From positions 1 to 36,476 of the forward strand of contig JBBEBM010000019.1 of the NCBI GenBank assembly GCA_040882355.1: a DNA stretch of 36,476 nt, read 5' to 3'. The notes beneath the pieces are model-generated. The model had not been told where the DNA came from, did no database searches, and saw only the letters and a list, made by a program, of their open reading frames with translations. A program made the translations under genes and the position numbers. This DNA comes from Dehalococcoidia bacterium (GTDB lineage Bacteria > Chloroflexota > Dehalococcoidia > DSTF01 > RBG-16-68-14). This document shows positions 1 through 36,476 of this stretch, one piece after another; position 1 is the first letter of the stretch; each line of letters begins with the position of its first letter.

Positions 1-77
1 CCCCCAGACTCACCCAAACACCTCTGGGCGGGCGGGTGGGAACGAATGACAGTGGTTCTTGGGCTTACAGCACCCTG

Positions 78-569
78 CTAGCCCGCCGTCGCGGCCGCCG
101 GCTCGGCGATGGGGGTCAGCTCCCAAGCGTCCTTCTTCTGCAGCTCGCGCGGCGGGTCGATGTAGATCGCGCCCCAGCCGCAGGCGTCCTCGCACAGGCG
201 GCAGCCCGTGCAGCGTTTCTCGACGAGCGTCGCCGTGCCGAAGAAGTCGCCCACCTGGCGCTCCGTGTCGCCCAGGAAGAGCGCGTCGAAGGGGCAGATC
301 TGGATGCACAGCTCGCAGCCGCTGCCGATGCAGTTGTCCTCGATGACGATCGCCTTCGGCCACTCCTTGCGCGGGAACGTGCGGCAGACGTCGCCGACCT
401 CGTCGAGAATCGCCTCGGGCGGGCAGACGACGCCGCAGGCGCCGCAGTCGATGCACAGGTCAGGGTCGATGACGTGGAGGACGTTGCGCTCGCCGGAGAT
501 CGCCTCGGTCGGGCAGCGCTTCGTGCAGGCCGTACAGCCGATACAGGTCTCGATGATGGTGTAGGGCAC
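78..569 (-). CDS. 4Fe-4S binding (poly)ferredoxin
   Basis: Four CxxCxxCxxxC-type motifs (CIGCTACTKRCP, CIDCGACGVVCP, CIGSGCELCIQICP, CTGCRLCEDAC); GAGGAG RBS before the GTG start. Confidence 0.9.
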   Translation of the reverse strand: MPYTIIETCIGCTACTKRCPTEAISGERNVLHVIDPDLCIDCGACGVVCPPEAILDEVGDVCRTFPRKEWPKAIVIEDNCIGSGCELCIQICPFDALFLGDTERQVGDFFGTATLVEKRCTGCRLCEDACGWGAIYIDPPRELQKKDAWELTPIAEPAAATAG

Positions 570-674
570 GCCTGGCTCCTCAAGCCTCCGTCATGAATAT
601 CGACAGCCAAGTGTGAGTATATAGTCCGCCAGATTCAGACGCAAACGAGGAGGCGTTCTCTATGAGCGAGCCCC

Positions 675-3104
675 TTACTCGTCGTCGCCCTCTGCTTCCT
701 CACCCTCGTCGTCTTCCTCCTCCTCCAGCAGCACTTCGCGGCTGCCGGAGCCCTCCGCCGGTCCGACGACGCCCTGCTCCTCGAGCTGGTCCATGATCCG
801 CGCCGCTCGCGGGTAGCCGATGCGCAGGCGTCGCTGGAGCATCGAGGTCGAGATGCGGTTGTGCTCGGCCGCCAGGTCGATCGCGCGCTGGAGCATCGGG
901 TCGTCTGTGCTGGCTGCCTCCTCGGCTTCGGCCTGCTCCTGCACTTCATCCAGCAGGTGGTCGAAGACCTCACGCTCCAGCTCCTGGAAGCGGTCCTGCG
1001 TCCAGAAGTTGACGAGGCGCTCGATCTCCTGGTCGGAGACGTAGACGCCCTGCAAGCGCTTCGGCTTGGCGGCGTCGGTGGGCAAAAAGAGCATGTCGCC
1101 GCGGCCGAGCAGCTTCTCGGCCCCTGCGATGTCGAGCACCGTGCGCGAGTCGACCTGCGAGCTCATCGAGAAGGCGATGCGCGTCGGGAAGTTCGCCTTG
1201 ATCAGCCCCGTCACCACGTCGACGGACGGGCGCTGCGTCGCGACGATCAGGTGGATGCCGGTCGCGCGGGCGAGTTGGGCCAGCCGGCAGATCTGGCGCT
1301 CCACCTCGTAGGGCGCGGCCATCATCAGGTCCGCGAGCTCGTCGATGATGATGACCCAGTAGGGCAGCTTCGTCGGGCAGCGCTTGTGCTTGTTGTAGGT
1401 CTCAAGGTTGCGGCAGGCGAGCGCCGCGAAGCGCCGGTAACGGCTCTCCATCTCGTGGATCACCGCTTGCAGCGTGCCGACGACCTGGTCGACGTCGGTC
1501 ACGATCGACGAGAACGCCAGGTGCGGGATCTTCGAGAACGCCGACAGCTCGACGCGCTTCGGGTCGATCATGACGAAGCGCACCTCTTCGGGCGACGCGT
1601 GCATCAGGATGCAGGCGATGATCGCGTTGATCGCCACGCTCTTGCCGGAGCCCGTCGCGCCGGCGATGAGCAGGTGCGGCATCTTCGCCAGGTCGGCGAC
1701 GGACGGTTCGCCCGCGACGCTCTTGCCCAGGGCCAGCGTCAGCCGTGAGCGAAGCGACAGGCGGCGGAACTGCGCGGACTCGATGATGCTACGCAGCGTC
1801 ACGAGCGAGGCGGTGTGATTAGGCACCTCGATGCCGACGAACGGCTTGCCCGGCACAGGCGACTCCAGCCGCAGCGAAGGGGCGGCGAGCGCGAGCGCGA
1901 GATCGTTGGCGAGCGTGGTGATCTGGTTCACGCGCACACGCGTGCGCGAGACCTCCTCGACGTGCGTCTTCGGCTGGCCCTCGCGGTCGAGGAGCGGCCG
2001 GCCCGATGCGTCGCGTTCGACGACGTTGCGCGTCTTTACCTCCCAGCCCGGCTCGATGCCGAACTGCGTGACGGTCGGGCCCTCGTTGACCTGCACGACG
2101 CGCGCGTCGACGCCGAACGAAGCGAGCGTGTCGGCGATGAGGCTGGCGCGGGCCGCGTTGTCGACGTGGCCCTCCTCGGGCGGCGCGACGTCGAGCAGGA
2201 TGTCGAGCGGCGGGAGCTGCCAGCCGTCATGTGCTTTCCGCGGAGCGTCCGGATCGAGGTCGTCCAGCTCTCCATCTTCGTCGCCCTCGTCCAGCGCGAG
2301 GCGTCCCTGTTCGCCAACGGTCGATAGCTCCTCTTCGTTTTCCTCCTCCTCCTCGTATTCTTCGTCTTCCTCTTCTTCGTCCTCGTACTCCTCTTCGTCC
2401 TCCTCGATCTCCTCATCGGACGCCGTGCCCGGTTTTGCCTGCTGCGCCCAGATCACGCTGTCGAGCGGGATCTTCTCGGCGCCCTGAGCGGGCGGGCGCG
2501 TCGGGAAGATCAGGTCGACCAGCGCGTGGCCCGACTCCCAAGTGCGTTGCGGGAGGCGCCAGCTCCAGACCTTTTGCGCGCCGATACCCAGGCCTCGCAG
2601 CGCCGCGACGAACCCTGGTGGAGAGACGATCGCGAACGCGGCGGCGGGCATCGCCAGCCAGACCAGAATGCCGATCCAGTTGCCGGTGATCAGGTGGCCC
2701 AGGTCGCCGCCCGCGGTCACTTCGTGCAGGTAGACGCCGCCCAGTTGCCAGCCGGGCCGGAAGAAGGCGAGCAGGCCTGCGGTAAACACCGCGGCAAGCG
2801 CACCGACCGCCCACGGCTTCCAATCGTAGAACGCCCAATCGAGACGCCTGCGTACGAGGCAGAAGCCGAGGAAGGCGATGAGCGCAACGAAGAGGAAGAT
2901 CATCAGCCCGAAGGTCTCGACCAGGGCGTCCCGGAAGCTGGTGACGCCTCGCGTGGCCGGCACCAGGAAGGGCACCGAAAGTAGGGCGAGGATGAGCAGC
3001 GCGATGCCCACCGCCTCGAGGCGGAAGAGCAGGTCCCCCGCCGTCGGCGAGGCGCCGCGCCGCGCGCGGGACTTGGGGCGAGGCCTCAGTCTCAGGCTTG
3101 CCAC
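675..3104 (-). CDS. ftsK: DNA translocase FtsK/SpoIIIE
   Basis: N-terminal TM segments, acidic linker, PHLLIAGATGSGKS Walker A, IIIDELADLMM Walker B, ATQRPSVDV, C-terminal gamma domain (SMLQRRLRIGYPRAARI). Confidence 0.97.
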   Translation of the reverse strand: MASLRLRPRPKSRARRGASPTAGDLLFRLEAVGIALLILALLSVPFLVPATRGVTSFRDALVETFGLMIFLFVALIAFLGFCLVRRRLDWAFYDWKPWAVGALAAVFTAGLLAFFRPGWQLGGVYLHEVTAGGDLGHLITGNWIGILVWLAMPAAAFAIVSPPGFVAALRGLGIGAQKVWSWRLPQRTWESGHALVDLIFPTRPPAQGAEKIPLDSVIWAQQAKPGTASDEEIEEDEEEYEDEEEEDEEYEEEEENEEELSTVGEQGRLALDEGDEDGELDDLDPDAPRKAHDGWQLPPLDILLDVAPPEEGHVDNAARASLIADTLASFGVDARVVQVNEGPTVTQFGIEPGWEVKTRNVVERDASGRPLLDREGQPKTHVEEVSRTRVRVNQITTLANDLALALAAPSLRLESPVPGKPFVGIEVPNHTASLVTLRSIIESAQFRRLSLRSRLTLALGKSVAGEPSVADLAKMPHLLIAGATGSGKSVAINAIIACILMHASPEEVRFVMIDPKRVELSAFSKIPHLAFSSIVTDVDQVVGTLQAVIHEMESRYRRFAALACRNLETYNKHKRCPTKLPYWVIIIDELADLMMAAPYEVERQICRLAQLARATGIHLIVATQRPSVDVVTGLIKANFPTRIAFSMSSQVDSRTVLDIAGAEKLLGRGDMLFLPTDAAKPKRLQGVYVSDQEIERLVNFWTQDRFQELEREVFDHLLDEVQEQAEAEEAASTDDPMLQRAIDLAAEHNRISTSMLQRRLRIGYPRAARIMDQLEEQGVVGPAEGSGSREVLLEEEEDDEGEEAEGDDE

Positions 3105-3163
3105 GGACTCCTTCCGAACACCCTCACCCCACCAGCCTGCCCAGTCGGGCCGACTCGTCAGGC

Positions 3164-3172
3164 ATTATAGCA
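3164..3172 (-). promoter_or_regulatory. Extended -10 promoter element for ftsK
   Basis: TGCTATAAT on the minus strand about 60 nt upstream of the ftsK start. Confidence 0.55.
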
Positions 3173-3285
3173 AGACGATGCTCGTGTGGATAGATCCGAG
3201 GAGACGTGCATAAGCGGTTGAGCAGTTACGCCCACGAGTAGGCACAAGGATTAACGGATGGGGGTCTTATGTCGAAGGGGCCCTG

Positions 3286-3314
3286 GCTTCGAGCTTCCAG
3301 CCTCTAGCTTCCAG
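3286..3314. repeat. Tandem heptamer array
   Basis: GCTTCGA-GCTTCCA-GCCTCTA-GCTTCCA immediately after the rnj stop codon. Confidence 0.7.
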
Positions 3315-3316
3315 GC

Positions 3317-4972
3317 CTACACCTCTACGGACACCGGCAGCACCATCGGCCGCCGGCGCGTCTCCTGGTAGAGGAACTGGGCGATGGCGTCCTTCACCTT
3401 CGTGTTGACCACGCCCCACTCCGCGATGTGGTCCGCCCCCTCCAGCGAGGAGATCACCATCTCCTGAGTGCGCTTCATCAGGTCCTCCGACTCGTCGATG
3501 TCGACGAAGCCGCGCGAGACGACCTCCGGCTTGCCGACGACGCGGCCCGTCTTGCGCTCGATCGCCAGGATGACGACGACCATGCCGTCCGTCGCCAGGT
3601 GGTGCCGGTCGCGCAGGATCAGGTGGTCGATGTCGCCGACGCCCAGCCCGTCGACGTAGACGTGGTCGGCCGACACGCGCCCGTTGACGCGCGCGCCTTT
3701 TTCGTCGATCTCCAGCACGTCGCCGTCCGTGAGGACGAAGATGTGGTCGCCGGGAACGCCGACCGACTCCGCGAGGTCGCCGTGCAGCGCCAGGTGGCGG
3801 TACTCGCCGTGGATCGGCACGAAGTACTTCGGCCGTACGAGCGAGAGGATCACCTTCAGCTCTTCCTGTGCGGCGTGGCCCCGCACGTGGACATCGGCGA
3901 TACGGTTGTAGAGCACCCGCGCCCCCAGCTTGAAGAGGTTGTCGACGGTGCGATACACGAGCGACTCGTTGCCAGGCACCGCGCTGGCGGAGAGCACGAC
4001 GGTGTCGCCAGGGACGATGGTGACGTGCTGATGGTCCTGGTTCGCCATCCGCGTGAGAGCTGAGGTCGGCTCGCCCTGGCTCCCAGTCGTGACGATCGCC
4101 AGGCGGTTGTGGGGGATGTGGTCGAGCTCCTTGACGCTCACCATCATTCCTTTGGGCGCGTTCAGGTAGCCGCGCTGCATCGCCATCTGCACGTTGTCCA
4201 CCATGCTACGTCCGGTGATGAAGACGCGCCGGTCGTTCGCGACGGCGGCGTCGATCACCTGCTGGACGCGGGCGATGAGCGAGGCGAATGTCGTGATGAT
4301 GATCCGGCCGGGCGCGGTCGACATAATGTTCCGCAACGCCACGCCCACGACCTGCTCCGATGGCGTGTAGCCCGGTATCTCGGAGTACGTCGAGTCGGAG
4401 CACAGGAGCAGGACGCCCTCGGTGCCGTAAGCGGCGAGCTTGGGCAGATCGGTCGACTGCTCCATCACGGGCGTGTGGTCGAGCTTGAAGTCGCCGGTGT
4501 GGATGACGGTGCCCACCGGCGTCTTGATCGCGAGGCCGCTCGAGTCGGGGACGCTGTGCGCGACCGTGAACGGTTCGACCTGGAAGGGGCCCTCCTGGGC
4601 GCGCTGGCCCGCCTTGAGGATGCGGATGCTGGCCTTCTTGAGCAGCTTCGCCTCCTTCAGCTTCACAGATACGAGGCCCTCGGTCAGCGGCGTGCAGTAG
4701 ACCGGCACGTTGATCTGGTGGAGGATGTACGGCAGCGCACCGATGTGGTCTTCGTGGCCGTGGGTGAGGAAGATCGCCAGCAGCCGCACGCGGCCCTCCA
4801 GGAGGTAGCTGACGTCCGGGATCACGAGGTCGATGCCGAGCATCTCCTCTTCAGGGAACATCAGGCCGGCGTCGACGGCGATCGCCGAGCCGTCGTACTC
4901 CAGGATCATCATGTTCTTGCCGATCTCGCCGAGACCGCCTAGGGGAATAACGCGTAGCTTCTTGCGGACCAT
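3317..4972 (-). CDS. rnj: Ribonuclease J
   Basis: LGGLGEIGKNM, THGHEDHIG metallo-beta-lactamase motif, TGDFK, TGSQGEP, HGEYRH, RRPMVLPV C-terminus. Confidence 0.97.
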   Translation of the reverse strand: MVRKKLRVIPLGGLGEIGKNMMILEYDGSAIAVDAGLMFPEEEMLGIDLVIPDVSYLLEGRVRLLAIFLTHGHEDHIGALPYILHQINVPVYCTPLTEGLVSVKLKEAKLLKKASIRILKAGQRAQEGPFQVEPFTVAHSVPDSSGLAIKTPVGTVIHTGDFKLDHTPVMEQSTDLPKLAAYGTEGVLLLCSDSTYSEIPGYTPSEQVVGVALRNIMSTAPGRIIITTFASLIARVQQVIDAAVANDRRVFITGRSMVDNVQMAMQRGYLNAPKGMMVSVKELDHIPHNRLAIVTTGSQGEPTSALTRMANQDHQHVTIVPGDTVVLSASAVPGNESLVYRTVDNLFKLGARVLYNRIADVHVRGHAAQEELKVILSLVRPKYFVPIHGEYRHLALHGDLAESVGVPGDHIFVLTDGDVLEIDEKGARVNGRVSADHVYVDGLGVGDIDHLILRDRHHLATDGMVVVILAIERKTGRVVGKPEVVSRGFVDIDESEDLMKRTQEMVISSLEGADHIAEWGVVNTKVKDAIAQFLYQETRRRPMVLPVSVEV

Positions 4973-4980
4973 GTGCTCCT

Positions 4981-5595
4981 TTACAGCAGAGGGATCTGCA
5001 CCGGTTCCGGCTCCTTCGGCTTCGCGTCGTCGATGAGCGCTTCAGCCAGGAGCCCCGGCAGCTTCCGAAAGTCCTGTTCGATGGTGCGGCGCAGGCTGCC
5101 CTGATGGAGCGCCGCCGCTGGGTGGTACATCGGTACCACGAGCACGCCGTCGACGCGCTTGGGCTGGCCGTGGATGCGGCTGATGGACTGTCCCTGGAAG
5201 TAGCGGCTCATGGAGAACCGCCCGAGAGTAACGATCACTTTCGGCCGGATGATCTCGAGCTGCCGGTCGAGCCAGGGCCTGCACTCGGCGATCTCGCCTG
5301 GCAGGGGGTCGCGGTTGTTCGGCGGCCGGCACTTGATCACGTTGCAGATGTAGACGTCCTGGCGGCGCAGTCCGATCGAGCCTAGCAGCTCGTCCAGGAA
5401 CTTGCCGGCCGGTCCGATGAACGGGCGCGCTTGCTGGTCCTCGTAGAAGCCCGGCCCTTCGCCGATGAAAACGATGTCGGCGCTGGGGCTGCCTTCGCCC
5501 GGCACGGCGTTGGTGCGCGTCTTCGCCAGATCGCACTTGGGGCAGACGGCGATCTCGCCGGCCAGCTCGTGCAGCGCGACGGCTTGATCCTCCAT
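4981..5595 (-). CDS. Uracil-DNA glycosylase family 4 (Fe-S)
   Basis: CPKC, GEGPG, PFIGPAG, KCRPPNNRDP, YHPAA motifs; start moved to the ATG (MEDQ) behind AGGAGGAG. Confidence 0.92.
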   Translation of the reverse strand: MEDQAVALHELAGEIAVCPKCDLAKTRTNAVPGEGSPSADIVFIGEGPGFYEDQQARPFIGPAGKFLDELLGSIGLRRQDVYICNVIKCRPPNNRDPLPGEIAECRPWLDRQLEIIRPKVIVTLGRFSMSRYFQGQSISRIHGQPKRVDGVLVVPMYHPAAALHQGSLRRTIEQDFRKLPGLLAEALIDDAKPKEPEPVQIPLL

Positions 5596-5596
5596 G

Positions 5597-5998
5597 CTAG
5601 CTGTTCTCCTCCTGTTGCACCGGCGCGCGACCACCGCGCAGGGACCCGTAGATGGTGGTGAGCGAGATCCCGAGCATCACGACCGCGAAGATGCGCCGTA
5701 GCGCATCGGCCTCGATAACGTCGGCGAGCAGAGCGGCGCCGAAGCCCGCGATTACGGCAGGCGGCGTGACCCACGCTACCGCCGGCACATCGACGTTGCC
5801 CCGGCGAAGGTGGGTCAGCGCCCCCACGATCGCAGTTCCGACGATCGCCGCGAGCGACGCGCCTTGCGCAATGTGCTGGTCTTCGCCGAGCAGCAGCACC
5901 ATCGCCGGCACGTAGATCGCTCCTCCGCCGATGCCGAGCAGACCCCCGGCGAAGCCGCCGATAAGGCCGATGATCAGTCCGAAGATTGCGTCGCTCAC
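5597..5998 (-). CDS. Sulfite exporter TauE/SafE (TSUP) family, half-size protein 2
   Basis: GLLGIGGGAIYVP, AQGASLA; GTG start overlaps the upstream TGA (GTGA). Confidence 0.85.
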   Translation of the reverse strand: MSDAIFGLIIGLIGGFAGGLLGIGGGAIYVPAMVLLLGEDQHIAQGASLAAIVGTAIVGALTHLRRGNVDVPAVAWVTPPAVIAGFGAALLADVIEADALRRIFAVVMLGISLTTIYGSLRGGRAPVQQEENS

Positions 5999-6327
5999 GC
6001 GATGAACATCCGGATCGCTGCCCCAAAGAGAAAGACCCCGAAGATCAGACGGAGCTGCCGTTCTGGAATCCGAACCATCGTCCTGGCGCCGCCGTAGGCG
6101 CCCACAGCCCCGCCAATCGCGAGCCAGCCCGCCAGCCCCCAATCGATGTTCTCCTTCACCCAGTAGCCAAGAAAGCCGGCGGTGCCTACGAAGATGACGA
6201 TGGCGAGGGACGTGCCGTGGGCGCGGTGCTGCGAGAGCTTGAGCCATCCAGTCAGCAGCGGCACCATAATCGCGCCGCCTCCCACGCCCGTGAGACCGCT
6301 GAAGAACCCGCCAATCAGTCCCGTCAA
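5995..6327 (-). CDS. Sulfite exporter TauE/SafE (TSUP) family, half-size protein 1
   Basis: GLTGVGGGAIMVP, AHGTSLA; exact start uncertain. Confidence 0.85.
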   Translation of the reverse strand: MTGLIGGFFSGLTGVGGGAIMVPLLTGWLKLSQHRAHGTSLAIVIFVGTAGFLGYWVKENIDWGLAGWLAIGGAVGAYGGARTMVRIPERQLRLIFGVFLFGAAIRMFIA

Positions 6328-6438
6328 CGGCCCAGTGATTCTTCGCGACCTCAGTTTCCGAACCTCGCCGCCTTTCCTCGGATAATATCACGGTGCGGAG
6401 GGAGGATCAAATCGTATATGGGCCTATGCCATTTGCTG

Positions 6439-7239
6439 TTAGGCGCGGGGGATGATCGGGCTGCCTTCGACCAGCTTCGCCAGCGCGATGCCGAAGAAGT
6501 AGAGCACAACGATCGGCCCGGCTACGAGCGATTGCGTAATCGGGTCGATGGACGGCGTCACGATGGCGGCCACCACGAAGGCGATGATGATCGACTGGCG
6601 CCACCAGCCGAGCAGGCGCCGCGACGTGACCACGCCCAGCTTCGCCATGCCCATGACGATCAGCGGCAGCTCGAAGACGAGACCCGTGACCAGCAGCAGG
6701 CGCGTGACGAAATCATAGTACTTGCTCACCCGGATCGTCGGCTCGCCGATGTTCTCGGGCGGGTTGAGCAGGAAGCCAAGCGCCGGCGGCAGTTCGATGT
6801 AGTACGCGAAGGCGCAGCCCGCGAGGAACATGACGGTCGCTCCGAAGACGATCGGGTAAAGCCAGCGCCGCTCCTCCTTGGTCAGCCCCGGCCCGACGAA
6901 GGCGAGGAGCTGGTAGACGATGACCGGCATGGCGATGGCGATGCCGAGCAGCAGGGTGACGCGGAAGTAGGTCGTCCAGCCTTCGAGGGGGTCGAGAAAG
7001 ACGACCCGAAAGTCTTGCACCTCGGCCTCGGCCGGTGCCCTGAGGAAGTCGATCGCCAAGCCAGTCAGCGGCCAGGCCGAGAGGGCGACGCCGACGACCA
7101 GCGCGCCGACGCAGACCATCAGCCGGTAGCGCAGCTCCTGGATGTGCTCCAGGATCGTCAGGCCGTGGCCCGCCTGCCCCTCGGGCTCGGGCGCCGGCGA
7201 GGGTTGAGGAGGGACCTGGACGGGCGGCTGGACTGCCAT
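6439..7239 (-). CDS. tatC: Twin-arginine translocase subunit TatC
   Basis: EHIQELRYRL, FVGPGL..EERR, FELP, AAIVTPSIDP; multiple TM helices. Confidence 0.96.
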   Translation of the reverse strand: MAVQPPVQVPPQPSPAPEPEGQAGHGLTILEHIQELRYRLMVCVGALVVGVALSAWPLTGLAIDFLRAPAEAEVQDFRVVFLDPLEGWTTYFRVTLLLGIAIAMPVIVYQLLAFVGPGLTKEERRWLYPIVFGATVMFLAGCAFAYYIELPPALGFLLNPPENIGEPTIRVSKYYDFVTRLLLVTGLVFELPLIVMGMAKLGVVTSRRLLGWWRQSIIIAFVVAAIVTPSIDPITQSLVAGPIVVLYFFGIALAKLVEGSPIIPRA

Positions 7240-7241
7240 GG

Positions 7242-7595
7242 TTAGCGGGCGGGCGGGACCGGCTCAGTGGGCGCGGCGGCCGGCGTGTCGGCGTCCTTGA
7301 GCGCATCGCGCACATCGGTGTCGGCTCCGCGCAACTCTTCGTTGATCGAACGGGCGCCTTCGTCCAGTCCCTCGCCGACCTCCTTCCATTCGCCCTTCAT
7401 CTCGTCGTACTCCTTCTCCAGCCCCTCCAGGGCCTCGTTGAAGTCTCGGCTGATGCTGGACGTGTACGCGCGAAAGGCGCGAAGAAAACGCGCGAGCTGG
7501 GCCGCCATCTCAGGTAGGCGCTGTGGCCCTACGACAAGCAAAGCGATAACGAGGATGAGCAGGAGTTCCGGGATGCCGACGCCGAAGACGTCCAT
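7242..7595 (-). CDS. tatB: Twin-arginine translocase TatB (TatA/B family)
   Basis: FGVGIPELLLILVIALLVVGPQRLPE; directly upstream of tatC. Confidence 0.85.
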   Translation of the reverse strand: MDVFGVGIPELLLILVIALLVVGPQRLPEMAAQLARFLRAFRAYTSSISRDFNEALEGLEKEYDEMKGEWKEVGEGLDEGARSINEELRGADTDVRDALKDADTPAAAPTEPVPPAR

Positions 7596-7676
7596 GGTGT
7601 TCTCGTGGCAGAGACGGTGCGCCGCACCCGGCCCGGCTAGTCCCTGAGCAGGGGCGCGGCGGCCATGCGCTGAGGA

Positions 7677-7943
7677 CTAGTCGGACTCGTCCTCGAGCCC
7701 CAAGTCCTTCAGGTAGTCGACGGCATCCTGCACCGTCACGATCTTTTCGGCGTCTTCGTCGGAGATCTCCAACGTCTTGCCGTCCTTGCTGAACTCCTCC
7801 TCCATCGACATGATCAGCTCGACCAGGTCCAGGGAGTCGGCGTTGAGATCGTCAACGAACGAAGCGTTGGGCACTACTTGGTCTTCTTCAACACCGAGCT
7901 GTTCTACGATGAGCTTGCGTACCCGTTCAAAGACCGTTGCCAC
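7677..7943 (-). CDS. acpP: Acyl carrier protein
   Basis: [13 protein letters not shown] phosphopantetheine motif. Confidence 0.97.
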
Positions 7944-7947
7944 CTGT

Positions 7948-8394
7948 TCACCCCCTTCCTGCGGGAGACTGATCCATCAGCGTCTGGCTGCGTTCTCGCT
8001 GCACGGTGCCCAAGACACCGTTAACAAACTTCGAGGAGCTATCGCTTCCGTAACGTTTCGCCAGTTCGACGGCTTCGTTTATCACCACCTGAACTGGCGT
8101 CCCATTATCACCGAGCATCTCCCTGATGGCAAGCCGGAGGACGTTCCGGTCTACCGCTGCCAACTGGGCGACCGGAAAGGCTGGCGCCGCTCGGGCGATG
8201 ATCGCATCGATCTCATCTTGCTGCGAGAGCACACCCTCGATCAAGTCTCGGGCGAACGCCTTCGCCTCGCCCGACAGCCGGTCCGTCACCGCGATGCGCC
8301 GGAGCGCATCCAGCGGCTTGTGGCTCGATGTGTCGGCCTCGTACAGCGCTTGGAGCGCGGCTGCTCGCGCGCGGCGTCGTCCCGCGGCTGCCAT
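7948..8394 (-). CDS. nusB: Transcription antitermination factor NusB
   Basis: [39 protein letters not shown]; start at the TAATG overlap with the fabG stop. Confidence 0.95.
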
Positions 8395-9143
8395 TAGTGC
8401 ATCACCAGCCCGCCGTCTATGGCGAGTACCGTTCCCGTGATATACGCGGCCTCCTCTGATGCGTAGAAGACAACCGCCGGCGCGATGTCGTCCGGCTCGG
8501 CCGGGCGGCCGAGAGGCACCAGGCCGAGAACGGCCTGCTCCTGACCCTCGGTGAGGCCGGCCGTCATCTCCGTTCGAACGAGGCCCGGCGCGATGGCGTT
8601 TGCCGTGATGTTGCGCGAGGCGACCTCTTTCGCCACCGCCTTCGTGAAGCCGATCAGTCCCGCCTTCGCCGCGGCGTAGTTCGCCTGACCGGCGTTTCCG
8701 ACAAGGCCGGCGACGCTGGCAACGTTGATGATCCGGCCCCAGCGCTGGCGGATCATCGGTCGCATCGCGGCCTTCGTGCACAAGAACGCGCCGCGCAGAT
8801 CGACCTCCATCACGCGGTCCCACGCCTCTTCAGACATGCGCAGCAGAAGGTCGTCTTGCGTCAGGCCGGCGTTGTTCACCAGGATGTGCAGGCCGTCGAG
8901 TGCCGCGATCGTCTCGTCGATGAGCCGGCGGGCGTCGTCAGCGTGAGCGACGTCGCCCTGGACGGCGATCGCCTTGCCGCCGCCGCTCTCGATCTGGCCG
9001 ACCGCTTCTTTCGCGGCCTCAGCGTTGCTGACGTAGTTCACGGCCACGCGCGCGCCCTGGCCTGCCAGCGCCACCGAGATCGCCCGGCCGATGCCGCGCG
9101 AGCCGCCGGTCACGAGCGCTACCTTGTCGCTCAGATCGAACAT
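8394..9143 (-). CDS. fabG: 3-oxoacyl-ACP reductase
   Basis: TGGSRGIG, NNAG, GQANYAAAK; lies between fabD and acpP. Confidence 0.95.
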   Translation of the reverse strand: MFDLSDKVALVTGGSRGIGRAISVALAGQGARVAVNYVSNAEAAKEAVGQIESGGGKAIAVQGDVAHADDARRLIDETIAALDGLHILVNNAGLTQDDLLLRMSEEAWDRVMEVDLRGAFLCTKAAMRPMIRQRWGRIINVASVAGLVGNAGQANYAAAKAGLIGFTKAVAKEVASRNITANAIAPGLVRTEMTAGLTEGQEQAVLGLVPLGRPAEPDDIAPAVVFYASEEAAYITGTVLAIDGGLVMH

Positions 9144-9174
9144 GGCTTCATGATGGGCGGGGGGCTGCCACGCG

Positions 9175-10116
9175 TCAAGGCGGCGCCGGCAAGGCGACCG
9201 CAGCCGAACGGGCGCTCTCGATGTCGTTGACGTTGCGAACTGCCAGCGAGCGGTCTATGCGGCGCGCCAGGCCCGTAAGCACGCGGCCCGGTCCGAACTC
9301 GATCACTCCGGCGACGCCCAGTGCGCGCAGCGCCTCGACCGAGCGCTGCCACTGCACCGGACCGGTGAGTTGCCGTACGAGCTCATCGCGAAGCGCGGCG
9401 GCGGTCGTGAGCGGCTGAGCAGTAGTATTGGCGACCACGGGCACCTCGGGGTCGCGCATCGGGATGTCCGCAAGCGCGCGGGCGATGCCCTCCGCGGCCG
9501 GCTGCATGAGCGACGTGTGAAACGCGCCGCCCACCTTCAGTCGCACGCCGCGCTGCGCGCCGCGCTCCAGCGCGAGCGTCATCGCCGCTTCGACGGCCTG
9601 CGACGTCCCGCCGATTACGATCTGCCCCGGCGCGTTGACGTTGCACAGCTCGGCGCCGGTGTCGCGGCAGACCGAGGCGGCGGCGTCTTCGTCCAGGCCA
9701 AGGAGCGCAGCCATCGCGCCTTCCCGGCGCTCGGCAGCCTCCTGCATCAGGCGCCCTCGCTCGGCCACGAGTCGCAGCCCGTCGTCGAGCGTCAAGGCGC
9801 CCGCGGCGACGAGGGCGGTGTACTCACCCAGGCTGTGGCCCGCAGCGCAGACGGGGGCGCCGTTCAGCCCGCCCAGCTCGCGCGCCGCCTCCAGGCACGC
9901 CAGGCTCACCGTGAAGATTGCGGGTTGCGCGTGACGCGTCTCCTGCAGCGCCTCGGCCGGCCCTTCGAGGCAGAGCTTGCTGACCGAGAAATCGAGGACG
10001 CGGTCGGCGGCCTCGAAGATGCGACGGGCCCCTCCGCTTCCCTCGAAGAGATCGCGGCCCATGCCCACCTCCTGGGCGCCCTGACCGGGAAACACCCAGG
10101 CGAGCCGATCAGGCAA
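9175..10116 (-). CDS. fabD: Malonyl-CoA:ACP transacylase
   Basis: FPGQGAQ, AGHSLGEY, GAFHT, EFGPGRVL; TTG start with GGAG RBS inferred. Confidence 0.93.
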   Translation of the reverse strand: MPDRLAWVFPGQGAQEVGMGRDLFEGSGGARRIFEAADRVLDFSVSKLCLEGPAEALQETRHAQPAIFTVSLACLEAARELGGLNGAPVCAAGHSLGEYTALVAAGALTLDDGLRLVAERGRLMQEAAERREGAMAALLGLDEDAAASVCRDTGAELCNVNAPGQIVIGGTSQAVEAAMTLALERGAQRGVRLKVGGAFHTSLMQPAAEGIARALADIPMRDPEVPVVANTTAQPLTTAAALRDELVRQLTGPVQWQRSVEALRALGVAGVIEFGPGRVLTGLARRIDRSLAVRNVNDIESARSAAVALPAPP

Positions 10117-10157
10117 GAGTGGCTCCGAGTGCTGGGATCGGGGACTGGCGTGACACG

Positions 10158-10352
10158 CTAGGCGGGTAGCTCGGGCTTGGTGACGGTGATCGCCTCGCGG
10201 CCGCGGTAAAAGCCACAGTAGGGGCAGGCGCGGTGGGGGAGGCGCCTGGCGTGGCACTGCGGGCACTCGCTTGTGGCGAACGTGCGCATGTGTTGGTGGC
10301 TCTGGTGCTTGCCCTGGCGCGATTTCGGCGTCTTCTTCTTGGGTACGGGCAT
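10158..10352 (-). CDS. rpmF: 50S ribosomal protein L32
   Basis: MPVPKKKT...CPQC...PHRACPYCGFYRG. Confidence 0.96.
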   Translation of the reverse strand: MPVPKKKTPKSRQGKHQSHQHMRTFATSECPQCHARRLPHRACPYCGFYRGREAITVTKPELPA

Positions 10353-10356
10353 GTTG

Positions 10357-10890
10357 CTAGCTCCCTTCTCGTTTCACTGCCAGCTCGCGGAGCGCGCTCC
10401 AGCGCACGTCTGTCTCCGGCCGGCACGCGCAGGAGCCGGGGTTGAGATCGCGGCCGCAGCGGGGGCAGAGCCCCTTGCAGTCCGGGCGGCAGAGCGGCTG
10501 GATCGATAATGCGGCTGTCCAATACTGGCGCACCGCGTCTTCCAGGTCAAGCGTGTGGTGGGCGTCGACGCGGAAGGCCTCCGGGTCCTCCGGCGGGGGC
10601 TGGCTGGCCCCGGTGTGCAGGTCGACGCGCGCAAAGTACTCCTCGCGGACCTCGAGATCGACCGGCGTATCGACGTCGCGAAGGCAGCGGCTGCACGTCT
10701 CGCGCTGGACGCCGTGCAGCGCCGCGCTGACGAAGATGCCGTCCGCCGTGCGCAGGAAGACGGCGCGGCCGGCCACGTGCTCGTGGCGCGGCTCGTCGAC
10801 GTCGATCAAGACACGGTCGTCCATCTCGTAGACGCGAGTCGCGCCGATGGGCTCGCTGAGAAGCGTGGCAACGTTGTACTGCAGAGACAT
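10357..10890 (-). CDS. yceD: DUF177/YceD family protein
   Basis: CSRCL and LCRPDCKGLCPRCG..LN...C.C motifs; conserved position upstream of rpmF. Confidence 0.9.
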   Translation of the reverse strand: MSLQYNVATLLSEPIGATRVYEMDDRVLIDVDEPRHEHVAGRAVFLRTADGIFVSAALHGVQRETCSRCLRDVDTPVDLEVREEYFARVDLHTGASQPPPEDPEAFRVDAHHTLDLEDAVRQYWTAALSIQPLCRPDCKGLCPRCGRDLNPGSCACRPETDVRWSALRELAVKREGS

Positions 10891-10978
10891 GGTGTGGTCC
10901 TGTCTTCAGGATAGGAAGCGGGAGACGCTCTCGTCAATGAAATGTTGGTGAAATGCGGCGGCAGTTGACATAGCTGTC

Positions 10979-11008
10979 TTGCGCCTCAAGCAAACCGAAG
11001 CCTATAAT
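10979..11008 (+). promoter_or_regulatory. Sigma70-type promoter for the zinc-ribbon/recombinase-like/RNase H operon
   Basis: TTGCGC-N18-TATAAT. Confidence 0.55.
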
Positions 11009-11146
11009 CGCGGCGTAGTGGGCGGCCGGCTCAGTTGAGTTCGGGCCGGCCCGCCGTCGCCTCAAGACCCAAAACCAGCTTCATGAGGCCGCCACCAGAG
11101 GGCGGCGGTGGCACCGAGACATGCAGCATCACGCTGAGATACCCAA

Positions 11147-11848
11147 GTGACTTCAATCGCAGAGCTGTACGCGCTCCAGCAGATCGATCTCGCGCTCGAC
11201 GGCCAGCGCGCGTCGCTCACCGATACCGAGTCGCGTCAGGGCGAGTCCGAGGAGCTGGTCGAAGCGCGCGCGCTGGTCGAAGAGCGACGCGAGACGCTGC
11301 GGGCGGCGGAGAAGCTGTTCAAGGAGCGTGAGTACGAGGCGGACGAGCTGACCCGCAAGATCGAGCCCGTCGAGAAGAAGCTCTACGGCGGAAAGGTCAC
11401 CAGCCCGAAGGAGCTGGAGGACCTTCAGCAGGACATCGACAGCCTGAGGCGCCGCCGTAGCGAGCTGGACGACCTGGCGCTCCAGGCCATGGAGGCGCTC
11501 GAGGAGGCGGAGCGCGCCCACGAGGAGGCCCGGCGGGCCCTGCAGCAAGTTGAAGAGAGCTCGCAGGTGGAGCAGGCCGACCTGGGCACGCGACAGGGCC
11601 AGATCGAGCAGGAGATGTCGACGCTGCAGGAGGAGCGGGCCGCGCAAGCGGAGCTTGTCGACTCCCCCTTGCTGAAGCTCTACGAGCAACTGCGCGCCTC
11701 CCGCCAGGGGCGCGGTGTTGCCAAGGTGGAGGGCGGCGCCTGCCAGGGTTGCCGCATCTCGCTCCCGATGAGTCTGGTCCAGCGCGCCCGGGCCGGCACT
11801 GAGATCGTCCAGTGCAACAACTGCGAGCGCATCCTCTACGTGAGCTGA
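11147..11848 (+). CDS. Coiled-coil C4-type zinc ribbon protein (DUF164/zf-RING_7-like)
   Basis: LYALQQID start, long coiled coil, CQGC...CNNCERILY C-terminus. Confidence 0.92.
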   Translation: MTSIAELYALQQIDLALDGQRASLTDTESRQGESEELVEARALVEERRETLRAAEKLFKEREYEADELTRKIEPVEKKLYGGKVTSPKELEDLQQDIDSLRRRRSELDDLALQAMEALEEAERAHEEARRALQQVEESSQVEQADLGTRQGQIEQEMSTLQEERAAQAELVDSPLLKLYEQLRASRQGRGVAKVEGGACQGCRISLPMSLVQRARAGTEIVQCNNCERILYVS

Positions 11849-11849
11849 G

Positions 11850-13259
11850 ATGAAGGCGGTCGGCTACTTCCGCGAGGGCGCCACGAACGGCAAGGTGGAG
11901 CCCCTCGCCAAGCAACACAAGGCCTTCCTGGAGTTCTGCGAGCGGCACGGCTACGACGTCGCCGCCACCTTCGTCGAACCGCTGGAGGCGGACGGCCAGC
12001 GGGCTGGCTTCCGCCAGCTCGTCGACTTCCTCCGTCGCCCTGAGAAAGGCTTCCTCCTCGTCGTCGCCCGCTCCCTCGAGGCGCTGGGCGGCGACATCAA
12101 GGAGGCCGCGCGGCGTTACTTCCAGCTCGAGAGCCTCGGCGCTCGCGTCGCGTTCTTCGCCAGCGCCGCCGACCCGGTGGCGCAGCTCGTGCGGGGCTGG
12201 TCGGACGAGTCGGGCAGCGCCGCCCTGAGCGAACGCGTGCGCGCCGCGATGCGCCGCAAGGCCGTTCGCGGCGAGGTGCTGGGCCGGCCGCCGTATGGCT
12301 ACAAGGTCGGCAGCCGGCGCAGGCTCGAGCTAGTGCCGGACGAGGCGGTCGTCGCTCGTTACATCTTCCGCATGTATCTCCACGAGAGCATGGGCATCCG
12401 TCTCATCGCCCGCCGCTTGAACGAGGAAGGGCTGCGCACCCGTCGCGGCGGCAACTGGAGCATGGTGAGCATCCGCGACATCCTGCGCAACCGCGTCTAC
12501 CTGGGCACCTACTCTCGCTTCGGAGTGCGCGTGCCCGGCAGCCACCCCGCCCTGATCACCCCCGACGACTTCCGCGCCGTCCAGGACCGCCTGAACGCCC
12601 GGCGCAACAACTACGGCCACCGCCAGCCCTCGCCGTTCCTGCTGGCCGGCTTGGTGCAGTGCGGACACTGCGGCAACAAGATGATCGGCGTCTCCAGGCG
12701 TCAGAGCTGGACGCGGCGCAGCGGCAGTGAGGGCAAGGCGTCATATCGCTACTACCAGTGCGAGTCGCGCACCAACCAGAGCATGTGCGACTACCACACG
12801 CAGCGCGCCGAGGCACTCGAGGAGAAGGTGCAGACAACGCTCGGCGACCTCGACGCCGACGCGCTCCTGCCCGCGGCCGGCAACGAGGCGGCGGTGCTGG
12901 GCGAGTGGGAGGGGGAGGCCCGCCGCCTGCGTACCCGCGTTCGCCAGATGGACCGCCGCCTCGATGAGTACCTGGCGGCGGCGGCCAAGCAGCGCATCAG
13001 CCGGGAGCAGCTCCAGAAGCTGAGCGTCGGTACCGCGGCGGAGCGGCTCAAGCTGGAGGAGGCGGTGGAAGGCGTGGAGCACAAGATCCGGGAGCAGTCC
13101 GACGCCAGCGAACGCCGCAAGGCCCGCGAACGCTCGCTCGCCCGGCTCCTCGACGGCTGGAAGACGCTCGCCATCGAAGAGAAGCAGACCCTGCTGCGAG
13201 AGCTGGTCGACCGCGTCGTCGTCCACGACGAGGGCGTCCAGGTGCACCTCCGGCCTTGA
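11850..13259 (+). CDS. Large serine recombinase-family protein with degenerate catalytic domain
   Basis: Resolvase-like N-terminus, GRPPYGY, IARRLN..G, ILRNRVYLG, HPALI recombinase domain, CGHCG...YYQC zinc ribbon, coiled coil; YxRxS motif reads YFREG. Confidence 0.88.
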   Translation: MKAVGYFREGATNGKVEPLAKQHKAFLEFCERHGYDVAATFVEPLEADGQRAGFRQLVDFLRRPEKGFLLVVARSLEALGGDIKEAARRYFQLESLGARVAFFASAADPVAQLVRGWSDESGSAALSERVRAAMRRKAVRGEVLGRPPYGYKVGSRRRLELVPDEAVVARYIFRMYLHESMGIRLIARRLNEEGLRTRRGGNWSMVSIRDILRNRVYLGTYSRFGVRVPGSHPALITPDDFRAVQDRLNARRNNYGHRQPSPFLLAGLVQCGHCGNKMIGVSRRQSWTRRSGSEGKASYRYYQCESRTNQSMCDYHTQRAEALEEKVQTTLGDLDADALLPAAGNEAAVLGEWEGEARRLRTRVRQMDRRLDEYLAAAAKQRISREQLQKLSVGTAAERLKLEEAVEGVEHKIREQSDASERRKARERSLARLLDGWKTLAIEEKQTLLRELVDRVVVHDEGVQVHLRP

Positions 13260-13269
13260 GCGAGGCGGA

Positions 13270-13704
13270 CTGCTGATCGCAGCCGAAGCCTCCGCCAGCG
13301 ACAGCGTCATCGCCTACGCCGACGGCGCGTCGCGCGGCAACCCCGGGCAGGCGTCGCTCGGCTTCGTCATCTACGACGGCGCCGGCCGCGAGCTGCACAC
13401 CGGCTCCCGCGCGCTCGGCCGCGCCACGAACAACGAAGCCGAGTACAACGCCGCCATCGCCGCGCTGGAGGCTGCGCTTGGCCTGGGCGCGCGACAGGTC
13501 GAGCTGCGGATGGACTCGGAGCTCGTCGTGCGACAGCTCGCCGGGCGCTACAAGGTGCGTAACCCGCGCCTCCTCTCGCTCTACAAGCGAGTGCTCGCGC
13601 TGCGCGACCGCTTCGATCGCGTCACCGCCGTCCACGTCCCGCGCGAGCAGAACCGTGTCGCCGACCGCCTCGCGAACGATGCGCTCGACCACTCCGAGCG
13701 ATGA
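13270..13704 (+). CDS. rnhA: Ribonuclease HI family protein
   Basis: Frame of ORF 13510..13704 extends upstream as ...IAYADGASRGNPG...ATNNEAEY...MDSELVVRQ...HVPREQN.VAD.LAN; start probably CTG at 13270 or 13273. Confidence 0.9.
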   Translation: MLIAAEASASDSVIAYADGASRGNPGQASLGFVIYDGAGRELHTGSRALGRATNNEAEYNAAIAALEAALGLGARQVELRMDSELVVRQLAGRYKVRNPRLLSLYKRVLALRDRFDRVTAVHVPREQNRVADRLANDALDHSER

Positions 13705-14792
13705 CCCGCCGGCCCGGGCGCAAGCCGGCGCCCCTCTACCTCGCGCACGTGGTGCCTGGGCTCGAGGAGCTCGCGTGGGAGGAGCTGCGCGAGCGCACGC
13801 CGGCCGCTCTCAGCATCGCGACGTGGTCGGGCTTCGACCGTCGCGCGGGCGCGCTGCTGTTCAGGTCGAGCGCAGACCTGGAAGACCTGCTAGCGCTACG
13901 CCTCATCGAGGACCTCTTCGCCGTCGTGGCAATGACCCGACAGCTTCCGCCCGGCCGCGCCGGTCTGCGCGTCATCGAGGGCCTGGTCGAGAAAGCGGAC
14001 ATCGATCCCGCCCTGGCGCTGCTTCGCCAGACGGGCCCGCGACGCTCCGCTGCTCGCCCCACCTACCGCGTCGTCGCGCGGACGGCGGGCGAGCAAGCCT
14101 TCCGGCGCATCGACGCGCATCGCGCCTGCCAGGTGGCGTTGGCGCAGCGCTTTCACCGCTGGCGGTTGGTGGAGGACGGCGCCGCGCTGGAGTTCTGGCT
14201 CCAGGTGGTCGGCGAAGAGGCCGCCTTCGCGCTGCGCCTTTCGAGCGCTTCGATGCGCCAGCGGACCTATCGAGACGCCAGCCTGCCCGCCGCCCTCAAG
14301 CCCACCGTCGCCCACGCGCTCGTGCGCCTGGCCCGCCCCGGACGCGGCCCGTTGCTCGACCCGATGTGCGGCACCGGTACTGTCCTCGCAGAGGCGGCTG
14401 ACGCAGGCCTCGCCGTGCTGGGCGGCGATGTCGACGCCGCAGCGCTGGAGGCGGCGCAGGCCAACCTGCGGGCGGTTGGCGCACGCGATGCGCTCGTTAG
14501 GTGGGATGCCGGACGGCTCCCGATAGCGGACGGTGCCGTGGATGCTGTCGCCTGCAACCTGCCGTGGGGCAAGCGCCATCGCATCGGCAGCCTGGACGGG
14601 CTCTATCGTCGCGTGCTCGCCGAGGCGCGACGTGTGGCGCGGGCCGGCGGGCGTATCGCGGTCCTTACGGCGGAACGAGCCGTGCTGGAGCGCATCGCCA
14701 GGAAGCAGCGAGGCCTCACCGTCGAGCGAAAGCTGGCCGTGGTCGTGCGCGGCGCTGACGCGTGGGCGTTCGTCTTTCGCAAGACCGATTGA
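13701..14792 (+). CDS. THUMP-domain SAM-dependent RNA methyltransferase (Trm11/Trm14/RlmL-like)
   Basis: PGLEEL, LKPTVAHAL, LLDPMCGTGT, CNLPWG motifs. Confidence 0.85.
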   Translation: MTRRPGRKPAPLYLAHVVPGLEELAWEELRERTPAALSIATWSGFDRRAGALLFRSSADLEDLLALRLIEDLFAVVAMTRQLPPGRAGLRVIEGLVEKADIDPALALLRQTGPRRSAARPTYRVVARTAGEQAFRRIDAHRACQVALAQRFHRWRLVEDGAALEFWLQVVGEEAAFALRLSSASMRQRTYRDASLPAALKPTVAHALVRLARPGRGPLLDPMCGTGTVLAEAADAGLAVLGGDVDAAALEAAQANLRAVGARDALVRWDAGRLPIADGAVDAVACNLPWGKRHRIGSLDGLYRRVLAEARRVARAGGRIAVLTAERAVLERIARKQRGLTVERKLAVVVRGADAWAFVFRKTD

Positions 14793-14823
14793 TTCGCCAC
14801 CGCCGCTCTCGCTAGACTGGATC

Positions 14824-15249
14824 GGAGCCAGGAGGCCGGGTGGCCGCTTCCCGCCGTCAGGCGGGGAGAGGAACGTCCGAGCTCCACCGGGCAAGGTGCC
14901 GGGTAACGCCCGGGCGGGGTGACCCGATGGAAAGTGCCACAGAAACACACCGCCCCGGGCCGGCCGGGGCCGCAAGGCCCCCAGAAACTCCCCGATGCTG
15001 TCGGGGTGGCCCGGGGTAAGGGTGAAATGGTGCGGTAAGAGCGCACCGGCGCCCTCAGTAATGCGGGCGTTGGGTAAACCCCACCTGGAGCAAGGCCAAA
15101 TAGGAGGACGGTCCGATTCGTCGGACAGGGGTGCCCGGCCCCGTCCTCGGGTAGGCTGCTAGAGCCTGTCGGTAACGGCAGGCCCAGAGAGATGGCCACC
15201 GTCCGCCTCACGGCGGATACAGAACTCGGCGTACAGGCCGCCTGGCTCC
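14824..15249 (+). ncRNA. rnpB: RNase P RNA (bacterial type A)
   Basis: P1 GGAGCCAGG/CCTGGCTCC, GAGGAACGTCCGAGCTC, GAAAGTGCCACAGAAA, GGGTGAAA..GGTAAGAGC, GGTAAACCCC..GAGCAAG, ACAGAACTCGGCGTA; followed by a T-run. Confidence 0.97.
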
Positions 15250-15301
15250 ACCCTCTTTTTCGCGAAGCGCGCGTGTGTTCTCGCTTTCCCTGGGCGAGCC
15301 C

Positions 15302-15562
15302 TCACGCGGCAGCTCGACGCTTTCCGCGCTTCACTAGCGGAATGGATATCGGGCGCCCGTCGTTCCGGCGCGCATCGTAGACGCTGAAGCCGAAGAAACC
15401 TCCGATTGTCGTGAGGAAGGGGATCGCGGCGGCCCCAATGAGCTGTCTTGCCTCCATGGACTCCGGCCCCGTCCACCCGTAGAGGAACCCCAGTGCGCCG
15501 GCGATACACGTCGCTCCGATGCCTCGTACCAAAGCTGTCTGGTGTTCTTCTCTCAGTTGCAT
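15302..15562 (-). CDS. Small membrane protein, two TM helices, basic C-terminus
   Basis: GAGGAGG RBS before ATG (MQLREEH); two hydrophobic Gly-rich segments. Confidence 0.65.
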   Translation of the reverse strand: MQLREEHQTALVRGIGATCIAGALGFLYGWTGPESMEARQLIGAAAIPFLTTIGGFFGFSVYDARRNDGRPISIPLVKRGKRRAAA

Positions 15563-15719
15563 CGTTCCGCCTCCTCGTTTCGCTGCCTGCATCCCGCAGT
15601 CCCTGCCGTTGACACTCGCATCCTGCAATGGCGCCGGCGGCTGTTCCATGAGCTGCGTCACACTGGGAGATCGCCGCGCGCTGTGTATTCGACGCGTCGG
15701 TGGAGGCGTCGGCGAGGTC

Positions 15720-15728
15720 TGCTATAAT
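15720..15728 (+). promoter_or_regulatory. Extended -10 promoter element for the aminotransferase
   Basis: TGCTATAAT about 55 nt upstream of the GTG start. Confidence 0.55.
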
Positions 15729-15783
15729 GGCTTCGATCAGCCGTCGATACGGACGTCGCGGCTTGTTCCCTGGAGCAACTGCT

Positions 15784-17133
15784 GTGACTGAAGACCCCGC
15801 AGCGCTCGTTCGATCCGACCTCGAGCATCAACTGCACCCTCAGTATCACGTCCGCGATCATGCGGACCCGATCATTTTCGTGCGCGGCGAGGGGGCGGTG
15901 CTCTGGGACATTCAGGGCCGCGAGTACATCGACGGCCTCTCCTGCCTCTGGAACGTCGCCGTCGGCCACGGACGGAAAGAGCTGGCTGAGGCCGCTGCGC
16001 GCCAGATGGGCGAGCTTGCCTTCTCGAACTCCTACGTCGGCTACGCAAACGTGCCGTCGATTCGCCTCGCCGAGCGGCTGATGGAGCTCGTCTACCCGAA
16101 CATGCAGTCGGTCTTCTTCTGCAACAGCGGCTCCGAGGCCAACGACGCCGCCTTCAAGATCGCTCGCTTTTTCTGGCACCTCCAGGGCAAGCCGGACAAG
16201 ACGAAGATCGTCGCCCGGCGCGAGGCGTATCACGGCGGCACGATGGGCGCGACGGCGGCCACCGGCCTGCCTGCCTTCCACGAGCGCTTCGGGCCGTTGC
16301 CGCCTGACTTCGTGCGGGCCGAGACCTGCTACCCGTATCGCGGCGTCTGCCACTCGGACACCGAAGCGTGTTCGCTGGCCTGCGCCGACGATATCGAGCG
16401 GGTGATCGTGCGGGAGGGGCCGGAGAGCGTCGCGGCCGTGATCGGCGAACCGGTGCACGGCGCGGGCGGCGTGATCGTCCCTTCGCCCGGCTACTGGCCG
16501 CGCGTCCGCGAGGTCTGCGATCGCCACGACGTGCTGCTCATCGCCGACGAGGTGATCACCGGGTTCGGGCGGACGGGGAAGTGGTTCGCCCTGGAGCACT
16601 GGGGCGTCCAGCCCGACTTGATGACCGTCGCCAAGGCGATCACCAGCGCTTACGTGCCGCTCGCCGGCATTATCGTCTCGAAGCGCATACACCAGGCGTT
16701 CATGGATGCGCCGCCGGAGGCGAAGTTCATGCACGGCTACACGAACGCCGGCCATCCGACCGCCTGCGCCGTCGCACTGCGCAACCTGCAGATCTTCGAG
16801 GACGAGGGCCTCGTCGAGCGGGCCGCCGCACTGGGCGAGCGGCTCCATCGCGGCCTGCGCTCGCTCGCGTCCCTCCCGAATGTCGGAGATGTACGTGGCC
16901 TGGGGCTGATCGCAGGAGTGGAGCTAACGGCCGATAAGAAGACTAGGACGCCCTTCGACCCGAAGGAGAACGTAGGAGGGCGCGTGCTGCGCGAGATGCG
17001 CCAGCGAGGGCTGCTCACCCGTGTGAAGGGCGACAGCATCCTGCTCGCGCCGCCCTTCGTGACGACTGAGGCGCAAATCGATAGAATTGTTCAAGTGCTA
17101 GGGGATTCAATCAAAAGCGTTGTTGGGGTATAA
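15784..17133 (+). CDS. Class III PLP aminotransferase (omega-amino acid/BioA-like)
   Basis: SGSEAND, AYHG, EPVHGAGG, LLIADEVITGFGRTG, AKAITS; GTG start with GGAG RBS. Confidence 0.93.
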   Translation: MTEDPAALVRSDLEHQLHPQYHVRDHADPIIFVRGEGAVLWDIQGREYIDGLSCLWNVAVGHGRKELAEAAARQMGELAFSNSYVGYANVPSIRLAERLMELVYPNMQSVFFCNSGSEANDAAFKIARFFWHLQGKPDKTKIVARREAYHGGTMGATAATGLPAFHERFGPLPPDFVRAETCYPYRGVCHSDTEACSLACADDIERVIVREGPESVAAVIGEPVHGAGGVIVPSPGYWPRVREVCDRHDVLLIADEVITGFGRTGKWFALEHWGVQPDLMTVAKAITSAYVPLAGIIVSKRIHQAFMDAPPEAKFMHGYTNAGHPTACAVALRNLQIFEDEGLVERAAALGERLHRGLRSLASLPNVGDVRGLGLIAGVELTADKKTRTPFDPKENVGGRVLREMRQRGLLTRVKGDSILLAPPFVTTEAQIDRIVQVLGDSIKSVVGV

Positions 17134-17134
17134 T
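17106..17134 (+). promoter_or_regulatory. Promoter for a probably leaderless PAP2 mRNA
   Basis: TTCAAT-N17-TATAAT overlapping the aminotransferase stop, 6 nt before GTG 17141. Confidence 0.5.
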
Positions 17135-17140
17135 AGCACC

Positions 17141-17917
17141 GTGCAAGGGCAACAGGACGCAGTCTTGCAGCAAGAACAGAACCGCGGCTGGTGGTGGTTC
17201 CCGGAGCGCGGCATCGCCCGGACCCTGCTGGAGCTTCTCATCGTCGTTCCCGCGTATGCGCTCTACCAGCTCGTGCGGGGCACGGTGGACGGCCGCACGT
17301 CGGAGGCGTTCCATCGCGCCGCCACCGTCGTCGATGTGGAGCAGGCGCTGGGCATCTTCTGGGAGGCGGAGCTTCAGAGTCTCGTAGCCACCCAGGAGCT
17401 GGCCGTCCGGGCGGTCAACACGATCTACGTCTGGGGCCACCTGCCCTTGATCATCATCGTCGCGATCTGGCTCTTCAGCTTCCACCGCAGCCGCTACGCG
17501 CTCTTCCGCAACGCTTTCCTCATCTCGGGCGCTATCGCCCTGTTCTTCTTCTGGCTGGCGCCAACCGCGCCGCCGCGCTACCTGCAGTATTGGGGCTTCG
17601 TCGATACCGCGGTAAGCTCGGGCTCATACTACTTCTTCCAGCCTCCTGCGTTCGTCAACCAGTACGCGGCGATGCCCAGTCTCCACTTCGGCTGGAGCCT
17701 GCTCGCCGCCATCGCCATCTTCGCGAACCTGCGCGCCCCGTTTCGGTACGTCGCCCTGGTGATGCCGGTCTTTACTCTGGCGGGCATCGTCCTGACCGGC
17801 AACCACTTCTTCCTCGACGCCGTTGCCGGCGGCGCCGTGGCCTGCACCGGACTGTGGGTCGCCTATCAGCTTCACGCCCGCCTCCCTCGATACAAGCCGT
17901 TCACCGTCCTCACCTAG
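17141..17917 (+). CDS. PAP2-family membrane protein (AUR1/IPC-synthase-like, PAP2_3)
   Basis: PTAPPRY, NQYAAMPSLHFGW, GNHFFLDAVAG motifs. Confidence 0.88.
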   Translation: MQGQQDAVLQQEQNRGWWWFPERGIARTLLELLIVVPAYALYQLVRGTVDGRTSEAFHRAATVVDVEQALGIFWEAELQSLVATQELAVRAVNTIYVWGHLPLIIIVAIWLFSFHRSRYALFRNAFLISGAIALFFFWLAPTAPPRYLQYWGFVDTAVSSGSYYFFQPPAFVNQYAAMPSLHFGWSLLAAIAIFANLRAPFRYVALVMPVFTLAGIVLTGNHFFLDAVAGGAVACTGLWVAYQLHARLPRYKPFTVLT

Positions 17918-17973
17918 CCCGCTGGCGGCCCCGGCTCCCCTCGTGCGACAATAGGGTCAGGAGTTGATCCTCC

Positions 17974-19332
17974 ATGCTCTGCAGCGCCGTGCCTGCGGTC
18001 TCGCTCAGGCGTGCTCGTTTGCTTGTTGCGGCGGCCCTCTTGCTCATCGGCGTCGCCGCTGCCTGCGCGCCTTCGATCGACCAGCGTGAGGCCGTGCACG
18101 TCCTCACCTACGACGGCACCGTCGACCCGGTGATGGCGCGGTACATCGATCGCGGCATCGACGAGGCGGAGGACACCGACGCTCGTGCGGTCGTGCTGCG
18201 CCTCGACACACCGGGCGGCCTCGTCTCCTCCATGGAAGACATCGTCAAGCGCATCAACAAGTCGGAGGTGCCGGTGATCGTCTACGTCTGGCCATCGGGT
18301 GCGCACGCGGCCTCCGCCGGCACGTTCATCACGATGGCCGGCCACGTCGCGGCGATGGCGCCGGCGACGCGCATCGGCGCGGCGAGCGCCGTCGGCCCGG
18401 GCGGCGAGGACATCGAGGGCACGCTGGGCGACAAGGTCGAGGAGGACCTCGCGGCCCTGCTCCGCAGCATCGCCGAAGAGCGCGGCCGGAACGTCGAGTG
18501 GGCCGAGGACGCCGTGCGAAACGCCGTCTCCGCCAGCTCCGACGAGGCGGTGGAGCTGGACGTCGTCGACTTCGAGGCCCAAACGCTCGAAGGCGTGCTC
18601 GAACGTGCCGATGCACGTACCGTGAACCTGGGCGAGGCGGGCCGCGAAGTGACGATCGACGTGCTCGATGCCCCCATCGTGGAGAACAACCGCACGCCCG
18701 TCGAGCGCTTCCTGGCGCTCCTCAGCGACCCGAACATCGCGTTCCTCCTGCTCAGCCTGGGCGCGCTCGGCCTGATCTTCGAGTTCGCCGTGCCCGGCCA
18801 CATCTTCCCCGGCGTCTTCGGCGCGATCGCGCTCGTGCTCGCGTTCTTCGCGCTTGGCACGCTGCCGGTGAACTGGGCGGGCGTGGCGCTGATCCTGGTC
18901 GCATTCGTCCTCTTCGGCCTCGAGGCGTACATCGCCGGCTTCGGGGCGTTGGGCTTAGGAGGGATCGTCGCGCTCATCCTCGGTGGCCTGATCCTGACCA
19001 GCAGCAGCAACCCGGAGTTCCAGGTGAATCGCTGGCTCGTCATCGGCCTGTCTGTTGTGCTGGGCGCGTTCGTCTTGAGCGCCGTCAGCGCCTTGGTGCG
19101 CACGCGGCGCATGCCCGCGTATACTGGCTCGCAGGCGCTCGTCGGCCGCGTCGCCGTCGCGCGCACCGCGCTCGATCCCGAGGGCCTCGTGTTCGTCGAG
19201 GGCGCTCGCTGGCAAGCCACCGCGGAGGACGCGCCGGTGAACCAGGGCGAGCGAGTGACGATCACCGAGGTTCGCGGATTGAAGCTGAAGGTAAAGAAGG
19301 CGCGGGAAGCGCCAGAGGCGCAAGAAAGGTAG
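17974..19332 (+). CDS. NfeD family membrane-bound serine protease (long form)
   Basis: LDTPGG, AASAGTFI, MAPATRIGAA, TM bundle, C-terminal OB fold (GLVFVEGARWQA). Confidence 0.93.
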   Translation: MLCSAVPAVSLRRARLLVAAALLLIGVAAACAPSIDQREAVHVLTYDGTVDPVMARYIDRGIDEAEDTDARAVVLRLDTPGGLVSSMEDIVKRINKSEVPVIVYVWPSGAHAASAGTFITMAGHVAAMAPATRIGAASAVGPGGEDIEGTLGDKVEEDLAALLRSIAEERGRNVEWAEDAVRNAVSASSDEAVELDVVDFEAQTLEGVLERADARTVNLGEAGREVTIDVLDAPIVENNRTPVERFLALLSDPNIAFLLLSLGALGLIFEFAVPGHIFPGVFGAIALVLAFFALGTLPVNWAGVALILVAFVLFGLEAYIAGFGALGLGGIVALILGGLILTSSSNPEFQVNRWLVIGLSVVLGAFVLSAVSALVRTRRMPAYTGSQALVGRVAVARTALDPEGLVFVEGARWQATAEDAPVNQGERVTITEVRGLKLKVKKAREAPEAQER

Positions 19333-19338
19333 GAGACC

Positions 19339-20217
19339 ATGGCCCGTTTCGCTCAGGTGCTGATGATGGGGTTGGGCTACATTCTGCTCATCCCGCTGTT
19401 GCCATTCGCGGTACGCATCGTGCAGGAGTACGAGCGAGGCGTGATCTTCCGGCTGGGGCGCTTGCAAGGCGCCAGGGGCCCCGGCCTGTTCGTGATCCTG
19501 CCGATCGTGGAGCGCATGGTGAAGGTCGACCTGCGCACCGTCACCATGGACGTGCCCAGCCAGGAGGCGATCACGAAGGATAACGTGACCGTCAAGGTGA
19601 ATGCGGTCGTCTACTTCCACGTGCTCAACCCGGAGGATGCCGTCGTCAACGTCATCGACCACATCCGCGCCACCTCCCAGATCTCCCAGACCACGCTGCG
19701 CAGCGTGTTGGGCCAGTCCGAGCTGGACGAACTCCTCGCAGCTCGAGAAGAGATCAATCAGCGCCTCCAGAAGATCATCGATGAGCAGACCGAGCCTTGG
19801 GGCGTGAAGGTGACGGTGGTCGAGCTCAAGGACGTGGAGCTGCCCCAGCCGATGCAGCGCGCCATGGCCCGGCAGGCCGAGGCCGAGCGTGAACGGCGAG
19901 CCAAGGTGATCAACGCCGAGGGTGAGTACCAGGCTGCGGAGCGTCTGGCCCAGGCCGGCCAGGTCATGTCGAGCCAGCCGGGGACCCTGCAGCTTCGTGT
20001 CCTCCAGACGCTTTCCGAGATCGCGACCGAGCGCAACAGCACGATCGTCTTCCCGGTGCCCGTCGATCTGATCGCGCAGTTCCTGCCCGGCGCCCAGGAA
20101 GAGGCTGCGCGCGTCGCTCAGGCTGCCGGTCCGCGGCCCGACGTGCCGCCGCCTTCGCCGGAGCCTCCCTCGCCACCGCCGCCCGCACCCGAACCGCCGG
20201 CGACGCTGCCGGCGTAG
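19339..20217 (+). CDS. SPFH/stomatin (slipin) family protein
   Basis: [39 protein letters not shown]; Pro-rich tail; classic partner of nfeD. Confidence 0.95.
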
Positions 20218-20220
20218 CCG

Positions 20221-21015
20221 ATGCCCGCGGTCCGCGTCGCCACCGGCTTCGATCTGTTCTACCGCGAAAGCGGTGACGGCGATCCGATCCTCTGGATCAT
20301 GGGCCTCGGCAACGACCATCGCGGCTGGGCGCTCCAGGTGCCCGCGTTCCGCGACCGCTTCCGTTGCATCACCTACGACAACCGCGATTCCGGCCAGTCG
20401 CAGCGGGCGGACGGGCCGTACACTGTCGCCGACATGGCGGGGGACGCTGTCGCGCTGCTCGACGCGCTCGGGATCGAGCAGGCGCACGTCGTCGGCTTCT
20501 CGATGGGCGGCGGGCAGGCGCAGGAGCTCGCGATCCGCCACCCTGATCGCGTGAACAAGCTCGTCCTCTGCAGCACCTACACGTCGGGCGACCCGCGCGG
20601 CGAAGCGATCTTCCGGTCTCGCGTTCTGCTGCACGACCGGCTCACGGACGAGGAGTACCGGCGTGTGACGTTGCCCTGGGCCTACACGTATGAGGACTAC
20701 CAGCGTCCCGGCTTCATTCAAGACACGATCGAGGCGATCCTCAACGACCCGCATCCGCAGGACGCCGACGCTTATCGCCGTCAGATCGATGCCACGCTCT
20801 CCGTCGATACCGAGGCTCGCCTCGACCAGATCCGCGCGCCGACGCTGCTCGTGTTCGGCGAGGAAGACATCACGACGCCGCTGCGCTTCGCCCGCGCGCT
20901 CGAAGCCGGCATCCCGCACGCGCGGCTCGTGCTCGTGCCTGGCGCCGGCCACGGCCTGCCCTGGAGCCACCCCGACGCGTTGAATGAGGCGATACGGGCG
21001 TTCCTTGACGAGTAA
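20221..21015 (+). CDS. Alpha/beta-fold hydrolase
   Basis: GFSMGG nucleophile elbow, GEED, GAGH. Confidence 0.92.
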   Translation: MPAVRVATGFDLFYRESGDGDPILWIMGLGNDHRGWALQVPAFRDRFRCITYDNRDSGQSQRADGPYTVADMAGDAVALLDALGIEQAHVVGFSMGGGQAQELAIRHPDRVNKLVLCSTYTSGDPRGEAIFRSRVLLHDRLTDEEYRRVTLPWAYTYEDYQRPGFIQDTIEAILNDPHPQDADAYRRQIDATLSVDTEARLDQIRAPTLLVFGEEDITTPLRFARALEAGIPHARLVLVPGAGHGLPWSHPDALNEAIRAFLDE

Positions 21016-21047
21016 GTGCTCAGGGCTCGGCCGAGCGCACAGATCGC

Positions 21048-21794
21048 TCAGCGAAGGTTTCGGGTCAGCAGCTCCGCGTATGCCTTAGGGCGCACGTGAT
21101 ACGACTCACGGCAGCTGCTCATGATGCGGGCCGGTACGCATGCTCCGCCCAAGGCATTCCAAACGCGCTCCCAAGCATCATTCAGCGGTTGATGTACCGA
21201 GGCTTCGGTCCAGCCCAACTCCGCGCGAAGATAGGCGGAGCGATAGAGCCAGCGAAGGTGGCTTGGTCTTGTGGGTGGGGTGGCGCGGATCCACTTTTCT
21301 GATGGACGCTCTTGAGGCTCGTACAATCGGCCGAGGTTCAGACCCTCGGTTGCTGCCGGGACGTTTGCAACTGCGCGATCCAGTTCCCTGACCGCTTCAT
21401 CCAACTGCGGGAGATCCCGCTGGCGGAGCTGGTAGAACCTGACGGTCACCCTCGGCCACGCCACGACTCGCTTTCTGCACCGCTCTTTGTCCGCCTCCCG
21501 TTCCCAGGTCACTTGGCGGATCAATGGCATGGTCTTTGTGGGCGCCAGCATGTTAGGGACGATGTAGAGCGCCCTCGCTTCCAGCGGTCCGCCGACCGCC
21601 CGGAACTGGCGGAGCTTAAGAAAGGACTCGAGCCAGTCTCCATTGGGCCTGCGACTTCCTGAAGGGCGGATCGCGTATGGGCCCCTGACGATGTGCTCAA
21701 CGATGTCGTCTAGCGCACCGAAGCGAGGAAGGATCACGCGGAGGTTGTCCTTGACGTTCCAACCGGTCTTCTGAGCTGATAGCGATCTAGCCAT
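21048..21794 (-). CDS. Hypothetical protein (atypical composition)
   Basis: 248-codon ORF filling an otherwise non-coding gap; more A/T-ending codons than neighbours; GATAAT 8 nt upstream of ATG. Confidence 0.55.
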   Translation of the reverse strand: MARSLSAQKTGWNVKDNLRVILPRFGALDDIVEHIVRGPYAIRPSGSRRPNGDWLESFLKLRQFRAVGGPLEARALYIVPNMLAPTKTMPLIRQVTWEREADKERCRKRVVAWPRVTVRFYQLRQRDLPQLDEAVRELDRAVANVPAATEGLNLGRLYEPQERPSEKWIRATPPTRPSHLRWLYRSAYLRAELGWTEASVHQPLNDAWERVWNALGGACVPARIMSSCRESYHVRPKAYAELLTRNLR

Positions 21795-21823
21795 GTGGCA
21801 TCATTATCGTCGGACAGGCGTAG

Positions 21824-21861
21824 AAAAGACGCCACCCCGGCCCTTGGGCGGGGGTGGCGCG
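21824..21861 (-). terminator. Intrinsic terminator
   Basis: CGCCACCCC...GGGGTGGCG stem followed by TCTTTT on the minus strand. Confidence 0.75.
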
Positions 21862-21916
21862 TTAGTTGCTAGACCCAACGCCTAGCACGCCCCCCTCACG
21901 TCGGGGGACCCGACGC

Positions 21917-21988
21917 CTAGGAGACGTGCACCTCCAAGGAGTCGCGGATGACGCGAGGCGCTAAGCCATCGCAACGTTTATCATGCAT
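21917..21988 (-). CDS. Putative 23-aa small/leader peptide MHDKRCDGLAPRVIRDSLEVHVS
   Basis: Near-perfect SD AAAGGAGGTGA (21994-22004) at normal spacing; own promoter and terminator. Confidence 0.5.
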   Translation of the reverse strand: MHDKRCDGLAPRVIRDSLEVHVS

Positions 21989-22014
21989 CCGCATCACCTC
22001 CTTTCCTACTCGCG

Positions 22015-22044
22015 ATGCTATCACAGCCGCTCGGAGGCAGTCAA
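22015..22044 (-). promoter_or_regulatory. Sigma70-type promoter of the small transcript
   Basis: TTGACT-N18-TAGCAT with extended TG. Confidence 0.55.
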
Positions 22045-22136
22045 CCCGGCCACTCCCGTAGGGGAGGTCTTTCCCGCCGAAGGCGGGTCCGCGTCAAGCG
22101 GAAGGCCTCCCGCTGCGGCACCCCCACGGCGAACGA

Positions 22137-22589
22137 TCACGCTCGCCGCCGGACCGCGCGCTCCATCTCGCGCTGCGCGTCTCGTTTCGCGATGGCCGCG
22201 CGCTTGTCGTACTGCTTGCGACCTCGCACCAGCGCCATCTCCACCTTGGCGCGGCCGTCCTTCAGATAGAGCCGCAGCGGCACCAGGGTGAGGCCCTGTT
22301 GCTCAACGGCGCGCGTCAGCTCACGGATCTGGCTCTTGTGGAGCAGCAGCTTGCGCTTGCGCGTCGGCTCGTGGCCGAAGCGGCCCGCCGATTCGTACTG
22401 CGAGATGTGGGCGTTAAACAGCCAGAGCTCGCCGCGCTCGGGCCGGCCGAACGCCTCGCGCAGATTCACGCGGCCCTGGCGGATCGACTTGATCTCGCTG
22501 CCCTGAAGCACGAGGCCCGCCTCGACGCGCTCCAGCACCTCATAGTCGTGAAGCGCCTTGCGGTTGACGGCCACCTGCTGGACGGCCAT
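22137..22589 (-). CDS. smpB: SsrA-binding protein SmpB
   Basis: NRKALHDY, EAGLVLQGSEIKSIR, RKRKLLLHK, GRKQYDKR. Confidence 0.98.
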   Translation of the reverse strand: MAVQQVAVNRKALHDYEVLERVEAGLVLQGSEIKSIRQGRVNLREAFGRPERGELWLFNAHISQYESAGRFGHEPTRKRKLLLHKSQIRELTRAVEQQGLTLVPLRLYLKDGRAKVEMALVRGRKQYDKRAAIAKRDAQREMERAVRRRA

Positions 22590-22604
22590 CGCAGAGGGAG
22601 GCGG

Positions 22605-23876
22605 CTAGCGAACGCCGGACGGTGCAGGCTGGCTCGCCTGGAGGGTGTGCAGATGCTCGATAGCGCGCGCGAGCTGTGGGTCGGTGCTCGCGTCGTCGAC
22701 CCCGGGGGTGAAGACGACCTCAATGTCGGGCGTAATGCCGACTTCGTCGATCTGGACACCGGCAGGCGTCAGCCAGCGGGCAATCGTGACGAAGAGGGCG
22801 CCGCCGTCGCTCAGGTCGCGGGCGATGTTGACGGTGCCCTTGCCGAAGCTCTTCTCACCGACGATAGTCGCTCGACCGTTGTCCTTCAGCGCGGCGGCCA
22901 GCACCTCGGCGCCGCTCGCGCTGTACTGGTTCATCAGGATCACGATGGGAATGTCCGTCGCCGCTCCACCCTCGCGGGCGCTGAACACCTGCTCGCTGCC
23001 GTCACGGTGCTGTTCGATCAGGATCGTGCCGCTGTCCAGGAAGAGGTCGGCGCTGTCCACAGTCTCGCGGAGCAGGCCGCCGGGGTTGTTGCGCAGGTCC
23101 AGCACCAGACCCTGCTTGCTGCTCGCCACGGCCTCGTTCAGAGCGGCCTCCAGCTCCTGGGGCGTCAGCGCTGAGAACTCGGAGATGTGGATGTAGGCGA
23201 GGTCGGTCGCCTCGCTGCCGTCGGTGTTGCGCAGGGCGCCGCCGGGCGGCGCGGTCGTGACGCTCTCAACCTTGATCTCGTCGCGGGTGATCGTAACGTC
23301 CTCGGCTGTCCCGTCCGGGTGACGCAGCGAGAGCGTAACCTGCGTGCCCTTCTCGCCGCGGATCTTGAGGACAGCCTGGTCGACCGTCCAGCCTTGCGTC
23401 GACTCGCCGTTCACGGACACGATCACGTCGCCCGACTGAATGCCCGCTGCCTCCGCCGGGCTGTTCTTGATCGGCGCCACGATGACGATGTCGCTGCCTT
23501 GCTGCGAGACCGTTGCGCCGATGCCGTCGAAGCTCCCCGTCGGTCCGACCGAGACCTGGTAAGAGGATGGGTCGACGTAGAACGTGCCGGTGTCGTCCAG
23601 CGTGTCCAGCAGCCCGCTGACCGCCGCCTCGTACAACGCCTGGTCGTCCAGGTTCTCGCGGCTGACGTAATCGCGCTTCAGGATCTCGATGATCTGCTCG
23701 AGCGTTTCGAAGTTGACTTCGTCACTGCCTGAGCCGGCGGCTTCTTGCGGGTCGTCCTGCCCTTGCGCCGTCACGCTGCCATCGTTGCCGTTGGCGACGT
23801 AACCGAGCGTGAAGACGAGGGCGAGGAGCAGGGCTCCGAGGAGCGCCGCGAGGGACCAGGTGGCGGTTCGATGCAT
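22605..23876 (-). CDS. S41 family C-terminal processing peptidase (CtpA-like) with PDZ domain
   Basis: N-terminal TM, FDGIG PDZ loop, LDLRNNPGG, SASGAE (Ser), FGKG (Lys), GITPD. Confidence 0.94.
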   Translation of the reverse strand: MHRTATWSLAALLGALLLALVFTLGYVANGNDGSVTAQGQDDPQEAAGSGSDEVNFETLEQIIEILKRDYVSRENLDDQALYEAAVSGLLDTLDDTGTFYVDPSSYQVSVGPTGSFDGIGATVSQQGSDIVIVAPIKNSPAEAAGIQSGDVIVSVNGESTQGWTVDQAVLKIRGEKGTQVTLSLRHPDGTAEDVTITRDEIKVESVTTAPPGGALRNTDGSEATDLAYIHISEFSALTPQELEAALNEAVASSKQGLVLDLRNNPGGLLRETVDSADLFLDSGTILIEQHRDGSEQVFSAREGGAATDIPIVILMNQYSASGAEVLAAALKDNGRATIVGEKSFGKGTVNIARDLSDGGALFVTIARWLTPAGVQIDEVGITPDIEVVFTPGVDDASTDPQLARAIEHLHTLQASQPAPSGVR

Positions 23877-23978
23877 GGGTAAGTGGCTCCTTATGTTAGC
23901 CAGCGCCTGGGCCAGCGCTATTCAGTCTACCACGCTCAGCTTTGCGCGGACAACGCCGCAGGCGAGGCCCGAACGAAT

Positions 23979-24015
23979 GCCCCGCCCCTTCCTACAAAGA
24001 GAAAAGGGCGGGGCG
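23979..24015. terminator. GC-rich hairpin, possible terminator after the GGDEF gene
   Basis: GCCCCGCCCCTT...AAGGGCGGGGC inverted repeat; no clear U-tract. Confidence 0.4.
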
Positions 24016-24035
24016 AGGCCGTGCGTTACGCTCGT

Positions 24036-24890
24036 CTATTTCGCGCCGGCTGGCGCGATCACCTGGCCCTGCGCGATGAGGCGCCCGTCCTTGGCGGCGT
24101 AAAGGCGGTCATCGGCGAGCTGGAGCAGCTCCGTCACCGTGCGCGCCTCGTCCGGGCAGGCGGCGATGCCGAAGGACGCGCTCAGCGGCACGCCGGTGCC
24201 GAGGAGTCCGACGTACGTGCGGCTGGTCGAGATCGCCTTCGCCAGCTTGCGGGCCGTGACCTCTGCCTGCTCGCGAGGCGTGTCCGGCAGGAGGATGGCG
24301 AACTCGTCTCCGCCGTAGCGGGCGGCGATGTCGGCGCCGCGGACCTGGTTGCTGATCACCTGGCCGATGAAAGCGAGCAGCTTGTCGCCGACCAGGTGGC
24401 CGTATGTGTCGTTCACGTCCTTGAAGTGGTCCAGGTCCATCAGGATCACGGAGATCGGCCGGCCATAGCGGTTCGCCCGCTCCACCTCGTGACCGAGCTG
24501 CTCGTGGAAGTAGCGGTGGTTGTACAGGTCGGTCAGCGAGTCGCGGTAGGCCAGGCTGCGCAATCGCTGGCTCAGCTCCTCGAGATGCGTCGAGTACGCG
24601 CGCTCGATGCGCATGCCGCGCCAGCGCACGTACGACGCAAGGAGCACGCCGACGACGCCGGTGAGCAGGATGCCTGCCACCTCAACGATCTGCTGGGTCT
24701 CCGGCCCAACGAGGCGCGCGCCGCCGAGCGACCAGCCCACAATGGCGTACAGGAGTGGCACCATCAACCAGAGGACGCGGCTGGGGTTGCCATGCTTCGG
24801 CGTGCGGAGCACCGGCGGCGCGCTGTTCAGCGCCGGCGGTTCCGAGTCCGGAGCGGAGATGCGGGACTGGGAGATGGCTGGTGCGGCCAT
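24036..24890 (-). CDS. Membrane-anchored diguanylate cyclase (GGDEF)
   Basis: Two TM helices, DSLTDLYN, DLDHFKDVNDTYGHLVGD, RGAD I-site, RYGGDEF, ADDRLYAAK. Confidence 0.95.
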   Translation of the reverse strand: MAAPAISQSRISAPDSEPPALNSAPPVLRTPKHGNPSRVLWLMVPLLYAIVGWSLGGARLVGPETQQIVEVAGILLTGVVGVLLASYVRWRGMRIERAYSTHLEELSQRLRSLAYRDSLTDLYNHRYFHEQLGHEVERANRYGRPISVILMDLDHFKDVNDTYGHLVGDKLLAFIGQVISNQVRGADIAARYGGDEFAILLPDTPREQAEVTARKLAKAISTSRTYVGLLGTGVPLSASFGIAACPDEARTVTELLQLADDRLYAAKDGRLIAQGQVIAPAGAK

Positions 24891-24922
24891 GTCGAGCTAC
24901 CGATCTAGTCCTCTCGCAAGGA

Positions 24923-25025
24923 CGTGCCTTCGGTAGCGCGGCTGCCGTAGTCCGCCTCCGGCGGACGGTAGGCCCGGTGCGCTTTGCGCCCCCACCTTTC
25001 GGCGGGTTTGCCCTTTTCGAGCACG
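24923..25025 (-). promoter_or_regulatory. c-di-GMP-I (GEMM) riboswitch
   Basis: AAAAGGGCAAACCCGCC-GAAA-GGTGGGGGCGCAAAGC...GGCCTAC...GCTACCGA with P1 CGTGC/GCACG. Confidence 0.9.
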
Positions 25026-25134
25026 CTATTCGATTCGTTCGTTCCAGTAGATGAATCGACACAATCCGCCGGATCTGTTGGCCTTGGGGGAGAGATCGTC
25101 GATGGTCTTTGGTGCGACCGGCGTGCATCCGGGG

Positions 25135-26490
25135 CTAGAGCAGGCCTTCGCCTTTCATCTGGCGCAGCGTGCGCCGGAACGCCTCGATCGTATGCGCGAC
25201 GTCGCCTTCCTCGTGCGCGACCGACAGCATGCCGCCCGTGTCCATCAGGTCGACGCCCTCGTTGATCATGCCGCGTCGCAGGCCCGCGACGACCTCCGCC
25301 GACATGCGGGGCATCTGGTCGCCGGGCCGGCCCTGCCAGTCCCACGCGAAGCCGTCGGGTGGCGGGGCGCACTCGGCCCCGACGACCAGGTGGAACATCG
25401 AGGCGTGGCCGTAGGCGCAGCCCGGTACGCCCTCGCTCGCGAACGCCTCGTTCAGGCCGCGCACGAGCGTCCGGCAGAGGGCGCCGGCGTGGCGGTGCGG
25501 CTCGCCGGTGGCGACGACGCCCAGCGCGGCGCCGGCGGCGGCGGCCGACAGCGGGTTCGCGTTGAAGGTGCCCGGATGCGGGACACGATGGCTGAAGTCG
25601 CTCCGCCCGCTGTCGCGAAACTCGATGAGCGACACGACATCCTCGCGTCCGGCCACGGCGCCGCCTGGCAGCCCGCCCGCGAGCACCTTCGCCAGCGTGG
25701 TCATGTCGGGCATGACGCCCGTCGCCGCCTGGACGCCGCCCGGCGCGACGCGGAAGCCCGTCACGACCTCATCGAAGATCAGGATCGCGCCCGCCTTCGA
25801 CGTCTCTTCGCGCAGCAGCGGCAGCACGTCGAGGTCGAGCGGGACGGTGCCCCAGCCCGCGCCCGTCGGCTCGATGATCACGGCGGCGACATCTTCCTCG
25901 GCCAGCGTTGCGCGCAGCGCCTGGGCGTCGTGCTGCGGGATGACGACGACGTTGCCCAGCGTCGCGTCCGGCACACCCAGCGCGTGTGGGTGCGGGCCTT
26001 CGCGGTCGGTCACGCCGACGACATTGTCGTTCCAGCCGTGGAAGTGGTAGCGAAAGCGCACCAGCGTGTCGCGACCCGTGAACGCGCGCGCGAGCCGGAC
26101 CGCCATCATCGTCGCCTCCGTCCCGGAGCTGGTGAAGCGCACCTTCCGCGCGGACGGAATGAGCGCCTGGACGCGCTCCGCCCACGCGATCTCCAGCTCG
26201 TGCGACGCGCCGTAATGCGTGCCGCGCTCGATCTGACGCGCGACCGCCTCCCGCACGTCGGGGTAGTTGTGGCCGAGTAGCAGCGCGCCGTGGCCCATCA
26301 CGTAGTCGATGAGCTCGTTGCCGTCGACGTCCCACTTGCGCGAGCCCTGCGCGCGCTCGACGTAGAGCGGGAAGGGCGCGAAGTGGCGGATGTCGTGCGT
26401 GACGCCGTCCGGGAAGAGCGTCGACGCCCGCATGTGCAAGCGCAGTGACGTTGGGTGCAGCGCCTCGAACCGCTGGAGGATCGTCGTCAC
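25135..26490 (-). CDS. Class III aminotransferase (glutamate-1-semialdehyde aminomutase-like)
   Basis: DVDGNELIDY, RFTSSGTEATM, FHG, IFDEVVTGFR, LAKVLAGGLP, GTFNANP; GTG start overlaps upstream TGA. Confidence 0.92.
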   Translation of the reverse strand: MTTILQRFEALHPTSLRLHMRASTLFPDGVTHDIRHFAPFPLYVERAQGSRKWDVDGNELIDYVMGHGALLLGHNYPDVREAVARQIERGTHYGASHELEIAWAERVQALIPSARKVRFTSSGTEATMMAVRLARAFTGRDTLVRFRYHFHGWNDNVVGVTDREGPHPHALGVPDATLGNVVVIPQHDAQALRATLAEEDVAAVIIEPTGAGWGTVPLDLDVLPLLREETSKAGAILIFDEVVTGFRVAPGGVQAATGVMPDMTTLAKVLAGGLPGGAVAGREDVVSLIEFRDSGRSDFSHRVPHPGTFNANPLSAAAAGAALGVVATGEPHRHAGALCRTLVRGLNEAFASEGVPGCAYGHASMFHLVVGAECAPPPDGFAWDWQGRPGDQMPRMSAEVVAGLRRGMINEGVDLMDTGGMLSVAHEEGDVAHTIEAFRRTLRQMKGEGLL

Positions 26491-27470
26491 GGTAAGACCC
26501 CTCGTCCGGCGACCGGCGGCAGGTCGAGCATCGTGATCAGCCCCGGCGCGTGCGCGATGACGCGCGGTACGGCGTTCACGATGATCGCGCCCGTGGCGCT
26601 GTCGCCCTGCACACCGCCCTCGATTGTCATCCGCACAGGCGGCGTGCCCTCGATCTCGATCTCGTCGCGCGGGCGCTCCGTCGCCGTAGACATCTCGACG
26701 AGCGCCTCGATGACGGTGCGCCCGCCGAGCGTGCCCCGTGCGACCTGGCGAATGCCGAGCGCGCGGCCCTCGCCCATGACCGGCTCGATCGTCTCGTCGA
26801 GCGAGTCCAGCCGCCAGCCGAGGCCCTCCGCGAGCAGCCAGCACGACTCCTTCAGCCCGACGTGGCCGAAGCGCCCGCTCGCGACGCGCTCCGCGAACTC
26901 TTCCGGCGCCAGGCCGACGCCCACCTTGCGTTGGAGCTGGTCGCGTCGTTTCGACACGTCGACGATCCGCGCGAGCCGTACGCGTTCGACACGCTGGCAG
27001 GCGCCGCTGAGCACGACGGCCAGCGTGTCCATCAGGAAGCCGGGGTTGATGCCGGTACCCAGCAGCGTCGCGCCGCCGGCCTTCGCCTCGGCGTCGAGCT
27101 GCTTCGCCAGCTCGGGGTGGCGCCGCCATGGGAACGAAAGCTCCTCACAGGTCGAAACGACGTTGCCTCCGGCGCGCGCGCACGCGATGAGCTGCGGCAG
27201 CACGTCCGGTAGGTAAGACCCGGTGGCGTGGAGAACGATCTCCGGTCGCACGGACGCAAGCGCCGCCTCGGCGTCCGGGTCTATCGCCGGGTTCGGCGCG
27301 CCGGGCGGCGGCTCGACGCCGAGCACGTCGTAGAGCGGGCGCCCGGCCTTGTCCGGCGCGCTGTCGACCGCGCCTGCCAGCTCGATGTCGTCGCGCTGCG
27401 CGGCGACCCGCCCGATGCCAGCGCCGATCGCGCCCAGCCCGAAGAGCAGCGCCCGCACGCGCGCCGTCAT
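26487..27470 (-). CDS. DapB-like NAD(P)-dependent amine dehydrogenase (2,4-diaminopentanoate dehydrogenase family)
   Basis: FGLGAIG Rossmann motif, NVVSTCEEL, LGTGINPGFLMD, GGVQGDSAT, APGLITMLDLP. Confidence 0.85.
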   Translation of the reverse strand: MTARVRALLFGLGAIGAGIGRVAAQRDDIELAGAVDSAPDKAGRPLYDVLGVEPPPGAPNPAIDPDAEAALASVRPEIVLHATGSYLPDVLPQLIACARAGGNVVSTCEELSFPWRRHPELAKQLDAEAKAGGATLLGTGINPGFLMDTLAVVLSGACQRVERVRLARIVDVSKRRDQLQRKVGVGLAPEEFAERVASGRFGHVGLKESCWLLAEGLGWRLDSLDETIEPVMGEGRALGIRQVARGTLGGRTVIEALVEMSTATERPRDEIEIEGTPPVRMTIEGGVQGDSATGAIIVNAVPRVIAHAPGLITMLDLPPVAGRGVLP

Positions 27471-27931
27471 CCCACGTCTTCCCGGATGATCGAGGCCAGC
27501 AGGTCCTGCGCGTCGTCTTTCATCTTGCCCTCGGGCTCCAGCTCCAGGCAGCGCCGCAGCGACGCCTCGGCCTGGCGATAGAGCTCGTCCGCGTCGAGGC
27601 CCGGCTGCGGGCGCCGTGCGACCGCATGCGCGACGAACTCGCAGCACCAGCCCAGCGTGTAGTGGACCGACGGGTCGTCGGGAGCCGCCTCGCGCGCCCG
27701 CTCCAGCTCGGCGAGGCCCTCGGCAAAGCGCCCCTTCCGCTGCACCAGCGTTGAGCCGATGTAGCCGTGCGCGTCGGCGTAGCCCGGCGCCAGCTCCAGC
27801 GCCGCGCGCGCCTCAGCAAGGGCTTCCTCGATGTCGCCCCGCTCGTGCAGGCCGAGCGCCGCCCGCAGCCGGTCTCGCGCCGCCTGCGGGATCGACGCGT
27901 CGGTCGCCAACGCGGCCCTCACTCGCGGCAC
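27467..27931 (-). CDS. Tetratricopeptide repeat protein
   Basis: ALELAPGYADAHGYIG, ARE..PDDPSVHYTLG, CLELEP TPR-like helices. Confidence 0.8.
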   Translation of the reverse strand: MPRVRAALATDASIPQAARDRLRAALGLHERGDIEEALAEARAALELAPGYADAHGYIGSTLVQRKGRFAEGLAELERAREAAPDDPSVHYTLGWCCEFVAHAVARRPQPGLDADELYRQAEASLRRCLELEPEGKMKDDAQDLLASIIREDVG

Positions 27932-27950
27932 GCCGAGAGATGGCGAGGCC

Positions 27951-27985
27951 TTCGAGCTTCCAGCGTCCAGCCTCCAGCGTCCAAG
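27951..27985. repeat. Tandem heptamer array, left arm of an inverted pair
   Basis: TTCGAGC-TTCCAGC-GTCCAGC-CTCCAGC-GTCCAAG. Confidence 0.75.
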
Positions 27986-28279
27986 CTACGGCAGCCCTTC
28001 CACGATCTTCATCATGTCGCCGCGGTCGAACGCGCGAAACGTCTGCGTGCGCACGTTCCCCTGCCCGGCGATGGCGAGCGAGATGCGCGCGATCGTTTCG
28101 TCGTCCGGCGCATCGGCGATCACCACGTAGTCGTACTGGCCCATTACGAGGAACACCTCGCGCAGCGTCGCCCCCATCGAGGCGAACGTCTGCTCCGCGT
28201 TGTTGAGCCTGCGCGACAGGTCCTTCATGTTGCGCACGCCCTGGTCCGTCAGGTTGCTCAAAGCGATGTACGTCGGCAT
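27986..28279 (-). CDS. GYD domain-containing protein
   Basis: MPTYIAL..TDQG, MGQYDYVVIADAPD, GNVRTQT.RAF; GGAGG RBS. Confidence 0.92.
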   Translation of the reverse strand: MPTYIALSNLTDQGVRNMKDLSRRLNNAEQTFASMGATLREVFLVMGQYDYVVIADAPDDETIARISLAIAGQGNVRTQTFRAFDRGDMMKIVEGLP

Positions 28280-28294
28280 CGTAACCCTCCCGAT

Positions 28295-28321
28295 CTGGAT
28301 GCTGGAGGCTCGAAGCTCGAA
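28295..28321. repeat. Tandem heptamer array, right arm of an inverted pair
   Basis: Reverse complement TTCGAGCTTCGAGCCTCCAGCATCCAG matches 27951-27977 at 24 of 27 positions. Confidence 0.75.
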
Positions 28322-28345
28322 CGGGAGTCCACCAAAACGCGAACG

Positions 28346-28380
28346 GCTTCCCGCTTCCCGGCTCCCGTTTCTCGCTTCCC
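28346..28380. repeat. Tandem heptamer array (GCTTCCC)n
   Basis: GCTTCCC-GCTTCCC-GGCTCCC-GTTTCTC-GCTTCCC. Confidence 0.7.
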
Positions 28381-28496
28381 GTCCGCCCCATCATACGCCC
28401 AGCCCGCGCCCCCCTGCCACCCACCCGCGCGGGGCTCCAGCTTCGCGCCGCTCCTGCCGAGAATAGAGTGATAGACCAAAGGTAAGAGGTGCTCGT

Positions 28497-28772
28497 GTGC
28501 GGCGCGTAATCGCAGCCAAAGCCATCGCCGTCCTCCTGACCGCCGTCACCGCCGGCGACCTCGCTCGCGTCGCCGCCCGCTTCGGCGCGAACGGCGATCC
28601 CGGCATCGACCCGCTGTCGGTGCCGCCCGCCGCGCCCGCCTACCACACCGCGTTCGACCGCTCGCCGCCTGCGCCGGGAGCGGACCTCTGGGACGCCGCA
28701 CCGCCCGACGGCTCCATCGCCGCCAGCGACCTCGCGACGGTCGTCGCCCAGTTCGGGCATAGCTGCGCCTGA
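28497..28772 (+). CDS. Stand-alone or truncated flexitail-type (dockerin-like) tail protein
   Basis: GAGGTG RBS; short hydrophobic N-terminus fused to 75 aa that are 58/75 identical to the C-terminus of the next gene. Confidence 0.6.
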   Translation: MRRVIAAKAIAVLLTAVTAGDLARVAARFGANGDPGIDPLSVPPAAPAYHTAFDRSPPAPGADLWDAAPPDGSIAASDLATVVAQFGHSCA

Positions 28773-28794
28773 CCGCCGCCGGTCCGCTCACTGC

Positions 28795-28824
28795 TTGACA
28801 CCCTCCAGCCGCGACCGCGATACT
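28795..28824 (+). promoter_or_regulatory. Sigma70-type promoter
   Basis: TTGACA-N18-GATACT followed by AAGGAGG RBS. Confidence 0.55.
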
Positions 28825-28854
28825 GGCGCATCCGCGAAGGAGGGGGGCCCAGTC

Positions 28855-30411
28855 GTGCGCAGGATGTGCCCGATCCTGTTCCTGGCGCTCGGAAGCGCGC
28901 TGCTCTCGCCCGGCGACGCGACGGCCGCGGCTGCGCACAGTATCCAGGCGCCCCACCAGTCGGGTGACGTGGGCTTCTTCACGTCGCTGGTGCTGGACGC
29001 TGCGGGCAACCCGGTGGTGAGCTACAGCGATCACACGAACAACTACCTGCAGCTACTCCACTGCAACGACCCGAACTGCGCGGGCGGCGATGACAGCACC
29101 CAGTCGCCGGACACGGCGAGCGGCGTCGGAGATTACACGTCCCTGACGCTCGATAGCGTTGGTAATCCCGTCGCAAGCTACTACGATGACACCAACGACA
29201 ACCTGAAGCTGCTGCACTGCAACGATCCGAACTGCGCGGGAGCGGGCGACAGCATCCAGTCCCCCGACACGGCCGGTGCGGTCGGCCCATACACCTCGCT
29301 GGTGCTGGACGCAGCCGGCAACCCGGTGGTGAGCTACTCCGGTAATGGCGACCTGAAGGTCCTGCACTGCAACGACCCGTACTGCGTCGGCGCCAACGAG
29401 AGCATTCAGTCGCCTGATACGACGGACAACATATGGGATACCTCGCTGGTGCTGGACGCCGCGGGCAACCCCGTCGTCAGCTACTACACTCCCACCACGG
29501 GCGATCTGAAGCTGCTTCACTGCAACGACCCCAACTGCGCGGGCGGGAACGACAGCATTCAGTCGCCCGACACCGGCGGCGATGTTGGCCAGTTCCCCTC
29601 GCTTGCGCTCGACGCGGCGGGGAATCCTGTCGTGAGCTTCAGCGATTCATTCGGCGACAACGAATTGAAGGTCATCCACTGCAACGACCCGAACTGCGCG
29701 GGCGGGAACGAGAGCATCGTGCAAGTCGACATCGCTGGTGACGTCGGCTCGTACACCTCGCTCGTGCTGGACGCGTCCGGTAACCCGGTCGTGAGCTACT
29801 GGGACGAGACGAACGGTGACCTGAAGCTGTTGCACTGCAACGACCAAAACTGTGCGGGCGGGAACGAGAGCACACAATCGCCCGACACGAACAACAGCGG
29901 CTTGTACACCTCGCTCACCCTTGACGCGTCCGGCAACCCTGTCGTGAGCTACCTCTCTAGCACCAACACCGACCTGAAGGTGCTCCACTGCGCCAACCAG
30001 AACTGCTCAAACGACAGCGACTCAGACGGCGCACCTGACAACGCTGACCTGAACGACGACAACGACGCCTGCACGGACGAGCAGGAGTCGGCCGGTAGCG
30101 CGGCCCAGGGAGGACAGCGCAACCCAAAGAACTTCTGGGACTTCTTCGACACGCCGGACGCCGCCAACGTTCGCGATCGTGTCGTGACGGCGGGCGACAT
30201 CGCCCGCGTCGTCGCCCGCTTCGGCTCGACCGGCGATCCGGCCATCGACCCGCTCTCCGCGCCGTCCGCCGCGCCCGCCTACCACACCGCCTTCGACCGC
30301 TCGCCGGCCCCGCCCAGCGGCGACATCTGGGATGTCGGCCCGCCCAATGGCTCCATCACCGCGAGCGACCTCGCCGCGGTCGTCGCCCAGTTCGGCCATA
30401 GCTGCGCGTAG
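28855..30411 (+). CDS. Secreted 7-repeat (putative beta-propeller) surface protein with flexitail-type C-terminal domain
   Basis: Signal peptide (..ATAAAA), seven ~52-aa repeats, DSDSDG..D calcium-type motif, NPKNFWDFFD...QFGHSCA tail. Confidence 0.88.
   Translation: MRRMCPILFLALGSALLSPGDATAAAAHSIQAPHQSGDVGFFTSLVLDAAGNPVVSYSDHTNNYLQLLHCNDPNCAGGDDSTQSPDTASGVGDYTSLTLDSVGNPVASYYDDTNDNLKLLHCNDPNCAGAGDSIQSPDTAGAVGPYTSLVLDAAGNPVVSYSGNGDLKVLHCNDPYCVGANESIQSPDTTDNIWDTSLVLDAAGNPVVSYYTPTTGDLKLLHCNDPNCAGGNDSIQSPDTGGDVGQFPSLALDAAGNPVVSFSDSFGDNELKVIHCNDPNCAGGNESIVQVDIAGDVGSYTSLVLDASGNPVVSYWDETNGDLKLLHCNDQNCAGGNESTQSPDTNNSGLYTSLTLDASGNPVVSYLSSTNTDLKVLHCANQNCSNDSDSDGAPDNADLNDDNDACTDEQESAGSAAQGGQRNPKNFWDFFDTPDAANVRDRVVTAGDIARVVARFGSTGDPAIDPLSAPSAAPAYHTAFDRSPAPPSGDIWDVGPPNGSITASDLAAVVAQFGHSCA
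28939..30010 (+). repeat. Seven intragenic ~52-aa tandem repeats
   Basis: SxQSPDT..xG.YTSLxLDAxGNPVVSY....DLKLLHCNDPNCAG repeated seven times. Confidence 0.92.
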
Positions 30412-30505
30412 GCTCGCGCGCGATCCGCACGCTGGCTGCCCGTATCCACACGTTGAGTATGCTGCCGACTTCAGTCGGCGGTGTCATATACAACTCCCCC
30501 GTCAA

Positions 30506-30533
30506 CCTTCAGTCTCCAGCCTTCAACTTTGAC
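30506..30533. repeat. Degenerate tandem heptamer array
   Basis: CCTTCAG-TCTCCAG-CCTTCAA-CTTTGAC. Confidence 0.45.
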
Positions 30534-30619
30534 AAGCCTCATTCGCGAGCCCGAGGACTCGGCTCATCGCGCTCAGTCTGTGTTTCATCGGTGCCCATCT
30601 GTGGCTAGCTCTCGGTCGT

Positions 30620-30648
30620 TTGACGGGCCGCCCTCGACTGCGTATACT
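30620..30648 (+). promoter_or_regulatory. Near-consensus sigma70 promoter for the M16 peptidase
   Basis: TTGACG-N17-TATACT. Confidence 0.75.
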
Positions 30649-30679
30649 GATGAGTGAACCATGAAACGCATCTCCCGCT

Positions 30680-30703
30680 AAGCGAGCCGCCCGGCTCGCT
30701 TTT
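30680..30703 (+). terminator. Terminator/attenuator hairpin in the M16 peptidase leader
   Basis: AGCGAGCC-GCCC-GGCTCGCT-TTT, overlapping the stop of uORF MKRISR (30661-30681). Confidence 0.6.
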
Positions 30704-30713
30704 GTGATCGATT

Positions 30714-31988
30714 GTGGAAGACGGCCACCAGAAGGCAACGCTCCCCAACGGCCTGCGCGTCCTTACCGCGCCCATGCCCTCGACGCACTCCGTGTCGCTG
30801 AGCATCTACGTGGGCGCGGGGTCGCGCTACGAGACCGACGCGCAGGCGGGCCTCTCGCACTTCGTCGAGCACCTCTGCTTCAAAGGCACCGAACGCCGCC
30901 CGACGCCGCGCGAGGTCTCGGAGGTGATCGACAGCGTTGGCGGGATCATCAACGCCGCGACCGATCGCGAGCTCACGGTCTACTACTGCAAAGTGCCGCG
31001 CCAGCACTACGAGCTGGCGCTGGACGTGCTCACCGATCTGGTGCGCAACCCCCTCTTCGCTCTCGACGAGATGGAGAAGGAGCGCCAGGTGATCCTCGAG
31101 GAGCTGGCCATGATCGCCGACTCGCCGCCGCAGCAGGTCGACGTACTGCTGGACGAGACGGTCTGGCCGGACCAGCCGCTCGGCCGCGACGTCGCCGGCA
31201 GCGAAGCCAGCGTCCGCGCCCTCACCCGTGAGATGGCGTTCGATTATCTGCGACAGCAGTACGTGCCGGGCAACGTCGTCGTCAGCATCGCGGGCGCGAT
31301 CGGCCACGGCGAGGCCGTCGAGAGCGTCGATGGCGTGATGGGCGACTGGGCCACCGGCGAGCCGGCGCCGTGGTTCCCCGCCCTGGACGGCCAGGTCGCC
31401 CCTCGCGTCGCTGTGAAGTACAAGGCGACCCAACAGGCGCACATGTCGCTCGCCGTGCGCGGCCTGCCGCTGCAGCACCCCGACCGCTACGCGCTGAACA
31501 TGCTCAGCGCTGTTCTCGGCGAAGGCATGAGCAGCCGCCTGGTGCAGGAGCTGCGCGAACGGCGCAGCCTCTGCTATGACGTGCACAGCTACGTCAGCTA
31601 TTTCCAGGACACGGGCGCCTTCGCCGTCTACACCGGCGTCGACCCCGGCCGCGTCGACGAAGCGCTCAGCGCCCTCCTGGCCGAGCTCGCTCGCGTGCGA
31701 GACGAAGGCGTGACCGGCGACGAGCTGTCGAGGGCGCGTGAGCTGGTGAAGGGGCGGCTGCTGTTGCGCATGGAGGACAGCCGCGCCGTCTCCGACTGGC
31801 TCGGCGGCCAGGAGCTGCTCGCAGGCAAGGTGCGCACCGTCGAAGAGGTGATCGCCCAGATCGACGCCGTCAGCGAGGACGACGTCAGGCGCATCGGGCG
31901 CCGCCTCCTCATTACCGAGCAGCTCAACCTCGCCGTTGTCGGCCCGTTCCGCAGCGAACGCCGCTTCCTCTCCCTCCTCAAGTTCTAG
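30714..31988 (+). CDS. M16 family zinc peptidase (pitrilysin-like)
   Basis: LPNGLRV, GSRYE, HFVEH inverted zinc motif, FKGT, GMSSRL.QELRE. Confidence 0.95.
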   Translation: MEDGHQKATLPNGLRVLTAPMPSTHSVSLSIYVGAGSRYETDAQAGLSHFVEHLCFKGTERRPTPREVSEVIDSVGGIINAATDRELTVYYCKVPRQHYELALDVLTDLVRNPLFALDEMEKERQVILEELAMIADSPPQQVDVLLDETVWPDQPLGRDVAGSEASVRALTREMAFDYLRQQYVPGNVVVSIAGAIGHGEAVESVDGVMGDWATGEPAPWFPALDGQVAPRVAVKYKATQQAHMSLAVRGLPLQHPDRYALNMLSAVLGEGMSSRLVQELRERRSLCYDVHSYVSYFQDTGAFAVYTGVDPGRVDEALSALLAELARVRDEGVTGDELSRARELVKGRLLLRMEDSRAVSDWLGGQELLAGKVRTVEEVIAQIDAVSEDDVRRIGRRLLITEQLNLAVVGPFRSERRFLSLLKF

Positions 31989-32449
31989 CATCGCCCCTTC
32001 GTTTCCCCGTCCTGCTCGAGTTAGAAGCCCATCCGGTCCACCTCATGCTCGATCGGGCCCGAGGACGCTGGAGTGCCGGGGGCGCAGCGCCCCTGCCGGG
32101 GTCTGGAGGAGCGATGCCCGATGGAACATGCGGGATTCATCCCGCACGCGACAATCCCGGCTCGCATCCAACCTGCGCCACCACGCCCTTCGCGCTCTCC
32201 TCGCCGTCCCTTATCTTGGTGATCGACAACGCGGTCTGGGCCTGCCCGCGCCGCGCCGCGGGTGCCAGATTCGAGCGACAGCGGCGTTCTGAGCTGCGTC
32301 GCCCGAAAAAGGCGATTCTGCAAAACGTAATGACACGAAACGCGCGAGGTTCGTGAGACGAGGCAGTCCGGCTGGCCTGCGTCGTGGTGCGTGACGTATT
32401 ATCAGGGCGTTCCCCGCGAAGTGTATTTCGTCGTAGAGAGGAGTGCGTC

Positions 32450-34390
32450 ATGACCGCCGTCGATGAGCGAGAGTCCGCCCTGGCCGGCCCGGAGCGTCCT
32501 GGAGGCCAGGGGCTCGACGCCAACCAGGAGGAGTCGGGCAACAAGGCGATCTACCTGCTCCTCAGCGACCCCGTCGTCGGCCCGCAGACCGATTTCGTCG
32601 CGACGTGTCGCGACGGCGCCTACGAAGTCTGGGCGCAGCGGGGCATGGTGCGCTTCCAGCGGTCGCGCGGTTCGAACGGCGCCTACCAGTACGACGTGAT
32701 CGAGACGGTCGGGCAGAACCCGGTCGAGAACCAGGATCCTCACGCCGTATCCACAGTCGAAGAGGAGCTCGAGGCGGCGCGACGCTCCGGCTACCCGACC
32801 GACGACGCCAACCAGGCGTACATCGAGCCGGAGCACCTCAGCTATCCGCATGCCTACGAGCGCATCGCCCAGCTCTTCGACAGCCCGAACGCGCCCGACC
32901 TCGTCATGAACCCGAAGTGCTACGCCTTCGGCCGCCAGCCCGGGCAGCACGGCGCCCTCGACGTCGTTCAGTCGCGGGCGCCGCTGATCTTCTCCGGCCC
33001 GGGCGTCCGTCCCGGCGTCAGCGAGGCCGCCGCGCGCCATATCGATATCGCTCCGACCGTCGCCCGCGTCATGGGCTTTCCGCGCATCGGTGGCCACGAC
33101 GCCACCGGCCGCCCGTCGTCCGACGTGTACCTGCGACGCCAGGACGGTCGCCCGCTGGACGAGATCCTCGACCTCGACGAACAGGGCGAGCTGCGTACGC
33201 GGCCCGAGCGCGTCTATATCCTTCACCTCGACGGCCTCAGTCATAGCGAGCTCTTCTGGCGGCTCAAGGACGAGCCGGCCTCGCTGCCGAACCTCCGCCG
33301 GCTAATCGATCGCGGACACCGCTTCCGCTACGGCAGCATCACGAACTTCCCCAGCATTACCTGGCCTAGCCACAACGCCATCGGCACCGGCGCCTGGGGC
33401 GGCCACCACGACATCGTCAACCCCACCTACTACCTTCGCGAGACCCGCGAAGTCGTCACGCCGCAGGGCCAGCAGTTCGACACCGCGAAGTTCCTCGGCG
33501 CCGGGGTCGAGACGCTCTACGAGGCCTTCCATCGTGTGTACGGGCCCTGGCAGGGACAGGAGGGCGCCTTTACCGCCTGCATCCACGAGCCCTGCACGCG
33601 CGGCGCCGACCACGCCACGCTCGAGCGGCGCGTTGTCGGCGACCGTGACCGTCTCCGCGAGCTGACCCGGGAAGCAGCCGAAGACACCGACCCGCGCTGG
33701 GACACGCAGCACACCCAGAACGAGGCGATCGTCGACACCCGGGGCATCGCCCAGGCGCTCCTGCTCTTCTCGGACGACAGCCACCCGCCGCCCGTCTTCA
33801 CCTTCCACGAGTTCGTCCTCACCGACGGCACCGCGCACGACTTCGGCCCGCACAGCGAAGGCCACAGAAGGGCGCAGGACGAGACCGACCGGCGTATCGG
33901 CCGGCTGCTGGGCGCGTTGCAAGACCGCGGCTACTTCGAGTCGACGCTGTTCATCATCGTCGCCGACCACGGCATGGCGCCCACGCGCACCGATCTCGCC
34001 GCGAACCAGGTCGATCTGCTGCCGCAGGAGGGCATGAAGGCTGTCGTGCCCGCGCCGCTCATCTACCTGCTCGACATGGCAATCGAGATCGAGCACGCCC
34101 GCGACGGCCGCACCGCGACTCTGACCGTCCTGGCGAACGATCCGGACACGACAGGCGAGCAGCCTTCGGTCGCCGGCGCGGAGATCACCGTCAGCGGCCA
34201 TGGCGGCCAGGTGCTTGCGCGCGCCCAGAGCGACGACTTCGGCGTCGCTGGAGTGCCGCTGCCGGCCGAAGTCCCCGCGCATGACGTTGTCGTCACCGTG
34301 CACCACGACGACTACAACCCGCGTCACCTTCGCCTCGACGGTTCCAGCGTTGCGCTCGACTTGCGCGGGCTCCTCTACCCGAATTCGTAA
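32450..34390 (+). CDS. Alkaline phosphatase superfamily protein (NPP/phosphodiesterase-like), permuted domain order
   Basis: LHLDGL, FPSITWPSH, TDGTAHDFG, IVADHG and GQHG motifs; ATG behind GAGGAG. Confidence 0.88.
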   Translation: MTAVDERESALAGPERPGGQGLDANQEESGNKAIYLLLSDPVVGPQTDFVATCRDGAYEVWAQRGMVRFQRSRGSNGAYQYDVIETVGQNPVENQDPHAVSTVEEELEAARRSGYPTDDANQAYIEPEHLSYPHAYERIAQLFDSPNAPDLVMNPKCYAFGRQPGQHGALDVVQSRAPLIFSGPGVRPGVSEAAARHIDIAPTVARVMGFPRIGGHDATGRPSSDVYLRRQDGRPLDEILDLDEQGELRTRPERVYILHLDGLSHSELFWRLKDEPASLPNLRRLIDRGHRFRYGSITNFPSITWPSHNAIGTGAWGGHHDIVNPTYYLRETREVVTPQGQQFDTAKFLGAGVETLYEAFHRVYGPWQGQEGAFTACIHEPCTRGADHATLERRVVGDRDRLRELTREAAEDTDPRWDTQHTQNEAIVDTRGIAQALLLFSDDSHPPPVFTFHEFVLTDGTAHDFGPHSEGHRRAQDETDRRIGRLLGALQDRGYFESTLFIIVADHGMAPTRTDLAANQVDLLPQEGMKAVVPAPLIYLLDMAIEIEHARDGRTATLTVLANDPDTTGEQPSVAGAEITVSGHGGQVLARAQSDDFGVAGVPLPAEVPAHDVVVTVHHDDYNPRHLRLDGSSVALDLRGLLYPNS

Positions 34391-34510
34391 ACCTCACGCC
34401 TCCGCGCCGCATCACCCGGGCGGGGGTCGTCCGAAGGCGGTAAAGATCGTCTCCCCGTAGGTCGATACTGGTAGGGTGAGCCCTCACCGGGTTTGCCGAA
34501 CGTAGAGAAA

Positions 34511-34606
34511 CTCCGAAAAAGGCAAACCCGGCGAAAGCCGGGGACGCAAAGCTGCGGGTCTACCGTCCCGACGCCCGTCGGGGCCAGGATGGCCGGGCTA
34601 CCGGAG
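34511..34606 (+). promoter_or_regulatory. c-di-GMP-I (GEMM) riboswitch
   Basis: CTCCG-AAAAAGGCAAACCCGGC-GAAA-GCCGGGGACGCAAAGC...GGTCTAC...GCCGGGCTACCGGAG. Confidence 0.93.
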
Positions 34607-34742
34607 GAGCATGAGCGGTCACGCCTCGCGTCGCGGCCCCCTGACGCACGGCTCTCGCCGCCGATTCCCGGCGGTCGGCCCTCGCTTCGCCCAGCTCCTG
34701 GATCCTGTCCTTAGGCCCGCCTCGAGAGGAGGAGTCCCACGT

Positions 34743-36434
34743 ATGCGCTGGCAATACCTGGCTCTCATAGCACTCGTGGCCGCGCTCGCCGCCTGGTCGT
34801 CGCGGGCCGCGACGACCGAGGCTGTGCAAGCGAACGGGGCGGTAGCCGTCGACTGCGACGCGGCGGCGGCCGGCGTCCAGAACACCTGCAGCTACGCGAA
34901 CGGGTCGACCTTCAATGTCCAGGTGCACGTTACCAAGGCCCCCACAAGCGGCTACTTCGCCTACCAGACCAAGGTGCGCTGGAGCGACCCGCTGATCGAA
35001 TACGTGCCCGCGAGCATCTCGACCGAGAACAAGTGGCCGCACTGCACCTTCCCGGCGCGCCACGATAACCAGCCCGGCGATCCCTCGGTGCTGCACGGCT
35101 GCGTCCCTTCGCCGATGCCCAGCGTCGGCTTCACCACGACAGGCGCTGTGGTCCAGCTCCAGCTTCGCTGCCAGCAGCAGGGTTTGACGGCGCTCACGCT
35201 CGTCCCGCGAGCGGGCGACGCGCAACTGGGCACGCATCTGCTCGATCAGGTCGGCCAGCCGTTCGATCCCGTCCTGGCAAATGCGACGGTGAACTGTGGT
35301 TCAGTGCAGCCATATGGCGTGGGCTGGGGCTCGCACAACACCCCTGGCATGGTGGGCGCAAACAGCGTCGTGCCCGTGCTCGTGACGTTTACGAACGCGG
35401 GATCGCTGACGTGGCCGGCGGCGGGCGACGGCGCGGTGCAGCTCTCGTATCACTGGTCCAGCGGTGCCTGTCCGTGGGGGACGACGGTGGTCTGGAACGG
35501 CCTGCGAGTATCGCTCCCGGCCGACGTGGCTAGCGGAGAGACCGTGAGCGCGCAGCCAATAGGAGTCCAGGTGCCGAGCGCGCCCGGCCAGTACTGCCTG
35601 GTCTACGACCTCGTGCAGGGAGCGTCGACGTGGTTCAGCCAGCAAGGTGCGGCGGCGCTGCGTGTGCCGGTGACGGTACAGGGACCGAAGGTGTCCTGGG
35701 GGAGCCACACTACGCCAGGCACGGTTACCTCGAATAGCCTCGTGCCTGTCAACGTGACGTTCACGAACACTGGCCTGGGTACGTGGCTGGCCACGGGAAG
35801 CGGCGCCGTGAAACTCTCCTACCACTGGTCCAGCGGCGCGTGTCCTTGGGGGACAACCGCTGTTTGGAACGGAAGGCGCGTGTCCTTGCCCGAAGACGTC
35901 TCGAACGGTGAGACCGTGAACGGGCTGCCCATTTCGGTACAGGTGCCAAGCGCGCCCGGCCAATACTGTCTGGTGTACGATCTGGTGCAGGGAGCGTCGA
36001 CCTGGTTCAGCCAGCAAGGCGCGGCCGCGTTGCGTGTGCCCGTGACCGTGCAGGAACCGCCCTACGCCGTCTCCTGGGGATCGCACACTACTCCGGGCGC
36101 AATGACGGCGAGCAGCCAGGTGCCCGTGACCGTGACGTTCACGAACACTGGGTCGCTGGTGTGGCCGGCCGCCGGCGGCAGCGCCGTTCAGCTCTCGTAC
36201 CATTGGTCCAGCGGCGCCTGCCCGTGGGGAACGACACTGGTGTGGAACGGGCCGCGTGCGGCGCTGACCGACAACGTGACGAACGGTGAGACCGTGAGCG
36301 CGCTGCCTATCCAGGTGCAGGCGCCCAGCGCCCCGGGCCAATACTGCCTGGTCTACGACCTTGTCCAGGGGCCGTCAACCTGGTTTAGTCAGCAGGCAGC
36401 GGCGGTGTTGCGGATACCGGTGACCGTCAACTAG
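34743..36434 (+). CDS. Secreted protein: cohesin-like domain plus three Ig-like (NBR1-Ig-like) repeats
   Basis: GAGGAGGAG RBS, signal peptide MRWQYLALIALVAALAA, Cys-containing beta-rich domain, then three repeats of VTFTNxG..W....V.LSYHW...PGQYCLVYDLVQG..TWFSQQ. Confidence 0.85.
   Translation: MRWQYLALIALVAALAAWSSRAATTEAVQANGAVAVDCDAAAAGVQNTCSYANGSTFNVQVHVTKAPTSGYFAYQTKVRWSDPLIEYVPASISTENKWPHCTFPARHDNQPGDPSVLHGCVPSPMPSVGFTTTGAVVQLQLRCQQQGLTALTLVPRAGDAQLGTHLLDQVGQPFDPVLANATVNCGSVQPYGVGWGSHNTPGMVGANSVVPVLVTFTNAGSLTWPAAGDGAVQLSYHWSSGACPWGTTVVWNGLRVSLPADVASGETVSAQPIGVQVPSAPGQYCLVYDLVQGASTWFSQQGAAALRVPVTVQGPKVSWGSHTTPGTVTSNSLVPVNVTFTNTGLGTWLATGSGAVKLSYHWSSGACPWGTTAVWNGRRVSLPEDVSNGETVNGLPISVQVPSAPGQYCLVYDLVQGASTWFSQQGAAALRVPVTVQEPPYAVSWGSHTTPGAMTASSQVPVTVTFTNTGSLVWPAAGGSAVQLSYHWSSGACPWGTTLVWNGPRAALTDNVTNGETVSALPIQVQAPSAPGQYCLVYDLVQGPSTWFSQQAAAVLRIPVTVN
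35310..36431 (+). repeat. Three intragenic ~125-aa repeats
   Basis: Near-identical WGSHxTPG...LRVPVTV units. Confidence 0.9.
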
Positions 36435-36476
36435 CCCAGTAGAGGTCCTCGACGTCGCCGGGGCGGGGCGCCCGGC

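Follow-up and report, generated by a model that had tools for sequence, protein, structure and literature searches.

Phage large serine integrases, including those of SPbeta (SprA), Bxb1, PhiC31, A118/LI, and TP901-1, share a four-part build that comprises (i) a resolvase-fold domain, (ii) a long helix E, (iii) a recombinase domain, and (iv) a zinc ribbon into which a coiled coil is inserted. In these enzymes, specific DNA half-sites are bound by the recombinase and zinc-ribbon domains, the resolvase-fold domain together with helix E forms the dimer, and the coiled coil provides protein-protein contacts. Among other serine recombinases, SpoIVCA is a developmental excision enzyme recruited by its host, and the Tn3/gamma-delta resolvase acts as a repressor at res sites. 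Eukaryotes possess catalytically inactive domesticated transposases, such as the PiggyBac-derived partners in ciliates. A review of recruited mobile-element genes covers active serine recombinases of the Hin/XisF kind, and in the sections available to us all of those recruited by hosts are still enzymes, while the terms "catalytically inactive" and "inactivated" do not occur there (PMC8987985). In Tn3 resolvase, the accessible part of a mutational study reports that mutants of Y6, R8, S10, D36, R68, and R71 were greatly reduced in cleavage and recombination, whereas binding to the site was not strongly inhibited (PMC2794168).

Here, we analyzed a large serine recombinase (LSR)-like gene from a Dehalococcoidia bacterium, located in a window of 36,476 nucleotides (the whole stretch of DNA under study). 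The open reading frame occupies 11850..13259 and is uninterrupted, as an earlier note made from the DNA sequence had stated; it is on the plus strand, encodes 469 aa, and starts with an ATG that lies, also as described there, 1 nt past the TGA (11846-11848) of a zinc-ribbon gene. The composition proved host-like, as claimed, with a GC content of 0.70, a GC3 of 0.92, and a codon-usage correlation of r = 0.92 with nine neighboring genes. The flanks consist of housekeeping genes, namely YceD, L32, FabD, FabG, and NusB upstream on the minus strand, and RNase H, a UPF0020 methyltransferase, rnpB, and an aminotransferase downstream; Pfam revealed no mobile genes among them, in keeping with the claim that cargo is absent. 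The gene does end just before RNase HI, but that neighbor's start requires a correction, since the RNase H frame contains no ATG, GTG, or TTG before 13510. A repeat scan of 10800-15300 found no att-like flanking repeats, the matches being short, G+C-rich, and chance-like. The coordinates of all features are collected in Table 1.

Table 1. Features of the LSR-like locus, with positions numbered within the window.
Feature	Position	Strand	Evidence
L32, next after YceD	10158-10352	-	Pfam L32p E 2.1e-18
YceD, divergent housekeeping neighbor, marker of the fixed locus	10357..10890	-	Pfam YceD E 5.5e-22
Putative sigma-70-type promoter of the zinc-ribbon/LSR-like operon	10979..11008	+	TTGCGC (10979-10984), 18-nt spacer, TATAAT (11003-11008)
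CT398/CdsZ/FlgZ-type protein (233 aa), coiled-coil hairpin and C4 zinc ribbon	11147..11848	+	Pfam CT398_CC PF24481 E 5.4e-17 and Zn_ribbon_9 PF02591 E 6.3e-10, both over cut-offs
N-terminal resolvase-fold domain (aa 1-108), catalytic residues absent	11850..12173	+	Fold match; dN/dS 0.143
Long helix E and linker (aa 109-162), conserved GRPPYGY stretch	12174..12335	+	Model helix 109-139; dN/dS 0.113
Recombinase domain (aa 163-255), most constrained part	12336..12614	+	PF07508, aa 163-250, E 3.5e-21; dN/dS 0.048
Zinc-ribbon domain (aa 256-335), cysteines C271, C274, C304, C313	12615..12854	+	Zn_ribbon_recom PF13408, aa 264-327, E 2.4e-11; dN/dS 0.122
Coiled-coil motif (aa 336-440)	12855..13169	+	Model helices 346-379, 385-415, 419-435; dN/dS 0.148
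C-terminal strands (aa 441-469), back into the zinc-ribbon domain	13170..13259	+	Model
TGA stop of the LSR-like protein	13257-13259	+
RNase HI, start uncertain (CTG 13270 or 13273, or ATC 13276)	13270..13704	+	RVT_3 E 2.7e-26, RNase_H E 6.2e-13
RNase P RNA (rnpB), class A, local context	14828..15249	+	Rfam RF00010, 282 bits

By both structural tests of membership, the LSR-like protein is, in its evolution and its predicted structure, a large serine recombinase. The full LSR architecture attributed to it earlier was recovered, as Pfam, the AlphaFold model (pLDDT 91), and fold matches together place all four domains in the protein. Residues 1-127 of the model match the catalytic domain of TP901-1 integrase (3bvp_B; Z 13.5, rmsd 2.9 Å, 120 residues aligned), with further matches to PhiC31 integrase (9teq_B; Z 13.0) and gamma-delta resolvase (2rsl_C; Z 12.2). 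Residues 142-469 match Bxb1 integrase (9iub_D; Z 14.5, rmsd 3.6 Å, 226 aligned), and the full-length model matches SPbeta integrase (9y66_C; Z 18.4); the A118 integrase is likewise among the fold matches. Sequence matches were obtained with the A118 integrase (E 1e-10) and the SPbeta integrase. The modeled coiled coil is long and consists of three helices (346-435), and this region aligns with integrase C-terminal domains. The Pfam Resolvase profile (PF00239) gave no match to the LSR-like protein at E<=0.01, and a scan of the whole genome with it missed the N-terminal domain, the sole match being a fragment on another contig; among relatives, it matches some weakly (26.4 bits at locus L043), and precomputed lists give PF00239 for most homologs. 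Among NCBIfam profiles the best match was XisF, and an assignment as an XisF-type excision recombinase (NF041201) was rejected, the score being 88.1 bits where the cut-off demands 375 and the active site being gone.

Conservation is unevenly distributed over these domains. In the recombinase domain, 18 of 93 positions are at least 90% conserved (132 members), and the four cysteines of the zinc-ribbon domain are invariant or at least 90% conserved (72 sequences), while the N-terminal domain reaches that level at only 1 of 125 positions. The length of the protein is 464-477 aa in the best 120 homologs and at most 541 aa in the best 150 representatives, and neither set contains a fused form. Some loci have stop-to-stop frames of 659-716 aa; at locus L009, the LSR-like and zinc-ribbon genes lie in different frames.

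Both catalytic motifs had been described as lost. In the window protein, the N terminus reads MKAVGYFREG, which puts G10 at the serine position of the YxRxS motif. For the DRxxR motif, E77-A78-L79-G80-G81 stands opposite E-R-L-C-R of a genuine serine-recombinase fragment from the same genome in a weak profile alignment (E 0.058), a mapping that rests on this alignment and the fold match, and both catalytic arginines would thus be lost. Across 308 family members, the equivalents of R8, S10, R68, and R71 never occur all together. Loss of the arginines is a general trait, both being missing in 306 members; the two that keep D-R-L-G-R both belong to family f33 and point to a live enzyme in the ancestry of the LSR-like family. 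Loss of the serine, evident in the window protein, is not uniform among the homologs, since the nucleophile position varies freely and is occupied by Pro in 83, Ser in 56, Ala in 29, Thr in 23, and Gly in 22 of the 308. The LSR-like protein is thus probably no longer a recombinase.

Purifying selection on the LSR-like gene is strong in every domain (dN/dS of at most 0.148 in each; Table 1). Among 58 pairs drawn from distinct loci that are 80-97% identical, the dN/dS of the whole gene was 0.124; the LSR-like gene had the lower value in all 53 pairs compared with the zinc-ribbon gene and in 36 of the 39 compared with yceD. Pairwise identity averages 55.5% for the LSR-like protein versus 43.7% and 43.4% for the zinc-ribbon gene and yceD, respectively.

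The gene was found in 155 of 301 Dehalococcoidia genomes (E<=1e-60), representing 93 genera, with exactly one match in each, and its presence is consistent within families (f4, 10/10; f19, 17/17; f25, 17/17; f9, 16/17; f23, 0/12; f17, 0/7). Other classes of the phylum gave no match, the 12 matches among 400 further genomes of the phylum all being from Dehalococcoidia. The family is discrete, with 174 representatives at E<=1e-30 versus 5777 at E<=1e-10; a protein atlas search returned clusters of this family only, and the second-best match to the protein in its own genome had an E value of 1.5e-5. In the relatives that we checked, the gene occupies the same locus, as expected from the earlier note, and the close homologs lack att-like repeats; YceD is divergent and upstream in most loci. 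Over 76 loci, pairwise identities of the LSR-like gene correlate with those of its neighbors (rho 0.86 for the zinc-ribbon gene, 0.67 for yceD), and inheritance is, as far as sequence comparison tells, vertical and single-copy. Identification as the integrase of a mobile element was rejected on the same locus in 77 of 77 cases, one match per genome in the 155 genomes, the lack of att-type repeats, and the housekeeping character of the neighbors.

On balance, we consider it probable that the LSR-like gene is an anciently domesticated pseudo-recombinase that acts as a site-specific DNA binder and is made together with the zinc-ribbon protein. The domesticated, integrase-derived pseudoenzyme proposed in the earlier note is strongly supported by a single-copy gene at a fixed locus, family-consistent presence, purifying selection in every domain, and a catalytic set complete in none of the 308 members. 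In an early dehalococcoidial ancestor, an integrase gene would have become fixed between RNase HI and a CT398-like zinc-ribbon gene. The nucleophile and the catalytic arginines would then have disappeared, and the gene would have descended vertically as a single-copy host gene. Selection would have kept the noncatalytic machinery, which is why we read the protein as a putative dimeric, site-specific holder of DNA that does not cut and that may serve as a regulator or an architectural factor. Homology makes it quite likely that DNA binding is the activity that was retained.

The conserved neighbor of the gene is the zinc-ribbon gene, which lies directly 5' of it in 77 of 77 loci; counted by genome, it is directly 5' in 44 of 49, at identities down to 33% and with gaps mostly of -1 to +11 nt. 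The RNA-metabolism operon that had been proposed as the setting did not hold up, as only 42 of the 77 loci have RNase HI immediately downstream and a methyltransferase adjoins the gene in 2 of 80. The upstream protein scored 67 bits with the NCBIfam CdsZ equivalog, short of the 275-bit cut-off. In the available parts of the literature on the CT398 family, accumulation of RpoN in Helicobacter pylori depends on the family member found there, and homologs adjoin rpoD/dnaG, rnhA, or RNase P RNA (PMC3372290); binding to the RNA polymerase beta' subunit is predicted for the members from mycobacteria and chlamydiae, according to the accessible portion of a preprint (bioRxiv 10.64898/2026.07.15.738315). 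The LSR-like and CT398-like proteins would be produced from one messenger, usually with coupled translation. The predicted promoter of this operon lies ~140 nt 5' of the zinc-ribbon start, its cTTGc...TATAATC block lines up when orthologous intergenic regions are aligned, and 70 of 107 distinct upstream regions contain CTATAATC, versus a shuffle maximum of 13. No operator or binding site was detected in the 31 aligned yceD/zinc-ribbon intergenic regions, which contain two divergent promoters and yceD coding sequence only; k-mer counts over the 107 distinct upstream regions likewise returned promoter elements and yceD coding sequence only, and Rfam gave no match in the intergenic region.

A tentative proposal is that the LSR-like protein directs its CT398-like partner, which is putatively associated with RNA polymerase, to DNA. 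The elaboration of this proposal into a two-protein transcription module is more doubtful still; here, an LSR-like dimer on long pseudo-palindromic sites would deliver the CT398-type factor, a predicted beta' binder, to chromosomal sites, often along with RNase HI. A complex prediction for the two proteins, both supplied as alignments and run without controls, gave ipSAE values of 0.00 and 0.00, which weigh neither way on binding. The zinc-ribbon proteins of 39 carrier and 5 noncarrier lineages share no position that is conserved in carriers yet different in noncarriers. Furthermore, five of five genomes from families f41 and f9 that carry the LSR-like gene (92-100% complete) showed no match to the zinc-ribbon gene, while the same profile found it in five of five other genomes; the partnership is thus not obligatory. 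These last two observations would fit a chromosome protein that acts independently of its neighbor, an architectural or synapsing factor whose dimers bridge DNA through their coiled coils without strand exchange, much as integrase dimers synapse att sites, the neighborhood being merely the landing place of the ancestral element. Purifying selection on the coiled coil and the dimerization domain (dN/dS 0.148 and 0.143) favors such a factor as well, and operon inertia alone could account for the lasting gene order. However, this explanation leaves the tight coupling to the zinc-ribbon gene without any cause beyond inertia, repeated candidate sites were not identified, and the f9 proteins are alignable only over about residues 91-336, so that the coiled coil is not universally recognizable; we regard it as unlikely.

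A second alternative is that the protein binds RNA or RNA:DNA hybrids, such as R-loops or structured RNA, and acts with RNase HI. The stop and start codons of the LSR-like and RNase HI genes often overlap (GTGA/ATGA) where the two are adjacent, and both rnpB and the RNA methyltransferase lie downstream in the window. Against this, 35 of 77 loci have no adjacent RNase HI, the methyltransferase is a rare neighbor, and the zinc-ribbon/RNase H pair occurs without the LSR-like gene, in line with the earlier note, in direct succession in three of five genomes that lack it. Moreover, the recombinase and zinc-ribbon domains bind double-stranded DNA in the solved integrase-DNA complexes matched by the model, and we judge an RNA- or hybrid-binding role improbable.

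A pseudo-recombinase might also retain activity through a noncanonical site, either a displaced serine or the near-invariant Cys30, which is found in 302 of 308 members and is the only such position in the N-terminal resolvase-fold domain. A serine occurs somewhere within positions 9-11 in 78 of 308 members, and the protein at locus L026 combines D-R-L-G-R with YFREDS, its serine displaced by one residue. However, a search by conservation for a displaced nucleophile found no conserved Ser, Thr, or Tyr in the N-terminal domain; in the model, C30 would sit at the distal end of helix 19-33, remote from the nucleophile loop of strand 1; and the near-universal loss of both arginines, together with the lack of att-like repeats and cargo, makes activity of this kind very improbable for the family. 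R8 and a serine at position 10 are both present in 47 of 308 members, and with these and L026 in view, residual chemistry may persist in a few. Recent inactivation of a prophage or island integrase that is now being lost, to which the integrase-like sequence and fold might point, has a negligible probability and is refuted by the intact gene of constant length among the best 120 homologs, its presence once, and at a single place, in 155 genomes from 93 genera, its dN/dS of 0.12, its host-like composition, and its lack of mobile genes nearby.

If the domesticated pseudo-recombinase is real, it would be a clear prokaryotic case of exaptation from integrase to binding protein, kept for apparently the whole history of a major environmental class, with a DNA-binding domain under tighter constraint than neighboring ribosome- and transcription-related genes. 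It would provide a natural experiment on which parts of the integrases used in genome engineering matter apart from chemistry, and the protein itself may be a naturally inert, probably highly specific binder of long DNA sites. It also offers a fresh handle on the poorly understood CT398/FlgZ/CdsZ family, to which it is gene-coupled in nearly all carriers; were the two-protein module true, a phage integrase would have become a housekeeping protein that regulates transcription or controls R-loops across the class. Tepidiforma MAGs carry orthologs of about 50% identity, and cultured species of this genus exist according to the accessible part of PMC10284905, which makes experiments possible.

In the literature that we searched, which lay outside subscription journals, no inactive or domesticated large serine recombinase was described from Dehalococcoidia or elsewhere. 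Compared with the phage large serine integrases, whose four-part build it shares, the LSR-like protein lacks the nucleophile serine, the catalytic arginines, and a Resolvase HMM match, and its gene lacks att sites and cargo and is conserved across the class in one copy at a fixed host locus, under strong purifying selection. The Hin-type invertases and XisF are likewise mobile-element recombinases captured by hosts, but they, as well as SpoIVCA, still cut and rejoin DNA, whereas the LSR-like protein has no active site. The upstream neighbor shares its coiled-coil hairpin and C4 zinc ribbon with the CT398 (CdsZ)/HP0958 (FlgZ)/MSMEG_4306/ML1638 family, whose published neighborhoods include rnhA and RNase P RNA, the word "recombinase" not occurring in the available part of that paper (PMC3372290). 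The Tn3/gamma-delta resolvase offers a precedent for a serine recombinase with a regulatory role that arises from DNA binding alone, although it is still an enzyme and resides on a transposon, whereas the LSR-like protein is large, fixed in its host, and inactive. The inactive transposases of eukaryotes differ in their unrelated fold, their hosts, and their part in programmed DNA elimination, yet they provide, by analogy only, the example of a mobile-element enzyme kept for binding DNA or a partner after its catalysis was lost.

The large serine recombinase (LSR)-like gene, which opens with an ATG one base after the TGA of the upstream CT398-like zinc-ribbon gene (11147-11848), has a host-like composition, and the C-terminal two thirds of its product match the A118 integrase (E 1e-10), and also the SPbeta integrase, by sequence. 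No Pfam match to the Resolvase domain was obtained in the protein at E<=0.01. To resolve its fold, we compared an AlphaFold model, built with an alignment of 72 family members as input and confident (mean pLDDT 91.1, pTM 0.75), with known structures: the full-length model matched SPbeta integrase 9y66_C (Z 18.4), residues 1-127 matched the TP901-1 catalytic domain (Z 13.5, rmsd 2.9 A, 120 aligned), and residues 142-469 matched Bxb1 (Z 14.5, rmsd 3.6 A). Together with the Pfam matches to the Recombinase and zinc-ribbon domains and the sequence matches, these comparisons show that all four LSR parts are present, as the earlier note had claimed.

Features of the window and dN/dS of the LSR-like gene and its parts (simple Nei-Gojobori count over 58 phylogenetically non-independent pairs of distinct loci at 80-97% identity)
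Feature	Position	Strand	Basis	dN/dS
LSR-like gene	11850-13259	+	uninterrupted ORF, 469 aa	0.124
N-terminal domain				0.143
Helix E and linker				0.113
Recombinase domain	aa 163-250		Pfam	0.048
Recombinase zinc ribbon	aa 264-327		Pfam	0.122
Coiled coil				0.148
c-di-GMP-I-GGC riboswitch aptamer	24928-25021	-	Rfam RF03167, 61.6 bits	
c-di-GMP-I-GGC riboswitch aptamer	34512-34606	+	Rfam RF03167, 71.9 bits	

The N-terminus of the protein reads MKAVGYFREG, which places a glycine at the nucleophile position of Y-x-R-x-S. Scanning the entire 3.33-Mb assembly with PF00239 returned a truncated fragment on another contig as the sole match, and in a weak profile alignment (E 0.058) to this real catalytic domain E77-A78-L79-G80-G81 lies opposite E-R-L-C-R; this putative residue mapping and the modeled fold match are mutually consistent. 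The claimed loss of the catalytic serine and arginines is thus upheld, the arginine positions on that weak alignment together with the fold match. The fragment itself (L061 1435-1887; contig C4:85967-86419 of the window's genome), a 150-aa ORF with canonical ARVSTDRQ and ERLCR motifs and neither a downstream recombinase nor a zinc-ribbon domain, appears to be the truncated remains of a genuine LSR.

Across the family, equivalents of R8, S10, R68, and R71 occur together in 0/308 members, but serine still occupies the nucleophile position in 56 of them (Pro 83, Ala 29, Thr 23, Gly 22, and others), so that loss across homologs stands for the full set and not for the serine alone; both R8 and S10 are kept in 47/308. 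D-R-L-G-R is intact in only two members, both of family f33, of which one (L026) reads YFREDS, its serine shifted by one residue, and L031 has no serine. Judged from their sequences, these two may be intermediates in active-site decay; their f33 relatives retain part of the motif. In a comparison of 132 members, Cys30 alone among the first 125 positions reaches at least 90% conservation. This residue (11937-11939) lies where the first helix of the dead catalytic domain ends; it is found in 302/308 members, whereas the classical catalytic positions all drift; its role is possibly structural.

A word-index search scored 7999 candidates, of which 1318 matched at E<=0.001; the top 120 are 464-477 aa long and 59-100% identical. 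In an exhaustive search, representatives rose from 174 at E<=1e-30 to 5777 at E<=1e-10 and 28455 at E<=0.001, and this steep rise indicates a discrete family within the LSRs. Within the window's class, 155/301 genomes (mostly MAGs, as in all comparisons, and including one unpublished genome, G244) carry exactly one match each at E<=1e-60, corresponding to 125/223 high-quality genomes and 93/192 genera; at E<=1e-5, 231/301 match (G244 included), the additional ones being ordinary LSRs at ~1e-20. Presence is all-or-none by family (f4 10/10, f19 17/17, f25 17/17, f9 16/17; f23 0/12, f17 0/7, f27 0/7). A phylum-wide sample yielded matches at E<=1e-40 in 12/400 other genomes, all labeled as the same order or class, and none in families f79-f86 (0/75) or 52 further families (0/280). 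Depositors named the carriers mostly as Dehalococcoidia or Chloroflexota MAGs, Tepidiforma among them, and a few as Chloroflexia, Anaerolineaceae, or Thermoflexaceae. The only multi-copy case seen is a public MAG in which the zinc-ribbon/LSR-like locus occurs three times, on separate contigs and with ~60% identity to the query in each case; this may reflect a strain mixture in the bin or real multiplication.

The dN/dS check proposed earlier gave low values for the whole gene and lowest for the Recombinase domain, so constraint is strongest in the domain with which real integrases read DNA. Over non-independent pairs, the whole gene had a lower value than the zinc-ribbon gene in 53/53 and a lower one than the divergent housekeeping neighbor yceD in 36/39. 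Across 76 loci, pairwise identities correlate with those of both neighbors (rho 0.86 for the zinc-ribbon gene, 0.67 for yceD), and identity is highest for the LSR-like gene (55.5%, against 43.7% and 43.4%, respectively). A decaying integrase was therefore rejected, given the discrete family, single-copy family-wise presence, purifying dN/dS, neighbor-tracking identities, and host-like composition.

Among genomes spanning 33-75% identity, 44/49 (43/48 without G244) have the CT398-like gene as the immediate upstream neighbor on the same strand, with gaps of mostly -1 to +11 nt. In an overlapping set of 80 loci, the best among species-representative genomes, the CT398-like gene is directly upstream in 77/77 loci with enough upstream sequence, RNase H directly follows in 42/77, and the window's methyltransferase lies downstream in 2/80. 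Upstream of the zinc-ribbon gene lies a conserved promoter with the elements TTGc and TATAATC about 17-18 nt apart. A divergent promoter-like site for yceD-rpmF (10908-10937, minus strand; TTGACG, 18 nt, TATCCT) is also conserved in position among relatives. All five class genomes examined that lack the LSR-like gene have the zinc-ribbon gene, directly followed by RNase H in three, so the LSR-like gene interrupts a zinc-ribbon/RNase H pair that predates it; PMC3372290 describes this pair outside the class as well.

Where RNase H adjoins, its GTG or ATG start often overlaps the LSR-like stop (in rows that include one genome twice), and a start of this kind (GTGA/ATGA) is what most relatives use. 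In the window (13256-13300 region), the RNase HI frame contains no ATG, GTG, or TTG between that stop and 13510, and the TTG that overlaps the stop (13256) belongs to another frame and runs into a stop after six codons, leaving CTG 13270/13273 or ATC 13276 as possible starts. Three further samples of the study yielded contigs with the identical sequence here and no indel, so this is not an error of this assembly alone.

The protein thus combines an intact integrase scaffold, lost chemistry, and single-copy vertical inheritance. Tn3 resolvase mutants at Y6, R8, S10, D36, R68, or R71 were greatly reduced in catalysis with site binding not strongly inhibited (PMC2794168). By homology, an LSR-like dimer would bind specific double-stranded DNA without cutting and could serve as a regulator or architectural factor; flanking-repeat scans, upstream-region alignment, and k-mer counting found no binding site. 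The gene is tightly coupled to the CT398-like gene, and the LSR-like protein might, more tentatively, bring the CT398-like protein to DNA. An H. pylori CT398-family member is reported to be required for RpoN accumulation (PMC3372290), and RNA polymerase beta' binding by mycobacterial and chlamydial members is predicted only (bioRxiv 10.64898/2026.07.15.738315). Against this partnership, the profile that detected the zinc-ribbon gene in the five genomes lacking the LSR-like gene gave no match in five f41 and f9 genomes that carry it, and no residue of the zinc-ribbon protein distinguishes lineages with the LSR-like gene. The f9 protein is alignable only over residues about 91-336, and its flanking genes are again housekeeping. 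In genus g19 of f9, a divergent 419-442 aa form (L048-L050), present in 16/16 genomes searched, has the recombinase and zinc-ribbon core only (about 50% identity over residues 91-336), has no zinc-ribbon neighbor, and adjoins a Maf/tRNA methyltransferase fusion, PIN, and phosphoesterase genes.

By descent and fold, the protein is an LSR family member that, unlike the LSR enzymes, lacks the serine, the arginines, a Resolvase HMM match, and a mobile context. It reached no curated NCBIfam family (best XisF, 88 vs 375 bits). The host-recruited serine recombinases in the available part of a review (PMC8987985) are all active enzymes, and our literature search found no inactive, host-fixed LSR. We rate the family as a pseudo-recombinase lineage not found described in the literature, of real interest to the fields of site-specific recombination and mobile-element domestication.
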